Below are positions 1 through 64,000 of a DNA stretch of 64,000 bases, in pieces. Each line of letters starts with the position of its first letter. Position 1 is the stretch's first letter. A program made the position numbers and the translations under genes. The notes beneath the pieces were generated by a model. The model was not told the DNA's origin and ran no database searches. It saw only the letters and a program-made list of their open reading frames with translations. Source of the DNA: Candidatus Poribacteria bacterium (GTDB taxonomy: Bacteria > Poribacteria > WGA-4E > PCPOR2b); assembly GCA_965116925.1 (NCBI GenBank), contig OZ220744.1:1408001-1472000 (forward strand), given 5' to 3'.

Positions 1-619
1 GCCCTAAAACTTCTGAATCGTGGCTAACGATGAGCAATGCGGCGCTGTTTTCGTGGCAAATTTCACGGATAAGTGTTACCGCTTCGTTGGCATGATGATA
101 ATCCAGATTGCCGGTCGGTTCATCGGCGAGTACGAGCCGTGGTCGATTTGCTACGGCGCGGGCAACCGCAACACGTTGCTGCTGCCCGACCGATAGCTGC
201 GAAGGGCGATACCCCATCCGATCCCCTAGTCCGACCCGTTCAAGCAGATGTTGGGCAAAATTGGCGTCAATCCCTTTTCCAAACATCATTCCGAGCATGA
301 CATTCTCTAAAGCTGTGTAGCCAGCAAGTAGATTGAAGGTTTGGAACATATACCCGATATAGTGGGCGCGTAACCTATCCCGATCAGATTCTGAGAGAGC
401 AGTCATCTCCTCGCCAGCGAGCACAATGCTTCCGTTGTCGGCTTGCAGAATTCCAGCGATCAGATTCAGAAATGTCGTTTTTCCAGCACCGCTGCTCCCT
501 CTGAGCGCAATCTGTTTTCCTGCGTCTATCTCAAAGTGGGGAACATTAATGATGTGGCTCCGTGAACCATCAGGTGAGGCGTAAGCCTTTTCAAGGTTCG
601 TGACTGTCAAAAGGGACAT
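1..619 (-). CDS. ABC transporter ATP-binding protein, LolD/MacB-like (3' end runs off the window)
   Basis: Translated by hand from ATG at 619: Walker A GSSGAGKTT, Q-loop FQTFNL, signature LSVGQQQR, Walker B LADEPTGNLD, H-loop VSHD. Absent from the ORF track because the stop is outside the window. Confidence 0.92.
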   Translation of the reverse strand, partial: MSLLTVTNLEKAYASPDGSRSHIINVPHFEIDAGKQIALRGSSGAGKTTFLNLIAGILQADNGSIVLAGEEMTALSESDRDRLRAHYIGYMFQTFNLLAGYTALENVMLGMMFGKGIDANFAQHLLERVGLGDRMGYRPSQLSVGQQQRVAVARAVANRPRLVLADEPTGNLDYHHANEAVTLIREICHENSAALLIVSHDSEVLG

Positions 620-631
620 TACAGTCTCCGA

Positions 632-1030
632 TTAGTCTTCTAGCATTTTGCAGTGTTGACATGCGCGGCACAAGCGGCGATTAAGAAGGTGACCTGCCAT
701 AAGTAGAATCCCGCCGCAAGCCGTGAAGATGCTTTCGTACTCTTCTGGCACCCGGAAGCGTGCAATAAATATACATACGAACGCACCGCCTAGTATCAGA
801 AATAATTGCCATTTTCGATGGTGTTGATAACCCCACGTCAGACTCCCTACGGCGAGTCCCACTGCTGCGACGATCATCACCAATTCGACAGATTCACCGA
901 TCAGAAATCCAAGACCTATGAGCGGTAGGGCGATTATCAACAACGGAGTTGCCATACAGTGGAGGGCGCATGCAAAAGAGAGGCATGCCCCAACATTATC
1001 TACAAGTGAGTGATTCAGATATCTTTTCAA
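632..1030 (-). CDS. MerC-domain membrane protein (putative metal transport/binding)
   Basis: About 4 TM helices, SFACALHC motif typical of MerC-like proteins, GYQHHRK loop, C-terminal CxxCxxC. Confidence 0.75.
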   Translation of the reverse strand: MKRYLNHSLVDNVGACLSFACALHCMATPLLIIALPLIGLGFLIGESVELVMIVAAVGLAVGSLTWGYQHHRKWQLFLILGGAFVCIFIARFRVPEEYESIFTACGGILLMAGHLLNRRLCRACQHCKMLED

Positions 1031-1154
1031 TTGTTTCCCCTAAAATCATGTGATACTTATTCTTGCTTTCACTTTGCTTTGCCTATATTGCCAAACCCAG
1101 ATCAGCCATTAGATTTGGCAATATAGGCAAAACAATTTACCAAACAAACGCCCT

Positions 1155-1733
1155 TTACGGCGTAACCGTTACCGGAATTGAGAGTGCCGCCGTAAAATCA
1201 GGATGGTCGCCGTGCAAAAGTTGGAGTTTCGCTGATGTTTCTCCAGCTTTCAGCCCTTTCACCTCAAAGGTGAATTTCTCGGCAAGTTCATCGTCGTGGT
1301 GTTCCTCCTCTTCAGCGTGTTCATCTTCATGCTCATGTTCTTCACCTTCGTGAAGGTGGATTTCAACGATTGATGAGTCAAATTCGCTGAGAGCTAAAGC
1401 AAACACCTCTTCTTCGCCATGGTCATGTTCGTCCTCTTCTTCGGGGCTTTCAGGCAGAAATTCCTCTTCATCGTGGTCAAGGAATGCGGCAGCAATCTCT
1501 AATTCCTCCCCAACTTTGAGGGTAATACCGCCCTCATGTTCTCCTTCAAATTGGCGGTAAATCTGATTTCCGTCAACCTTGAGGACAAAACCGTCCGCAT
1601 CGGCATGGAATGGTTCGTCGTCATGGTCATGGCCATCGTCAATAATGGGATTATCATCTTCGCCACAAGCGGCGAACAGTACAACAAATGCGAGTAATAA
1701 CAACGTGAATCTAAAAAAACAGGTAAACATCAT
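1155..1733 (-). CDS. His/Glu-rich lipoprotein, putative metal-binding
   Basis: RBS GGAGGA before ATG 1733/1730; lipobox LFAA-C; tracts HDHDDE, HDHGEEE, HLHEGEEHEHEDEHAEEEEHH. Confidence 0.75.
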   Translation of the reverse strand: MMFTCFFRFTLLLLAFVVLFAACGEDDNPIIDDGHDHDDEPFHADADGFVLKVDGNQIYRQFEGEHEGGITLKVGEELEIAAAFLDHDEEEFLPESPEEEDEHDHGEEEVFALALSEFDSSIVEIHLHEGEEHEHEDEHAEEEEHHDDELAEKFTFEVKGLKAGETSAKLQLLHGDHPDFTAALSIPVTVTP

Positions 1734-1862
1734 TTCCTCCAGATATAAATAGATCGTGTTTCCCGGCATCACCACTTAGGCAAACTAACACCACAGTCAA
1801 CTCCGCAGGGAAAAGGTATAAATTGATTAAATGAAAAACAAAAGTATAAGTTAGGCTATAAA

Positions 1863-2177
1863 TTAAGTGGAGAACGCTGGTGGCGCACGACTTTGGATAC
1901 TGTTGTTAAGTGTCGTAGAAATGAAAGCAAAATAGAAAGGCGGGTGAATTGAGATGCACGTATCAACATTGGTAATGTCAACCGGATCAAATTCTATACC
2001 GACATGATTGGCACTGAAAAAACACGCAGAGCAATCTGTAGAACCGTGGTTCGTATGGTCATGTTCATGATCATGGTCATGTGGAAGTCCAACCAAGCTG
2101 ATTGCCATCAGGCAATAAGAAATGCCCATCGCAATTATCCAGCTAGTTGGATTGATGTGGATTCGATTGCTCTGCAA
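1863..2177 (-). CDS. DUF2946-like leader protein with CxxC and C-terminal RAPP motif
   Basis: N-terminal hydrophobic segment, HDHDHEHDH, DCSAC, ends SRAPPAFST. Confidence 0.75.
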   Translation of the reverse strand: MQSNRIHINPTSWIIAMGISYCLMAISLVGLPHDHDHEHDHTNHGSTDCSACFFSANHVGIEFDPVDITNVDTCISIHPPFYFAFISTTLNNSIQSRAPPAFST

Positions 2178-2226
2178 GAGCCTTTACCTCTCTCAAGAGT
2201 GGGATATTTGGAAACTGAACCGAAAA

Positions 2227-2293
2227 ATTATAACACAAGCGGATTGACTTTGACAATTTTTTATTTCACAAATCGGCTGCCAAGGGTATAATT
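2227..2293. promoter_or_regulatory. Divergent sigma70-like promoters
   Basis: Minus strand TTGTCA-N18-TATAAT (2256 to 2227); plus strand TTCACA-N17-TATAAT (about 2265-2293). Confidence 0.5.
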
Positions 2294-2375
2294 GAGAGGT
2301 GAAGTAGGGATTCCCTATCTACGGTAATGGGCTAATAAACTAATGAACCAATGAACTCCTAGAAAAGAAAGGATA

Positions 2376-3068
2376 TTGAGCAAAATGTATAGATTCACCC
2401 CTGTTTTGATAGTTGCGTGTATTGTGGCAATTACGAGTTTTTTAGTTCAAGCGGAGAGCGATGAAAGTGAATCGGCAGCCGAAAAATCCCGTATTCCCGG
2501 CTGGTTCCGCGTCGATACCGATAGCTTAGGTACGCATTTCCTTATCGGTGCTACTCATTCCGTCGGTGGACTTTCGCTTGAGTCTAATATCTTCATCGAC
2601 GACACCATCGGGGAGTTTGACCTCGGTGTTTCTATCCCCGCAGTTAAAGGCGATGGTTTCAGCGTCACACTGCTCCCCATGCTCGGCCTTGGATATGACT
2701 ATGCCGCGCCAGATGGGCCCCTCGCAATCTATCCACACCTCTTTGTTTTTATGCCTGCTGGAAAACTCTTCTTGAAATCGTGGACAATCGGCACCCTCTA
2801 TTCCGTGTTTGACGAAGACAGGAACAACGAGGTATACACCCGCAATTATATAACCTATTCCCTCAACAAAACCCTTGCCATCGGTCCGCAAGTCGAAGCT
2901 GTGATTGTGGGGAACGGTGTTGGGCTTGTCAGTTTGGTTGTCGGTCCGCGCATCAACATCGGCTACGGTGAAAATAACACCCTCGGCATTCTTGTTGGGT
3001 ATGACACCAAAAAAGAGGAAGACCAAACCGGGTTGACCGGAAGGTTGAGTTTCACCCGCAGGTGGTAA
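2376..3068 (+). CDS. Exported hypothetical protein, possible small outer-membrane beta-barrel
   Basis: Signal peptide (VQA-ES), alternating amphipathic strands, C-terminal aromatic residue (RLSFTRRW). Confidence 0.6.
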   Translation: MSKMYRFTPVLIVACIVAITSFLVQAESDESESAAEKSRIPGWFRVDTDSLGTHFLIGATHSVGGLSLESNIFIDDTIGEFDLGVSIPAVKGDGFSVTLLPMLGLGYDYAAPDGPLAIYPHLFVFMPAGKLFLKSWTIGTLYSVFDEDRNNEVYTRNYITYSLNKTLAIGPQVEAVIVGNGVGLVSLVVGPRINIGYGENNTLGILVGYDTKKEEDQTGLTGRLSFTRRW

Positions 3069-3138
3069 CAAAGCATATTAACGGTAGGCGGGGCTGCCCC
3101 GATAAAATCGGGATTTCGCTACGTTCAACTTGCCCCGC

Positions 3139-3774
3139 TTACTTGACGATGACCATCTTCCGTGTGGTGGAAAAATCGCCTGCTATCAGCGTGTAAAAGT
3201 ACGCACCACTTGCCACCCGCTCACCGACATCACTTCTCCCATCCCAATGGATTGCCTTTGATCGATTCTCATAGGCAGATGCAATCCGATATCCAACCTC
3301 AAGTGTGCGGACAACATAACCCGTTTTGTCATAGATGGTCAAGGTGACGAAAGCATCCTCTGCCAATCGATACGGTATCCATGTCTCTAGGATTAAACGG
3401 ATTTGGATAGTTGGGTAACAGTTCCATTTCTTTTGGGGTGAGGGATACTAAAAGCTGTTCAAGCACCAGAAATCCACGTTTCATGATGGAATTCCTAACT
3501 TCAAGTGCCCGTGCGTCGGTCAGCCAACCCTGAACCTCTACCGTTGTGAGTGTCTCAGGGAGTTGCAGATGCGCTGAAGGCGCAGCTGCCGCACCGTCAA
3601 ACATCCCCGCAACCATTATTAGATCCAGAACATTGACCATCCCATCTCCGTTGACATCTACCGCTTTAGCGCGGAGGTTTGGATCGGGGATGTTTACAAT
3701 TTGTGCCGTTACGGGCAGCGGAGAAGTAAGCCAAATCAATAAAAAAAAGGAAAATAAAGAATTAGTTTTTTCAT
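3139..3774 (-). pseudogene. Decayed secreted protein: signal peptide, LRR N-cap, dockerin-like repeat, FlgD/T9SS-like C-terminal domain
   Basis: ATG 3774 is out of frame across an 8-nt homopolymer (3741-3748); second frameshift at NYPNPFNP/ETWIPY (about 3388); VNIPDPNLRA is joined directly to DVNGDGMVNVLDL. Confidence 0.8.
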
Positions 3775-3795
3775 AGATTCCCTTCTTGAGAATAC

Positions 3796-4016
3796 TATAG
3801 TGAATTCAAAAAATAAAGAAACACTTGCGCCCCCCCGGTAGGTGCGGTTTGATGAAGTTTAAGTATTTAAATCGGTAATCCCTATTTTCCTCGAAACATA
3901 CGGTAGGCGCGGTTTTCAACCGCGCCGGTGTCGCTAGCAAATTACCGAACTGTTTTTTTAATTTTCATGTAACCGCACCGGTTTGGCGTGTCCCATTAAT
4001 TCTAAAATCTACTATA
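3796..4016. mobile_element. MITE family A copy carrying a nested family B element
   Basis: Ends TATAGTGAATTC...ATCTACTATA shared with copies at 22326-23919 (inverted) and 59388-59495 (empty). Confidence 0.8.
3852..3968. mobile_element. MITE family B, non-autonomous derivative of the IS630 element, containing one REP hairpin
   Basis: Ends ATGAAGTTTAAGTATTTAAATCGGTAAT and ATTACCGAAC...TTTTCAT resemble the IS TIRs at 22426 and 23666; internal GGTAGGCGCGGTT-TTC-AACCGCGCC. Confidence 0.8.
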
Positions 4017-4018
4017 AG

Positions 4019-4203
4019 CAGGAGTTACGCGCTGCAGTAGGGAACGCAGATCTGCGTTCCCTACGAACTCCTTGAGGGTGTCTCTGCTAGAGTTGCCCAA
4101 TTTATCGGGCATTGGCAACGGTGTCCTGTAACGATAAATCGCCGAACTGCAAGTCTAAGACTCTCCAAACAGGGCGGGTGAGCGTGTAACTGCGTAACTC
4201 CTA
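4019..4203. mobile_element. MITE family C with REP-like hairpins
   Basis: Ends CAGGAGTTACGC / TGCGTAACTCCTA; internal palindrome GTAGGGAACGCAGATCTGCGTTCCCTAC. Confidence 0.7.
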
Positions 4204-4503
4204 TTAGATAAAGATAACCTAAGTGGATCTCCTGTTTTGGGTAGGCACAAGTTGCTTTGAATCCTGATGCAGCATCGGGGCTATAATGATGCACATATCT
4301 CAATTATATCACGCCCCATTTCGCAAAGCAAAAGGAGTGGAAAGGGCTCAGGTAAAATTCTTACCCATATAATCATTCAGAAATGGTATAATTTCAACAC
4401 GTTGCACCGGTTAATTGAGGAAAAACTTCACCGTTTTTGGGTGAAGAAATCTAGTGGTAATGGATTAAGTAAGGTTGTGCTATCTACCAACATATATGGT
4501 TAA

Positions 4504-4590
4504 CTCATATAAAAAGAAAGTGCAGAGCACGAAGAGAAACCGAGTTTTGCCGAAAAAACTCGGTTTCTTTGCACGAAATCTTAACGTGAG
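4504..4590. mobile_element. Short MITE-like element (family D)
   Basis: Imperfect TIRs CTCATAT..GTGCA / TGCAC..ACGTGAG, central hairpin AGAAACCGAGTTTT/AAAACTCGGTTTCT, flanking direct repeat ATATGGTTAA (4494-4503, 4593-4602). Confidence 0.5.
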
Positions 4591-4611
4591 CGATATGGTT
4601 AATGAAACGCT

Positions 4612-6849
4612 ATGAAAACGAAATTACTTGAGTCAATGCCACATTCGATTGGAGCAAAGCTGAACGGACTGCTCTCCACGGGAGAGGAGGAGCTTATTCG
4701 TGTATCTACTGACCTGAATCAGGAAGGAGAATTTGGGGAACAGTGGGTAATTGTTACAGATAAACGGCTCCTGATTGTCCCAACGACGGAGCTTAACAGC
4801 GTCATCGAGGTGCCGATTCAAGAGTTGATTCTTGTGCAGACCGAAGCCTTAGTTGGTGGAGGTCGCCTCAGCATTGAACGGAAGAGTAAACCGACCATCA
4901 CAGTGCCTTACTCCAGTTCTCTCGCAGAAAAATTTTCTGAGGTCGCGCGGGGCCTTGAGCAGCTCCGTAAGGGAGAAGCGTTTCTGATTAACACACAACT
5001 TGACCGCACACGATGCGGAAAGTGCGGCAAACTGCTCCCTGAAAAGAATGGAATCTGTCCTGCCTGTATCCGGCGGCTAGCAACACTACAGCGTATTGCT
5101 AGTTATCTGAAGCCCTACAAAGGGCTCGCCATCCTCTTGGTGATTGTTTCCTTGATAGAGATGGGTACAGCAGTGATCCCTCCAATGCTATATCAACAAA
5201 TCGTCGATGATGTCTTAATAACGAAGGAAGGAAACACCGATAGTATGTCTGAACGGCTGACCCTGCTCGGTTTACTGGTGCTCAGTTTGGTTGGCCTCCG
5301 TGTGTTGAACTGGGGAATGGAATGGGCGCATGGTTGGACGGTGAGCTGGTTGGGAGCGCGTATCACCGCCGATATCCGAAACCGTCTTTATCAACAACTG
5401 GAGTTGCTTTCACTCCAGTTCTATGATAGACGGCAGGTCGGCGCGGTGATGTCCCGTGTAACCAGAGATGCCGGCAGGCTCCAGGAGTTTTTGGTGGAAG
5501 GATTGCCCTACTTAATCCTCAACGCATTAAGGATTATCGGTATTTTAAGTATTCTATTTTGGAAACACTGGCTACTGGCACTGCTTATCCTCGTACCGAT
5601 TCCGTTTATAATGGGGTGGGGTGTTATCTTCTGGAAACGGATGCGGCTCTACTTCAATAAATGGGATCAGGCTTGGTCAGATATCATGACGACGGTGAAT
5701 GAGACGCTATCCGGTATCCGTGTGGTCAAAGCCTTTGCCCAAGAAGTAAGAGAAATCGCCACATTTGGGATTCGGAATAAGAAGATCCGGCAACTTGCCA
5801 TTCGGACGGAAATTAACTGGGAGATTTTCTTCGCTACAACAACCCTCTTGACTAGTTTTGGTATACTGGTTGTGTGGTTTTTCGGTGGAAGAGAGGTAAT
5901 CAGAGATACGCTGACGTTAGGGACGCTGTTGGCGTTCTATGCTTACATGTGGATGCTCTATGAGCCGATAGAATGGTTTGGGCAGGTCAACAACTGGATG
6001 ACACGGGCATTTGCCGGGGCGGAGCGTATTTTCGAGGTGATTGACACCCCCGCCGAAGCGTACGAAGACCCTAATGCACACTCAATATCGAATATCAGGG
6101 GAGAGGTTAGTTTCAAAGATGTCACATTTGGTTACGACAAGAGCAAACCTGTGCTCCACGAGATTAACCTCGATGTTACACCCGGTGAGATGGTAGGACT
6201 TGTGGGGCGGTCTGGGGTTGGCAAGACGACTACCGTGAATCTGATCTGTCGATTCTACGATGTTGATCGGGGCATAATTGAGGTCGATGGTGTACCGATT
6301 CAGAAGATCCGCCTTGAGGATTTACGGAGTCAAATCGGCATTGTGCCGCAGGAGCCGTTTCTGTTCAGTGGCACTGTTGCGGAGAACATCAGCTACGGCA
6401 AACCCGGTGCGAGTTTTGAGGAGATTATGGACGCGGCGATCGCAGCAAATGCTCACAACTTCATCGTTGCCAAGTCCGACGGCTATGATACCCAAGTCGG
6501 AGAGCGAGGAGGTGAGCTATCAGGCGGCGAAAAACAACGGGTTGCTATTGCCCGTGCCATCCTCCGCGATCCCCAAATTCTCATCCTTGATGAAGCGACC
6601 TCATCGGTGGATGTGGAGACGGAGAAACAGATTCAGGAAGCCATCGCCCGGTTGACTCAAGGGCGTACCACCTTCGCAATTGCCCATCGCTTATCAACGC
6701 TACGAAATGCAGACCGGCTCGTCATACTTGAAGGCGGTCGTATTGTTGAGATGGGAACACATAGCGAATTGATGGGAAAAATGGGTATTTTCTACGAACT
6801 AGTGCAGCTGCAACAGCAGACCTCAGAGATTATTGCGGTCAAAGAATAA
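4612..6849 (+). CDS. ABC exporter (fused permease and ATPase) with N-terminal extension and Zn-ribbon
   Basis: 6 TM, GRSGVGKTT, LSGGEKQR, LILDEATS, IAHRLST; N-terminal region with CGKC...CPAC. Confidence 0.92.
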   Translation: MKTKLLESMPHSIGAKLNGLLSTGEEELIRVSTDLNQEGEFGEQWVIVTDKRLLIVPTTELNSVIEVPIQELILVQTEALVGGGRLSIERKSKPTITVPYSSSLAEKFSEVARGLEQLRKGEAFLINTQLDRTRCGKCGKLLPEKNGICPACIRRLATLQRIASYLKPYKGLAILLVIVSLIEMGTAVIPPMLYQQIVDDVLITKEGNTDSMSERLTLLGLLVLSLVGLRVLNWGMEWAHGWTVSWLGARITADIRNRLYQQLELLSLQFYDRRQVGAVMSRVTRDAGRLQEFLVEGLPYLILNALRIIGILSILFWKHWLLALLILVPIPFIMGWGVIFWKRMRLYFNKWDQAWSDIMTTVNETLSGIRVVKAFAQEVREIATFGIRNKKIRQLAIRTEINWEIFFATTTLLTSFGILVVWFFGGREVIRDTLTLGTLLAFYAYMWMLYEPIEWFGQVNNWMTRAFAGAERIFEVIDTPAEAYEDPNAHSISNIRGEVSFKDVTFGYDKSKPVLHEINLDVTPGEMVGLVGRSGVGKTTTVNLICRFYDVDRGIIEVDGVPIQKIRLEDLRSQIGIVPQEPFLFSGTVAENISYGKPGASFEEIMDAAIAANAHNFIVAKSDGYDTQVGERGGELSGGEKQRVAIARAILRDPQILILDEATSSVDVETEKQIQEAIARLTQGRTTFAIAHRLSTLRNADRLVILEGGRIVEMGTHSELMGKMGIFYELVQLQQQTSEIIAVKE

Positions 6850-6920
6850 CTACTTCGGAAGGTGGTTGGGATGGATTGCCAAATCCATGTCAAAACCCTA
6901 ATCAGCAAAAGGAGCCAAAA

Positions 6921-8027
6921 ATGGCAAAATACCGAGGGGCAGTCATAGGACTTGGGTGGATGGGGATGCTCTACGATTTGGCACAACGCATGGGGGTGTG
7001 GCATGTTGATGATATCGACCGTCCCACACCCGAATTGGATGTCCACCGCAAGTTCTACTACCACGATCGACATTTGCCGAGAAAGTCGATGCCGAGCAGC
7101 TACGCAGAGGCACTGTCAGATCGGTCAGAAATAGAGCTGGTCGCCGCTGCCGAGCGTGACCGCAAACGACTCGCAGCTTTCGGGGAACGCTATGGTGTTA
7201 ATGCACTATACACCGATGCGATGGAGATGCTGCACCAAGAAAAGCCGGATATCGTTGCCATTTCCACCAATACCAAAGGACGTGCAGATCTGACCTGTTA
7301 CGCCGTGGCGTGCGGCGCAAAAGGGATTGTGACAGAGAAACCGATGGCTTACACCCTTGAGGAGGCAGACCGCATGGTAAAAACGTGTGCCGATGCCGGC
7401 GTGCCTCTATGCTGCGGTGCCATTTCGACCAGCCATCCCGCGTTCCGCACAGCCAAGGAGTTGATAACAAGTGGCGCGATCGGAGAGGTGCTTTCCATTG
7501 AGGCAGAGTCGGATAAGAATCTGTCCCAACACCAAAACTGGTCGTACTTTGTCGACAGTAGACCCGCATGGGTCATCGGCTTGGGAGATTTACCTAAGCG
7601 CGAATCTGGCAGCAACGAGTTCCGTGGTCAAGGCATGATGGTCACCGATACAGGACTTGTCGTGCATTTCAGGAAGGGTGCCCCAGCTGTACGAATCACC
7701 GGCACAGAAGGCGAACTTTTTCATCCAGAACATTACTCCGACTGGACTCTGTTTCAGGAGGTGGACACCCCTGCCGGGCGGCACCGGATAGAGGTGCCGT
7801 GGTCCGGACCGAAGATGCAGGTCGGTGGCGGTTCAATTAACGGACTAGCGGATGTGATGGAGTGCTTGGCGGGTAAACTTGACGAACCCAAAAATTCGGG
7901 CAGACGGGTGGCTATTGCACTTGAAGTTGAGATTGCCATAAAGTTATCTTCGACTCAAGGCGGCCAGCGAATTGACCTACCGCTAGCAGATCGTTCTCTC
8001 GGACTTGAGTACGACTGGCATAGATAA
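6921..8027 (+). CDS. Gfo/Idh/MocA family oxidoreductase
   Basis: RBS AAGGAG then ATG 6921; GLGWMG Rossmann motif; EKPMA. Confidence 0.88.
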   Translation: MAKYRGAVIGLGWMGMLYDLAQRMGVWHVDDIDRPTPELDVHRKFYYHDRHLPRKSMPSSYAEALSDRSEIELVAAAERDRKRLAAFGERYGVNALYTDAMEMLHQEKPDIVAISTNTKGRADLTCYAVACGAKGIVTEKPMAYTLEEADRMVKTCADAGVPLCCGAISTSHPAFRTAKELITSGAIGEVLSIEAESDKNLSQHQNWSYFVDSRPAWVIGLGDLPKRESGSNEFRGQGMMVTDTGLVVHFRKGAPAVRITGTEGELFHPEHYSDWTLFQEVDTPAGRHRIEVPWSGPKMQVGGGSINGLADVMECLAGKLDEPKNSGRRVAIALEVEIAIKLSSTQGGQRIDLPLADRSLGLEYDWHR

Positions 8028-8038
8028 GGAACAAAGTT

Positions 8039-9046
8039 TTGATTTTGAGAAGACTGATGTTCAAAATCGTTCTCATGTTCACCGCAATTTTCTGGATTGT
8101 GCCCCTATTGAGTCTTGCCAAAGCTGAGAAATGGGGTAAGAAAGCGGATATGCCAACCGCAAGATTCGCGCTATCCACCAGCACAGTGAGCGGCAAGATT
8201 TATGCCATTGGGGGGAGAGTGGGGAACACGCTTCTAGCTAAAACGGAAGAATATAATCCCTGGACCAACAAATGGACTAAGAAAGCGGATATGCCAACTC
8301 GACGGGAGGGATTTTCCACCAGTTTGGTGGTTGATAAAATTTATGCTATCGGCGGAGGGGACCTCGGCGGAATGCTTGCCGTCGTTGAAGCCTACGATCC
8401 AGCGACAAATACTTGGGCGCGAAAAGCAGATATGCCCACACCACGATGGGGACTGTCAACCAGTACCGTCAACGGGAAAATTTACGCCATTGGAGGCGAC
8501 GGGGTTGCGCTAACGGCGGTCGAGGTATATGACCCAACGACGAACACTTGGGGGCAGCGAGCAGACATGCCCACTCCAAGATGGGGATTATCAGCCAGTA
8601 CCGTCAACGGAAAGATTTATGCCATTGGTGGGACGCCAAACGGTCTTGAAAGCCTTCGCACCGTTGAAGTCTACGATCCGGCGACGAACAGTTGGGTACA
8701 AAAGGCAGACATGCCCACTCCACGATGGGGATTATCAGCCAGTACCGTCAACGGAAAGATTTATGCGGTTGGAGGCACACAAAATGGTCGTGATGGGCTT
8801 CAGAGCGTTGAAGTCTATGATCCGGTGACGGATACTTGGACGAAGGCACCAGATATGCCCACCCCAAGAGGAAATCTCGCTACCAGTGCCTTCAATGGGA
8901 AGGTTTACGCCATCGGGGGCTCACAGGGATTGCTGCGCCGTGCCCTTTCAACGGTGGAAGCGTATGATACAGGAGTGCCGCCTCAAAGTGCTCAATCGAT
9001 CGGAAAAATCGCTACAATATGGGGCAAGCTGAAAGTTGAGAGATGA
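8039..9046 (+). CDS. Secreted Kelch-repeat beta-propeller protein
   Basis: Signal peptide; six repeats MPTxR...GKIYAIGG...VExYDP..W; C-terminal GKIATIWGKLK. Start may be ATG 8057. Confidence 0.92.
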   Translation: MILRRLMFKIVLMFTAIFWIVPLLSLAKAEKWGKKADMPTARFALSTSTVSGKIYAIGGRVGNTLLAKTEEYNPWTNKWTKKADMPTRREGFSTSLVVDKIYAIGGGDLGGMLAVVEAYDPATNTWARKADMPTPRWGLSTSTVNGKIYAIGGDGVALTAVEVYDPTTNTWGQRADMPTPRWGLSASTVNGKIYAIGGTPNGLESLRTVEVYDPATNSWVQKADMPTPRWGLSASTVNGKIYAVGGTQNGRDGLQSVEVYDPVTDTWTKAPDMPTPRGNLATSAFNGKVYAIGGSQGLLRRALSTVEAYDTGVPPQSAQSIGKIATIWGKLKVER

Positions 9047-9067
9047 TACAGATGCACAGCCTATCCT

Positions 9068-9862
9068 CTATCCTGTGTGAATTAAGCGTGACAGATATTG
9101 GTAAGCATCGGCGACGTACCGGGGCAGGTTTTCTGGATCTTCAACTTCTAACTCAACGGCAAGTGGGCCGCAGTAGTTGATGGCACGAAGTTCATGGATT
9201 AAGCCCGGCATATCAATTTCTCCCTGTCCAATCGGGACGGATTGAGAGCCGATGTGATCTTTCACATGGACGTTGTAGATACGGTCAGGGTATTTGCGGA
9301 TGAGCCCTTTCCAGTCTACACCTGCCTCGTGAAAATGTCCCGTATCAATCGTAATGCCGATTTGCTCCGTGGTGATATGGGCGAAGATTTCATCGTAATC
9401 CGTCTCATTTTGAAATTGAGATCCCACGTGCGGCTCCAACGCCACTTTCACGGGCAGGTCAGAAATTGCTTTAACAAGTTTGCCAAGCCCAGCGAGCGTA
9501 TGTTTCAAACCGTCAGTTTGTCGCTTACCTCCCGAAAACACAAGCAGTGGACACTTGAGTTTGACAGCTGCTTGAGCGTTAAACAGTAAATCTTCGACAC
9601 AACTTTCTGCTGCCTCGACGGAGTCGGTAGAAATCGCTGACGCGTAAACCTCTGTCAACCCTTTCAGTCCTGCTTCGGCTGCCTGACGCTGAAGTCCTTC
9701 TGTATCTAACCACCGGATAAGTCCAGGCGTCCAAGTGATTGGTCCCGCCAATCCCCAGTAAGTATACCCCGTCTTCGGTGCATGTTTGAACGTTTCCGAG
9801 ATTTCATCCAGAGGCGGATTTCGTAACGCGCAGGTTGTACAAGATAGAATTATTTCGCTCAT
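9068..9862 (-). CDS. Sugar phosphate isomerase/epimerase (AP endonuclease 2 TIM barrel)
   Basis: ALEPH, DTGH, HVKD, VELE metal-binding motifs. Confidence 0.88.
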   Translation of the reverse strand: MSEIILSCTTCALRNPPLDEISETFKHAPKTGYTYWGLAGPITWTPGLIRWLDTEGLQRQAAEAGLKGLTEVYASAISTDSVEAAESCVEDLLFNAQAAVKLKCPLLVFSGGKRQTDGLKHTLAGLGKLVKAISDLPVKVALEPHVGSQFQNETDYDEIFAHITTEQIGITIDTGHFHEAGVDWKGLIRKYPDRIYNVHVKDHIGSQSVPIGQGEIDMPGLIHELRAINYCGPLAVELEVEDPENLPRYVADAYQYLSRLIHTG

Positions 9863-9947
9863 AAGCTTTCCTTAAATTGATTAGGTTTGTGCTGAATTTC
9901 TGATTTTGACTTGCTTGTTCACCTATTTCTGGCGTTGCTGATTTCCG

Positions 9948-9975
9948 TTGACACCACCCGACAAATCTGTATAAT
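9948..9975 (+). promoter_or_regulatory. sigma70-like promoter of the PoK-PPS operon
   Basis: TTGACA-N16-TATAAT. Confidence 0.6.
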
Positions 9976-10043
9976 ATTCGGCGACAAATATGCTAAAATC
10001 ACTGAACCAATCTCAACGGAAACAAGGTTAAAACAGCGAAAAT

Positions 10044-10883
10044 ATGAAACAGGCGAAAGCATTCGCACCCGGCAACCTCTCTTGCGTATTCAAGATCATC
10101 CCTCACCCAGAAGCAACCAAGATGCACTCGCTCGGCATGGGGTTTACCATTACAGAAGGCGTTGTTGTAACGGTTACCCAGCATAGCAGCCAGACCACCG
10201 TCCAATTTAATGACAGCAAGATCCATTTCCCCACCGTTATATCAGTTGCCCAAAAATTGACACATCAACCAATGCAGGTAGAAATCCATTCTCCCCTACC
10301 GCTTGGATGCGGGTTTGGTTTGAGTGGAGCAGCTTCGCTCGCTACAGCGTACGCGCTTAATGCCCTACTAGGATTAGGCAAATCCGAAGAAGAACTAGCG
10401 ATGACCGCTCATGTGGCTGAAGTGGAGAATCGAACGGGTTTGGGAGATGTCTGCGCCCAATATCACGGTGGTTGTCTCGTTAAGTTAAAGATAGGCTATC
10501 CCCTCGCTGCGGAACGCCTACCGATTCCTGAACAACCAATCTACTACCGATATTTCAGCTCCATCCAGACGAAAACCATCCTCGAAAACACCGAGCGGAG
10601 AGAACGTATCAACAGAGCAGCAGATGAAACATTGCAAGCTTTAGAAAAGCTGACGAAATCGGATACGGTTGACTTTAACGCCTGTATTCAATTGTCCAAA
10701 CAGTTCTCTCTAAACAGCGGGCTGTTAGAAGATAAGCGTGTACAGGGAACCATCCGCGAAATCGAGGAGGGGGGCGGGGTTGCGTCTATGATTATGTTGG
10801 GAAATGCGGTATTTAGCACCCATCCTTTTGAAGGAGCGACCGAAACAACGCTGTCTGAAGGCGAAAAGGGGAGGCTATTATGA
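10044..10883 (+). CDS. pok: Pantoate kinase (archaeal-type GHMP kinase)
   Basis: AFAPGNLSCVF, PLGCGFGLSGA, AHVAEVENRTGLGDV, ASMIMLGNAVF; overlaps the PPS gene (ATGA). Confidence 0.88.
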   Translation: MKQAKAFAPGNLSCVFKIIPHPEATKMHSLGMGFTITEGVVVTVTQHSSQTTVQFNDSKIHFPTVISVAQKLTHQPMQVEIHSPLPLGCGFGLSGAASLATAYALNALLGLGKSEEELAMTAHVAEVENRTGLGDVCAQYHGGCLVKLKIGYPLAAERLPIPEQPIYYRYFSSIQTKTILENTERRERINRAADETLQALEKLTKSDTVDFNACIQLSKQFSLNSGLLEDKRVQGTIREIEEGGGVASMIMLGNAVFSTHPFEGATETTLSEGEKGRLL

Positions 10884-11617
10884 GCGATGTTCCTGAGAGC
10901 CATCCTCGGTATGCGTCGCTGAAACTGCGAGATGTCATTGTCGCCGGTGTGGAGAGTGGGGTGACCTCTATCCACGGCTTGATGGCGCATGGTCGTGGCG
11001 AAGCCTTCGACTACCTCATCGGCGAACAAACACAACCCTTTGCTATGGACGCAATTCGCGCCGGAGCAGCCACCCTTCTGCTTGCCGAACATCCCGTAAT
11101 CTCGGTTAATGGAAATGTTGCGGCATTAACGCCCGGTGAATTGGTGACGTTCGCAAACGTCCTCAAAGCCCCATTAGAGGTGAATATCTTCCACGCCTCG
11201 AAAGCACGGGAGGATGCGATACGAGAGCATCTCGCAAAACACGGGGCGGTTCGCGTTTTAATGCCTACAACGGAAGTGCAACTTTCGTTTATTGACTCAA
11301 ATCGGAAGTTCGTCCATCCAGAGGGAATTTTTCGCGCCGATGTGGTGTTCGTTCCTCTTGAGGATGGCGACCGCTGCGAAGCGTTGCGGAAGATGGGCAA
11401 AACAGTAGTGACAGTTGACCTTAACCCCATGTCTCGGACCGCTAAACAGGCAGGCGTAACCATTGTGGATAATGTGGTGCGAGCTTTGCCGCTGCTGATT
11501 CAGAAGGTTAAAAAGCTGCAAAAAGCATCTCCCTCTGAGTTAAGGAAAATAATCTCCGAATATAGCAACGACAAGGCTCTGCAAGCGGCAGTCCAATGGA
11601 TTCGCCGAGAGCGATAA
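10880..11617 (+). CDS. pps: Phosphopantothenate synthetase (4-phosphopantoate--beta-alanine ligase, archaeal type)
   Basis: VPESHPRYASL, AHGRGEAFDYLIGE, PVISVNGN, VPLEDGDRCEAL, DLNPMSRTA, VDNVVRA. Confidence 0.93.
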   Translation: MSDVPESHPRYASLKLRDVIVAGVESGVTSIHGLMAHGRGEAFDYLIGEQTQPFAMDAIRAGAATLLLAEHPVISVNGNVAALTPGELVTFANVLKAPLEVNIFHASKAREDAIREHLAKHGAVRVLMPTTEVQLSFIDSNRKFVHPEGIFRADVVFVPLEDGDRCEALRKMGKTVVTVDLNPMSRTAKQAGVTIVDNVVRALPLLIQKVKKLQKASPSELRKIISEYSNDKALQAAVQWIRRER

Positions 11618-11620
11618 ATT

Positions 11621-12637
11621 TTACGCTCCGCCAACCTCCTCATTTGCCCGTTTGACGAGTGCGTTCATGTAGGCGATAGTGTAGGCTGTTCCGCTTCGAT
11701 CTCCCACCATAGACGGAACGTGGTCTGGAATCGCAACGCCCTTGAAGTTTACCTCACGCATCACCTTCATCACTTGGTACATGTCCTGATAACCGTTGTC
11801 CACAAAGGTCTCGACAAAGTGCGGCAGCGGCTGGTCCACATTGCGGAAATGCACCTTAAAGACCTTGCCCCATTCGCCGAAGAAGCGCATGGATTCTAGG
11901 ACATCCTTGCCCATCAGCTCGCCTCCCTCTAGCCAACAACCGACACAGAGACACATACCAACGTTGGGACTGTCAGCGATTTCAAGGGCGCGTTTGTAAC
12001 CCTCAAAGCTGCTGAAGATACAACGTGGGATGCCCGCTAGCCTTGGCACAGGTGGGTCATCGGGATGGATGCCAATCATCACTCCGGCTTCCTCCGCCAC
12101 CGGCGCGGCTTCCTTGATGAAATGAGTGTAGTTATCCCAGATCTCCTGCTCCGAATATTCGCGTCCATGTGAGAGCGGCATCTGATAGGTCTTCTCTCGC
12201 CAATGTCCTTCTTGTGCTTTGTCTAGGTCAAATCCTCTCGCACTCGCACCGCCGCGGGTGGTTTCACGTTCTGTGCTCCAGATACCGTTGCCCATGTGAG
12301 CGTAGGTCGTGTACGGAATTCCGGCACGACCCAGATCGCGGATATACCGTTTGTACTGCTCGACTTTCGCATCACGGTTAGGCAAGTTCAGCACAATTGC
12401 GTCCTGATTGTGGACATCGCTGTTGCCGAAGCCGTAGATTTTTAATCCGGCGTTCTCGAAAATTTCCCGTCGGCTCATGAAGTAGTCGTAATTGGCGTGT
12501 TCGCCATCCGTCCAGAGTACCACATATTCGACCCCCATCTGCCTAGTGAATTGTAGATCCTCCTCGGTCGGTTCGGGGGACATCTGCGCGGTTACTTTGA
12601 TGCCCGGCTCGATGTTATCCATTGGGTGTTTTGCCAT
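11621..12637 (-). CDS. Mannonate dehydratase (UxuA) family protein
   Basis: HPDDPP, CVGCW, HFRNV, ETFVDNG, PDHVP motifs. Confidence 0.88.
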   Translation of the reverse strand: MAKHPMDNIEPGIKVTAQMSPEPTEEDLQFTRQMGVEYVVLWTDGEHANYDYFMSRREIFENAGLKIYGFGNSDVHNQDAIVLNLPNRDAKVEQYKRYIRDLGRAGIPYTTYAHMGNGIWSTERETTRGGASARGFDLDKAQEGHWREKTYQMPLSHGREYSEQEIWDNYTHFIKEAAPVAEEAGVMIGIHPDDPPVPRLAGIPRCIFSSFEGYKRALEIADSPNVGMCLCVGCWLEGGELMGKDVLESMRFFGEWGKVFKVHFRNVDQPLPHFVETFVDNGYQDMYQVMKVMREVNFKGVAIPDHVPSMVGDRSGTAYTIAYMNALVKRANEEVGGA

Positions 12638-12763
12638 GATTACATTCTCCTAGATGTGAAACGTGAAACGTAAAACGTGATAGATAGAGAAAAATTTCAT
12701 TTCATTGACTGTAACCCGGTTATTAGATTTTACTTTCAGAATTTCAGTCAGAATACTATTTTG

Positions 12764-13093
12764 ACATAAGTTGCTGGTAGTAGGCATATTGCTCTGAATC
12801 CCGATCCTATCGGGGATCCGTATACCGTAACTCTTGTGCATACGATAGGGCGATAGTGCTTGCCTGCCACTGTGGATAACACGTAGGTTGGGTTGAACGA
12901 AAACAGGCAAAAATCACAACCGTTACAACTCGATGCTGATGTACAATTCTCATTCAAATCTCAAAAATCGGAGTGAAACCCAACACTTGATGCTACCTAC
13001 AGAGCATCCATTTGGATAGGTGTTTGAGGTATCCGAATCAGATTTCTCAATTTCGTTCAACCCAACCTACGAATTATAACCGGCAACTTACGT
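12764..13093. mobile_element. MITE family E enclosing a REP doublet
   Basis: TIRs ACATAAGTTGCTGGT / ACCGGCAACTTACGT; flanks TATTTTG / TATTTTA; internal inverted pair CGTAGGTTGGGTTGAACGA...TCGTTCAACCCAACCTACG. Confidence 0.7.
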
Positions 13094-13129
13094 TATTTTA
13101 GCAGAAACCGAAGGTGGGGTCAATATCAA

Positions 13130-13244
13130 ATGGGTTTTAAGAAATTAAACGGGTAATTCTATATTTCCCCAGACCCGGTAGGTGCGGTTTGCAACCGCAC
13201 CGGACATCGCTCGGAAATTACCCAATTAATAAATTAATCTTCAT
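13130..13244. mobile_element. MITE family B copy (IS630-derived) with REP hairpin
   Basis: Right end ATTACCCAATTAATAAATTAATCTTCAT differs by 1 nt from the reverse complement of the IS TIR at 22426; internal GGTAGGTGCGGTT-TGC-AACCGCACC; flanks AATATCAA / TTGATATT. Confidence 0.75.
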
Positions 13245-13266
13245 TTGATATTTTCGCCGTGCTACT

Positions 13267-14160
13267 TCAATCAACATTCTGGAGAGGCACCAAACGCAGC
13301 GCATTTTGGTAAAAAATCTGGTTCGCCACCTCGTTAGGTAGTTCCAGTCCACCCAGAAATAGTTGTAGTGCCTGACCGTGTTGGTCACGACCAAAAAGTA
13401 AACGGTCTGCATAACGGGCAAGAAACTTCCGTGCATGGTCTATATCCCGCTGTAACGCACCTAGGCCTGATCCGGCAGACAGATCTGCGTAGAGGTTGGG
13501 ATAGGTATCAAGAAGTCGTTGTACCTGCCCCCCGGGTGTAATCGGTCCACGCGGGTATGTGGCCGGATCACTGTCGGCATCACCGCTGATATACCGCCAG
13601 AAACCGGGGGCATGACCGATGAAAATTGTTTCGGGGCACGCCTGCAAGGCACGTTCCAAAGGACCGACGCCACCACCGTACCAGTAAGTTTGGTAAACTT
13701 GCTTACCGTTCTCGTCCGGCAAATAAGGCACGTCCAGGTGTAACACCACTGGACACTTGAGTTCGCCAGCTTTGTGGAACAGTTCCAATGCGCGCGGGTC
13801 GTCCAACAACATGCGATAGCTCCACTCTCCACAGACCCGGACCCCGTGCATGTGATAGGCAGCTTCAAACAGTGCCGGTGCATCTCCTTCAGATGGGCAT
13901 GGACAATAGCCGGCGATAAAGCGATCCGTATATAGGTCTCGCGCATCTAGTAATTCATCTAACGTAGCACCTGCATGTGTGCCGTCCGGTCGGATATTGC
14001 AGGGGTTGAAGGCACGGCAACTGCCCGGCGCATTTTCCGCCGGTGGATGATACCAAGTTAGCAGCCAAGTTACATCAATCCCAAATTCATCCATTTCCGC
14101 GATCACCCCTGCGGGATTGAGACCGTGGTAGTATGCGTGTTGGTGTGAGTCAATAATCAT
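13267..14160 (-). CDS. Amidohydrolase family protein (Amidohydro_2)
   Basis: RBS GGAGG; MIIDSHQH, VLH, FIGH, DLSAGSG, LLFGRD. Confidence 0.88.
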   Translation of the reverse strand: MIIDSHQHAYYHGLNPAGVIAEMDEFGIDVTWLLTWYHPPAENAPGSCRAFNPCNIRPDGTHAGATLDELLDARDLYTDRFIAGYCPCPSEGDAPALFEAAYHMHGVRVCGEWSYRMLLDDPRALELFHKAGELKCPVVLHLDVPYLPDENGKQVYQTYWYGGGVGPLERALQACPETIFIGHAPGFWRYISGDADSDPATYPRGPITPGGQVQRLLDTYPNLYADLSAGSGLGALQRDIDHARKFLARYADRLLFGRDQHGQALQLFLGGLELPNEVANQIFYQNALRLVPLQNVD

Positions 14161-14339
14161 GTTGTCCTCCGTCCATTCTGGTTCCGGGTTGAAATGGAAT
14201 AAATGCCTGCATTGTGTCACTTTTTTGTTGTTCTAAAATTCCACCTGTGATAAGATGATAGCATAGTTGGAGTAAACTACCACCAAATTTTTCCCGCCGG
14301 TCCCTATTTTCATGGAGATTGGTCTTTTAGGAAATAAAC

Positions 14340-15293
14340 ATGAGAATACTGATCCATTTTTCCTTCGACGAAGCGCAGATCGAAACCTTCCAACAGATTG
14401 CACAAGAATATGGCGACCACGAAGTTTGCCACGCCACCAGTGAAGAAGAAGCCCTCCAGTTTGCATCTGAGACAGAAGTTATACTGGGGCTTTTCCTCCC
14501 CTCGGTTTGTGCGGCTGCCCCGAACCTACGTTGGATTCAATCCAATAGCGCGGGCATGGATAATTTTCTGTTCCCAGAAATCATTGAGAGAGATGATGTG
14601 ACAGTCACCAACATGGCAGGACTCTATGCAAGCCAAGGCGGTGAACACGCATGGGCACTGCTCCTATCCCTAGCACGAGGTATTCCGCATGTTATGGGCA
14701 GTGAGGGACGCCGTGCATGGCGGATGCCAGTGGTTGAACTGACAGGTAGTACCCTTGGTATTATCGGTTTGGGTGGCTTCGGTATGGAAATGGTGAAGCG
14801 GGCTCGCGGTTACGATATGGCGATCATAGCAATCGATCCGGTGCGCCAGGACAAACCGGACGAGGTCGCTGAACTGAAACCTGCAACGCGCGAAAATCTG
14901 CACGACCTACTTAGGCGTTCTGACTCCGTTATGCTCGCTTGTCCCAAAACCCCGGAGACCTATCATCTGATTGGAAACGAGGAACTCGCTGCGATGAAAC
15001 AGACCGCCTACCTAGTCAACGTCACTCGCGGCGGTATTATTGATGAAGATGCCCTCGTTAGTGCACTGAAGAATGGCGAGATTGCCGGTGCTGGCTTAGA
15101 TGTGACCGAAATTGAACCGCCCCCGCCAGAGAGTCCACTTTGGGATGCCCCTAACCTAATTATCACTCCGCACCGCGCGGGTTCCTCCCAACACCGTCCA
15201 CGTAAGACTTTTGAATTTTTCTGCGAGAACTTGGAACGTTACCTGAAAGGGGAACCGCTGCGGAACGTTGTCGGTAAGAGGCGTGGGTTCTAA
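14340..15293 (+). CDS. D-2-hydroxyacid dehydrogenase
   Basis: GLGGFG, NVTRGG, GLDVTEIEP, TPHRAG. Confidence 0.92.
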   Translation: MRILIHFSFDEAQIETFQQIAQEYGDHEVCHATSEEEALQFASETEVILGLFLPSVCAAAPNLRWIQSNSAGMDNFLFPEIIERDDVTVTNMAGLYASQGGEHAWALLLSLARGIPHVMGSEGRRAWRMPVVELTGSTLGIIGLGGFGMEMVKRARGYDMAIIAIDPVRQDKPDEVAELKPATRENLHDLLRRSDSVMLACPKTPETYHLIGNEELAAMKQTAYLVNVTRGGIIDEDALVSALKNGEIAGAGLDVTEIEPPPPESPLWDAPNLIITPHRAGSSQHRPRKTFEFFCENLERYLKGEPLRNVVGKRRGF

Positions 15294-15367
15294 TTGTCGC
15301 TTATTTTAACAGAATCTCAAAGGCGGATTAATATCCATTCAGAAAAGTTGTTGTATCCTGTTTCCTT

Positions 15368-15396
15368 TTGACAGCCTTGCGATACGGTGCTATAAT
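15368..15396 (+). promoter_or_regulatory. Consensus sigma70 promoter of the four-gene membrane operon
   Basis: TTGACA-N17-TATAAT with extended -10 TG. Confidence 0.8.
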
Positions 15397-15464
15397 CGCA
15401 GCTATTAATGATGTTCTCATCTATGGAAACAAACGCATCGCACCAAAAGACTGGAGGTTACAAT

Positions 15465-16361
15465 ATGAAAGGGCAAAGAATCTTTTGTCCATCCCCGGTG
15501 GTTCAAGGGTTAGTTATACTGGTTTTTGTGCTAGGGTGTGGCCTTAATGCCTTTGCACAAGAGGCAACTACAACCGAAGATACCCGATTGTTTGACACCG
15601 CCAAAATATGGATTTTTCTTGCTGTGATCCTGTACTCAGCCACAGTAGTCTATTGTATCTACCATGCTCGGAGTGGAAAGGAACTGTTTATCCGCCGTAT
15701 TCCCGGACTTGAAGCGGTGGATGAGGCGATTGGTCGAGCAACGGAGATGGGGCGTTCAATTATGTACATCCTCGGCCTGGGAGGGGTCAGCAATGTCGCA
15801 ACCATCGCGAGTATGAACATCCTCAGCCAAGTGGCACAGAAGACTGCGGATTATGAAACGCCGCTGCGAGTCCCGTGCAATGATCCCATTGTAATGAATG
15901 TAGTTCGGGAGATGGTGCGAACTGCTTATCTCAATGAAGGACGACCTGATGCCTACAATGAGGAGAACATCTTCTTCCTCACAGAAAGTCAATTCGCCTA
16001 TGCTGCGGGTGTTGATGGAATGATGGTTCGGGAAGAGCCGGCGGCGGTTTTTCTGCAAGGTTCGTTCTTCGCCGAATCGTTGATTTTGGCGGAAACCGGC
16101 AATTCCATCGGCGCAATCCAGATCGCGGGAACCGACAAGGAGCACCAACTACCGTTCTTCATCGCCGCGTGTGACTATACACTGATTGGTGAAGAACTAT
16201 ACGCAGCTAGCGCGTACTTATCCCGTGAACCGATGCTGCTCGGTAGTCTCAAGGGGCAAGATTACGGCAAGGTAATGATTTTTGGTGCTATCGTGATTGG
16301 CGTCATTCTCGAACTTTTCGGGATTACTTGGATGACGACCTTCTTCCAGCGAGTTAAGTAG
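15465..16361 (+). CDS. DUF6754-like membrane-anchored protein
   Basis: RBS GGAGG; signal peptide, TM, IRRIPGLEAVDEAIGRATEMGR...LIGEELYAASAYLS, C-terminal TM. Family name from recognition only. Confidence 0.75.
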   Translation: MKGQRIFCPSPVVQGLVILVFVLGCGLNAFAQEATTTEDTRLFDTAKIWIFLAVILYSATVVYCIYHARSGKELFIRRIPGLEAVDEAIGRATEMGRSIMYILGLGGVSNVATIASMNILSQVAQKTADYETPLRVPCNDPIVMNVVREMVRTAYLNEGRPDAYNEENIFFLTESQFAYAAGVDGMMVREEPAAVFLQGSFFAESLILAETGNSIGAIQIAGTDKEHQLPFFIAACDYTLIGEELYAASAYLSREPMLLGSLKGQDYGKVMIFGAIVIGVILELFGITWMTTFFQRVK

Positions 16362-16391
16362 CGTTTTACGTTTCACGCTTCAGGAGGTGTT

Positions 16392-17042
16392 ATGAGACGA
16401 CAAGTTCCGTTAATTCTTTGTTTCGCCTTTGGTATTGTGATGGCACTTACCGAATTTAGCCCGCACCCATTTTCTCAGGGGCTCAACAAGGAGGTCATCG
16501 ATTGGGCATTGGTTATCGGTCCATTCGCACTTGTACTAGCTGTCGCAACCTTGGTGCAGACCCACTGGGTCCGCATCCGTCGGCGTAGTGAATATTGGCA
16601 ATATAGCTTTCTGGTCTTCATTGGAATGATCGTTATGGTTGCGATTGGCATTCCGTTTGGTCAAAGGCATCCGGCTTTTGTGTGGATGTTTGAAAACGTG
16701 CAAGTGCCAATGGATGCAACGATGTTTTCACTTCTCGCATTTTTTATCGCCTCTGCTGCCTATCGTGCTTTTCGGGCCCGCACCCTTGAGGCGACCCTGC
16801 TACTTGCTGCGGCACTAGTTGTCATGATTGGGAATGCCCCCGTTGGGGATCTCATCTGGAACACGATAATGCCATTTGGAGATAACTTGCCTTCTGCAGC
16901 ACGGCAGTGGATTTTAGATAATCCGAATCTCTCCGCACGACGGGGGATTATTCTTGGCATCAGTCTCGGTGTGATTTCTCAGTCAATTCGTATCATCTTG
17001 GGTATTGAACGTTCATATCTCGGAGGCGTAGAAGGAGATTAA
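16392..17042 (+). CDS. Uncharacterised polytopic membrane protein (about 6 TM)
   Basis: RBS GGAGGT; hydrophobic helices; SLLAFFIASAAYRAFRART. Confidence 0.8.
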   Translation: MRRQVPLILCFAFGIVMALTEFSPHPFSQGLNKEVIDWALVIGPFALVLAVATLVQTHWVRIRRRSEYWQYSFLVFIGMIVMVAIGIPFGQRHPAFVWMFENVQVPMDATMFSLLAFFIASAAYRAFRARTLEATLLLAAALVVMIGNAPVGDLIWNTIMPFGDNLPSAARQWILDNPNLSARRGIILGISLGVISQSIRIILGIERSYLGGVEGD

Positions 17043-17045
17043 AAA

Positions 17046-17861
17046 ATGATCGAAAAACTAATGAACATAGATCGGCGAATTGTCTTCATTTTGGTTGCAT
17101 TGGCGGTGATCATTCCTTCCTTGCTGTCAGTCAGTTTTCCTATCACTGTTTCACAACCGACGCGTAGTACCTACGACTATATTGAAGCACTGCCCGCCGG
17201 TTCAACCCTCATGATTGGATTTAACTACGGTCCCTCGTCGTTAGCAGAACTCCACCCGATGGCAAAAGCGGTGATACACCACTGTTTTCGGAATAAGATT
17301 CGGATTATTGGCATGACGCTTCTGGCGGAAGGGGCAACGTTGGGAGATGGAATGTTGTCGGAGACCGCCGCCGAAGCGGGAGCGGTTTATGGTGAAGATT
17401 ACGTCTATCTGGGCTTTCGGCCGGGGGCAACACAGGTGCTCCTAGGAATGGGTACGGCAATTGATTCCGTTTTTGAAGCCGATTATGCCGAAACCCCACT
17501 CGCGGAAATTCCCATGATGACGGATATTAAAAATTATGATCAGATTGATCTGGTTCTCGATTTGGCATCGGGCAGCTCCACGGAATGGTGGATTGTTTAT
17601 ACAAACACAAGGTATAACCAGCAGATAGCCGCGGGTGTGACTGGTGTGATTGTGTCGCAAATGTACCCGTACTTACAGACAAAGCAGCTAATCGGTTTGA
17701 TGCCCGGCCTCTTAGGTGCTGCAGAGTATGAAAAGCTAATTGGGAAACCCGCAAAAGGAACCGAAGGCATGAGCATCCAATCCTTCGCACATCTACTGGT
17801 TGTCGGGCTTGTGATTCTAGGTAATATCGCCTTCTTTATCCAACGGCGTCAAGCTGAATAA
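17046..17861 (+). CDS. Uncharacterised membrane-anchored alpha/beta domain protein
   Basis: N- and C-terminal TM helices flanking a soluble domain; YVYLGF, PYLQTKQL, GLLGAAEYE. Confidence 0.8.
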   Translation: MIEKLMNIDRRIVFILVALAVIIPSLLSVSFPITVSQPTRSTYDYIEALPAGSTLMIGFNYGPSSLAELHPMAKAVIHHCFRNKIRIIGMTLLAEGATLGDGMLSETAAEAGAVYGEDYVYLGFRPGATQVLLGMGTAIDSVFEADYAETPLAEIPMMTDIKNYDQIDLVLDLASGSSTEWWIVYTNTRYNQQIAAGVTGVIVSQMYPYLQTKQLIGLMPGLLGAAEYEKLIGKPAKGTEGMSIQSFAHLLVVGLVILGNIAFFIQRRQAE

Positions 17862-17878
17862 AACAGGAGGTTTCATAC

Positions 17879-18529
17879 ATGACGGAATTGATTGGTACCT
17901 GGGTGGCTGCACTGCTTACACTCTGCATCTTTAGTTTTCTGTATCGAGATAATCCGTTTTACCGATTTGCGGAACACCTGTTTGTGGGGATCTCGGTGGG
18001 CTACGGTATTGTACTTACAATCCACCAAGGTTTTATACCGTTCGCGTGGAAGCCCATTGCACAAGCTGTCACGCAGCAACAGTGGGTTGGCTTGTTGAGG
18101 CTTATTCCAATCGGTATTGGCGCGTTATTCTTTACACGTCTTGCCCCGACACACGGGTGGTTAATTCGGTATCCAATTGCTATTCTCATCGGGGTAGGAT
18201 CCGGTTTAGCAATTCCAAATGTAATGCGAGCTGACATCTTTCAGCAGGTGCATGGGACGTTGGCTCCATTTGCACAGATTCATGCAGGCGAGTTAGGTCC
18301 GTTTCAAATCTTTGGTGTCATTCTTATGCTTATCGGTGTGATGTCAACGTTGACCTACTTCTTCTTTTCGGTCGAGCATCGAGGGGTGGTTGGTGGCGTT
18401 TCAAAGATTGGCATCGTCTTTCTAATGATTGGATTCGGTTCAGCATTCGGTAACACGGTGATGGGTCGTGTATCTCTGCTCATTCAACGGGTGGACTTCC
18501 TACTAGCCGATTGGCTACATCTGATTTAG
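17879..18529 (+). CDS. Uncharacterised polytopic membrane protein (about 6 TM)
   Basis: RBS AGGAGG; YRDNPFYRFAEHLFVG, FGSAFGNTVMGRVSLLIQR. Confidence 0.8.
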   Translation: MTELIGTWVAALLTLCIFSFLYRDNPFYRFAEHLFVGISVGYGIVLTIHQGFIPFAWKPIAQAVTQQQWVGLLRLIPIGIGALFFTRLAPTHGWLIRYPIAILIGVGSGLAIPNVMRADIFQQVHGTLAPFAQIHAGELGPFQIFGVILMLIGVMSTLTYFFFSVEHRGVVGGVSKIGIVFLMIGFGSAFGNTVMGRVSLLIQRVDFLLADWLHLI

Positions 18530-18569
18530 CCTCTGATAGACACAGCGTATGGCATAATGGGAGAAAATC

Positions 18570-19598
18570 ATGGGCCTCAGAGCAGGTATTGTCGGACTCC
18601 AGAGCGTTTATTGGCCCAATGCTTTCGCAAACTGTTTGAGTGCTATCTCCCCCGTCGAACTTGTGTCATGTGCCGATCTAGACTACGACCCGGATCTGAT
18701 ATCTATCTCCCTCGGCAAAACACCGGCAGAATATGCCGCAGCGTACGGTCTCCGATTGTATCATGACCCGGTAGAAATGATTCAACAGGAGGATTTGGAT
18801 GCGGTTTGCATCTGTGCGAAGAACACCGAAGCGGTCAGTCTTGTCGAACAGGTTGCCCCTTTGGGTGTGGATATCTACATCGCCAAACCGATGGCGACAA
18901 CCCTTGAAACGGCAGAACGCATTGTAAAGGCGGTGCGTGAGCACGGAGTGATTGCCACCTCCGGCACAACGGAACGCTTCGACGGTGGTATCCGCGAGGC
19001 ATACCAGCATTTCAAGAGCGGAGCGATTGGGGAACTGATTTCGGTTCGGGCGTTGCACCAACACGGGAATATTAACAGTTTTCCAAAGGATGATTGGTAT
19101 TGGGAGGAAGCACAAGGGGGACCCGAACTGTCTCTGATTTGGTACGCTGCCGATGTGGTGAGATGGTTTGCCGGTTCAGAGGTGACAAGGGTTTACGCCG
19201 AATACGATAACTACCTTTCAGATCGCTCGCCTTTTATGGACAATGGCAAGATTATCCTACGATTTGAGAATCGGGTCATGGGGTCGATTGACATCTATTT
19301 TTCCGTTGACGGTTTTCGGCTGCCCGCTTATGAGGTTGAGTTAGTCGGCACAGCAGGTGCGATTCGGACGCAGCAAAGCGTGTATGAAGGAACGCTTTTC
19401 ACAAAAGAGGGAATCAGTAATTTTTACCGAATCCAAAATAACAACTTGCTCGACGAAATGACCCATTGGGTGGAATGTTGCCAGAACAAAACAGATCCGG
19501 ATTTGACCATCGAGGATGCACAGCATGTGATTGAGTTATGTCTCGCCTGTCGCCAGTCTGCACAGACGCATACGCCGGTTACTCTCCCTTTTGATTAA
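18570..19598 (+). CDS. Gfo/Idh/MocA family oxidoreductase
   Basis: N-terminal Rossmann-like region, IAKPMA, GAIGELIS. Confidence 0.85.
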   Translation: MGLRAGIVGLQSVYWPNAFANCLSAISPVELVSCADLDYDPDLISISLGKTPAEYAAAYGLRLYHDPVEMIQQEDLDAVCICAKNTEAVSLVEQVAPLGVDIYIAKPMATTLETAERIVKAVREHGVIATSGTTERFDGGIREAYQHFKSGAIGELISVRALHQHGNINSFPKDDWYWEEAQGGPELSLIWYAADVVRWFAGSEVTRVYAEYDNYLSDRSPFMDNGKIILRFENRVMGSIDIYFSVDGFRLPAYEVELVGTAGAIRTQQSVYEGTLFTKEGISNFYRIQNNNLLDEMTHWVECCQNKTDPDLTIEDAQHVIELCLACRQSAQTHTPVTLPFD

Positions 19599-19611
19599 CG
19601 GAGAATCAATT

Positions 19612-20439
19612 ATGAGCCCGATATTTCGCATTGACACACCTTCGCAAGAAAATCTCGAAGATTTTCATAGGGACGGCTACGTTGCGATACCTGAAGTTTT
19701 TGCGGAGGAAGCACTCTCGAAGTTGACGGCGGAGGTCCTCAATATGGAGGGTGCCCGTGAATATCTCCGCGCCTTAGACGAAGAGCAGGGTAGACCGAGC
19801 GATCCAACTGTATACTTTGTTAGGCCGTGGAACGACAGAGGTCCGTGGGCTGACCGCCTTATTGATGCACCGCTTGTTACGGCGTTGCTCCAAGCCACCA
19901 TTGGTCCCGATTATCACTTCTGCCATTCGGCACTGAATATCGCCCCTCGCGGCGCAGGACGACTCGGCTTTCATCAAGACCACCACCATTGGCGGCATGC
20001 GAACCCCGTCAATCTTGCTGAGAGGGACAAATGGTACATCCAGATACTTTACTACCCCAACGGGTTCACACGCGGAGACAGGAGTCTTTCGGTTATTCCG
20101 GGGAGTCACCGGGTTCCGCCAACGGAAGATGTTACGCCGGAAAGGCTGCTTGCGGGAGAATTTGACGATGTTGCCGGTCGTAAACTTGCGGCGAGACATC
20201 TAGAACTGCCGCCGGGAAGCATGGTTTATCTCAACGCCAGAATGTTTCACGGGGTTGAACCGAAGCCACTGGACTCACCGCAGCCGTTTAGACTTTTCCT
20301 TATTGATATCTTCAAAGAGGTAGGACCACCACACCGCTACACACAGGAAATCCCACCCGAATGGATTGAACGTGCAGGACCCGCACGGAAAAAGATGTTC
20401 TTGCGCGAAGCGTACACGCCGGAGTGTTGGATTAGCTGA
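19612..20439 (+). CDS. Phytanoyl-CoA dioxygenase (PhyH) family protein
   Basis: FHRDGYV, FHQD, VIPGSH, MFH (HxD...H triad). Confidence 0.85.
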   Translation: MSPIFRIDTPSQENLEDFHRDGYVAIPEVFAEEALSKLTAEVLNMEGAREYLRALDEEQGRPSDPTVYFVRPWNDRGPWADRLIDAPLVTALLQATIGPDYHFCHSALNIAPRGAGRLGFHQDHHHWRHANPVNLAERDKWYIQILYYPNGFTRGDRSLSVIPGSHRVPPTEDVTPERLLAGEFDDVAGRKLAARHLELPPGSMVYLNARMFHGVEPKPLDSPQPFRLFLIDIFKEVGPPHRYTQEIPPEWIERAGPARKKMFLREAYTPECWIS

Positions 20440-20460
20440 TTTTGAGGGCAAGGGTAGGTG

Positions 20461-21348
20461 TTACATTTCTGCTACCGTGAAGAAATCAATGGCTTCTAAC
20501 TCCGCTTTTAACTCCTCTCGTTTCTCCGCGGCGAAGGGAAGTTGAGGTAGGCGCGGCTTCCCACAATCGAAACCCAACATTCGCATCACCTCTTTGAGCG
20601 CGCCAAAGAAACCGAAAGAAAACAGCACACGGGTCACTTGATTGGCGCGGACTTGTAAATGGTGTCCCCGAGCGATGTTTCCTTGTTTGTAACTGTTGTG
20701 CATCTCACGATAGATACCGGGGATGTAGTTGAGCGTCGAACCGATATTACCGCACGCGCCCTGCATCGCGGCGTAAATACACTGCTCATCCATACCCGAA
20801 AAGATGCTCCAGTTATCACCGCGTAACTCCACAATTTCTCTAAACTCATACATATTGGGGCCCGTGTACTTCGCGCCGGCAACGGTAGGGATGTCCATCA
20901 ACTGTCGCATCAACGCCACGGCATCTGTGGGACCACCGAATATATAAGTTAGCAGCGGTATATTAGGAGCAGCAGCACCAACCCGCGCAAAGTACGCATA
21001 CAAACTCTCACTGTTCTGAAACATCGGTGGGATAACACTACTTATCCCTGCAGCTCCTACCTCTTGGGCATGTTCCGCCAATTGGACCGCATCGCCGACA
21101 ATCATGCTACCAATATGTACAATGGTAGGCACACGCCCATTCACTTGGTCAACGACGGTTTCAGTGACCAATTTTCGCTCTGCTGGCACCATGAACATCC
21201 CTTCTCCGGTGCCCCCGCAGACGTAAAATCCTCCAACCCCTTTATCGAGCAAATACTCTACTAGCTCCCGTAACACCCGTACATTCACCTTATCTTCGGC
21301 AGTGAAGGGTGTCACCAAAGCGGGCCATGCACCATTAAAACTGGACAT
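20461..21348 (-). CDS. DHDPS/N-acetylneuraminate lyase family aldolase
   Basis: ALVTPF, GGTGEG, Schiff-base lysine in GAKYT, GSTLN. Confidence 0.88.
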   Translation of the reverse strand: MSSFNGAWPALVTPFTAEDKVNVRVLRELVEYLLDKGVGGFYVCGGTGEGMFMVPAERKLVTETVVDQVNGRVPTIVHIGSMIVGDAVQLAEHAQEVGAAGISSVIPPMFQNSESLYAYFARVGAAAPNIPLLTYIFGGPTDAVALMRQLMDIPTVAGAKYTGPNMYEFREIVELRGDNWSIFSGMDEQCIYAAMQGACGNIGSTLNYIPGIYREMHNSYKQGNIARGHHLQVRANQVTRVLFSFGFFGALKEVMRMLGFDCGKPRLPQLPFAAEKREELKAELEAIDFFTVAEM

Positions 21349-21411
21349 AAATTCCCTCCGTTTTTGACTATGATTTATATGAGAAATTCCCCCGTGACAC
21401 CGGAATTGCGG

Positions 21412-22302
21412 TTAATCTGTCCGGTGCATCGTTACCCCTCTGGGATGCTCAAGGGCATCAATCCAAAGCCGGCACCATTCATCATAATCACGCAAAACAC
21501 TCGCAGGATTGCTTGGAGAGCGCACGATGAATTCTGGGTAAGCTGTTCTGCCTGTGTGATGCCCCGTGGTCTGGTAGCGCAGATCTAGGGACCACCGGCA
21601 TTTGTCCGAGACGTTGGGCACTGAGCGGTGTGGGGTGAATTTATTCAATAGGACCACATCGCCTTTGTAACAGACGAGATCCATAGGTTTGACCGACGGC
21701 AGTACCTCAGGTCGGATCGTAACGGTCGCTGCTTCTTCTTTGAAGTGACTGAGGTAGCCAAGATCAAACACGCCGGGAAGTGCCTGCATACATCCCCTGT
21801 CAATCGTTGCATCTCCCAGAGGCAGCCAGCAGGTTACGATGTTTGACACTTCAGCTTCGGGCATCATTACACCGGCGTCTTGGTGCCAAGGGACGACATG
21901 GAATGAGGGTCCAGTGTGTCCATCGTATGCTGTCGGCGGTTTAGTCCGCGCATGTTGAATAGGATTACAGGTGATTTCTGGTCCGACAAGTGATTCTACT
22001 GTATCAAGCAGATGCTCATTGTGCAGAAACTGAAACATCGCCTGACCACGAGATGTACTGATGTCGAGTCCATCACCAACCTCTTTGCACTGCTTATACA
22101 GGAGCCCAAAACGTCTGTCGAAGGGAGCATCAGGATAAAGTTTCTCAATTTTCCCCGCAGTGTGTAATTCACATGCCCGTCTATCGACCCAAGCCACAAG
22201 TTCATCAATTACAGGATCTAACTCGGATTCAGGTACGGCATTCTTGACAATTAACACTCCATTCTTCGTAAATTCCTCAATTTGGTCGTCTGTCAATTTC
22301 AT
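21412..22302 (-). CDS. Phytanoyl-CoA dioxygenase (PhyH) family protein
   Basis: Starts MKLTDDQIEEF; PWHQD, GCM..LPG, PHRS.PN, RWSLDLRY. Confidence 0.88.
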   Translation of the reverse strand: MKLTDDQIEEFTKNGVLIVKNAVPESELDPVIDELVAWVDRRACELHTAGKIEKLYPDAPFDRRFGLLYKQCKEVGDGLDISTSRGQAMFQFLHNEHLLDTVESLVGPEITCNPIQHARTKPPTAYDGHTGPSFHVVPWHQDAGVMMPEAEVSNIVTCWLPLGDATIDRGCMQALPGVFDLGYLSHFKEEAATVTIRPEVLPSVKPMDLVCYKGDVVLLNKFTPHRSVPNVSDKCRWSLDLRYQTTGHHTGRTAYPEFIVRSPSNPASVLRDYDEWCRLWIDALEHPRGVTMHRTD

Positions 22303-22425
22303 CTGATTGCACCTAAATCCTCTATTATAGTAGATTTTAGAATTAATAGGACACGCCAAACCGGTGCGGTTATATGAAGTTTAAGTATTTAAATCGGTAA
22401 TCCCGAATATGGTAGGCGCGGTTTG

Positions 22426-23666
22426 ATGAAGATTAATTTATTAATTCGGTAATAATCCGACATAGTGTAGTAGTTGCTGTGACCCGTCTTTAAACTGCTG
22501 CATGAAGGCAAGCACTTTGTCTTGAAGTGCCTGCCAGTCATTACTGAGCCGATGGAGATGTATAACCGACTGACGCACCCAGCGCCACAACTTCTCAATT
22601 GGGTTTGTCCACGCGGCATAGGTCGGCAGTTGCAATATCTCAATAGGGAGTTTGGCGAGTTTGCCGATTTTGTTTGACGGTTTGCCTGTCCAGTTAGGCG
22701 GTGTGGGTTTGGCAAACGTCGTTGTCTGTTGCAGGAGTGCTGCGGTAAGGTTCGGATGAAAGTGTATCGCCCGATTATCCTGAACCAGATAGATACGTTC
22801 GGCTTTTGGGTAGTGTTGGCAAATCTGTGTGTAAAAGGTATGCAGTGCGACCACTGTGCAGGTTTCGACCTGCTGGTAAATGACCTCCCCTGTGTGTGGA
22901 TTGAGCGCACCGATGCCATAACAGGTTTCTTCGGAGCAGTGACTGCGCCGTGCCAAGGGATGCTTCGTGCCGGTCTCTGCCCAGTCTTTTGCGAGGGTCG
23001 GTTGTCGTTTGAAGCTAAACTCATCTTGGTAAAGCACAACGCAAGTTTCCAGCGTGTCACGTGCAGTTTCTAAAGCGTGCTGGACGCAAGAAAGTTTTTC
23101 AGTATAATCGGCATCCGGACTCCGCACATAGTCTCTGGCACGCTTATAGCTGATCCCCACCCGTGAGAGGATTTGGTGAATGCCCGGCACAGAGATGTCC
23201 CGCAACCAGGGTACGACCTGACCGAGTGTGTGCAGCGTCCAGCGGGTTTGATACGGAGGGATTTGCCCCGGATCTTGACCGATAGCTTGTAAGAGTTCTG
23301 ATTTGGCAACTTCAGCCGACTTGGGGAAAAAAGCGGGTTTTCGACCTCGACCGGGATTATGAAACAGCCCACGCAGACCTTGTGCGCGATAGCGACGCAA
23401 CCACGCATAGACGGTGTCAGGGTCACGTTTTTTTAGCAAGCCCTTACGTGCAACTTCATGCGGAGAAACGCCTTGATGTATTTTCAACAGTGCCGTTGCT
23501 CGTTCTCGGAGATAAGCCGGTTCGCCTTTATCTCGGAGTTCAACCAGGGCTTGGATTTCGGATTCACTCAACTCAAGTGTATGATGTTTTGCCATCAGAG
23601 AATACCTCCTTTGGCACTACGATAACACAAATAACAATATTACCGAATTATTTTTTTAATCTTCAT
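22426..23666 (-). mobile_element. IS630-family insertion sequence
   Basis: 28-bp imperfect TIRs ATGAAGATTAATTTATTAATTCGGTAAT / ATTACCGAATTATTTTTTTAATCTTCAT around a transposase. Confidence 0.9.
22441..23595 (-). CDS. IS630-family transposase (intact)
   Basis: HTH, PGRGRKP, DDE triad YQDE / VQDNRAIH / NPIEKLW; stop codon lies within the TIR. Confidence 0.93.
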   Translation of the reverse strand: MAKHHTLELSESEIQALVELRDKGEPAYLRERATALLKIHQGVSPHEVARKGLLKKRDPDTVYAWLRRYRAQGLRGLFHNPGRGRKPAFFPKSAEVAKSELLQAIGQDPGQIPPYQTRWTLHTLGQVVPWLRDISVPGIHQILSRVGISYKRARDYVRSPDADYTEKLSCVQHALETARDTLETCVVLYQDEFSFKRQPTLAKDWAETGTKHPLARRSHCSEETCYGIGALNPHTGEVIYQQVETCTVVALHTFYTQICQHYPKAERIYLVQDNRAIHFHPNLTAALLQQTTTFAKPTPPNWTGKPSNKIGKLAKLPIEILQLPTYAAWTNPIEKLWRWVRQSVIHLHRLSNDWQALQDKVLAFMQQFKDGSQQLLHYVGLLPN

Positions 23667-23771
23667 TCAACCGCGCCGGCGTCGCTAGCAAATTACCGAA
23701 CTGTTTTTTTTATCTTCATAAAACCGCACCTACCGGGGGGCGCAAGTGTTTCTTTATTTTTTGAATTCACT

Positions 23772-23910
23772 TAGGAGTTACGCAGTTCAGTTTGTAGTAG
23801 CGCAATTCATTGCGCGTCCCGACAGGCTTGCCCGACTATAAACCGAAAATCTGACTGTAGGGGCAACCCTTGTGGTTGCCCGCTTTGAACGTTCAAGTGC
23901 GTAAGTCCTA
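23772..23910. mobile_element. MITE family C with 6-bp target duplication
   Basis: TIRs TAGGAGTTACGCA / TGCGTAAGTCCTA; TTCACT at 23766-23771 and 23911-23916; two internal GTAG hairpins. Confidence 0.8.
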
Positions 23911-24008
23911 TTCACTATAATATGAACCACAATTGCGAGAGACGTACATCAAATCAAAGCACAAGCAGCAGGATATCGAAGTGTTTTTTTGTGTCGTTGA
24001 CTTCACGC

Positions 24009-26828
24009 TTAAAATGCCTGACCGAGCTGGAGGTAAAAGATGGGTTTAAATTCTCTCATTAACGGCACTCCCATGTCAATACGGGCAGGTCCGAGCGGGG
24101 TCTCTAAGCGCACACCCGAGCCTATTGCTATACGCGGAAGGTCTCTCTGGATATCCGAAAATTTATCCCATACATTGCCTGTATCCAAAAACAGGGCACC
24201 ACCGATGAACCTATAGATTGGAAAACGGAGTTCCGTGTTCAAAATGAATAACACATCGCCACGATGATTGCCGAATTGATCTTGCGGTCCAAGGCTCCGC
24301 TCCGGGTATCCCCTAACCGTATTTGATCCGCCGGCATAGAAACGCTCGAAGGAGATGATCTCCCGGTCCCGGTTTCCTCTTAGTCCTTTTTCATACCCAA
24401 GGCGAATCGCGCTGGCAAGGACAGCATCTCTCCAAAACTGCCAATAGTAGCGATGATCAGTTGTAAATTTGAAGAAACTGGTTTCCCCTCTGAGAAATCC
24501 ACCCGCATACTCAATCGCAACTTCATTGAACCAACCGTTTTTCGGATTCAGGAAATGATCTCGGCTGTCTCGATGAAACTCAACACCGAGACTGCTCACT
24601 GTGGTCTGAATTTTAGGTGGGTCGTCATGGTCACGTAGGTCTTGAGATTTGTACTGTAATGCAAGATTGCTGTATTGCCCCAACCGTTTGGCAAGGTTCG
24701 CCGTTCCACCACGCGCCCGTATATCTTCATATTCCTCAAGATTATCGTTGAATAGGCGAAAAGTTCCTATTGTCGGTCCGATGAGTTTATCGAGGGGCGT
24801 AAGGTTGAACCACGGTTCAATCAACGTTATTTCATACAAATTGCCTCTTGTGCCTCGACTCACCTTGCCACTGATTTTCATGTTACGTTTGAACAGGTTG
24901 TTGTGTGCAAGTCCCAATGTTCCGCGAATACCCTCAGAGGAGATATATCCCCCGCTGACGCTGATTGCCCCTGGTTTTTTTACCTTAACACCTACATTAA
25001 CATTAATAATTTCCGTATTTTCAACATATTGATCAGATGGCTCAATTTCAACTTCTTGGAAAAGACCTGCGGTCAATAAACGTCGTCGAGATTCCGTTAA
25101 TAATCGTTCTTCGTTAAATGCCGCTCCTTCAACTAAGCCGAGGTTCTCAAATGTTCGCTGCAAAACATGCAGTTTAATTTGCCCATCCCCATCGAAATAG
25201 AATTTGCCAAATTTGGCTTGAATCCCTTCAGAAATCCTATAGGTAAGTGTGCGCGTCTCCGGCTGATAGTCGTGACTGATATGTGCATAAATATATCCTT
25301 TCTCATTGTAAAGGGATTCGAGCTGCCGCTCGCCATAATTCGCAATCTCTAGGCTGTAAGGCGTTCCGGGTTTTGCGTCAAGTTTTGCATATAATTCAGC
25401 TATCTCAAAGATTGTGACCCCTTCTATTGAAACACGATCTATGATTTTCTGTTCTCCTTCGTAGATTTTTATATCTAAAATGAGCCGGTCATCCTTATCG
25501 ATCTTAGGGGCATTACTCGTAACCCGAACATCTGGATAACCTTTGCTTTTATATTCGAGTTCCAATGCACGTTTGTCCATTTCAAGTGTTGTCGGGTTAT
25601 AGATACCTTTGGACAACAACCATCCAAATCCCGGGACTACAAACCTACTGCGAGGTTGGGTTTCCATCAGATCTAGCAAGAAGGCATCTGTAAATGCGGT
25701 GTTCCCCTCGAAATTGATATGCCGAATTCGTGGGGCTTGCCCCAGCTGAATCTCGAAATAGATAGCCACTTCTTGACCCGATTTTTCCTCCCTCCTATGA
25801 CTTACTTTCGGGTCGTAATACCCTTTCTCTCGATAGATTTGAAGAATTTGTTGTTCTGTACTTTTAAGAATTGTCTCCGAAAAGTTCTCCCGTTTGAATA
25901 GAGTTAGCTTTTGCTGGAGTTCCGATTCATCGATACCATCACCAACAAATTTGATTTCGATCTTTTTTCCTTCAATAATTTCGTAGTTCAGGATAACTGT
26001 ACTAGCTGCGTCATCGTAGTTACGGCGAGGTATGACTTTTACAGTAAGATACTCATTTTTCCGGTATAATTCTCGAATACGGTTGGCATCGGCATCAACA
26101 GATTGTTTTTGATAGGTTTTACCTCTTTCACCTTTAATGGTTTCTTCTAACTTTTCAACATCAATTGATTTGACGCCTTCAAATCGGATGTCCTGAATAA
26201 GTGCTCGGTTCCCCTCATCAATATTATATAACAAATCAATCTGACGCGAGGAGTTGGGATTAGGAATAGGGGTTAGACGAATTTCTGTCTGAAAATATCC
26301 GTAATCTTTGTATAAATCGAGAACTTTACGCCGGTCATCTTCTGCAATCTCAAAGGAATATTCCTTTTTTGGACGAGAGACTACCACGTCAAGCAGCAGA
26401 CTTTCACTTAGACTGTTCCCCTTAAACTCGATTTTTCCGATTCGTATCTTGCCGGTAAGATCGAACCTCAATCGCACCCCGTTTGGACCAAGCATTTCGA
26501 TTGCTGTAATCTGAGAAAAGAGACCAATTGTATATATCCCTTCGATGCTTTTTCGGATCTGATAAGGCGAAGCAATACTTCCAATCTGTACCCGTGTCTT
26601 ACGCTTCACCTCCGCATACATTGAACCTGAACTGAGGGGTTCACCATCCAATCTGTAATGGATTTCAATAACGGGAGGACTCTCAGACTGGCTCCAAGCC
26701 AAATTGAGGGAAACAGCAGAGGAGATAAGCATCACGGGAAGCAATAACGGAAAAAGGTAGGACATGAAAGAAGGATTAAAGGGGAGTTGCGTCGTTTTAT
26801 GAATTTGCAGATTTGCCCATTTACCCAT
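24009..26828 (-). CDS. Omp85-family outer membrane protein (BamA/TamA-like) with multiple POTRA domains
   Basis: Repeated Y...GY POTRA motifs, FYAGGSNTVRGY, TPLGPARID, C-terminal LGQAF. Start codon uncertain (26765-26897). Confidence 0.9.
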   Translation of the reverse strand: MGKWANLQIHKTTQLPFNPSFMSYLFPLLLPVMLISSAVSLNLAWSQSESPPVIEIHYRLDGEPLSSGSMYAEVKRKTRVQIGSIASPYQIRKSIEGIYTIGLFSQITAIEMLGPNGVRLRFDLTGKIRIGKIEFKGNSLSESLLLDVVVSRPKKEYSFEIAEDDRRKVLDLYKDYGYFQTEIRLTPIPNPNSSRQIDLLYNIDEGNRALIQDIRFEGVKSIDVEKLEETIKGERGKTYQKQSVDADANRIRELYRKNEYLTVKVIPRRNYDDAASTVILNYEIIEGKKIEIKFVGDGIDESELQQKLTLFKRENFSETILKSTEQQILQIYREKGYYDPKVSHRREEKSGQEVAIYFEIQLGQAPRIRHINFEGNTAFTDAFLLDLMETQPRSRFVVPGFGWLLSKGIYNPTTLEMDKRALELEYKSKGYPDVRVTSNAPKIDKDDRLILDIKIYEGEQKIIDRVSIEGVTIFEIAELYAKLDAKPGTPYSLEIANYGERQLESLYNEKGYIYAHISHDYQPETRTLTYRISEGIQAKFGKFYFDGDGQIKLHVLQRTFENLGLVEGAAFNEERLLTESRRRLLTAGLFQEVEIEPSDQYVENTEIINVNVGVKVKKPGAISVSGGYISSEGIRGTLGLAHNNLFKRNMKISGKVSRGTRGNLYEITLIEPWFNLTPLDKLIGPTIGTFRLFNDNLEEYEDIRARGGTANLAKRLGQYSNLALQYKSQDLRDHDDPPKIQTTVSSLGVEFHRDSRDHFLNPKNGWFNEVAIEYAGGFLRGETSFFKFTTDHRYYWQFWRDAVLASAIRLGYEKGLRGNRDREIISFERFYAGGSNTVRGYPERSLGPQDQFGNHRGDVLFILNTELRFPIYRFIGGALFLDTGNVWDKFSDIQRDLPRIAIGSGVRLETPLGPARIDMGVPLMREFKPIFYLQLGQAF

Positions 26829-26936
26829 GCGTATATTCTCACCTCCTTTCTTTCCTTGCAACTCAGTTGGCAGGGTAGGAGTTACACCATTGCACATCTT
26901 AACTCAAGGGTCCCAGGGGACAGATTCCTTTATTTT

Positions 26937-28238
26937 TTACTCCACTTCGGAGAGGAGTCGTCTCAACTCTCCCTTAACCAGCTCATGTGTTTCCGTCTGT
27001 TTTAGGTATTGATCAAGGTCGTATACCAACTGCGGATTGACCAATGCAGTCACTTTAATTTGCCTCATCAGCGGCTCTTTCCGAAGCAGCTGAACAATGC
27101 GCAGTCGATCTTCCGCGTTCGTAATTTTGCCGGAAATCAACGCTTTAATAAGCTGAGCGGTCAACCCCTTTGCTAGCTTCTGTTCCGCATGGATACGCAG
27201 TGCTTCAGAAGCCGCTTGCTTTGCAGGGTTATCGGCTGCGCCTGTGAGGACTTCGGTGAGGGGTACGACTGCTTGTGCATCTGGCTGATTTTGAAATGCT
27301 TGTGCCGCATAGGTCACGACCTGATCATCGGTGTCCTGAAGTGCTTTCAAAACTTTACTTGCCGGATAATCGCGAAGATGTATCATCGCACGTGCGGAGG
27401 CACGACGGACGTTCACATCATCGTCGTCCAACCCTTTAATAATTGCCGTTGAGTATTCATGCTTTCCGAGCCTGTAGAGAGTAACACTGATTTCCATCTT
27501 CACTCCGGCCTCCTCGGTATTGCTGTGGATTGTTTCCAAATCTTCAAGTCCCCGTGGTTCACCGATTCGTCCGATCAGGCGTACGAGTTCAATTTTCGCC
27601 TCTGTTGATGTGTCAGCATTCTGGATGGCATCAACCATTAAGCCAAGCCCATCACTGCCAATTTGATACATCATCTCTACGATGTCACCACGCAGGCTTA
27701 GAAAATCAGCTTGACCTAAGGCACTAATCAGCACAGGGAGTGCATCTACGCCCTTGGCGATGACCACCTGCATCGCATCTTTCTGAAGGCGAGAACGTCT
27801 AACCAAAATTTGAAGGAGGTATTCAATTTCGTCATTTCCTAACGCAGCTAACCGCTGTGTACGTTCTCTTTCAAACTCAGTTTCCAATCCTTGTGCTTTT
27901 GCAGCTCCTGTTGAGAGACCGTGTGTATATGCGAGAACTAACAATACACGAGGCGGAGCCTTGTCTAGCTCATCCATTTCGGCTTGTTTCAGATGCTTAA
28001 CCGCGTCAATGGCAAGCCCCGAATTTAGCAGTTGCTGCCGTCCAACTTTCAAGTGGTCAATTTGTTGTTTCGGTTCACAACCAGTTAGCAAGATTAACAA
28101 TGTTAGCCCGGTACAAAGCATCATTCTGATTGAAATAAAGGATTTAGGAATCGTTCTAATCGAGAGATCCTTTGCACCATTCAAGATGGGAGAATCTGCT
28201 TGAGGAGTAGCGGGCATTGTGGTTACATGTTTTTTCAT
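26937..28238 (-). CDS. HEAT-repeat lipoprotein
   Basis: Lipobox LLTG-C; repeats such as LDDDDVNVRRASARAM, LQDTDDQVV. Start uncertain. Confidence 0.8.
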   Translation of the reverse strand: MKKHVTTMPATPQADSPILNGAKDLSIRTIPKSFISIRMMLCTGLTLLILLTGCEPKQQIDHLKVGRQQLLNSGLAIDAVKHLKQAEMDELDKAPPRVLLVLAYTHGLSTGAAKAQGLETEFERERTQRLAALGNDEIEYLLQILVRRSRLQKDAMQVVIAKGVDALPVLISALGQADFLSLRGDIVEMMYQIGSDGLGLMVDAIQNADTSTEAKIELVRLIGRIGEPRGLEDLETIHSNTEEAGVKMEISVTLYRLGKHEYSTAIIKGLDDDDVNVRRASARAMIHLRDYPASKVLKALQDTDDQVVTYAAQAFQNQPDAQAVVPLTEVLTGAADNPAKQAASEALRIHAEQKLAKGLTAQLIKALISGKITNAEDRLRIVQLLRKEPLMRQIKVTALVNPQLVYDLDQYLKQTETHELVKGELRRLLSEVE

Positions 28239-28504
28239 AAAATTTAGTTCTCCTGATTTCTTAATAGTTTCTTTACGATGATGTTCTAGCACTGACATCA
28301 CCATATAATATACAGTTGGCTTGCCCCCAAAGATACGGGCAGCTCACAGATAAGATACGGAAAAAGTGATTGTAACAGGGAGATGTTACAAGATTATGGT
28401 AATTTCGTTAGATTTTTGTATCATGGGTGTCAATCAGCAACCATTTAGTAGAAAGCACTCCATGTCATAATTCAGCGAATACGTTAAGAGCTCAGAGGCA
28501 CTAT

Positions 28505-31500
28505 CTAAAACCGCTGTTCTAGCTTGAGGTCTACGCCGTATTTTCCACGCTCATTCCGTTCTCCTTTGATATAAAAGTGTCGGTTAATTTGATATTCGAC
28601 CTCAATGCGAGGTTCTGTGTGAAGTTGGAAGGTAGAAGAGTAAGTCAACGAAAGGCGATCTGAGAGTTCTTTTGTCAAAAGGAACCGCGACTGTTCAAGA
28701 TTGTCTGGACTCAAATCGACATGGGTTTTGCTAAACCCCATTGCTTTTGCGAACCGGTTACCTAGATACCCTTGAACGAGATCGGCTGGCGTATAGGCTT
28801 CAGAATCAAGCAGATCAACTCCACCGACAGTCAAAATAGAAAAGATTTGGGGTTGGGTCAAATCATATTTTTCGTTGGCACCTCTTCTAAGAATTTCCGC
28901 TTCAAATACCGGATTATGTTTATCCTTGAGATAGCCATTCAACTGCATAACAACTCTGAGGTCCCTCGTATGGAATTCTCCGTTTGTAGCTGGAACTTGA
29001 ACACCCCGAATTGGTTCAACCGTCTCAGCGGTAATTTCATACCATGGGTTAAAGTCTAGGGTATTTTTGTTTTCTACATAAGAGCCTTCCCGAATCTCGA
29101 ATTGATGCCCTCCAGAAAGGGACAGCTCGCCTTCTAACAGATCCACCCGTCCGCTAAAAATAGGTTTTTGAATTGGTCCAACAAGTTCACCGTTGATAGA
29201 TGTTTCGATTTCAATTTCTCCGATATATGTTACAACTTCCCCTAGATTTGATTCCACCAAAAAATTGTTAGGGGCGGTGACATCCAGATCTAGCTGAAGA
29301 TCGCGCACGATTGGGTAATCAAACCAGACCTCAAACTGTACCTCTGCTGTCTTATCAACCAGATCCTGAATTAACTGCCTCCAGTCTTGCTCGTATAGCC
29401 CTCTTTTGACCCGAATCGAGCCCCTTAACGCGGGAAGTTTGAGATTTCCATCTGTCGTAATATTCCCTTTCATCTGTACGTTGACACTCTGGCACTCAAG
29501 CTGGTAAAGTCCGGGTTTTTCAAATATGGTTCCTTCGCTCAATTCTGCAACGACATCTATATATTGCACATCGAACCAGTCGGATTGTATCATACCGTTA
29601 ATTTCAAAGGTGCCGCCATTCATATCCCCTGTAACGCGCTGGATATTCACACCTTTCTCAGTCAAATTGAGATGTGCTGTTCCATTTGCTAAACTGATGT
29701 GTGAGTTCGGCAGCTCGAACGCAAACCCTTTCAAAGTTGTAGATCCTTTAAGCATGGGTGAATCAAACTGACCGCCAAGCGTGGCGTTAACGACACCCAT
29801 GCCTTCGGTAAAGGCAAATTGCGGAAAAATAAGGGATAAAAATTCTAGATCTTCGATAGCTATATCTAATCCACCCTCAATCTCCTCTGACAACGGTTCT
29901 GCTTTGAATTCTAAGAAAGACAGGTGAAATGGAATTAATACGGACAGGGCGGCACGATTTTTTCCAATAGATAGATGGGCATCACTGCCTTGCTTGCCAC
30001 TAATTCGGATCTTTCGATCCTCGTACCTGATATTCCCTGTAAATTGATCAACCTCTGCTTGATTTATCCGCAGTTCAGGGGTTTCCCACGTAAAGGAGAT
30101 TCTCGGTTCCGCATCCGTTCCACGTATATCAAGCGAGGAATTCAGGGAGCCACGGATGGCATAGGCGTCAGGAAGGAAGCCCGAAATAAAGCCGAGATCC
30201 AGATTATTCATTTCAACGTGAAAAAGCAACTTTTTCCCAAGTTCCCAACTTCCAAATCCCATCACCCGAAGGCGCTTTGCGTCGTCTACCGTTGGCTCTT
30301 GATCCTCCAAGCTGAATCCGTTTTCTAAGCTGAGTTTTTGGTTTGCAAGTTGGATTTCAATTGGGCTAGGGTTACGGATCTTATAGCCTAAGCCTTCGAT
30401 CAGAACATTCTGAATATTTAGCTGACCTGTTACATATTTTATCATATTTGGTGGGTTGAATGGCTTAATGAGTTGTGGAATCCACGCGGTTTCGCCGGGG
30501 ATGAGAAACTGATTTATTGGAATTTTCAAGCTGGCTTCCGCCGTAATATATCCATTCAAGACTTCGGTGGGCTTCACCTCTGTCCCAATTGCTTCGGGAT
30601 TTAAAACCCTGGAGACAGTAGGATTAAGGAACCGTGACTGATCCCCGATAAAATCAGCAATTCTTGCTTTATGGGCTGTGAATCGACTAATTTCAAAATC
30701 GGTTGCGATGATCCCCTCCAACGCGCAGTTGATTTCCGCGGTATACTCTCCTTGACCTACCTGAAAACTGAGTGTGCTAATACGAATTTGCCCCTTATCT
30801 GCCTTCAATTCAAACGTCCCATTTGAAATAGGCATATCAAATTTTGCCAACTTCAGCGTACCCTGTTGCGCCGAAAATGTTCCTTGCGGATAAGGCGACT
30901 TTGTTGTTCCTTGTATTCTAAGATCTATGTCAGCAATACCATCGGCATATTCGATCAACGGATAAAATAGTAAGCCTAGGGGTGCCAAGGAAATTTGTTG
31001 TCCTTGGAGTTTCAAGTCAATGGGCAGATCTAGGAATCGGTCCTCAAGAGCTAGTGGTTGAAAGGCGAGATTAATCGGGATCGTGCCAGACATTTCCAAC
31101 TGTTTGCTTACTCCAACAATCCGTTGGGTATTCTGGATGGAAAGCAGTTGTTCCTGATAGTCTGCCCTGCCACTATCTTTAATATTGGCATTTCCAATGT
31201 GACCGTCTGACTCCCATTTTGCGGTTATGATTGGATTCGCAATATTACCACGAATACCGATGTGGCTCGTCAGAAAACCATCAAACTGAAGGAAAGATTG
31301 ATCGAGTAGTGTTAGGGTTATCGCGGGTACGAGTACGCCGTAGGGCAGCTGATCTAATCCTAAACTGAGATCCACATTTCCATCAAGGTCTATGGCACCT
31401 GCGGCGTTGACCCAAGCAGTATTTCCCGCACCCAATTGGGTTTTCGGAAGTGTGAGTTTCCCATCCGCAAAGTGAAACTGAATCTCATCTATATTTCTCA

Positions 31501-34500
31501 TCTCACGGTTGCTTACCTTGATATGCAATTTATCGCACATGAGGGTTGCCGACATTTGGTTAGGATGGTAGCCATTGCCCTTTAGGTCTAGCATTACATT
31601 AGCTTGGCTTTCGATACCGGGGAATTGACGTTTCATTATGTAACTTAGAGGCGTGACAAGATTTACATCTACCCCATTGACGTGCAGTTGAAAGTGGCCG
31701 AAGTCGTTTTGTTCCAAAATCTCTATAATTGAAGTCAGGGGTAAGGCTTCGTCCGTTTTAGGCAAACTCCACTCCCCCGATGCCTGATATTGTCCGCCAT
31801 CGAACAGCCAATCCGCTGATTTCAGATTCATTGTGATCAAGTCGGGTGATGCTTTCTGCCCAACCGAGACCTGAAGCGCAACTTTTAAGTCTTCGATAGG
31901 TTGGGGCAGATCCAGGAGTTGCAGCGTCTTTTGTGTTGCATCAATTGAAGCGGTCAATTCTGGTTGAGCCAGATTACCGGTAATCTGTGCCTCTAGATCG
32001 AACAAGATTAAATGATTATTCAGGTAATCCGGCAAATTTTGAAAATCACGAGTATCTAACTTAAAATTTGGGCATGAGGCATGGAGCTTGAGATGTGAAG
32101 ACGGAAAAGTCTCAAGATCAACATGTAGGTTACCTTCCACTTTAATTGGATTGCCAAGTAAGAGTAGATCGAAAGACTCAACGTTAAGGCTCCCGTCCTT
32201 ATAGATGAGGGTGCCCACAGCTTCACGAATTGGAATTTGCCCGATAGGTGTTTGAAGCACTAGATCGGGAATGTTCCAGTTGAGTTCTAGCTGTGGAGCT
32301 TCATAAGTCCCACCACCCGTGAATTTGTAGCTGACGTTTCCTGAGAAAAGTGGTGGTAGTCCCAACAGGTACGATAATCCCTCAAGTGGAAATCCATCGG
32401 ATTCTACTGTGAAGCTGAATGTATTGGTCGTCTCTGACCCCTGATCCGATTGGGGGGTATCTATCGCGCTCTGCATGGGGAAAGTACCTTCCGCATTTAG
32501 GAATGGGCTGCCATCCCGTTTATCAGCGAGCACCAAGGATTGAATATGCCACAGGTTATCCACAAAGGAAACGCGGATCGGAGCGGGGTTAGTCAGCGGA
32601 CGTCCATTAACATCGAGCGCAGCCTTGGACAGGGACATCTGGAACTTAAATTCTGACAAATCTTCTAGCATTCCTTCAATCTCAACGGTGCCATCGGCTG
32701 TACCTGCAAAATAGTCTGCTACATTAAAGATTCGTAAGAATGGAAATAGATCGACTCCCATCCCATCAACAGCAATCTGATAAGGGCTGCCTTCAACTGA
32801 TTCCAAAACTCCGCGAATCTGACAGGTATCATTAAAGCCCACACCTTCAAAATTCAGTGCATTGTTTCTGTAGATACCGGTTATGTAAATATCCTCTAGT
32901 TGGTTGCCTGCGTAAGTAACATTTGAGAAGTTGAAGGTTACATCTACAATCGGATCTGCTGCGTTTGCCTGCCCCTTAGCTGTGACAATCAGATCGGCGT
33001 CCAGCAAAAAGTCAGTCATTCCGCGTGCGATCGCAATTTCTGCGAGTTGCATTGACTCACTTTGAAAGTCAATTACATAATTTTGATTAGGGTCAATCTG
33101 TGCGTTGAGGATACCTTTCTGACCACGGGTTAGCAGTTCAAAATCGGGAATTTTCACGACATAATTTTCAATCTCTAGCGGCAGCGTTAATAGGTCAAGC
33201 GATAGATCCCACGCTTTGCCGCTCTCAATCTGAAGTGTGCCACGACCATTAAGCCTCGCTAGCGTTCCATCCAATACCAGCTCCCCCGTTGCAATCCCCT
33301 CGATTGGGTAATCATCACCTGCTAGCCTCACATAGTCTGCAATTTGGATCGGTTGGGCACGCACCTTAAGATCTATCGGCGTATCCCCTTCCATACGGGC
33401 CACTCCATCGGCAATCAATACGCTCTCCCCTTTGACAAGACGTATTGGGTTCAGAAAAACCTTATTCTCCGTATAATGAAAATCCGTTGTCAACACACCA
33501 ATTGGCACATCATACAGTGTTGCTTCTGGAATTTTGAGGAAACCGTGCAAAGAATACAGTGGATTATTCCCTACACCTGCACTACTTTTCCCCGTAAGCG
33601 TACCTTCGCCAGCGAGGTCTGGCATTTGCAAGATTCGGGAGATTTTACCTATGTCAATTTTTGTGATACGCAGATCCATATCGTGTTGAGCAGTTAATCC
33701 GGGGTTACCATTAATTTCAATCTGTGCATCGTCAAGATTCGCTGTAATCGATAGATGTTGGTCGTTGAGTTGGTATCGCGCTGCTGAAAGGCGAATTGGT
33801 ACTCCATTTAGACTCGCATCGTCCAGTTGCAATTTGCCATCAAGATTTATTTTGCGGAGGTCTGAGCCCTTACCACTAAATTGGGCTTCACCATCCAAAT
33901 CCCCCTTAATAGCCAACAAATCTTGCGGAAAATCTATAATTGGTAGTAGTTGCTCTGTCCGAAGGGAGTTAAGTTGTATCCAACCTTTGTACGTGGGATG
34001 TTGCAAATCTTCTTGTGTGGGAGGGAGGTCAATTTCTGCCGCTCCTGTCAGCTTTCCTGAAGCGAATAGAGCATCAATATTGGTAACTCGGACGTTACGC
34101 GGTGTGAACTCGGCTTGGAGGGTGAGATTCTCAAATTGGAGTGCGTTTAACTGGACAGACGGAAGGCTAATCCCGATGCTACCGACCATTTCCGAAATTG
34201 GACCACTGGCTTTGACCTCCACTTCTGCCACCCCTTCTATTTCCCCTGGGGCAGATAGTATCTTTTGCACATCACGGAAATCGAGGGTCATTTGGATTTG
34301 TGTCTTGACCTGTGGAGATTGTTTGCCAAGATTGTTTGCCTCACCAGCAACAGTCAGCAGGGAATTTCCCAGCGCGAAACGCAACGAGTGCAATGCACCT
34401 CGATTTTTCTGTAACTCAAATTCAGTTTTGAATTCATTAATCTGTGTTTCAACGCCGTTCAGTTCAAAACGTCCATCTCGCACCTCCAAATGACTACGGT

Positions 34501-35119
34501 ATTTCCAGTTGTTCAGAGGACCGTCAACGCGCCCCCGACTGTCAATACCGCCGATTGCAACTTTGAGGGAACCACTTTCATCTTCAAAATTAATGATGCC
34601 ATTTTCAACACTAATATCTTCGATACTGATATCGGAGATTAACAGGTGAACTGGCACTTTAGGGCTCGTTCCGGTCCCGTTTTTCGGAATTAGCCTTGCT
34701 AAATTGATAGTTCCGTCTGCCTCCATGTGCGTATTAACTTGGGGTTGGTTAAAGTGCAGTTGAGTGATGAGGAATTTCCTCTGCGCCAAACTCCATAATC
34801 TATATCTTATCCGGATTTCGTCTAGGGCTATTAGAGGAGGGTTTTCTGGATCCGTATCTGCGATTTCAACCCCTCTAACATCCAAGCCGGTAAACACATT
34901 TCCTGCAATTTTATTGATGGTGACTGAATGTTTTAAGTGCTTCTGGAGCTCAAGCTCTAATACGAGGCGCACCCGGTTAAGCACATAAGATGAGCGCAAA
35001 AACAGAAAGCCTCCAAGTATTAAAATCACTCCAAAACAGGAAAATAGGATTAAGCGTTTGTTTCGTCTGTGCATAGAATTTATCTCAATCTTTTTTTGTT
35101 TCAAGGGCTTCAACCGCAT
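28505..35119 (-). CDS. tamB: TamB/AsmA-like translocation and assembly module protein
   Basis: 2204 aa, single N-terminal TM, repetitive beta-strand G..P.L.G motifs, DUF490-like C-terminus ending GVDLKLEQRF; near an Omp85 gene. Confidence 0.85.
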   Translation of the reverse strand: MRLKPLKQKKIEINSMHRRNKRLILFSCFGVILILGGFLFLRSSYVLNRVRLVLELELQKHLKHSVTINKIAGNVFTGLDVRGVEIADTDPENPPLIALDEIRIRYRLWSLAQRKFLITQLHFNQPQVNTHMEADGTINLARLIPKNGTGTSPKVPVHLLISDISIEDISVENGIINFEDESGSLKVAIGGIDSRGRVDGPLNNWKYRSHLEVRDGRFELNGVETQINEFKTEFELQKNRGALHSLRFALGNSLLTVAGEANNLGKQSPQVKTQIQMTLDFRDVQKILSAPGEIEGVAEVEVKASGPISEMVGSIGISLPSVQLNALQFENLTLQAEFTPRNVRVTNIDALFASGKLTGAAEIDLPPTQEDLQHPTYKGWIQLNSLRTEQLLPIIDFPQDLLAIKGDLDGEAQFSGKGSDLRKINLDGKLQLDDASLNGVPIRLSAARYQLNDQHLSITANLDDAQIEINGNPGLTAQHDMDLRITKIDIGKISRILQMPDLAGEGTLTGKSSAGVGNNPLYSLHGFLKIPEATLYDVPIGVLTTDFHYTENKVFLNPIRLVKGESVLIADGVARMEGDTPIDLKVRAQPIQIADYVRLAGDDYPIEGIATGELVLDGTLARLNGRGTLQIESGKAWDLSLDLLTLPLEIENYVVKIPDFELLTRGQKGILNAQIDPNQNYVIDFQSESMQLAEIAIARGMTDFLLDADLIVTAKGQANAADPIVDVTFNFSNVTYAGNQLEDIYITGIYRNNALNFEGVGFNDTCQIRGVLESVEGSPYQIAVDGMGVDLFPFLRIFNVADYFAGTADGTVEIEGMLEDLSEFKFQMSLSKAALDVNGRPLTNPAPIRVSFVDNLWHIQSLVLADKRDGSPFLNAEGTFPMQSAIDTPQSDQGSETTNTFSFTVESDGFPLEGLSYLLGLPPLFSGNVSYKFTGGGTYEAPQLELNWNIPDLVLQTPIGQIPIREAVGTLIYKDGSLNVESFDLLLLGNPIKVEGNLHVDLETFPSSHLKLHASCPNFKLDTRDFQNLPDYLNNHLILFDLEAQITGNLAQPELTASIDATQKTLQLLDLPQPIEDLKVALQVSVGQKASPDLITMNLKSADWLFDGGQYQASGEWSLPKTDEALPLTSIIEILEQNDFGHFQLHVNGVDVNLVTPLSYIMKRQFPGIESQANVMLDLKGNGYHPNQMSATLMCDKLHIKVSNREMRNIDEIQFHFADGKLTLPKTQLGAGNTAWVNAAGAIDLDGNVDLSLGLDQLPYGVLVPAITLTLLDQSFLQFDGFLTSHIGIRGNIANPIITAKWESDGHIGNANIKDSGRADYQEQLLSIQNTQRIVGVSKQLEMSGTIPINLAFQPLALEDRFLDLPIDLKLQGQQISLAPLGLLFYPLIEYADGIADIDLRIQGTTKSPYPQGTFSAQQGTLKLAKFDMPISNGTFELKADKGQIRISTLSFQVGQGEYTAEINCALEGIIATDFEISRFTAHKARIADFIGDQSRFLNPTVSRVLNPEAIGTEVKPTEVLNGYITAEASLKIPINQFLIPGETAWIPQLIKPFNPPNMIKYVTGQLNIQNVLIEGLGYKIRNPSPIEIQLANQKLSLENGFSLEDQEPTVDDAKRLRVMGFGSWELGKKLLFHVEMNNLDLGFISGFLPDAYAIRGSLNSSLDIRGTDAEPRISFTWETPELRINQAEVDQFTGNIRYEDRKIRISGKQGSDAHLSIGKNRAALSVLIPFHLSFLEFKAEPLSEEIEGGLDIAIEDLEFLSLIFPQFAFTEGMGVVNATLGGQFDSPMLKGSTTLKGFAFELPNSHISLANGTAHLNLTEKGVNIQRVTGDMNGGTFEINGMIQSDWFDVQYIDVVAELSEGTIFEKPGLYQLECQSVNVQMKGNITTDGNLKLPALRGSIRVKRGLYEQDWRQLIQDLVDKTAEVQFEVWFDYPIVRDLQLDLDVTAPNNFLVESNLGEVVTYIGEIEIETSINGELVGPIQKPIFSGRVDLLEGELSLSGGHQFEIREGSYVENKNTLDFNPWYEITAETVEPIRGVQVPATNGEFHTRDLRVVMQLNGYLKDKHNPVFEAEILRRGANEKYDLTQPQIFSILTVGGVDLLDSEAYTPADLVQGYLGNRFAKAMGFSKTHVDLSPDNLEQSRFLLTKELSDRLSLTYSSTFQLHTEPRIEVEYQINRHFYIKGERNERGKYGVDLKLEQRF

Positions 35120-35387
35120 AAAACGCCAACAGAACGATTCACGATTCGCTCCAGTTTATATCATAGCAAATTTGGAGGTAAATGTCATAAGATATAGGAA
35201 AAATAGGCGAGGATTCAGATTTAATGCAGTGACCGTTTCGGTTGGCAGTGTGCACTTCAAGGTTGAGAACTGAACCGTATAATGGCAGGAGAGAGGACTA
35301 GTAGGCTATTTTTAATCTAATGTTGAATGTATGTATTGTCACTACAGATTTTCTCAAATTATAGCATTTGAAAACGGATTCGAGCAC

Positions 35388-36080
35388 TTAGGAGCTATTG
35401 CTGTTAAGTGTTGTTAAGGACAACTGCTGGTTTGGGTTGTGATACAACCACATCTCCATGTTCTTTTTAAGATCAGTCCACTCATTGTCCAATATTGAAT
35501 ACCAAGCAGTATCTCGGTTTCGACCTTTTACGATCATGTGCTGTCTAAAAACACCTTCAAACTGAAAACCGAGACGTAGAGCAGCTAATCGTGACTGCTC
35601 ATTCAAGGAATCACATTTCCACTCAACTCGACGGTATTTTAGTCTATCAAACGCCTCGCAGAGCATCAGATATACGGATTCCGTATTTACATTTGATCTT
35701 TGAGCATTGAGCGAATACCAAATGTGCCCCAGCTCGAGTCGCCGCATATCACAGATGATGTTTAGAAAACTGACCATCCCCACTCGGCGTTTCGATTCGC
35801 GATGGTGTACCGTAAAGAAAAGTGGATCTTTCGATTTTGCTCCAACTTCAAGCCACCGCTGCATGCTGCGTACATTGTCAAAGGGTCCGTAGCTCATGTA
35901 GGTCCATATTTGCTCCTTCTCATCGGAGCCGTGGGTGCACCTGTGGAGCTCTTCAGCATCAGCTTGTGGATTGATTGGTGACAGTACAATGAACTTACCC
36001 TCGTAGTTGGTCTGTCGGGGCACGTCTATATGAGTAAGTGGTTTTACGGCATTGCCGAATGGAGGAGATAAATGCGACAT
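35388..36080 (-). CDS. GNAT N-acetyltransferase (RimJ/RimL-like)
   Basis: ELGHIWY, YRRVEWKCDSLN, FEGVFRQHMIVKGRNRDTAWYS. Confidence 0.9.
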   Translation of the reverse strand: MSHLSPPFGNAVKPLTHIDVPRQTNYEGKFIVLSPINPQADAEELHRCTHGSDEKEQIWTYMSYGPFDNVRSMQRWLEVGAKSKDPLFFTVHHRESKRRVGMVSFLNIICDMRRLELGHIWYSLNAQRSNVNTESVYLMLCEAFDRLKYRRVEWKCDSLNEQSRLAALRLGFQFEGVFRQHMIVKGRNRDTAWYSILDNEWTDLKKNMEMWLYHNPNQQLSLTTLNSNSS

Positions 36081-36267
36081 AGCCTGCCTACTTCCAGCCG
36101 CTGTCTGGGATGCAGATGTTGGAATATTTCCAATTTCTATTATCGGGCTGCTAGAAATATGGGGATGACCATGCAAGTGTAGATCTAGTCGTTATCTCCG
36201 GTATCTTGTATCAGCTCACACAGACGACCGAGAACATCGTGGCAATTTCAATCGCTAGGAAAACCCC

Positions 36268-37488
36268 TCAACGACCTAGATCGTTCAACAGCATATTGAG
36301 CTCTTCTTTAACCATATCGTTTTGTTCCTGGTTCTGAAAGTAGTAATAGATATCGAGTTCAATATTGTCATCATGTTCTTTTGGAGCATTCTTAATCTGC
36401 TTTATAAGTGCCTCTTTTTTGAGGACCAAGACAATCCGGATTCTATCTTTTGGATCACTCACAGTTGGTAACGCCTTAATGAGCTGCCGCGCGATGCCTT
36501 GTCCAAAATCTTGTCCGGCATGAACGATTAAAGCCTTCGCTGCCGCTTCTCTCGCGTTCTCATTTTCATCATTTGCCACAATTTCAACGAGTCGATCGAT
36601 AGCTTTTTCACTTGGATACTGTTCAAGCGTTTGACCTGCATACATCCGCACCCACGCATCGGAATCGCTAAGGGCACTGACAACCTCATCCACGGGCGGA
36701 TTATCAAGTCGCAACATTGCCTGTGCCGCTGCACGGCGAACCGCAACATCGCTATTGCTGAGCCCATCAATGATTTCTGTCCTATACTCTTGCTTGCCAA
36801 GGTTATAAAGCGCGATGTTGACTTCCATCTTCAAGCCTGGGGTGCTCCCACTTTGGATTGCTTCTAAAGCCGGAATTGCGCGCGAATCGTTTATCCTTCC
36901 AATCAATTGCGTCAAGGTCGCTTTCATCTCTGGCGGAGTTTCGGCATCCTTGAGTGCAGCGGTCAAATGGTCTAGACCTTCGGAACCAATTTGATATAGC
37001 ATTTCAATCAGCTCGGGTCTAAGAACCATATACCTTCTTACACCGAGATATTCGATCAATACGGGGACAGCATCTGCTCCTTTATCGACCAAGATCTGTA
37101 TAGTTGCGTCTTGTGTGCGATGTCTTTCAGCGAGCAGTTGAAGCATTTTTTTGATTTCAGTATTACTTAATGCCGCAATCCTTTCACTCCGGGCCTGTTT
37201 ATACCGGTCTTCAAGCCCTGGAATTTCAGCTTCTTGAGTTTTAGCGTCTCCGGTAGCGATGGCGTGTGAGTAGGCAATCAACAATAAGGCTCGTGGTTCT
37301 ACTTTTTCGGCTGGGGTTTTGGCTTCCTCAATTTCCGCCCTTTCGAGGTGATTAACGGCTTCGATTGTCAGACCAGCAAGGAGCAGTTTGTTTCTACCAA
37401 CCTCCAGTTGTGTAATCGGTTGGTCCTGTTCACACCCGATACTAACAGCCAAAATAAGAAATATCAGTAGGGTTGAAAACTTTTTCAT
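36268..37488 (-). CDS. HEAT-repeat lipoprotein, paralog of 26937-28238
   Basis: Lipobox SIG-C; LSNSDVAVRRAAAQAM, LSDSDAWVR; collinear similarity with the other copy. Confidence 0.85.
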   Translation of the reverse strand: MKKFSTLLIFLILAVSIGCEQDQPITQLEVGRNKLLLAGLTIEAVNHLERAEIEEAKTPAEKVEPRALLLIAYSHAIATGDAKTQEAEIPGLEDRYKQARSERIAALSNTEIKKMLQLLAERHRTQDATIQILVDKGADAVPVLIEYLGVRRYMVLRPELIEMLYQIGSEGLDHLTAALKDAETPPEMKATLTQLIGRINDSRAIPALEAIQSGSTPGLKMEVNIALYNLGKQEYRTEIIDGLSNSDVAVRRAAAQAMLRLDNPPVDEVVSALSDSDAWVRMYAGQTLEQYPSEKAIDRLVEIVANDENENAREAAAKALIVHAGQDFGQGIARQLIKALPTVSDPKDRIRIVLVLKKEALIKQIKNAPKEHDDNIELDIYYYFQNQEQNDMVKEELNMLLNDLGR

Positions 37489-37684
37489 ATCTAACTCTTT
37501 TTCTCCTCTTCATTTAAGGGATTTATTGGGTAGAACGTTCTTTTCAGCGCATGTATCTTTTGCGTAGAGTCTAAGTTTACAAAATATTCCTTCTTCTGTC
37601 AAGGGAATTATCAGCAAAAATTTCAGCGTTAGTAACTGATAGCTTAACTCAGCCATAATCATAAGATGGGGTTCTTGATTTCAT

Positions 37685-37713
37685 TTGCCTTTTGCCATGC
37701 GGTGTGCTACAAT
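37685..37713 (+). promoter_or_regulatory. sigma70-like promoter
   Basis: TTGCCT-N17-TACAAT with extended -10 TG upstream of the thioesterase gene. Confidence 0.5.
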
Positions 37714-37755
37714 ACGATCTTATGTTAGGCTTGAAAAATCAGCAGGAGTTAATGG

Positions 37756-38166
37756 ATGCGCGTTGAGAACAATAATCGTTGTTTTGCATGTGGTAAGGAA
37801 AACCCTTTTGGGTTGCAAGTTAATCCAGATATCACCCCCGATGGAACACGGGTCAAGATTGAGTGTACCCCCCCCGGTCATTTTCAAGGCTGGGCAAATG
37901 TAATTCATGGTGGAATCTTGAGCACGCTCCTCGATGAAGCGATTACCTATGTGGGTATCGCCAGCTTTGATGGGCCTGCGGTAACAGCACAACTTGAGGT
38001 ACGATTCAAGAAGCCAGCAATGGCAGGCGATAAATTAATCGTTACAGCCAATCGAGTTAAAATGGGTAAGCGTCTCATTGAAGTTGAGGCACACATCAAT
38101 TCAGAAGATGGCGAACTAATTGTCGAAGGAAGCGGGAAGGTGATGAAAGTCGCTGGTAATTTTTAG
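37756..38166 (+). CDS. PaaI-family hotdog thioesterase
   Basis: CFACGKENPFGL, HGGILSTLLDE. Confidence 0.9.
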   Translation: MRVENNNRCFACGKENPFGLQVNPDITPDGTRVKIECTPPGHFQGWANVIHGGILSTLLDEAITYVGIASFDGPAVTAQLEVRFKKPAMAGDKLIVTANRVKMGKRLIEVEAHINSEDGELIVEGSGKVMKVAGNF

Positions 38167-38268
38167 TGCCTAGTCGATATTGTGTCGCCTTGGACAACAT
38201 TCTCACCTATCAAAGTCAAACGACAATCCTCTGTGTATAAAACAAGGCTTTGTTCAAGAAGGGAGGAT

Positions 38269-39837
38269 ATGCACAAACCTCCTGATCCTATCAACCCCAC
38301 AATGAATCATCGATATATCGTCCAATTTGATTCAGCCAAATTACCAAGAATCGACACCGATTTCTTAGTAATCGGGGCTGGTAACGCCGGGTTAAGTGCA
38401 GCGATGGCAGCTAGTCCACATGGTGACGTTTTACTGATTACTAAGTCTGTCATAAAAGAGAATGGCTTGTCTCATGTACAGGGTGGAATCACTGCCGTCA
38501 TGAGCGAAGCTGATGCGATCACTTCTCATGTTAAAAAAACTCTAAAAATGGGAAAAGGGCTCTGCAAGGAAATAGCAGTTGAAGTGATGGTTGAAAAAGG
38601 TGTTCAACAGGTTTCAGAATTGATTCAGACTGGAACGAGCCGTGACCAAGAGGAGGAGACGATATTAGTCAATCCCTTTGAAAAGCAGGAGAATGTGCGG
38701 GTCATCGAACAAGCTTTTGCAATTGATTTTATGACCCAAGGGGATAGATGCTATGGGGTGGTTGCCCTCATTAACGATGCGCCTCACTGTATTTTTGCCA
38801 AAGCTACCATCCTTGCCTCGGGCGGCCTTGGACACATCTATCAATCTACGTCGAACCCAACGATTGCAACAGGCGATGGGTTCGCGGCAGCTTGGCGAGC
38901 GGGCTGTGAGATGATGGATATGGAGTTTATCCAATTTCATCCGACGACACTGTTCCTGATGGAAGCACCGCACTGCTTGATAGGTGAAAAGGTACGTGAG
39001 GAAGGCGGTATTTTAATTAATTCGCGTGGGGAACGGTTCATGGGAAAATACCACGATATGGAGGAACTGGCTCCGTGTGATGTTGTAGGGCGTGCAATTC
39101 TGAATGAAATGGAATTAACCGGAAGCCCATGCGTTTATCTAGACATAACCCATTTGTCATCTGATTTCATACGCAGCCGCTTTTCAAGTATCTATCAGTT
39201 TTGCCATCAGTTTGGAATTGATATTACTACTGATGTCATCCCTGTTAAATCCGGCGCGCACTTTATGATAGGCGGTGTTTGCACAACCCTAAACGCAGAG
39301 ACAACCCTACGCGGTCTCTATGCCTGCGGGGAGGTTGCTTGTACCGGTGCTCACGGGGCAAGTCAATTGGCAAAAAATTCTTTACTTGAATGTATTGTGT
39401 TTGGTACGCGCGCTGGGAATGCAGGCGTCGAATATGCAGGGACAATTCAATCGGACAATTATGCGAACCTCCGAATCTCCTCTGACGATGACTTTTCTCG
39501 CTCTCAAACAACATCTCAAAATATTGATATTGAAGCAGCAAAAGCACTCGTTCAAGAAATGATGTGGCAGCACGTTGGACTGGTTAGGCATGGTGAAAAT
39601 TTAGAGACGATACTCGATGAATTGAAAGCACTGAACCGGAACTGCTATTGGGATAGTGGGGGGGCATTTGAGTTTCAAAACATGTGCGATGTTGCGGCAT
39701 TGATAACGGAGGCGGCAACTCTACGCACGGAGAGTCGTGGCACACATTATCGAGAAGATTTCCCTGAACAGGACGATATTAAATGGAAAAAGCATATTGT
39801 CCTTCAGCGAGGAGATGCAGCACGAATTGTAGCGTGA
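38269..39837 (+). CDS. L-aspartate oxidase (NadB)-like flavoprotein with divergent active site
   Basis: GAGNAG FAD motif, QGGI, LASGG, MEFIQFHPT, LYACGE, ESRGTHYR; several catalytic residues differ, so nadB is not asserted. Confidence 0.85.
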   Translation: MHKPPDPINPTMNHRYIVQFDSAKLPRIDTDFLVIGAGNAGLSAAMAASPHGDVLLITKSVIKENGLSHVQGGITAVMSEADAITSHVKKTLKMGKGLCKEIAVEVMVEKGVQQVSELIQTGTSRDQEEETILVNPFEKQENVRVIEQAFAIDFMTQGDRCYGVVALINDAPHCIFAKATILASGGLGHIYQSTSNPTIATGDGFAAAWRAGCEMMDMEFIQFHPTTLFLMEAPHCLIGEKVREEGGILINSRGERFMGKYHDMEELAPCDVVGRAILNEMELTGSPCVYLDITHLSSDFIRSRFSSIYQFCHQFGIDITTDVIPVKSGAHFMIGGVCTTLNAETTLRGLYACGEVACTGAHGASQLAKNSLLECIVFGTRAGNAGVEYAGTIQSDNYANLRISSDDDFSRSQTTSQNIDIEAAKALVQEMMWQHVGLVRHGENLETILDELKALNRNCYWDSGGAFEFQNMCDVAALITEAATLRTESRGTHYREDFPEQDDIKWKKHIVLQRGDAARIVA

Positions 39838-39925
39838 TTTACGTAGGGAGACGACTTTTGCCTGCAAAACTAGGGGAAACTATTAGTATGTTCCCAAGAA
39901 TTTACCTCAGAGGAGAAATATAGCG

Positions 39926-41497
39926 ATGCAGAAACCCCGCTTAATTTATTACAACGATGCCCATCATTTCAACGCAAAGCGGATTGAACCGCCTGCTTCC
40001 ATCCATAAGCTCCAATGGCCCGTTGATGAGGTACTTGGCACTGGTGTAGACCTCCTGGTGTTAGGACTCGGATATGCTGATGTCTATTTCCATAACAGCA
40101 AGGTTGGACGTGTTGTGGGGCAAATGAAAGAGGTTTGGGACAACTACATTGACTGGCGAATTATGCGGATGGTGGAGGAAGCCCAAAAGATGGGCACCGA
40201 CCAAGTCCGCGAAGTCATCAACCGAGGCCGTCAAATGGGATTGGCTGTATTTCCTTCCCTGAAGTTACAGGCAAGTTCGCCGCCGGACAGCGAGCGGTGT
40301 GGTTTATTGAAATGGAACCATGGTGCCGAAGTATGTATCGGAGAGGAAGGACGAGCGGAATGGTGTTACGATTTTGCTCACGAGTTAGTGCGACAGGACA
40401 AACTTGCTGTGCTCAGGGAGATTTTGGAGGACTACGAGGCTGATGGGATAGAGTTGGACTTTATGTTTGATTCATATTATTTTAAGCAGGATGAGATAGA
40501 GAAAAACATTCCGTTGATGAATCGCTTCGTCGCTGAAATTCGGGAGATGGCAAACGCTATCGGAAGTCAACAGGGAAGAGAAATCCCCGTCATGGCGCGC
40601 GTTGATCTCGAGCAAGAAAAAAATCTGTCGATGGGACTGGACGTGGAAACATGGCTCAAGGAGGGCAGCATCAATTATGTCGTCGGACAAGATCCGTATG
40701 TGTTGACCGATACGCAGCCGAAACCTCGCTGGATGCCGGATGCTGCTAATGCCGTCGGTGCTGCAGCTTACTATCGTCCACCCAGACGCGTCTACGACGA
40801 GCGAGTCGGTCTGCCGAGTATTGAAATGTACAACGCATTAGCGCAGACACTTCGCTGGGATGGTTGGGCTGGTCTGTATGACGGTTACCTATCTTGGCCC
40901 TTCAGCGAAAGGGAATACCAAATTCTGAGAGAGGTGGCTTATCCTGAAGTCCATGCACGGAGTGATAAGCGTTATCTACTCCAGCCGCGGGAAGGAGAGC
41001 TAGACAAACCGACAACCACACCAGAGCGCCAACTACCATTGGAAATTAAGCAAGGGGAAACCGCTGCTATCAATATCTGGATTGCTGATGATATTGACAG
41101 TGCCAAGAAAGACGGAGAGGTGCGCAACCCCATTCTTACGCTTCGCTTCTCCTTCTTCTGTATTGAGGACGATATTGAATTTAGCTTTAATGGCAGGGTA
41201 TTGCCTTGGGAGGAGGCGGAGATTACTGACGAACGGGCCTTAACCATTCCGGTAAAACTCGCGGGTTTGATGCACATCCAAGCACCGCTCGGTATGTCCG
41301 CCCACTGGTTTCGGTACAAGCTGGAATTGGACGATCTTACACGCGGGAAGAATACCCTTGAAATCGAAACAAAGCATTTGACAAAGACAGCAGGTTTTAC
41401 CCGTAGCCTCAACGGTGTCGAGCTACAGACCCGTTATAAGGACTTCCTCCGCCCAGAAGGATTGGAGGTAGAGCGGATTGCACCGCCCGGCGGGTAG
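39926..41497 (+). CDS. Putative glycoside hydrolase-like TIM-barrel protein (GHL10-like)
   Basis: LIYYNDA start, DFAHELVR, YEADGIELDF, C-terminal beta-sandwich (LTRGKNTLEI). Confidence 0.6.
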   Translation: MQKPRLIYYNDAHHFNAKRIEPPASIHKLQWPVDEVLGTGVDLLVLGLGYADVYFHNSKVGRVVGQMKEVWDNYIDWRIMRMVEEAQKMGTDQVREVINRGRQMGLAVFPSLKLQASSPPDSERCGLLKWNHGAEVCIGEEGRAEWCYDFAHELVRQDKLAVLREILEDYEADGIELDFMFDSYYFKQDEIEKNIPLMNRFVAEIREMANAIGSQQGREIPVMARVDLEQEKNLSMGLDVETWLKEGSINYVVGQDPYVLTDTQPKPRWMPDAANAVGAAAYYRPPRRVYDERVGLPSIEMYNALAQTLRWDGWAGLYDGYLSWPFSEREYQILREVAYPEVHARSDKRYLLQPREGELDKPTTTPERQLPLEIKQGETAAINIWIADDIDSAKKDGEVRNPILTLRFSFFCIEDDIEFSFNGRVLPWEEAEITDERALTIPVKLAGLMHIQAPLGMSAHWFRYKLELDDLTRGKNTLEIETKHLTKTAGFTRSLNGVELQTRYKDFLRPEGLEVERIAPPGG

Positions 41498-41675
41498 CAC
41501 CCCAATTATTAGCTTTTTAACCTTCTACGACGACGGGGCGCACAGATAAGCAATCAGTCTCAGTTGGGTATTGAATTGAGAAGATTCAATCTAGTAGACA
41601 CAAAAAACCTTGCATTTTGGCAGGGGTATATGATATGTTAAACAGGTTGCACTACGAATAAAGGAGGTGGTTCAA

Positions 41676-41909
41676 TTGGCTCGAGTTTGCCATGTTTGTG
41701 GAAAAAAGCCGATGGCAGGTAATAAAATTGCCCGAACTCGTGGGCAGATTAGTAAGCGTTCAAAACATAGACAACTCCCCAACCTACAACGAGTCCGTGT
41801 TCAAACGGAAAGCGGGAGCCAACGAGTTCGTGTATGCGTGCGATGTCTCCGTACCGGGAAAGTTATCAAATCAATTTCTGGTGGGGCACAAGTTACCTAC
41901 GGCAGTTGA
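41676..41909 (+). CDS. rpmB: 50S ribosomal protein L28 (Zn-ribbon form)
   Basis: RBS AAGGAGG, TTG start; ARVCHVCGKKPMAGN...PNLQRV...VCVRCLR. Confidence 0.92.
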   Translation: MARVCHVCGKKPMAGNKIARTRGQISKRSKHRQLPNLQRVRVQTESGSQRVRVCVRCLRTGKVIKSISGGAQVTYGS

Positions 41910-41929
41910 AAGTATCCGGTGGGAACAGG

Positions 41930-44113
41930 TCAGATTTTGCTCTCTCTCAAGTGTTTCCGTGTTTTTTTAGAGGAAAAAGATGTAATCCGGGAGACGCGTT
42001 GCACCCCTTTTAAGTAACGGATTGACTCCATGATAGCTTCTAACTGTTCAATCCCGTTTACTTCCAAAGTGAACTGATCATGACCAGTTTCCTTATTTAG
42101 TCTGTGAAAAACGACCCCGTCAATATTAACCTTGTATTGGGCAATTAATGTTGTAATTTCTGCTAACATCCCAGGGCGGTTGTCACACTCAACGGTGACC
42201 GGTGCAGGATAGGTCACATTCTCAACAGGTGTCCATTCGATATCAAAAATTCTTTCTGGCTCATTAATAATTCGAGGACAGTCTGCTCTGTGGACAGAAA
42301 TGCCGCGCCCCCGCGTGAGATACCCGATGATTTCATCTCCCGGAATAGGATGACAGCACTTCATAATACGCGCCAGATCTAAATCAATCCCTTCCATTTC
42401 AATCGATGGTGTGGATTGGGGAGGGCGCGTAGTTGTTTCTTTTTTCTCCGTGGTCGGAGGCGGTTCAGGTGTCAATAAGTTGGCGACATGTGTAGCTGAC
42501 TCCTTACCATTGCCAATCTGTCTAAAAAGCTCGTCAATTAGCGGCAGTTGTGCCTTTTTCTTCGATACGAGTTTTGCCGCTATGTCAAGTAGTTCTGATG
42601 ATTTGAGATAGTTTTTCAGATTCAGTTGGCGTTGTCGCATTTCAATTTCAAGCAGTCGTTTCCCCAAATCAATCGCCTGTGCACGGTTCTGTTCGTTGAG
42701 CCAAGACTGGACTTTATTGCGTGCCCGCGCTGTTTTGACCCACCGCAGCCAGTCACGGCTCGGGTGTCCATTCGCCCGCGTCTGAATGTTTACCCGATCC
42801 CCATTCTGTAACCGGTACTTAAAGGGAACTATCGCGCCATTAACCTCCGCCCCAGAACAGGTCTGTCCAATATCAGTGTGTATCTTGTACGCAAAATCAA
42901 TTGGGGTTGAGCCCGCTGGCAAGCTGTGGAGATCTCCTTTAGGCGTAAACACAAACACCTCGTCTGGAAACAACTCACCTTTCATAGAACGGATAAACTG
43001 AAACGGATCTTTGAACTCTTGAATCTCTGCAAGCATTTCTCTGAACCAGGCAAAAATCCTTTCGTTGTCTGTTTCCGATGGCATCCCTTCCTTATACCGC
43101 CAATGTGCAGCAATTCCATATTCCGCGATTTGGTGCATTTCATGGGTCCGAATCTGAATCTCTACAGGCTGTCCGCGGTCTACAATTGTTGTGTGTAAAG
43201 ACCGATAGCCATTCGCCTTCGGCAGACCGATAAAATCCTTAAACTGCTCAGGAATATGATTCCACTTGTTGTGTAAAATTCCAATCACTGCATAACAGTC
43301 TCCCACGCTATTGACTAGCACACGAAGTCCGAATAGATCTCGAATCTGCTCAAACGGGACCCCTCTTTGATGAATTTTCTGATAGATACTGTAGATATGC
43401 TTAGGGCGACCGTAGACCCTCGCTTTGACGCCCATCAGATCCAATTCCTGTTGAACAACATCGACCATCCACTTCGTATACGCTTCCCGTTCACCTAACT
43501 TTGCCGCAAGCAAATCGGCAATCTCTCTGTATTCGGTGGCGTACAGATATTTGAACGCCAAATCCTCAAGCCTGCTTTTAATCCGAGCAATACCCAATCG
43601 GTGGGCGAGCGGAGCATAAACCTCAAAAGTTTGTTTGGCAATACGTTCCTGTTTATGTGGGGGCAATGCGGCAAGAGTTTGCATATTATGCAACCGATCC
43701 GCCAACTTGATAAGGATTACCCGTGTATCTTTCGCTGTTGCCAGAAGCAGCCGCAAGTAATTTTCTGCTTGCCTTTGTTGGACTCCGCCCCTGAATTTAT
43801 ATTTACTTATATTGGTAACGCCTTCAACTAATTCGGTGATTGTGTCTCCAAACTGATCCACAAGTTCATCACGGGTGGCAGATGTATCTTCGAGTACGTC
43901 ATGTAGTAGTCCGGCGCAGATAGTATCCGTGTCCAATTTTAATTCAGCTAACGTCTTAGCCGTCTCGAAGCAGTGGGTAAAATAAGCATCTCCGGATATC
44001 CGCTGCTGACCATGATGAGAGGCTTGGCTAAATTCATAGCTTCTTCGCAAAAGATCGCAATCCGCATCGGGGTTATATGCTAGGATTTGGCGAATTAGAT
44101 AGTTGACACTCAT
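41930..44113 (-). CDS. rel: Bifunctional (p)ppGpp synthetase/hydrolase
   Basis: HD motif LLHDVLED, KLADRLHNM, GYRSLHT, EIQIRT, TGS (TPIDFAY), CC, ACT domains. Confidence 0.96.
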   Translation of the reverse strand: MSVNYLIRQILAYNPDADCDLLRRSYEFSQASHHGQQRISGDAYFTHCFETAKTLAELKLDTDTICAGLLHDVLEDTSATRDELVDQFGDTITELVEGVTNISKYKFRGGVQQRQAENYLRLLLATAKDTRVILIKLADRLHNMQTLAALPPHKQERIAKQTFEVYAPLAHRLGIARIKSRLEDLAFKYLYATEYREIADLLAAKLGEREAYTKWMVDVVQQELDLMGVKARVYGRPKHIYSIYQKIHQRGVPFEQIRDLFGLRVLVNSVGDCYAVIGILHNKWNHIPEQFKDFIGLPKANGYRSLHTTIVDRGQPVEIQIRTHEMHQIAEYGIAAHWRYKEGMPSETDNERIFAWFREMLAEIQEFKDPFQFIRSMKGELFPDEVFVFTPKGDLHSLPAGSTPIDFAYKIHTDIGQTCSGAEVNGAIVPFKYRLQNGDRVNIQTRANGHPSRDWLRWVKTARARNKVQSWLNEQNRAQAIDLGKRLLEIEMRQRQLNLKNYLKSSELLDIAAKLVSKKKAQLPLIDELFRQIGNGKESATHVANLLTPEPPPTTEKKETTTRPPQSTPSIEMEGIDLDLARIMKCCHPIPGDEIIGYLTRGRGISVHRADCPRIINEPERIFDIEWTPVENVTYPAPVTVECDNRPGMLAEITTLIAQYKVNIDGVVFHRLNKETGHDQFTLEVNGIEQLEAIMESIRYLKGVQRVSRITSFSSKKTRKHLRESKI

Positions 44114-46661
44114 ACGACACTCTCTCCCAAATCTGTTTGACATTCTGCCGTAATTGAAATTCCGAAAACCAGTGGCTCGCTTGTTTCATCTGTTCGCCGT
44201 TTAGATAGGTTTCGGATTCATGGAGTTGACGCTTCTTCGATGGTGGTGGTAAAAGTTGAATTTCTTGTTTTGAGCAATTTGGATATTGCGTCAAAAGTTG
44301 CAATTCTTCAAGGATTAAAAGGCCATTTTTAACAGCAGACACTGGGATTGAATCAGTTTGTGCACCAATTATAACCGATTCAAGTGTGAGTTGGTGCCTG
44401 TTGTCCTGACTGAGTGCTTGTAAGCATTTATAGAGTTTTTGTAGAATCTGCTTATCTGGATATTCCCAAGAGACACATTTGCACATCCACTCTATATCCT
44501 TGGATTGATAAATGAGGTGGATATATGTGGTCTCAGGATGTCTGAATGCGGACTGACATCGATTGAAGAAAGTTAAGTGTTGAGGAATTGGGTGGCAGAA
44601 CACTATATGGTTAATGTGAGGCAGCTGGGTTAATGTGCAATTTGAAGCGATCGCAAGTAATTCTCCACGTGCCAATTTGCCTGTGACTTGCGCTTTGTCA
44701 GCTTCCGACATATCGGTTTCGCATCGCCCAATCTTTTCCGTTGAGCCAAGCATCTCGAAGAGTTGATCCAGTGCTTTTTCGTCCCGGACATATAGCAATG
44801 TTGATTCTTTCTGTTCAAGGAGGTTAAGCAGAAAATCTTGCTTGTTGTCCAAAACTCTGTGGTCAACAATTTTAACAGGGCTTTTTTCCTCCTCCGTAGG
44901 AAACATCCTTCCAACGGTGCTTCGTTCAAGTGTGTGGATGTGCAAATCCGCAATCTTTAGTTGAACGCGACGGCTATTATTCCACTCATTAATCTCCGGC
45001 TCAAAAGCCAAGTCTAATCGAATGTTCTTGTTCTGCAACGCAATGAAGTGATCCGCCATGCGCCATCCGACGGCTTCAAGCGTTTGTGCTCCATCCGTCA
45101 CGAATAGTTTGAGATGGTTCTTCTCCTTACCCATTACGCTGGGTGGTTTTTGAAGGCGAAGATTGCGTAGTGCAAGGTGTGGGGCTGAATTGTCCTCGCC
45201 AAACGGCTCCAGCATCTGTAATTCCTCTAGGGCTGGAAGCGTCAAATAAGAAGACTGGACCTCAAGATCCAATTTTACTTTGGGTTTCAGATCTTCATCA
45301 GAGAGGTGCTCACACGCATATTGATCAAATCGGGCAGCAAACTCATCAATGTTCTGCGTTTTGATCGTTAACCCTGCTGCCGCCTCATGTCCGCCATGTT
45401 TAACTAATAAATCGTCACATGCGTTTAAGCTGTCAGCGAGATTCATGCCCTCAATGCATCGTCCCGAACCGTGTGCTTCGTCGTCCTTAACTGCCAGCAC
45501 AAACACCGGGCGGTGATACTGATTAACCAGCCGCGAAGCGACAATCCCGACGACACCCTGATTCCAATCTTCATCGTCTTTATTGTAAACAACTAATCCT
45601 TTCTTTTTTACATGATCGTTATTTTTTTCAATCGTAGCGGCTGCCTGTTCCCGAATTTTGTTCTCTACTTCTCTCCGCTTTAGGTTATAGTCATCAAGTT
45701 CTTTGGCAATTGGTACTACCTCATCATAGGACTCCCCCGTCAATAACTTGACCACCTTGTCTGCTGTCTCTAGCCGTCCTGCGGCGTTAATTCGAGGTCC
45801 TAAGACAAACCCCAATGTATGGCCAATGATCTGCTTGCCCTCGCCATGGTTTGCCACATCGCAGAGTGCTTTTATCCCTGGTCGTTCGCGCTTATTGAGT
45901 TCTACTAAACCGAGGCTCGATAAAGCTCGATTTTCCCCTGTTAGCGGAGCCATGTCTGCAACCGTACCGAGGGCAACCAGATCCAGTAGAGATTGCAGAA
46001 ACGGGTCCAGATCTCCACCGCCCATCAATCCGTGTGCCAACTTGAACGCTAACCCGACCCCCGCAAGCCCATCGAAGGGATATTCGCTCTCCGGCATTTT
46101 GGGAGTGATGAGACCAATTGCCGGTGGCAGTGCATCGGGGCGTGGTTGATGGTGATCGGTGATAATGACATCCATACCGAGCGTGTTGGCAAACTCGACT
46201 TCCTCAATCGAGGTGATCCCACAATCAACGGTAATCAGCAGATCACATCCATGCTCCTTCAACTTCCGAATCGCTTCCTTATTGAGACCGTACCCTTCCT
46301 CAAAACGGTTGGGAATGTAAGGTTTCACTGGAAAGTCAAGGTGCCGGAAAGTATTTATCAGCAACGAAGTCGCGGTCGTACCATCTACGTCATAGTCTCC
46401 GAAGATCCAGATCTGCTCACTACGCGCCATCGCTGAACGGATGCGCTCAACTACCTGCTCCATCCCGTGCATTAGAAAGGGGGAATGCAGCTGATCAAGC
46501 GTTGGATACAAATACGCCTGCGCTTCGTCTTCCGTTTCAATTCCCCGATTGATGAGAAGCTGTGCCACTAATTGTGAAATCCCAAGCCTCACTGCCAATC
46601 GGGAACTCTTCTCGATGTCAGGTGTTCTATGTTCCCAGATCTTTTGCTGCTGTCTGTTCAT
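44073..46661 (-). CDS. recJ: ssDNA-specific exonuclease RecJ with long C-terminal extension
   Basis: GDYDVDG, TVDCG, TDHH, GTVADM, PRINAAGR, GGHEAAAG, LEPFG. Confidence 0.96.
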   Translation of the reverse strand: MNRQQQKIWEHRTPDIEKSSRLAVRLGISQLVAQLLINRGIETEDEAQAYLYPTLDQLHSPFLMHGMEQVVERIRSAMARSEQIWIFGDYDVDGTTATSLLINTFRHLDFPVKPYIPNRFEEGYGLNKEAIRKLKEHGCDLLITVDCGITSIEEVEFANTLGMDVIITDHHQPRPDALPPAIGLITPKMPESEYPFDGLAGVGLAFKLAHGLMGGGDLDPFLQSLLDLVALGTVADMAPLTGENRALSSLGLVELNKRERPGIKALCDVANHGEGKQIIGHTLGFVLGPRINAAGRLETADKVVKLLTGESYDEVVPIAKELDDYNLKRREVENKIREQAAATIEKNNDHVKKKGLVVYNKDDEDWNQGVVGIVASRLVNQYHRPVFVLAVKDDEAHGSGRCIEGMNLADSLNACDDLLVKHGGHEAAAGLTIKTQNIDEFAARFDQYACEHLSDEDLKPKVKLDLEVQSSYLTLPALEELQMLEPFGEDNSAPHLALRNLRLQKPPSVMGKEKNHLKLFVTDGAQTLEAVGWRMADHFIALQNKNIRLDLAFEPEINEWNNSRRVQLKIADLHIHTLERSTVGRMFPTEEEKSPVKIVDHRVLDNKQDFLLNLLEQKESTLLYVRDEKALDQLFEMLGSTEKIGRCETDMSEADKAQVTGKLARGELLAIASNCTLTQLPHINHIVFCHPIPQHLTFFNRCQSAFRHPETTYIHLIYQSKDIEWMCKCVSWEYPDKQILQKLYKCLQALSQDNRHQLTLESVIIGAQTDSIPVSAVKNGLLILEELQLLTQYPNCSKQEIQLLPPPSKKRQLHESETYLNGEQMKQASHWFSEFQLRQNVKQIWERVSYECQLSNSPNPSI

Positions 46662-46998
46662 GGTGGATTCTGTTAAGATTTGACGGATTCAACCAATCTT
46701 CGTTCTAAGAATTTTCGACTTAATCTCCCTTGAGACGATTTCAGGTGACCGTTGATTGGAGCGTTCACCGAATCGTACAGTAGAAAGTCAACACATCCTA
46801 GTTATGTTATCACGAATCCCACTTCTGGTCAAGAGAAGATTGGTGTTGAAAATTTACAGAAATTCATAAATCACTTGGAAAAACAGACCAAATTGTGACC
46901 TAAGAAATCGGATCTATAAGGGTTGATAGCACTAGTCAGTATAGATCGGCAAATCCAATATGACGTACTAATCAACGATTCCAACCTTTTTGAATATA

Positions 46999-48951
46999 TC
47001 ACACCCAAAAACCGTAGGTTGACATTTTTGCCAGAATACCGAATATTGTCCAGAGACTACCAACAGTGAATTCTCCCAGAATAAGCCCCAAGAAGAAAGG
47101 GGCAACACGACGATGCAGCCCGATCCCACCATGTCGTAGTAACAGCCACTTGATGAGCCAACTGACAAAAAGGCAGCTCCATGTCACTCTCATTCCCCAA
47201 CTTGTCGAGATGGCAAAACCGGCGGGGTGGAGGGGCCACCACACAAATCGCATACGGAAAAACATCAGGACGCTAGCGATGATAAACCCACAGACCATAA
47301 ACCCACTTTCAGCCATTAATGTATCTGTGGGTGTACTCAACCAACGGTCAAGCCGTCGATACGGCTCGATGCCGAATGCACTTAACGAAGGACGGGGGGC
47401 ACGCGTCTCCATCCCCAGCTGATAGCCACGATCGATCAATGCCCAAAAACCGGAGAGTGAGCCGAGAAATGCGGCAAGCATAAGTGCGAGCATGAGATGC
47501 CGTAGGTTCATGCGCGTCCGCTCTGCCATTTTGAACCCCTCTAGTTGATGCGGCATCGGGTGGCTACGGTAGGCACGATTGATGAACCAAAACATTGAGA
47601 ACATCACCAGATTCCCACGTCCCAGTTTTCGGGTGCCGATTGTCCGTGTGAGGATCTCGTCAGGACCGGAATAGTGCAGGTCATGGACGGGCGTTCCTAA
47701 CTCTGCTCGCATACGGGTTATAGCGATAGAGATAGCGTAATAGAGGGCGAAGAAAGCGATCGTGATACCCACCGTTGCCCCACCACGATAGCAGAAACAG
47801 ACAAGAAACACTATCACACCAATAAGCCCTAACACTGCTGTGTGATACTTCATCGGTTCATCTGAATCGTCGAGATCTTCAACTTCACCAAACACCTTTC
47901 TGGCAATCATTATCAGGTGTCTTCGACTCGCCCAGAGCGCGATGACGGCAAGGGCGATATAGCCCCCCGATGCCTGTTCTCTCATGTACGGGAAGTCCGG
48001 CAGGCTCCGCAAGCCCATCGCGGCACCGGCGACACGCATCAACCGCCAGAACCAGAAGAAGAACCAACAGGAGAAGGATAGGTCAAGCGGAATGAAAAAT
48101 CCGAGCCCAATGGCAAATGGGTAAAACGAGAGTGGAACTCGCCCCATGGCGTTCCATGGGCTATCAGTAAAAAGATAAAAGCTCCGAATCCGCGTCCGAA
48201 GTTCGGGGACAACGGGAAAAATGAAGTTCAAACCGTTCAGCAGTGCTAGGGTTCCTGCGAGGGCAAATCCGATCCACATCACTCGGTTACGAAAGAACGT
48301 CTGCCGTTGGGTCTCCGTCATCTGGAGAGGCAGCTGAATAATTGGGTAACTGAGTTTCTCGTGTTCAATCCACTGTTTACGGATAATAACGTTGATGCAG
48401 AACATCCCGAAGACAAGTACGAATATAAATGTTGTCCACCATAGAACGGGCGAAACCCAGCCGATCAGTTGTTCGGCGGTATAGAGATTCACCTCCCCTT
48501 CGTAGTACCCACGAGCAACTTTGCTGTCGCTGACGGTCAGCCATTGTGGAAGGTAGGGCAGAAATAGTTCACGCCATTCGTTCTCGGGGGTAGCAAAGCG
48601 GAAGGCGTGTCCCAACATCGGTACAAGGATTTCGAGCATGTCGTGCCCCGTAATACCAGACGCGATGGAGAGCATCAGGTAGATGATGATAAGCTCTCCC
48701 TGGTTGAGTGCAGCGCGGGGTGAAAACCACTTGAGAAGCTGGTTGGCTCCGATAATTACAAAAAGACTAAAAATGACGTTGAAGAAGAGGGAGATGGTGA
48801 CCGGATGGCCTGAGTATCGGATGATCTCCATCTCAATGACCCAGTAGCAGTTAATCGGGATGAGTAGGGAGGCGATGAGAATAGATTTGACAGTGACACC
48901 TTCGATCGGTTGCTGCTCTGTTTTTGAGAGGAATGAATCTGTCGTTGCCAT
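46999..48951 (-). CDS. DUF6785/DUF6784-like polytopic membrane protein (putative transporter)
   Basis: Many TM helices; RKQWIEHEKLSYPI, RMRAELG.P, WWPLHPAG, FFLGLILGE. Confidence 0.75.
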   Translation of the reverse strand: MATTDSFLSKTEQQPIEGVTVKSILIASLLIPINCYWVIEMEIIRYSGHPVTISLFFNVIFSLFVIIGANQLLKWFSPRAALNQGELIIIYLMLSIASGITGHDMLEILVPMLGHAFRFATPENEWRELFLPYLPQWLTVSDSKVARGYYEGEVNLYTAEQLIGWVSPVLWWTTFIFVLVFGMFCINVIIRKQWIEHEKLSYPIIQLPLQMTETQRQTFFRNRVMWIGFALAGTLALLNGLNFIFPVVPELRTRIRSFYLFTDSPWNAMGRVPLSFYPFAIGLGFFIPLDLSFSCWFFFWFWRLMRVAGAAMGLRSLPDFPYMREQASGGYIALAVIALWASRRHLIMIARKVFGEVEDLDDSDEPMKYHTAVLGLIGVIVFLVCFCYRGGATVGITIAFFALYYAISIAITRMRAELGTPVHDLHYSGPDEILTRTIGTRKLGRGNLVMFSMFWFINRAYRSHPMPHQLEGFKMAERTRMNLRHLMLALMLAAFLGSLSGFWALIDRGYQLGMETRAPRPSLSAFGIEPYRRLDRWLSTPTDTLMAESGFMVCGFIIASVLMFFRMRFVWWPLHPAGFAISTSWGMRVTWSCLFVSWLIKWLLLRHGGIGLHRRVAPFFLGLILGEFTVGSLWTIFGILAKMSTYGFWV

Positions 48952-49037
48952 AGAAAAGATGGGCTATATCGCGGGGTTCAGGTTAAATCGAGAAAAGAGA
49001 TGCATCCTTTATTCTATCTCATTCAGTTGATAATGTT

Positions 49038-50165
49038 TCAGAAATCGTAAACAATACTAAATCGATGGCTGCCTGCTGTGCCCCTGATCCCGCCGATAGG
49101 GAAAAGAAAGCCGTAGTCGATTCTGAGACTTCTGAATGGACGATAACCACCACCAAGTGTCAGGTTTGTTCCCCATGCCAGATTTTCCAATCGGAATCCG
49201 CCACGTAGGCTTAAACTTTCATCATAGAACTGAGATTCAATGCCGACTTTGACATCGACTTCGCTCTCTCTGAAAACGAGATCCATCCCCCATGTGGAGT
49301 TCTCCGCTACAATACCCATACCGAGCATTACCTGCAGTGGAAGATTTTCGGTGGCAGTTGAACTGGCAGAAGCAATATTAGGTGTGTTGAGATTCTGGAG
49401 AGAAAGTGCTATCGGAATATTTGGGGATGGACGAAAGATCATGCCAACATCGAATGCGAACCGACTTCGCCCCGGCAAGTCTTCCACAACAGCACCATCT
49501 GCCCCGATTGTCGGTGCTGTGTCCCAATTCAATAGCTTGACTGCACCTCCAAGCGAGACGCGTCGTTTTTCTTTCGCTCCGAAGTTGTAACTCTTGCTCA
49601 CCCCAACAAGGAGGTAATTTTCAGAATACAACTCACCGACATTCAACCGCTTCCAGAGTAGTCCTAAGGCTCCTTGTGCGGGTCGGGAATAGGCATAGCT
49701 AATCAGATTTTGTGTAATCGAGGTCTTATCGCTCAATCCGAGATGTAGCCTCGCCATTGTTGCTGATAGCTGTTGTGCGGATTGGCGTGGTTCGGTTTGA
49801 TGCGTCAAGCTAGCAATTGATGCGGGATTAACTAACAATCCATCTGATTCCTCCCCGATAGCCGAAAACGCTCCGCCCATAGCAAAAGCACGTGCACCGA
49901 TAAACCCATCTTCAAATGCGGCATGCGTCGGCACAGGAAAGCCCGCTATGCCAACCCCAATCAGTACGAGAAAGAGTATTAACTTGAGAAAAGGAGAAGA
50001 ATGGCAAAAGAACAAAAGAAAGGGTTGGAAAGTAGAGGTGCAAGGACGGGGAGAATGCAAGATTGGGAGATCGGAACAACAGCAAGTGATAGAAATCCAC
50101 AGCCTGCCCCTACTTCTGTTCCTACTTCCAACTGAAAAATTACTCATCGGTAAATTTGTAGCCAA
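49038..50165 (-). CDS. PorV/PorQ-like outer-membrane beta-barrel protein (start uncertain)
   Basis: Signal peptide ending THA-AFE; GARAFAMGGAF..NPA N-terminus; C-terminal HRFSIVYDF. Confidence 0.7.
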   Translation of the reverse strand: MATNLPMSNFSVGSRNRSRGRLWISITCCCSDLPILHSPRPCTSTFQPFLLFFCHSSPFLKLILFLVLIGVGIAGFPVPTHAAFEDGFIGARAFAMGGAFSAIGEESDGLLVNPASIASLTHQTEPRQSAQQLSATMARLHLGLSDKTSITQNLISYAYSRPAQGALGLLWKRLNVGELYSENYLLVGVSKSYNFGAKEKRRVSLGGAVKLLNWDTAPTIGADGAVVEDLPGRSRFAFDVGMIFRPSPNIPIALSLQNLNTPNIASASSTATENLPLQVMLGMGIVAENSTWGMDLVFRESEVDVKVGIESQFYDESLSLRGGFRLENLAWGTNLTLGGGYRPFRSLRIDYGFLFPIGGIRGTAGSHRFSIVYDF

Positions 50166-50844
50166 CTCCCCAGACAGTTATAATGTATTGGGGGTGGCTC
50201 GCATCTGTCTCTATCTGTTCCCGCAAACGCCGGATGTGTACATCAACAGTGCGCGCTCCCACGAAGCTATCCTGCCCCCACACATAATCGAGTAAGTGAT
50301 CGCGCGAATAGACATGTCCTGGGTTTTGCATTAAAAATAGTAGAAGATCGAACTCTTTCATTGTGAGTTCTAATTGCTTAGACCCAATGTTGGCTGTCCG
50401 GCGTTCAGTATCAATAAACAGCTCTTTATATTTTAGTGTTACCGTCTGGTTATGAGATTGATAATCTTGGCGGTAGGTTCTTCGCAAGATCGCTTTGACC
50501 CGTGCTACCAATTCACGCGGATTGAACGGTTTGGGCATATAATCATCCGCGCCAATTTCCAATCCGACAATTTTATCCACATCGGTATCTTTTGCTGTAA
50601 GCATCAAAATTGGCACAGCGGATTCTGTCCGCATTTGCTTGCAGACTTCAAAACCATCCAATCCCGGCAACATAATGTCGAGGACAACGAGATCGGGGAG
50701 GTCTTGTCGCATTTTATCAAGTGCTTGCACTCCATCGTAAGCTGTGATAACCTCATATCCCTCTCCTGTTAGATAATCATCAATAAAATCAACGATATCT
50801 ACTTCATCATCGACCACTAGGATTTTATAAGTTTTCATTGTCAT
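50140..50844 (-). CDS. OmpR/PhoB-family response regulator (no adjacent kinase)
   Basis: VVDDE, LDIMLPG, GADDY.KPF, RTVDVHIRRLR, TVWGVGYKF. Confidence 0.95.
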   Translation of the reverse strand: MTMKTYKILVVDDEVDIVDFIDDYLTGEGYEVITAYDGVQALDKMRQDLPDLVVLDIMLPGLDGFEVCKQMRTESAVPILMLTAKDTDVDKIVGLEIGADDYMPKPFNPRELVARVKAILRRTYRQDYQSHNQTVTLKYKELFIDTERRTANIGSKQLELTMKEFDLLLFLMQNPGHVYSRDHLLDYVWGQDSFVGARTVDVHIRRLREQIETDASHPQYIITVWGVGYKFTDE

Positions 50845-51206
50845 TGTCTGTCTTGGAATCACCTACAGTTTTATGATTCTCTGAGTTGATGTTGTAGGCA
50901 TACAGTGCTGGAAATGATTTTATCACTAGTTCCAAAGAAGATCCAGCCGCGCGAAGGGATAAACACTCTACAATATCGGACATGATGCCTAAAACGCGAG
51001 GGTAATTTTCTCTATATTTCGGCTGCTGTTATTATACTTGATGTCCAGATCTCTGTCAAATCCCATACTGAAAAGTAATCGGCTGAACCAGACCAAAGTC
51101 AGCAGATTTGTTTGTAAAATTTATGAAATTGAGATATAATCATAATTGACAGTGAATCCACGATGCGGGGTTGTCTGGTAGAGAATTCAATTTTGTTGCC
51201 TGACAT

Positions 51207-51247
51207 AAGCATAAGCACTTGATCTATGCTTTCTTTTTTGTTATAAT
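51207..51247 (+). promoter_or_regulatory. Promoter of the sulfite reductase gene with overlapping palindromic operator
   Basis: TTGATC-N17-TATAAT (51219-51247); AAGCATA-N11-TATGCTT (51207-51231) spans the -35 box. Confidence 0.6.
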
Positions 51248-51514
51248 ATATTGTATAATCCCGCTTAAAAAAGATCTAGAAGCCGATTTTTCACGGTCAA
51301 GAGAAAAGATTGGGAAGACAATTCGACCCATGAGACGAAAATCTGGAGGAAAGTGAACGAGAAATCAGGTCTCCCAAAAATAGGTGGCGACTTGGACCGT
51401 AACAGCTCACCGTAGAATCATAATTAAGAACGGTGTAATAGATTAAAATCCTAAACCCCATCAGAGATGGTGCTGTTTATGCGAACCCCAACCCCAATTT
51501 GGAAGGAGCCAATA

Positions 51515-53953
51515 ATGGCGACAGAGAGTTTAGTACCTTTTAACGTGGATGCAATAGATCCGGATGAGGCCCGCGCAATTGAAATTTATGAGATGCAGCT
51601 GGGTCGCGTTCAAGCGGGCCAGATGCCGGAGGAGATTTTCCTCGAATTTAGACTCCGTCACGGTGTTTATGGGCAACGCGACGAAGGTTCACAGATGATT
51701 CGCGTAAAAATTCCGTTCGGTGGTCTAAACGCGGGGCAACTGGAAATGCTTGCAGATGTTGCCGAAGAATTTTCGGATAATATCATTCACATCACGACCC
51801 GCCAAGATGTGCAGTATCACTATGTGGACATTAACAATACGCCAGAGTTAATGCGTCGATTAGCCTCCGTTGGTATTACGACCAAGGAAGCATGTGGAAA
51901 CGTGGTTCGGAATGTCACCGCTTGCCCCCTTTCTGGCGTATGTAACGATGAACCTTTTGATGTAACACCTCACTCCAAGGCGTTGTCTGCCTTCCTGTTG
52001 GGACATCAAGATGCACAAGACTTCGGACGCAAGTTCAAGATAGCGTTTTCTGGCTGCCATGAACATGCCTGTGGTTTAGGATACATGCACGACATCGGCG
52101 CGGTTGCGGCAATTAAAGAGGTTGATGGCAAACCGAAGCGTGGATTCAAGTTGCTTGTCGGTGGTGGCCTTGGCCCTGTGCCACATCAGGCAAAAGTCTT
52201 TGACGAGTTTGTGCCTGAAGAGGAATTGCTGCCGATTTCGCAAGCAATTTCGAGGGTATTCACCCGTCTTGGAGAACGTAAGAATCGCAACAAGGCGCGG
52301 ATGAAGTTTGTCGTAGCAAATCTTGGCATCGAAGAGTTTCGGCGTCTTGTGTTGGAAGAACGGGAACAGTTACGCCATGATCCTGCGTGGACTGCTCATC
52401 TCGAAAATCTGGACGCGTATGATGAGACACCACTTAAGCCGCCGACGCAGCTTAACGGTGCATCGAAACCGGAAGGATTTGATGAATGGCATGCCACAAA
52501 CGTGCGTTCCCAACGACAGCCGGGATACGCAGTCGTCAATATCACGTTGCCGCTTGGAGACATCACCGCGGATCAGACACGGGCATTGGCGGATATTTCG
52601 CGCAAATACGTGAAGGATACCATCCGCACGACCGTCGAGCAGAATCTTGTTTTGCGTTGGGTCAGCATGAGCGATCTGCCCGCACTCTATCAGGAACTCA
52701 AAGCAATCGGCTTAGGTGCATCGGGTGCTGAAAGTACGGTTGATATTACAGCCTGCCCCGGCACCGATTCCTGCAAACTGGGCATCTCATCTTCTCGTGG
52801 GTTAGCCGCCTACTTGAGGAACTATTTCATCGAAACCGGTGTGAAGGAAGGGCTCCAAGATCTGCGGATCAAGATCAGCGGTTGCCCCAATTCATGTGGT
52901 CAACACCACATCGCAAACATTGGCTTCTTCGGCTCATCAAGACGTATGGGGAAACACATCGCCCCGTATTATCAGGTTCTGTTGGGCGGTCACGCTATCG
53001 AGAATGCTAGTGCTTATGGACTTGCCGCCGGAAAGATTCACGGCAAGAACATCCCGCAATTCATCGAACACCTGACAGGAAGATACATTGATGAACGAGA
53101 CGACGATGAATCTTTCACCGACTACATTGCGAGACTCGGCAAGGTCGAGATTAAGGCGATCCTCCGTGAGTATGATAAGATCCCTTCCTTCGAGGAAGAT
53201 CCCAGCTACTATATCGACACCGGCGACACGAAGGAGTTTCAACTCAAAACGGGTGTCGGCGAGTGTGCGGGGGCATTGGTCGAGTTGGTTTCGTTCATAC
53301 TTGAAGAGGCGGACCGGCTGATCTATGAGGCGGGGATCGATTTGGAACGTGACCAATATGTGGATTCCGCTGAACACGCTTTTGAAGCGATGATCAAAGC
53401 CGCGGACGCACTGCTGACGACCGAGGGACAGCAACACATTGACAACGAGACGACAGTCAGGGAATTCCGAAGTCGGTTCTTTGAACCGGGAGTTGTCTTC
53501 CCCGGTTTTGGAGCACATATATTTAAGGCAGCAGAGGAAGATCCCAGCACCTTTGATAGGGAGCTAACCCATCGTCGTGTCGAGGAAGCCACCCTCTTTG
53601 TTGAGGAAGCCCATAACGTCTACGGACGGATGCGGATTCGGCAGGAGGAGGAGGCAGACACCAAGAAACGGGAAGCTAGACCGGCCCGTATCCCCAAGGC
53701 GCCGCCGAAAGCGGAGCCTGTCGAGGAGATCGTTGATAGTCTCGACCTTAAAGGCGTGGCGTGTCCGTTCAACTACGTGCAAGCCAAAATCCGCTTGGAG
53801 ACGATGAATGTTGGTCAGCTGCTCGAAATCACGATTGATGATGGCGAGCCGATTGAAAACGTCCCCAAGAGCCTCACGAACGATGGGCATGAGATTACCG
53901 ACACCAAGAAGGTTGGTCAGCACTATCGACTCGTGATTCGCAAAGGTGAATAA
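51515..53953 (+). CDS. Siroheme sulfite/nitrite reductase fused to a helical (HEPN-like) domain and a C-terminal TusA/SirA sulfur carrier
   Basis: GVYGQR, TTRQD, RKFKIAFSGC, CPGTDSC, SGCPNSC; C-terminal LDLKGVACPFN...DDGEP. Confidence 0.9.
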   Translation: MATESLVPFNVDAIDPDEARAIEIYEMQLGRVQAGQMPEEIFLEFRLRHGVYGQRDEGSQMIRVKIPFGGLNAGQLEMLADVAEEFSDNIIHITTRQDVQYHYVDINNTPELMRRLASVGITTKEACGNVVRNVTACPLSGVCNDEPFDVTPHSKALSAFLLGHQDAQDFGRKFKIAFSGCHEHACGLGYMHDIGAVAAIKEVDGKPKRGFKLLVGGGLGPVPHQAKVFDEFVPEEELLPISQAISRVFTRLGERKNRNKARMKFVVANLGIEEFRRLVLEEREQLRHDPAWTAHLENLDAYDETPLKPPTQLNGASKPEGFDEWHATNVRSQRQPGYAVVNITLPLGDITADQTRALADISRKYVKDTIRTTVEQNLVLRWVSMSDLPALYQELKAIGLGASGAESTVDITACPGTDSCKLGISSSRGLAAYLRNYFIETGVKEGLQDLRIKISGCPNSCGQHHIANIGFFGSSRRMGKHIAPYYQVLLGGHAIENASAYGLAAGKIHGKNIPQFIEHLTGRYIDERDDDESFTDYIARLGKVEIKAILREYDKIPSFEEDPSYYIDTGDTKEFQLKTGVGECAGALVELVSFILEEADRLIYEAGIDLERDQYVDSAEHAFEAMIKAADALLTTEGQQHIDNETTVREFRSRFFEPGVVFPGFGAHIFKAAEEDPSTFDRELTHRRVEEATLFVEEAHNVYGRMRIRQEEEADTKKREARPARIPKAPPKAEPVEEIVDSLDLKGVACPFNYVQAKIRLETMNVGQLLEITIDDGEPIENVPKSLTNDGHEITDTKKVGQHYRLVIRKGE

Positions 53954-53980
53954 CGGATAAGGGGTAAGAGGTTGTCAAAG

Positions 53981-54027
53981 TAAAGCGTGATGGACTGAAG
54001 TTGGGTTCGTCACGCTTTATTTTTTTA
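53981..54027 (+). terminator. Intrinsic terminator
   Basis: TAAAGCGTGA...TCACGCTTTA stem followed by a T-tract. Confidence 0.65.
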
Positions 54028-54120
54028 TAAGGCCACCCCAGATACAATCACATCAATAACGGTTCATACAGCAACACAACAACAGATTCGATTCCGGATT
54101 CGGACCGGAGAGATATACTC

Positions 54121-54342
54121 TTGAATAAGACAAAGATGGCATATTTTGAGCAAGAAGACATATTGCATTTGGCGATCTCTGATGAACCAGAAAGGGGAAG
54201 TATTGAACTGAGTCCCAATATTACCGCAGAATTGAATGACAACGGAGAACTAATCGGTATCGAAATTCTAAATGCTAGTGCCTTCATTCGAGATTCAATT
54301 TTGGAATCTGTACAAGCAAAGATACTTTCGCTCGGCAAATGA
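54121..54342 (+). CDS. DUF2283-like protein (putative antitoxin)
   Basis: YFEQEDILHL...ELNDNGELIGIEILNAS. Confidence 0.8.
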   Translation: MNKTKMAYFEQEDILHLAISDEPERGSIELSPNITAELNDNGELIGIEILNASAFIRDSILESVQAKILSLGK

Positions 54343-54366
54343 AGTAAAGCGAATTAGGAACCTGTT

Positions 54367-54576
54367 ATGCAACAAATAATTGATGATAAAAATCAACTCA
54401 AGGAAGTGTTCAAACAAGCATTCGCTGAATTGCTACAAAAACGGAGAGATATGTTGTACGATGTTTTTACAGAAGTTCTTGAGGATATAGCTTTGGCAAA
54501 TGCAATCAAAGAAGGGGAAGAAACCGAGGTTGTCTCCAGAAAACAGGTTTTCAAAATCTTAGAAGGTGAATCTTGA
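54367..54576 (+). CDS. Putative antitoxin
   Basis: Small acidic helical protein (EDIALANAIKEG..VSR) overlapping a RelE-like start. Confidence 0.6.
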   Translation: MQQIIDDKNQLKEVFKQAFAELLQKRRDMLYDVFTEVLEDIALANAIKEGEETEVVSRKQVFKILEGES

Positions 54577-54707
54577 AAGTTGAATTTAGAAGTAGCTTCG
54601 CTAGGGACCTCAGACGCCTCCGGTACCGATTTGTAAAAGAACGCGTCAAAGGGACGATACAACAAATTGAAGAGGCAGATGACCTTACAGAAGTCAGTAA
54701 CATTTGA
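54573..54707 (+). pseudogene. Truncated RelE/ParE-family toxin
   Basis: TTG-KVEFRSSFARDLRRL...TEVSNI-stop (44 aa); the usual YRIR.GDYR half is missing. Confidence 0.65.
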
Positions 54708-54723
54708 GGAAGGAAAAGTAATT

Positions 54724-54942
54724 ATGACACAACTTCTGGAAAAAGTACTCACCGAGGTTTATAAACTTCCACCCGAAAAACAGGACACCATTGCAGCGTT
54801 GATTCTTGAAGAACTTGACGATGAACAACGATGGGACGCGGCTTTTGCCGAATCACAAGATAAAATTGCCCAACTTGCCCGCAAAGTCCGTGCTGACATT
54901 AAGGCAGGTCGCATCAAAAAGATGGGGATTGATGAGTTGTGA
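54724..54942 (+). CDS. Putative antitoxin
   Basis: MTQLLEK...LPPEKQD...DEQRWD..F; GTGA overlap with the downstream toxin. Confidence 0.7.
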   Translation: MTQLLEKVLTEVYKLPPEKQDTIAALILEELDDEQRWDAAFAESQDKIAQLARKVRADIKAGRIKKMGIDEL

Positions 54943-55208
54943 ACTCATATCTGACAGAGGATTTTCTTGCCTGCTTTCGACGATTGCCTCAGAACGTCAA
55001 AGAGAAAGCTCGCAGGAATTACCGTCTTTGGCGGCAAGACCCTAACCAGCCAAGTTTGCAATTCAAACGGGTACATTCCAGAGAGCGGATTTACTCAATC
55101 CGAGTCGGAATTGGCTGGCGCGCTTTGGGCTTGCGGGAAGATGATGCGATCTATTGGTTCTGGATAGGCTCTCATGCTGAATATGACAGATTGCTCAATC
55201 AACTTTGA
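54939..55208 (+). CDS. RelE/ParE-like toxin
   Basis: PSLQFKRV, YSIRVGIGWRALG, WFWIGSHAEYD. Confidence 0.8.
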   Translation: MNSYLTEDFLACFRRLPQNVKEKARRNYRLWRQDPNQPSLQFKRVHSRERIYSIRVGIGWRALGLREDDAIYWFWIGSHAEYDRLLNQL

Positions 55209-55265
55209 ACTCCAAACGTGCCGAATTATACCTTGGATTGACTTCAGGACGGGGAAGGAAACAAA

Positions 55266-55526
55266 ATGCTCAACGATGAAGCGTGGAATGAAACATTAAT
55301 GGAGAAAAAGGTAACGTATAGTATTGAAGTCGCTGGGCAGTTCGTCATTATTGAAAATGTGCCTGCCCGCGTAAATGTCGAAACAGGAGAAAGGTACTTT
55401 TCTCCAGAAACCGTTGAACACTTACAGCAAGCTGTATGGGAGCGGTATCGCCCTGTTCGCACTATCGAAACACTTGTGTATGAGTACACCGCATTTGAGC
55501 CTGACAAGCCGTTGCAGCCATCTTAG
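55266..55526 (+). CDS. YgiT/MqsA-type zinc-finger-like protein (Cys residues lost)
   Basis: IIENVPARVNVETGERYFSPETV. Confidence 0.75.
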   Translation: MLNDEAWNETLMEKKVTYSIEVAGQFVIIENVPARVNVETGERYFSPETVEHLQQAVWERYRPVRTIETLVYEYTAFEPDKPLQPS

Positions 55527-55632
55527 CCCGAATCTATTAGGGCAACGGTGGGGAATACAGTGTTCAGGAAACCCCACCGTGTACATCTTAGAGTCGGATA
55601 ACTGAACTTTTTCGCCTGAAGAGATATGTAAG

Positions 55633-56451
55633 ATGAACCAAAAATTTGAGATAAGCCCAAAACTAAAAAAGTGGCTCAAATGGATGGAAATTATTCAAGG
55701 CGAGATTCAAACGCTTCTGCGGGATACAAACATGTTCTGGGAAGTCCAAGATATCATCCGTGAGAATCCGCGTATCCAACAGCCGAGTGCTTTCTATCGC
55801 TATCTTGGAAGGACTTATCTTTCCCATGCGCTAGCGGGGTTACGTCGGCAAGTCAAGCCACAGAAGGACAGCATATCTTTTGTGGGTTTGCTTGAGGATA
55901 TTGCTAAAAACCCTGAAGAGTTATCTCGCAGCTACTACCGTTCTCTCTGTGCTAATTCTGATGGACCTGACATCAGCCAAATTGAGATTGAGGGCAAGGA
56001 AGGGCTTGAAGAGGTGGGAATTACTGACACTTCGCAACTGAAGGATTTGATACATATGGATGACTTCGCCCCCTACGCAGATGCCAGCGGAGAGCATGTA
56101 TGTCCCAAGATGGTGAAAGCCGATCTAAATGCACTCAAATTAGCAGTAGAAAAACATGAGGAGTTTGCTGATAAACGTATTGCCCATTGGGATAAGGGTG
56201 AACCGGACGTTGTACCAACATTCGGAGAATTGGACGATTGCATTAAATTACTCGACAAGACGTATGTGAAATATCATCTCCTGTTTTATGCCGAATCTAT
56301 AGACACGTTGATGCCAACCTATCAATATGAATGGAAGGCCGTTTTTCTGGAACCTTGGCTAAAAGCTGTCGCTGGAAGTGCAAAAGGACTTATTCACATC
56401 CATGAAGATTTTGACGACGAACTCCCAGATTTCAAAGAGTATATGGAATAA
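55633..56451 (+). CDS. HEPN/AbiU2-like protein with a DUF2281-like C-terminal tail
   Basis: Helical protein with DSISF..LL and ADKRIAH; ends AGSAKGLIHIHEDFDDELPDFKEYME. Confidence 0.55.
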   Translation: MNQKFEISPKLKKWLKWMEIIQGEIQTLLRDTNMFWEVQDIIRENPRIQQPSAFYRYLGRTYLSHALAGLRRQVKPQKDSISFVGLLEDIAKNPEELSRSYYRSLCANSDGPDISQIEIEGKEGLEEVGITDTSQLKDLIHMDDFAPYADASGEHVCPKMVKADLNALKLAVEKHEEFADKRIAHWDKGEPDVVPTFGELDDCIKLLDKTYVKYHLLFYAESIDTLMPTYQYEWKAVFLEPWLKAVAGSAKGLIHIHEDFDDELPDFKEYME

Positions 56452-56484
56452 GAAAGTCAAAAGGAGAATCGAGGAGTTTCAAAG

Positions 56485-56721
56485 ATGACCCAAAGCGCAA
56501 AGTACATCAAGATTGTCGAATGGTCTGAAGAGGATCAATGTTTCATCGGTTGTTGTCCGGGAGTGATTGGTCCGTGTTGTCATGGGAACGATGAAGTCGA
56601 AGTTTATCGGGAGTTATGCCAGATTGTTGATGAGTGGCTGGCAATCACTTATCAGGAAAATAAGGTACTACCACCCCCGACTATCGGTAGGAATGTTGCC
56701 GAATTGTTAACAGCCACCTGA
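56485..56721 (+). CDS. HicB-like antitoxin (no HicA partner seen)
   Basis: IVEWSEEDQCFIG.CP...CHG...LPPP. Confidence 0.75.
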   Translation: MTQSAKYIKIVEWSEEDQCFIGCCPGVIGPCCHGNDEVEVYRELCQIVDEWLAITYQENKVLPPPTIGRNVAELLTAT

Positions 56722-56937
56722 GCAGAATCCACCGTTGCGGTTGGCGGTGCTAAGTTGTCGTTTTGCTGATGTTCTTGAGGTTTTGTCTTGGAGTCTTTTG
56801 ACAAACGCATTCTCCACAAGCAACTACATTTTTTCCGTTAGATTTTCAGTGAAGGGGACGAACCAACTTCGTCTCCCTATCCCCTATATGGGTGTTAAAA
56901 TCATTTCCAGAAAAGGAGTTTCTGATTACAGCAAACT

Positions 56938-57519
56938 ATGGATCTACAACAGATTAACATTAAGGTTTTCACCACAGAAGACAGCCAAATCAACTATGAG
57001 AATTTCATCAGGGTATTCAACAGGTGGATGGCAGAGGGAGAACCAGACGAGTACCTGAACTACGCTGATTACTCATTTACCCACGCGGGTCCCGGCGTTC
57101 TACTAATTTCGGCAAGCACCAACTATAGCATTGATGCAGCCAGAAGTCGTCACGGTTTTCTCTATAACCGGAAGCATAAGGTAGAAGGGGATAATCGCGA
57201 AAAAATCCATCAGGCGTTCACCGAAACACTTCAAAGATGTGTTCGTTTAGAAGAGGCAGAAGAACTAGAGAACGCTGTACATCTAAACGGAGATGAGATT
57301 CTGTTTTTTATTAATAACCGCCATATTGCACCAAACACCCAAGAGATGTTTGATGCGATTCAGCCGGACTTAACCGCGGTGCTAGCGCAGATGTACGGTG
57401 GGGACGACTTTACGGTTGAACTTGCATTTGAAGATATTCGGGAACGGTTTGCGGTTCAAATCTCGGCACGTTCAGGCAAAGGAATTGCGGATCTGCTAGC
57501 GAACTTGGAAAATAACTAG
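56938..57519 (+). CDS. Hypothetical protein upstream of MoeB
   Basis: Clean 193-aa ORF with RBS; ADYS.THAGPGVLLI, NNR.IAPNT. Confidence 0.7.
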   Translation: MDLQQINIKVFTTEDSQINYENFIRVFNRWMAEGEPDEYLNYADYSFTHAGPGVLLISASTNYSIDAARSRHGFLYNRKHKVEGDNREKIHQAFTETLQRCVRLEEAEELENAVHLNGDEILFFINNRHIAPNTQEMFDAIQPDLTAVLAQMYGGDDFTVELAFEDIRERFAVQISARSGKGIADLLANLENN

Positions 57520-57556
57520 AATCCATTCTTGCGGTTCATAACGAGGGAATTTTGAG

Positions 57557-58363
57557 ATGTACAATTTTAGTAGTGAGCAAATTGAGCGATATAGTCGGCA
57601 CATCATCCTCAAAGAGGTTGGGGGGATGGGGCAGACCAAGCTGCTTGAGTCGAAGGTGCTTCTCATCGGTGCAGGTGGGCTTGGATCGCCTGCGGGACTG
57701 TATCTCGCCGCAGCGGGTGTCGGAACACTCGGAATCGTTGACGACGATGTTGTGGATGTGAGCAATCTCCAACGACAGGTTCTTCACGGAACGAGCGATG
57801 TGGGCAAACTGAAGACAGAGTCCGCAAAAGAGACGATTGCAGACATTAATCCCGATGTTGAAGTCATCATGCATAACGAGAAGATAGTCTCGGCAAATGC
57901 GTTTGAAATACTTGAGGGTTATGACCTAATTGTTGATGGGTGTGATAATTTACCGACCCGTTACCTGCTGAATGATGCTAGTGTGATGCTCGGCAAACCG
58001 ATCGTGCACGGCAGTATCTTCCAATTTGAAGGACAGGTAACTGTCTTCCATCCCGGTCGGGGACCGTGTTATCGTTGTCTTTATCCATCGCCACCGCCCC
58101 CTGATATGGTGCCGAGTTGTCAAGAAGCGGGTGTGATTGGTGTGTTACCGGGTATTGTCGGAAATGTGCAAGCCGTTGAAGCTATCAAGGTCCTACTTGA
58201 CATTGGGAAACCGCTGGTCGGTCAACTGCTTCTGTTTAACGCTTTATCAATGGAGTTTAAGAAACTCACGCTTCGCCAAGATCCTGAATGCCCTGCTTGC
58301 GGTAAGAACCCAACGATTCACGAACTGATTGACTACGAGGAGTTTTGCCAAGTACGTTGGTAA
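57557..58363 (+). CDS. moeB: ThiF/MoeB-family adenylyltransferase (E1-like)
   Basis: RYSRHIIL, GAGGLGSP, SNLQRQ, PCYRC, SCQEAGV, CPAC. Confidence 0.92.
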   Translation: MYNFSSEQIERYSRHIILKEVGGMGQTKLLESKVLLIGAGGLGSPAGLYLAAAGVGTLGIVDDDVVDVSNLQRQVLHGTSDVGKLKTESAKETIADINPDVEVIMHNEKIVSANAFEILEGYDLIVDGCDNLPTRYLLNDASVMLGKPIVHGSIFQFEGQVTVFHPGRGPCYRCLYPSPPPPDMVPSCQEAGVIGVLPGIVGNVQAVEAIKVLLDIGKPLVGQLLLFNALSMEFKKLTLRQDPECPACGKNPTIHELIDYEEFCQVRW

Positions 58364-58389
58364 TCTCCACCAACCCTAGGGATAATAAG

Positions 58390-58432
58390 AAGCCCCAAGA
58401 CGCAGGAGGTATGGAGTTTTGGGGCTTTTTTT
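58390..58432. terminator. Intrinsic terminator between convergent genes
   Basis: AAGCCCCAA...TTGGGGCTT followed by a T-tract. Confidence 0.6.
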
Positions 58433-58694
58433 AGGTAACATCCGATTCTTGGTGTAATCCATCAACAATCCACTTCTGTAACAATTGAACAGAACTCAAC
58501 CCTTTTTCCAAAGCTAATTTTCGCACATCGCGTAAAAGATCCTCGTTCAGTGGCATAACGATTAAGTGTTTTCGAGGAACAAAGCTAACTATAACTTCAT
58601 CATCCTCCATATCTTCCCAATAATCTGCTGAATCGTGTGTTGACCAGAACTCTTGAATTTCTTCTTCACTGTTGAATTTTGGTATCCTTGCCAT
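58431..58694 (-). CDS. CopG/BrnA-like antitoxin
   Basis: IPKFNSEEEIQEFWSTHDSADY followed by a ribbon-helix-helix-like segment. Confidence 0.82.
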   Translation of the reverse strand: MARIPKFNSEEEIQEFWSTHDSADYWEDMEDDEVIVSFVPRKHLIVMPLNEDLLRDVRKLALEKGLSSVQLLQKWIVDGLHQESDVT

Positions 58695-58699
58695 ACATC

Positions 58700-58969
58700 T
58701 CACCTCCGTAAATAAAGCCGCCGTTCGTGCGAGCTCATATCCCGTGCACTAATTACGCGGACCATACCACCGCCCAAATCGAGATAGACCACAAATAGAT
58801 AACGTCCGGCTTCCGTCTGTCCGTATACATATCGGGTGCCATCTCTGCCGCGTCTAAAATAAGGGTCAGTATAGAAAACCTCTTCTGCTTCTTCGGGGGT
58901 TACACTGTGCCGTCGCCAAAGATGTTCTTCGTTCCGTTCATCCCATTGAAATCTTTCGATGTGTATCAC
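58700..58969 (-). CDS. BrnT-family toxin (DUF497)
   Basis: FQWDERNEEH..RHSV..EAEEVF, GQTEAGRYLFVV, RVISARDM. Confidence 0.88.
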   Translation of the reverse strand: MIHIERFQWDERNEEHLWRRHSVTPEEAEEVFYTDPYFRRGRDGTRYVYGQTEAGRYLFVVYLDLGGGMVRVISARDMSSHERRLYLRR

Positions 58970-59038
58970 TGATTTTTTCCCCATACATGTTTTCACTTGA
59001 AAAATTATATGTCATGGTCCGCTGTTGTGTCAAGACTT

Positions 59039-59776
59039 TAGAACTTACGCAGTTGAACGCTCAAAGTCCTGTAGTTCGGCAATTCATCGCCGTTGGACAC
59101 AACTTCCAACGCCCGTTAAGAAACGGGCAACTACAGTAGGGGCACCATCAAGGATCCCGACCACAATATGTAACTGTTTGTAACTGTTTGTAATACGATT
59201 TGACGAGCATGACGAAACGGTTCATGCTGAAATAGGGACAATTTTCCCATTTGCGCGGGAAAAATGGGAAAATTTGATTTTCGTAGGCGAAACGTAACCT
59301 TTTTAATCTCGCTCATGCGACCTTCATCTGCGAGATCTGCGTCCGTCTCTACTCTTAAAACTGAAGTGCGTAAGTCCTATACACAATTATAGTGAATTCT
59401 AAAAATAAATAAACACTTTCGCTCCCCATGTTTGGTAGGCGCTGTTTCTAACTGCGCCGATTTGGCGTGTCCCATTAATTCTAAAATCTACTATAACTTG
59501 AACTGATGTTTTACGCTTGGGTCAATTCAAATTGTCAAAATCTAACAAAATCTAACACTTTTTACAAAAATTCTTAGGACTTACGCAGTTGAACGCTCAA
59601 AGCCTTGTAGTTCAGCGATTTATTGCTGTTGGACACCGTTCTCAACCTTGGTCTTAGAACGGACCCCCGATGAATCAGGCAACTACAGTAAGGTTTTAGG
59701 TTTGTAGTAGGGCGATTTATCGTCCGTCCGGACGCGCAATGAACGCGCTACTACAAACTCAAGTGCGTAACTCCTA
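59039..59776. mobile_element. Cluster: MITE C (59039-59379), empty MITE A (59388-59495), MITE C (59575-59776)
   Basis: C-type TIRs at all four ends; CAAGACTT at 59031-59038 and 59777-59784. Confidence 0.75.
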
Positions 59777-59848
59777 CAAGACTTATAAAAAATGGCACAG
59801 AGATTGAGTACCTCGTCAAAAGCATGTTGTAGAGCAATGTGTTTGTGC

Positions 59849-59877
59849 TTGACAGCACCTATGATGGGTGCTATACT
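59849..59877 (+). promoter_or_regulatory. sigma70-like promoter
   Basis: TTGACA-N17-TATACT with extended -10 TG. Confidence 0.65.
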
Positions 59878-59996
59878 AAAGCCTATTCTTAAAAAATATG
59901 TTACACTGGAATAAAGCCTATCGAATCGTGAGGCTACAAAGATCTGAGCCTTGAGGATCGGTATAATATAAAATCCGTGAAAGGAGCTTTTGAAGC

Positions 59997-61037
59997 ATGT
60001 CGAAAAACAGAGTGGTTTTATTGGGAACGATTCTATTAGCGGCTGTGTTGATAACAACCGTACCCCATGCCGACGGACAATGGAATGTTTTACAACAGAT
60101 GGACATGGAGGATGTTCGGGACTATAATGGGGTTGCTTTTATCAGTCCAAACGAAGGTTGGGTTGTCGGTATTTCAGCATTGGATATGGACAGTCCGGGA
60201 TATATTGGCCACACCAGAGATGGAGGCAAAACGTGGGAGAAAGCGGAAGAGCCCATCAATCAGATGCTCAATGACATTTTCTTCTTCGATAAAAAAAATG
60301 GATGGGCAGTGGGCCAAGAGGGTATGATTGTTGGAACAACGGACGGCGGAAAGCGCTGGGATATCCAAACGAGCAAAGTTGGAAACTGGCTTAAAGGTGT
60401 CCACTTCGTTAGCCCCAAAATCGGCTATGCAGTTGGGATGAATGACACAATTGTTCAGACCACCAACGGAGGAAAACAGTGGAGTGTGCTTCGTGGTGGG
60501 GAGGTTGCCGCTGCTGTGGGTGACGAAGAAACGGTCGTGCTTAATGCTGTCCAGTTTATCGATGAATCTACCGGTTGGGTGACCGGGGTTAGAATTAGTC
60601 CTGAAACTGGGGGACAAGATGGTTTAGTTCAGAAAACCACCGATGGCGGAAAAACGTGGGTGGATCAACCCACAAATATCCCGGATATTCTCGAGGACAT
60701 TTGCTTCGTGGATGCCAATAACGGGTGGGCGGTTGGAGAAAACGGTATCGTCTTACACACCACAAATGGTGGCGATAGTTGGGGGCTTCAAACAACCGGG
60801 ACGGAAGAAAAGCTATTGAGCGTCAGCTTTGCCGACAGTGCTGTCGGCTGGGCAGCTGGCGGCGGGTTGGGTGTCAGTATTATCATCCACACAACTGACG
60901 GCGGAGCAACTTGGGTCACACAAACTATTGATGACCCCATCATCAGTAAGGTGCCTGCAAACGGTATTTTTCTGCTAGATGCAAACAACGTTTGGGTTAT
61001 CGGCAACAATGGTTTCGTTGTGTCATCTTCAAAGTAG
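59997..61037 (+). CDS. Secreted YCF48/HCF136-like BNR (Asp-box) beta-propeller
   Basis: Signal peptide; repeats F.D...GWAVG..G.....T.DGG.TW. Confidence 0.88.
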   Translation: MSKNRVVLLGTILLAAVLITTVPHADGQWNVLQQMDMEDVRDYNGVAFISPNEGWVVGISALDMDSPGYIGHTRDGGKTWEKAEEPINQMLNDIFFFDKKNGWAVGQEGMIVGTTDGGKRWDIQTSKVGNWLKGVHFVSPKIGYAVGMNDTIVQTTNGGKQWSVLRGGEVAAAVGDEETVVLNAVQFIDESTGWVTGVRISPETGGQDGLVQKTTDGGKTWVDQPTNIPDILEDICFVDANNGWAVGENGIVLHTTNGGDSWGLQTTGTEEKLLSVSFADSAVGWAAGGGLGVSIIIHTTDGGATWVTQTIDDPIISKVPANGIFLLDANNVWVIGNNGFVVSSSK

Positions 61038-61101
61038 AATAGATCTATTTGAACACAATCCTAAAGTTAGGAGAAACTATTTTCAAAAATTGAGGTGATA
61101 G

Positions 61102-62268
61102 ATGAATTTTGCAGATCGAATGGACCGTTTGGGAACGGAATCTGCTTTCGAGGTACTTGCCAAAGCCAAAGGACTAGAAGCGCAGGGTAAAGACATCGTC
61201 CATCTCGAAATTGGTCAGCCCGATTTCATAACCCCTGCGAATATTAGCGAGGCGGCTTTTAAGGCAATGAAGGAGGGTCACACCGGATATGGACCCTCCG
61301 CAGGTTTATTGGAGTTTCGTGAAGTTATCGCTGAACATATTTCGGAAACGCGGGGTGTAGAGATTCATCCGGATGAAGTCACTGTTACGCCTGGTGCCAA
61401 ACCTATTATCTTTTTTACCATCTTGGCACTTGTTAATGAAGGAGATGAAGTTATCTATCCTAACCCCGGATTCCCGATCTATGAATCTGTCATTGATTTT
61501 ATTGACGGGAAAGCAGTCTCCCTTCCGCTGCGTGAGGAGGTTGGTTTTCGCTTCCGGATTGAGGATCTTGAGGCTTCCATCTCGGATCGGACGAAGCTGT
61601 TGATTATCAACTCACCACAGAACCCGACAGGCGGCACGTTGGCAAAAAGTGACTTGGAAGCAATCGCTGAACTAGCGATTAAGCACAATTTCTATGTGTT
61701 GACAGACGAGGTCTACTCGCGAATCCTTTATGAGGGTGTCCATGATAGCCTCATCAGTCTGCCGGGCATGAAGGAGCGAACGATTCTGCTTGAGGGGCAC
61801 TCCAAAACCTATGCTATGACCGGCTGGCGGCTGGGTTATGGGATAGCTCCTACGGAACTAGCGGATAAAATCACACAGTTGACTATAAACTCTAACTCGT
61901 GCACCGCGACTTTCACGCAATTTGCAGGGATTGAGGCGCTGAAGGGACCGCAAGATTTTGTCCACGAAATGGTTACTGAGTTCAGAAAACGGCGTGACGC
62001 GATTGTTGACGGTCTCAATGCAATTGAGGGTGTGAGCTGCATTAAACCCCTTGGCGCATTCTACGTATTCCCGAATGTTTCAGAACTGCCTCTTTCTTGC
62101 CAAGACCTATCGGACTACCTGCTTGAAGACGCAGGGGTTGCAGTTCTGCCCGGCACCGCCTTTGGTAAATTTGGCGACGGCTACTTGAGATTGTCGTATG
62201 CAAACTCGCTGGAAAATATTCAGGAAGCCTTAGCCCGGATGGATTCAGCAATTTCACGGATTCGGTAG
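61102..62268 (+). CDS. Class I/II PLP-dependent aminotransferase (aspartate aminotransferase-like)
   Basis: GQPDF, NSPQNPTG, DEVY, SKTYAMTGWRLG, RLSYA. Confidence 0.93.
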   Translation: MNFADRMDRLGTESAFEVLAKAKGLEAQGKDIVHLEIGQPDFITPANISEAAFKAMKEGHTGYGPSAGLLEFREVIAEHISETRGVEIHPDEVTVTPGAKPIIFFTILALVNEGDEVIYPNPGFPIYESVIDFIDGKAVSLPLREEVGFRFRIEDLEASISDRTKLLIINSPQNPTGGTLAKSDLEAIAELAIKHNFYVLTDEVYSRILYEGVHDSLISLPGMKERTILLEGHSKTYAMTGWRLGYGIAPTELADKITQLTINSNSCTATFTQFAGIEALKGPQDFVHEMVTEFRKRRDAIVDGLNAIEGVSCIKPLGAFYVFPNVSELPLSCQDLSDYLLEDAGVAVLPGTAFGKFGDGYLRLSYANSLENIQEALARMDSAISRIR

Positions 62269-63183
62269 ATGTCCAACAAAGCAACCGCTCGTGTTCCAGC
62301 GAGCACTACAAACTTAGGCCCGGGTTTTGATGTCCTTGGACTTGCCCTCCAACTCTATAGCACGATTTCGCTTGAAGAAATTGACGAGGGAATCGAGATT
62401 GAGGTCACCGGCATCGATGTAGATAAGCTCTCCAACGATGAGAGCAATATTGCTTACCGAGCCGCAAGTCTGGTTTTCGACAAGTGTAGGTATAAGCCGA
62501 AAGGGCTGCGATTGGTTCTAACAAATGGCATTCCCGCAATTCGGGGATTGGGTGGTAGCGGCACAGCAATACTCGGTGGGTTGTTGACAGCAAATGCCTT
62601 ATGCAATAGCCCTTTTTCCCGCGCTGAATTACTCGATTTTGCAACGGAGTTTGAAGGGCATCCGGATAATGTTGCTGCATCACTGCTAGGTGGCTTGGTT
62701 ATATCTATGATGCAGGGGAGTCGTGTACATTCAATCCAATTGGACTGTGGTTTAGATCTGCGGGTTGTTGTGGCAATCCCCGACTTTTCGTTGTCAACCA
62801 AAGCAGCTCGCAGTGTTTTACCTCAAACAGTCGATTTCGCTGATGCCATCCACAATGTGAGCCGCTCCTCGATGTTAGTCGCAGCCATTGCAACAGGCAA
62901 ACTCGAAATGTTATCGCTTGCGATGGCGGATCGACTCCATCAACCGTACCGAACCGCTCTCATCCCCGGATTTGACGATGTGGCTGCATCCGCTATGGCT
63001 GCAGGCGCGTTAAGTGTGGCTCTGAGTGGTGCAGGTCCCAGCATTGCAGCCTACTGCACAACATCAGCAGATGAAATCGGTTCACAGATGAGCCAAGCCT
63101 TCAAGCGAAATCAAATTGCTTGCGACATTAAGGTTCTACCCATCGATTCCATCGGGGCAACTGTCCAGATGAATGGAATCTAA
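62269..63183 (+). CDS. thrB: Homoserine kinase
   Basis: VPASTTNLGPGFDVLG, EGHPDNV, DRLHQPYR, SGAGPS. Confidence 0.95.
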   Translation: MSNKATARVPASTTNLGPGFDVLGLALQLYSTISLEEIDEGIEIEVTGIDVDKLSNDESNIAYRAASLVFDKCRYKPKGLRLVLTNGIPAIRGLGGSGTAILGGLLTANALCNSPFSRAELLDFATEFEGHPDNVAASLLGGLVISMMQGSRVHSIQLDCGLDLRVVVAIPDFSLSTKAARSVLPQTVDFADAIHNVSRSSMLVAAIATGKLEMLSLAMADRLHQPYRTALIPGFDDVAASAMAAGALSVALSGAGPSIAAYCTTSADEIGSQMSQAFKRNQIACDIKVLPIDSIGATVQMNGI

Positions 63184-63305
63184 GCATCTGAAATCCGTTT
63201 TTTTATATTCCTAACAACTTCGCCGCTTATCCCCTCCTACCCTCTATTTTTCTGTTTCGTTCATTATTGACTGTGCGTTGTAAAATGTAAGGGAGCGAAC
63301 AAACG

Positions 63306-64000
63306 ATGAATACAGACACCGCAAAAATCTATGCGAAGGGCGGCAGGGGCGGAAATGGCTGCATCAGCTTTCGTCGAGAAAAGTTTGTGCCACGCGGTGG
63401 TCCCAATGGCGGTGATGGTGGACGCGGCGGTAGCGTTATTTTGGAAGTTGCCGAGGGAATAAGTACGCTTATTGATTTTCGATATAACCCCCATCAGGTT
63501 GCGGAGAATGGGCAGCATGGCATGGGTAAACTGATGCACGGATCGGATGCCGAAGATCGCGTGGTCAAGGTCCCAGCAGGTACAATTATACGGAGTCCAG
63601 AGACAGAGGAGATTATTGCTGACCTGAAAGGGATGGGACAGCGTACAGTTATTGCCCGTGGTGGGATCGGTGGCAAAGGGAATGCGCGGTTTAAGAGCAG
63701 CACGTTCCAAACCCCGCGTGTTGCTGAGAAGGGGGAGCCGGGGGAGGAGCGTACCGTCACGCTAGAGGTGAAGTTGATCGCGGATGTTGGCTTGGTCGGC
63801 TATCCGAACGGAGGTAAGTCAACACTGCTCGCCCGAACCTCGGCTGCAAAGCCGAAGATTGCGGACTACCCCTTCACAACGCTGACCCCCAACCTAGGTG
63901 TCGTCCGAGTTGATCCAGAACACAACTTTGTGCTTGCCGATATTCCGGGTCTTATTGAGGGGGCGCACGAAGGCGCCGGGCTGGGACATGACTTTTTGCG
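63306..64000 (+). CDS. obgE: GTPase ObgE (runs off the window)
   Basis: Hand translation from ATG 63306: [62 protein letters not shown]. Confidence 0.96.

Follow-up and report, generated by a model that had tools for sequence, protein, structure and literature searches.

The window, which is the whole 64,000-nucleotide stretch of DNA that was analysed, comes from a sponge-symbiont bacterium and contains four genes that are one copy of a widespread set of membrane proteins. We refer to them as g1 to g4, and all four lie on the + strand: g1 (15465..16361) encodes the DUF6754 subunit of 298 aa, identified by its match to PF20539; g2 (16392..17042) a polytopic membrane subunit of 216 aa, identified by hydropathy; g3 (17046..17861) an anchored soluble-domain subunit of 271 aa, identified by charge bias and a fusion model; and g4 (17879..18529) a second polytopic subunit, also of 216 aa, identified by hydropathy and charge bias. 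Each is an open reading frame (ORF) with a ribosome-binding site (RBS), GGAGG or AGGAG being found upstream of every start, and the gaps between consecutive genes are 30, 3 and 17 bp. An alternative start for g1 at 15408, which would give a longer ORF, lacks an RBS, and the nearest homologues are also 298 aa long. Upstream of the set lies a sigma-70-type promoter with an extended TG (TTGACA-N17-TATAAT, 15368..15396, + strand) that matches in 12 of 12 positions. An earlier note on this DNA had described these frames, their spacing, their RBSs and the promoter, and all are as it claimed. It had also drawn attention to two polytopic proteins of 216 aa; the lengths stand but their significance does not, because homologues vary in length and the equality is a coincidence of this copy.

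The promoter is real, yet ordinary for this genome, since 66 perfect TTGACA/TATAAT sites with a spacer of 17 occur in it, against about one expected by chance according to our own arithmetic. Its hexamers are conserved (11-12 of 12), with a varying spacer, in seven of ten relative loci (L001-L010), and among 14 additional Poribacteria-type loci it is present in L012 only. DNA of the locus was found in eight runs recorded as RNA, and the four that were examined are contigs covering the neighbouring genes equally. An Rfam scan of this locus and nine other loci of the system gave no RNA family, and rough riboswitch motif patterns applied to all loci gave a single match, within a coding region.

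Subunit architecture and topology

The label of DUF6754-like used in the earlier note is confirmed for g1 by a match to the whole Pfam model (PF20539), which covers residues 40-294 and model positions 3-257 of 257 with an E-value of 1.9e-123 and 411 bits against a gathering cut-off of 27. The g1 family comprises 2,227 clusters at 50% identity. DUF6754 has no assigned function and covers only one of the four subunits, and near homologues of g1 are named 'fibronectin type III domain-containing protein', although this copy has no fibronectin type III (FN3) domain. It is without any of the N-terminal ectodomains (FN3, beta-propeller or LysM) borne by many homologues. Two apparent fusions were dropped, one of DUF6754 to an S49 peptidase (L091) that contains a run of N and one of a small protein to DUF6754 (P0312) that is apparently frameshifted. 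No match better than E 0.1 was found for g2, g3 or g4 in Pfam or NCBIfam, and in the ESM Atlas g3 led only to unnamed clusters and g4 to no usable named cluster. A literature search that took in few subscription texts and no supplements found no paper on DUF6754, PF13941 or such a membrane complex.

Hydropathy gives g1 a signal-like stretch and two clear transmembrane (TM) segments, g3 two TM segments, and g2 and g4 about six each. The layout of g1 is a signal-like stretch, a TM segment, a cytoplasmic six-stranded Rossmann-like domain and a second TM segment (predicted model pLDDT 96.2), while that of g3 is an N-in anchor, an extracytoplasmic six-stranded Rossmann-like domain and a C-terminal TM segment. 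Lysine and arginine are found at both termini of g3 and are enriched in loops 1-5, 54-70 and 123-133 of g2 and in loops 22-31, 87-97 and 163-176 of g4. Large insertions occur in g4 at about positions 64 and 135, and in one locus (L040) a g3-type domain is inserted in the third loop of g2. Eight proteins are fusions of g3 and g4, with an extra linker TM in seven of the eight full fusions; P0278, which has no linker TM, and P0292, which is partial, may be read-through errors. The fusions, insertions and charge bias together support a topology with the g1 domain inside and the g3 domain outside, as had been proposed, with g2 N-in and g4 N-out.

The proposal of a pseudo-symmetric antiparallel arrangement fared less evenly. 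The opposite topologies are supported, and the models of g1 and g3 agree in how their helices and strands follow one another, in one Rossmann-like layout, but homology between the halves did not emerge from BLASTP or from local and global hhalign, which gave no signal for either pair (probability 0.9% for g1/g3 and 1.3% for g2/g4). Common ancestry being undetectable by sequence, the apparent pseudo-symmetry is one of topology and predicted fold. A four-chain complex prediction scored 0.79, against 0.74 for a control with chain 1 replaced, and is counted neither for nor against binding. The natural g3-g4 fusion P0274 has a predicted fold with a pTM of 0.87, obtained from a mostly unpaired alignment.

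Foldseek matched neither the g1 model nor the fusion model to anything at E up to 0.001, and the VIA structure lists contained only common Rossmann-like folds; those for the fusion were filled by its g3 domain, so that g4 was barely probed. MTH777 (1kjn) aligns to the g1 model (Z 9.7, rmsd 3.3, 132 aligned) and to the g3 model (Z 9.1, rmsd 3.7, 141 aligned), and sirtuins, ACDS epsilon (1ytl), transhydrogenase domain III (4j16) and RCK domains are matched by both over similar ranges. None of these is outstanding, identities are 4-15%, and so common a fold says nothing of function. Sequence searches of the PDB at E up to 0.001 with g1, its profile, the g2-g4 profiles, and the ATPase and partner described below returned nothing.

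Distribution of the module and its linked ATPase

The four genes occur in the order g1-g2-g3-g4 in 86 of 107 gene-1 copies from 80 loci of many phyla (the best 80 of 624, a choice that favours close relatives); of the remaining 21 copies, 17 are cut by locus ends and four are lone. The check on co-occurrence proposed in the earlier note is thus borne out. The system is found in a dozen or more bacterial lineages, mostly uncultured, and is near-core in two of them, Poribacteria relatives (40 of 41 genomes) and an Armatimonadota sample (113 of 131); it was found in none of 14 control genomes. Cultured carriers among the named homologues include Calycomorphotria hydatis and Stratiformator vulcanicus. 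The 52 genes flanking the module are heterogeneous and contain no recurring pathway or regulator. Peptide-ABC or amino-acid genes stand beside only a few loci (L025, L033, L042 and L110), which gives a peptide-derived cargo no clear backing.

The absence of an ATPase, which had been taken as a feature of the system, holds for the operon only, where Walker A and CxxC motifs are both lacking from g1-g4. As a description of the system it is misleading, for other genomes have a GlmL-like actin-fold ATPase, a partner of 373 aa and two small genes in one operon with the module, and the ATPase and its partner co-occur with it nearly one to one. In the present genome each of these is single-copy and they are scattered: the ATPase gene (C1:6021919-6023727) lies behind the gene for a 100-aa protein, the partner gene (C1:2807420-2808541) encodes barrel-sandwich domains and a C-terminal SH3/KOW-like part, and the small membrane protein gene is at C1:2214925-2215455. 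The ATPase matches the whole of PF13941 (E 1.6e-124, 417 bits) and retains the two phosphate motifs as well as the adenosine motif, which are invariant in 14 sequences; no PDB sequence matched it even with a limit of E 1. Among 16 members of the partner family, weak barrel-sandwich matches to RnfC_N (10) and NQRA_N (7) were found, with C-terminal KOW and SH3-like matches in one member each, and the middle domain may be swiveling-like.

Within the best 80 of 624 loci, the ATPase lies at most 7 kb from the module in 16, and in 14 of these it precedes the module on the same strand, the partner gene lying between them. A second arrangement, small-g1-g2-g3-g4-ATPase-partner, is seen in hand-picked regions (L099, L101-L103). 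ATPase and partner are fused in L093 and L094, and diverged ATPase-partner paralogues occur without an adjacent module (L093-L098), so the pair can serve other clients. Across an Armatimonadota-centred phylum sample of 131 genomes, DUF6754 was found in 113, the partner in 113, both in 111 and neither in 16. Of 151 Planctomycetota genomes, 40 have DUF6754 and 38 the ATPase, all 38 lying within the 40, and 111 have neither; the two counts for relatives in the co-occurrence sample are 40 of 41 and 41 of 41. These genomes include kin and are not independent, so that Fisher values overstate the association. Two genomes have the module and no ATPase match (G225, G228) and three the ATPase and no DUF6754 or g4 match (G047, G124, G024), any of which may be incomplete assemblies. 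Five genomes were chosen for having several modules, and in each of them a single ATPase accompanies 5-6 DUF6754 matches. Conservation is stronger in the inner g1 domain than in the outer g3 domain for all 1485 module pairs compared, identities across distant modules being 62-64% for the inner domain, 39-41% for the outer domain and 66% for the ATPase. The module, ATPase, partner, 100-aa protein and small membrane protein very probably belong to a single genetic system.

A proposed shared motor and the alternatives

Because it is almost always accompanied by the actin-type ATPase, the module is probably the membrane part of an ATP-driven machine, and we consider it fairly likely that this is one physical machine. 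Our main reading, with a probability of roughly 0.5, is that the four genes supply the membrane module for an ATP-driven machine of seven to eight genes, most likely a solute importer; for solute import specifically the odds are about even. The topology and models support g1 with g2 and g3 with g4 as two oppositely oriented halves, with one Rossmann-like domain on each membrane face, and all four chains may come together in a single complex. Cargo would be captured by the variable outer domain of g3, helped by optional ectodomains, g2 and g4 would form the path through the membrane, and the conserved inner g1 domain would dock the single shared ATPase-partner pair, whose ATP cycle could prise the module open or release cargo, much as actin-fold reactivases remodel their clients. 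The g1 domain (residues about 70-255) has an invariant acidic patch (E204, E210, D237, E243 and E244 in full-length numbering) at which the ATPase might dock. Among the observations that count against this reading, no clue to cargo came from the 52 flanking genes or the Rfam scans, and a conserved cytoplasmic domain is also expected of signalling or secretion machines.

Secretion is represented by an ATP-driven envelope machine that would export, insert or remodel proteins or polymers, its ectodomains anchoring it or passing clients on, which we consider unlikely. The ectodomains are structural in type (among 60 long g1 homologues, a BamB-like beta-propeller in 10, FN3 in three and LysM in two, with an FG-GAP domain on g2 in L063), the near-core occurrence in two lineages would suit such a role, and in this genome the small membrane protein gene follows what we take to be a secG-like gene. 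The ectodomains are dispensable, however, because this copy has none and many g1 open frames, in the phylum sample around an Armatimonadota genome, are only 250-300 aa long. Several diverged modules to one ATPase, with the outer domain the most divergent, fit many cargoes better than a single housekeeping task, and the system was not found in most of the Planctomycetota genomes or in any control. The description of GlmL as a chaperone (PMC4682846) is in keeping with a remodelling role.

Signalling would take the form of a transmembrane relay in which g3 senses a ligand, g2 and g4 transmit, and g1 acts as a switch for the ATPase-partner pair, whose own target would be cytoplasmic. Many variable modules with one conserved cytoplasmic pair would suit this scheme, as would the KOW/SH3-like C-terminus of the partner and the resemblance of the g1 and g3 domains, among many others, to RCK/KTN regulatory domains (Z 8-9). 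Yet no known sensor or output domain was found in the 60 long g1 homologues, no regulator recurs among the neighbours, and two six-TM subunits of opposite orientation appear to exceed what a relay needs, so that we hold it to be distinctly unlikely.

Secondary carriers typically have inverted halves, and the earlier note had suggested a possible ATPase-free secondary transporter or relay. On such a view the ATPase would do no more than help in assembly or repair, or would be unrelated. The self-sufficient transporter is consistent with the invariant polar residues located within TM helices or at their edges (g3 H249 and N260, g4 E32 and R197, g2 E206) and with an operon that stands alone behind its own promoter in this genome. 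An ATPase-free system is nevertheless unsupported given the near one-to-one occurrence of ATPase and partner with the module, and two independent operon arrangements together with a cytoplasmic domain conserved as strongly as the ATPase make the secondary transporter highly unlikely. A cobalamin-related system, in which the ATPase would reactivate a B12 enzyme in the manner of GlmL or unload corrinoid from the module, is very improbable indeed, for despite the PF13941 match and the description of MutL/GlmL as a chaperone that serves to reactivate glutamate mutase (PMC4682846), the ATPase falls far below the GlmL (222 against 475 bits) and Or-4 (211 against 600) cut-offs and below that of TIGR01319 (173 against 204), this 99% complete genome (G000) has no match to glutamate mutase E (PF06368), no mutase-like ORF was seen beside the ATPase when its neighbours were read by eye, and the nine Rfam-scanned loci have no cobalamin riboswitch. 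For lysine/ornithine aminomutase (PF09043), another possible client, this genome gave no match, but neither did the control genomes.

The shared-motor importer with its exchangeable modules, if correct, would make sense of many proteins that now carry the mistaken names 'glutamate mutase L' or 'fibronectin type III protein', and the Poribacteria copy, with one module lacking an ectodomain and one ATPase, is a minimal test case. It may even define a new class of primary active transporter, neither ABC, P-type nor rotary, in which a single separately encoded actin/Hsp70-fold ATPase and its barrel-sandwich partner serve several substrate-specific modules, each a pseudo-symmetric four-subunit core with a Rossmann-like domain per face; we advance this tentatively, at a little under even odds. 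We know of no solute transporter that draws its energy from an actin-fold ATPase.

Comparison with known systems

No known complex matches the module by sequence, in line with the earlier note. The TRAP families DctP, DctQ and DctM gave nothing for g1-g4 or their alignments, no EcfT or S-component Pfam family was found in 69 g2 or 143 g3/g4 rows at E up to 0.01, and of the Mrp, Rnf and Nqr membrane families none of the Rnf or Nqr type appeared, while PhaG/MnhG was touched by one of the 143 g3/g4 rows (E 0.0035).

A possible model for the action of the ATPase on g1 is the glycerol/diol dehydratase reactivase, in which, according to PMC7674605, an Hsp70-like ATPase together with further domains and a partner remodels a client by subunit exchange; that system, by contrast, is soluble and its client is a B12 enzyme. 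With GlmL/MutL and Or-4 (PF13941, NF040745, NF040744, TIGR01319) the ATPase shares the PF13941 match and the actin-fold motifs, but it is about 600 aa long against models of about 450-460 positions, lies below all three NCBIfam cut-offs, and is linked with genes for membrane proteins and for a barrel-sandwich partner, not with a B12 mutase.

Group II ECF transporters combine one EcfAA'T motor with many S-components. The likeness to them is one of genetic pattern only, namely a single energising unit with several diverged modules scattered over the genome. The motor here has an actin fold (PF13941) and is not of the ABC type, g1-g4 having no Walker A motif, and each module consists of four subunits and has soluble domains at either face of the membrane. 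The best reading is of a system that resembles group II ECF transporters in its logic and is built from apparently unrelated parts.

The four-gene locus and its distribution

The module is present as a single copy in the source genome, a single contig (C1) of 6.47 Mb in which the window spans positions 1408001-1472000, and the closest named homologues are those of Candidatus Poribacteria. It consists of g1 (15465-16361, 298 aa), the DUF6754 subunit; the polytopic g2 (16392-17042, 216 aa); g3 (17046-17861, 271 aa), predicted to carry the outer domain; and the polytopic g4 (17879-18529, 216 aa), with intergenic gaps of 30, 3 and 17 bp. These ORFs, their ribosome-binding sites and the preceding promoter (15368-15396, a 12/12 match) are as the earlier note had described them in the window. 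The promoter is probably functional, yet nothing special, since the genome has 66 perfect sites of this kind, this one included, and the promoter's hexamers are kept despite spacer changes in seven of ten relative loci. Relatives of g2-g4 were sought in Pfam, NCBIfam and the PDB and none was found, and the dehydrogenase genes flanking the module were not seen beside it again at the other loci examined. Elsewhere in the window lie two overlapping genes (10044-11617) that we take to resemble an archaeal-type pantoate kinase (GHMP kinase) and phosphopantothenate synthetase, here in a bacterium, a presumed IS630-like transposase ORF (22441-23595) and what is presumably a BamA-like outer-membrane protein (24009-26897).

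A scan of GTDB genomes returned at least 624 relatives, and g1 has matches to 2,227 clusters made at 50% identity. The best 80 of the at least 624 loci were retained, and include Poribacteria, WOR-3, Zixibacteria, Eisenbacteria, Stahlbacteria, Edwardsbacteria, Ignavibacteria, Cloacimonadota, Planctomycetota, Armatimonadota, Bacillota and Nitrospirales. Within these 80, the gene-neighbourhood survey proposed in the earlier note finds the four genes together in fixed order, g2, g3 and g4 following 86 of 107 copies of g1; another 17 copies are within 2.6 kb of a locus end, and four stand alone despite room. Of 41 relatives, 40 have a DUF6754 match, as against none of 14 control genomes. Two or three g4 copies occur in 17 of the 69 g4-bearing loci, and two tandem g1 genes ahead of a single g2 (L108:724-2436, L109:6506-8268) suggest that g1 is exchangeable on one core. 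Relatives of family f4 have second, diverged modules, at L110:6843-8795 directly behind what we take to be dipeptide-ABC-like genes, and at L111:6646-8283 and L112:3871-5403 behind presumed minCDE-like genes and an ion-channel gene.

Topology and predicted folds of the two halves

The g1+g2 and g3+g4 halves appear to be inverted, as the earlier note had proposed, on the basis of several indirect lines of evidence. Firstly, K/R bias (means over 56 modules) marks as cytoplasmic the g1 loop after the first transmembrane helix (mean 6.8), the N-terminus and loops 54-70 and 123-133 of g2, both ends of g3, and loops 22-31, 87-97 and 163-176 of g4. Secondly, g1 homologues (289-1276 aa, median 519, in 150 representatives) have N-terminal extensions with typical extracellular domains, which together with the charge bias places the start of g1 outside and its DUF6754 domain inside. 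Among 60 long homologues scanned, these were BamB-like propellers (10), FN3 (3) and LysM (2), with 45 extensions unannotated and no known enzyme or sensor domain in any; LysM ectodomains occur in the second modules of L110 and L111. Thirdly, one g2 (L040:1255-2595), followed by a normal g3, has a complete soluble domain of the g3 type inserted into its third loop, which is variable and outside by charge bias. Finally, the linker contains an additional hydrophobic helix in seven of eight full g3+g4 fusions, as would be required with the end of g3 inside and the start of g4 outside. A g4 subfamily (most of P0279-P0307) has insertions of 300-400 residues at about position 133, in an outside loop.

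The g1 model (residues 40-298, pLDDT 96.2) comprises a transmembrane helix, a helix, six alternating strands and helices, and a final transmembrane helix. In the model of a natural g3+g4 fusion, P0274 (pLDDT 88.4, pTM 0.87), the g3 part has the same element order, interrupted once by an insertion behind helix 4, and the g4 part consists of three helix pairs, a short helix with a long one in each. The similar ending motifs picked out earlier, GEELY and GAAEYE, occupy an equivalent site after the last strand. The top 50 structure-comparison (VIA) entries for the two models share 16, with similar chain ranges, and the best Z-scores are 10.5 and 9.1, no entry being outstanding. Profile comparison with hhalign found no homology between g1 and g3 or between g2 and g4. 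For g1 and g3 the models support one fold class, and common ancestry is plausible.

An actin-fold ATPase and its partner

The module, an ATPase and accessory genes form one genetic system. The absence of an ATPase claimed in the earlier note holds for the operon only: a GlmL/MutL-like actin-fold ATPase (PF13941) is linked to the module in 16 of the best 80 of at least 624 loci and co-occurs with it across genomes. In 14 of these 16 the ATPase gene precedes g1 in the same orientation, separated from it by the gene for an unannotated partner of about 375 aa, and in two it is divergent from g1. Weak barrel-sandwich matches occur in the partner family (Biotin_lipoyl 11/16, RnfC_N 10/16, NQRA_N 7/16). 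Among the matches listed in 20 further regions, hand-picked from search tables, a second order, small-g1-g2-g3-g4-ATPase-partner, occurs in L099 and L101-L103 (L100 shares it up to the ATPase, after which the region ends), usually preceded by an eighth gene encoding a small membrane protein. A profile built from six copies of the latter found seven further copies in the loci and one in the source genome (C1:2214925-2215455), presumably between secG-like and tRNA-guanine transglycosylase-like genes (C1:2214475-2216693).

The source genome has one ATPase gene (602 aa, C1:6021919-6023727), directly preceded by a 100-aa ORF, and one partner gene (C1:2807420-2808541). Nearby, vWA-like, PP2C-like and kinase-TPR genes (C1:6029106-6033195) form what we take to be a TerY-P triad. 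ATPase identity across phyla is 61-69%, with DCGSTTTK and DIGGATTD, presumably the two phosphate motifs, and a third, presumably the adenosine motif, all intact. Diverged ATPase-partner pairs in L093-L098 have no DUF6754 module beside them, so that the pair may serve other clients too; two are fused (L093:7278-9749, L094:7310-9814; 824-835 aa) and that of L096 adjoins acyl-CoA-dehydrogenase-like genes.

Co-occurrence was assessed in genomes of at least 90% completeness; the counts include kin, which are not independent. In a sample of 131 genomes around one from Armatimonadota, DUF6754 and the partner each occur in 113, both in 111 and neither in 16, and the two genomes with DUF6754 only have the ATPase. 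In Planctomycetota (151 genomes), 40 have DUF6754, 38 have the ATPase, all within those 40, and 111 have neither. The ATPase is also present in 41 of 41 relatives. Exceptions are G225 and G228, with the module and no ATPase match, and G047, G124 and G024, with the reverse. In five genomes selected for carrying several modules, DUF6754 matches number 6, 6, 5, 6 and 6 (two being partial) against a single ATPase per genome. Two close ATPases occur in each of four Planctomycetota genomes that have two modules (G198, G222, G241, G258), and the motor is therefore not always single.

A putative importer and its relation to known systems

Identity across 55 non-Poribacteria modules is 62-64% for the inner g1 domain, 46-48% for g2 and g4 and 39-41% for the outer g3 domain, and the g1 domain exceeds the g3 domain in 1485 of 1485 module pairs, paralogues within one locus included. 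Such a pattern is to be expected of modules that share one conserved cytoplasmic motor as docking partner but face different ligands on the outside. PMC7674605 describes related actin/Hsp70-fold reactivases as remodelling a client by subunit exchange using ATP, and PMC4682846 terms MutL/GlmL a chaperone of glutamate mutase. Because of this conservation pattern and these two precedents, we favour an ATP-driven importer. In the mechanism we infer, from assembly and docking to direction and cargo, g3 would capture cargo, which would pass through g2/g4 and be released at g1 by the ATPase-partner pair. Neither the neighbouring genes (52 scanned) nor RNA families at the loci examined gave a cargo clue, and the system may instead be an export or envelope machine, or a signalling relay.

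No description of the system was found in the literature searched, supplements and most subscription papers lying outside it. Module and ATPase together would be categorically new as a system, with a putative function. Unlike true GlmL, the ATPase falls outside that family by sequence, with scores under the GlmL and Or-4 thresholds of NCBIfam, and glutamate mutase E has no match in the source genome. By sequence, g1-g4 fall outside the subunit families of TRAP, Mrp, Rnf/Nqr and ECF, in keeping with the earlier note. In group II ECF systems one motor serves many membrane modules, and the present system, as known from genes alone, resembles them in this logic.
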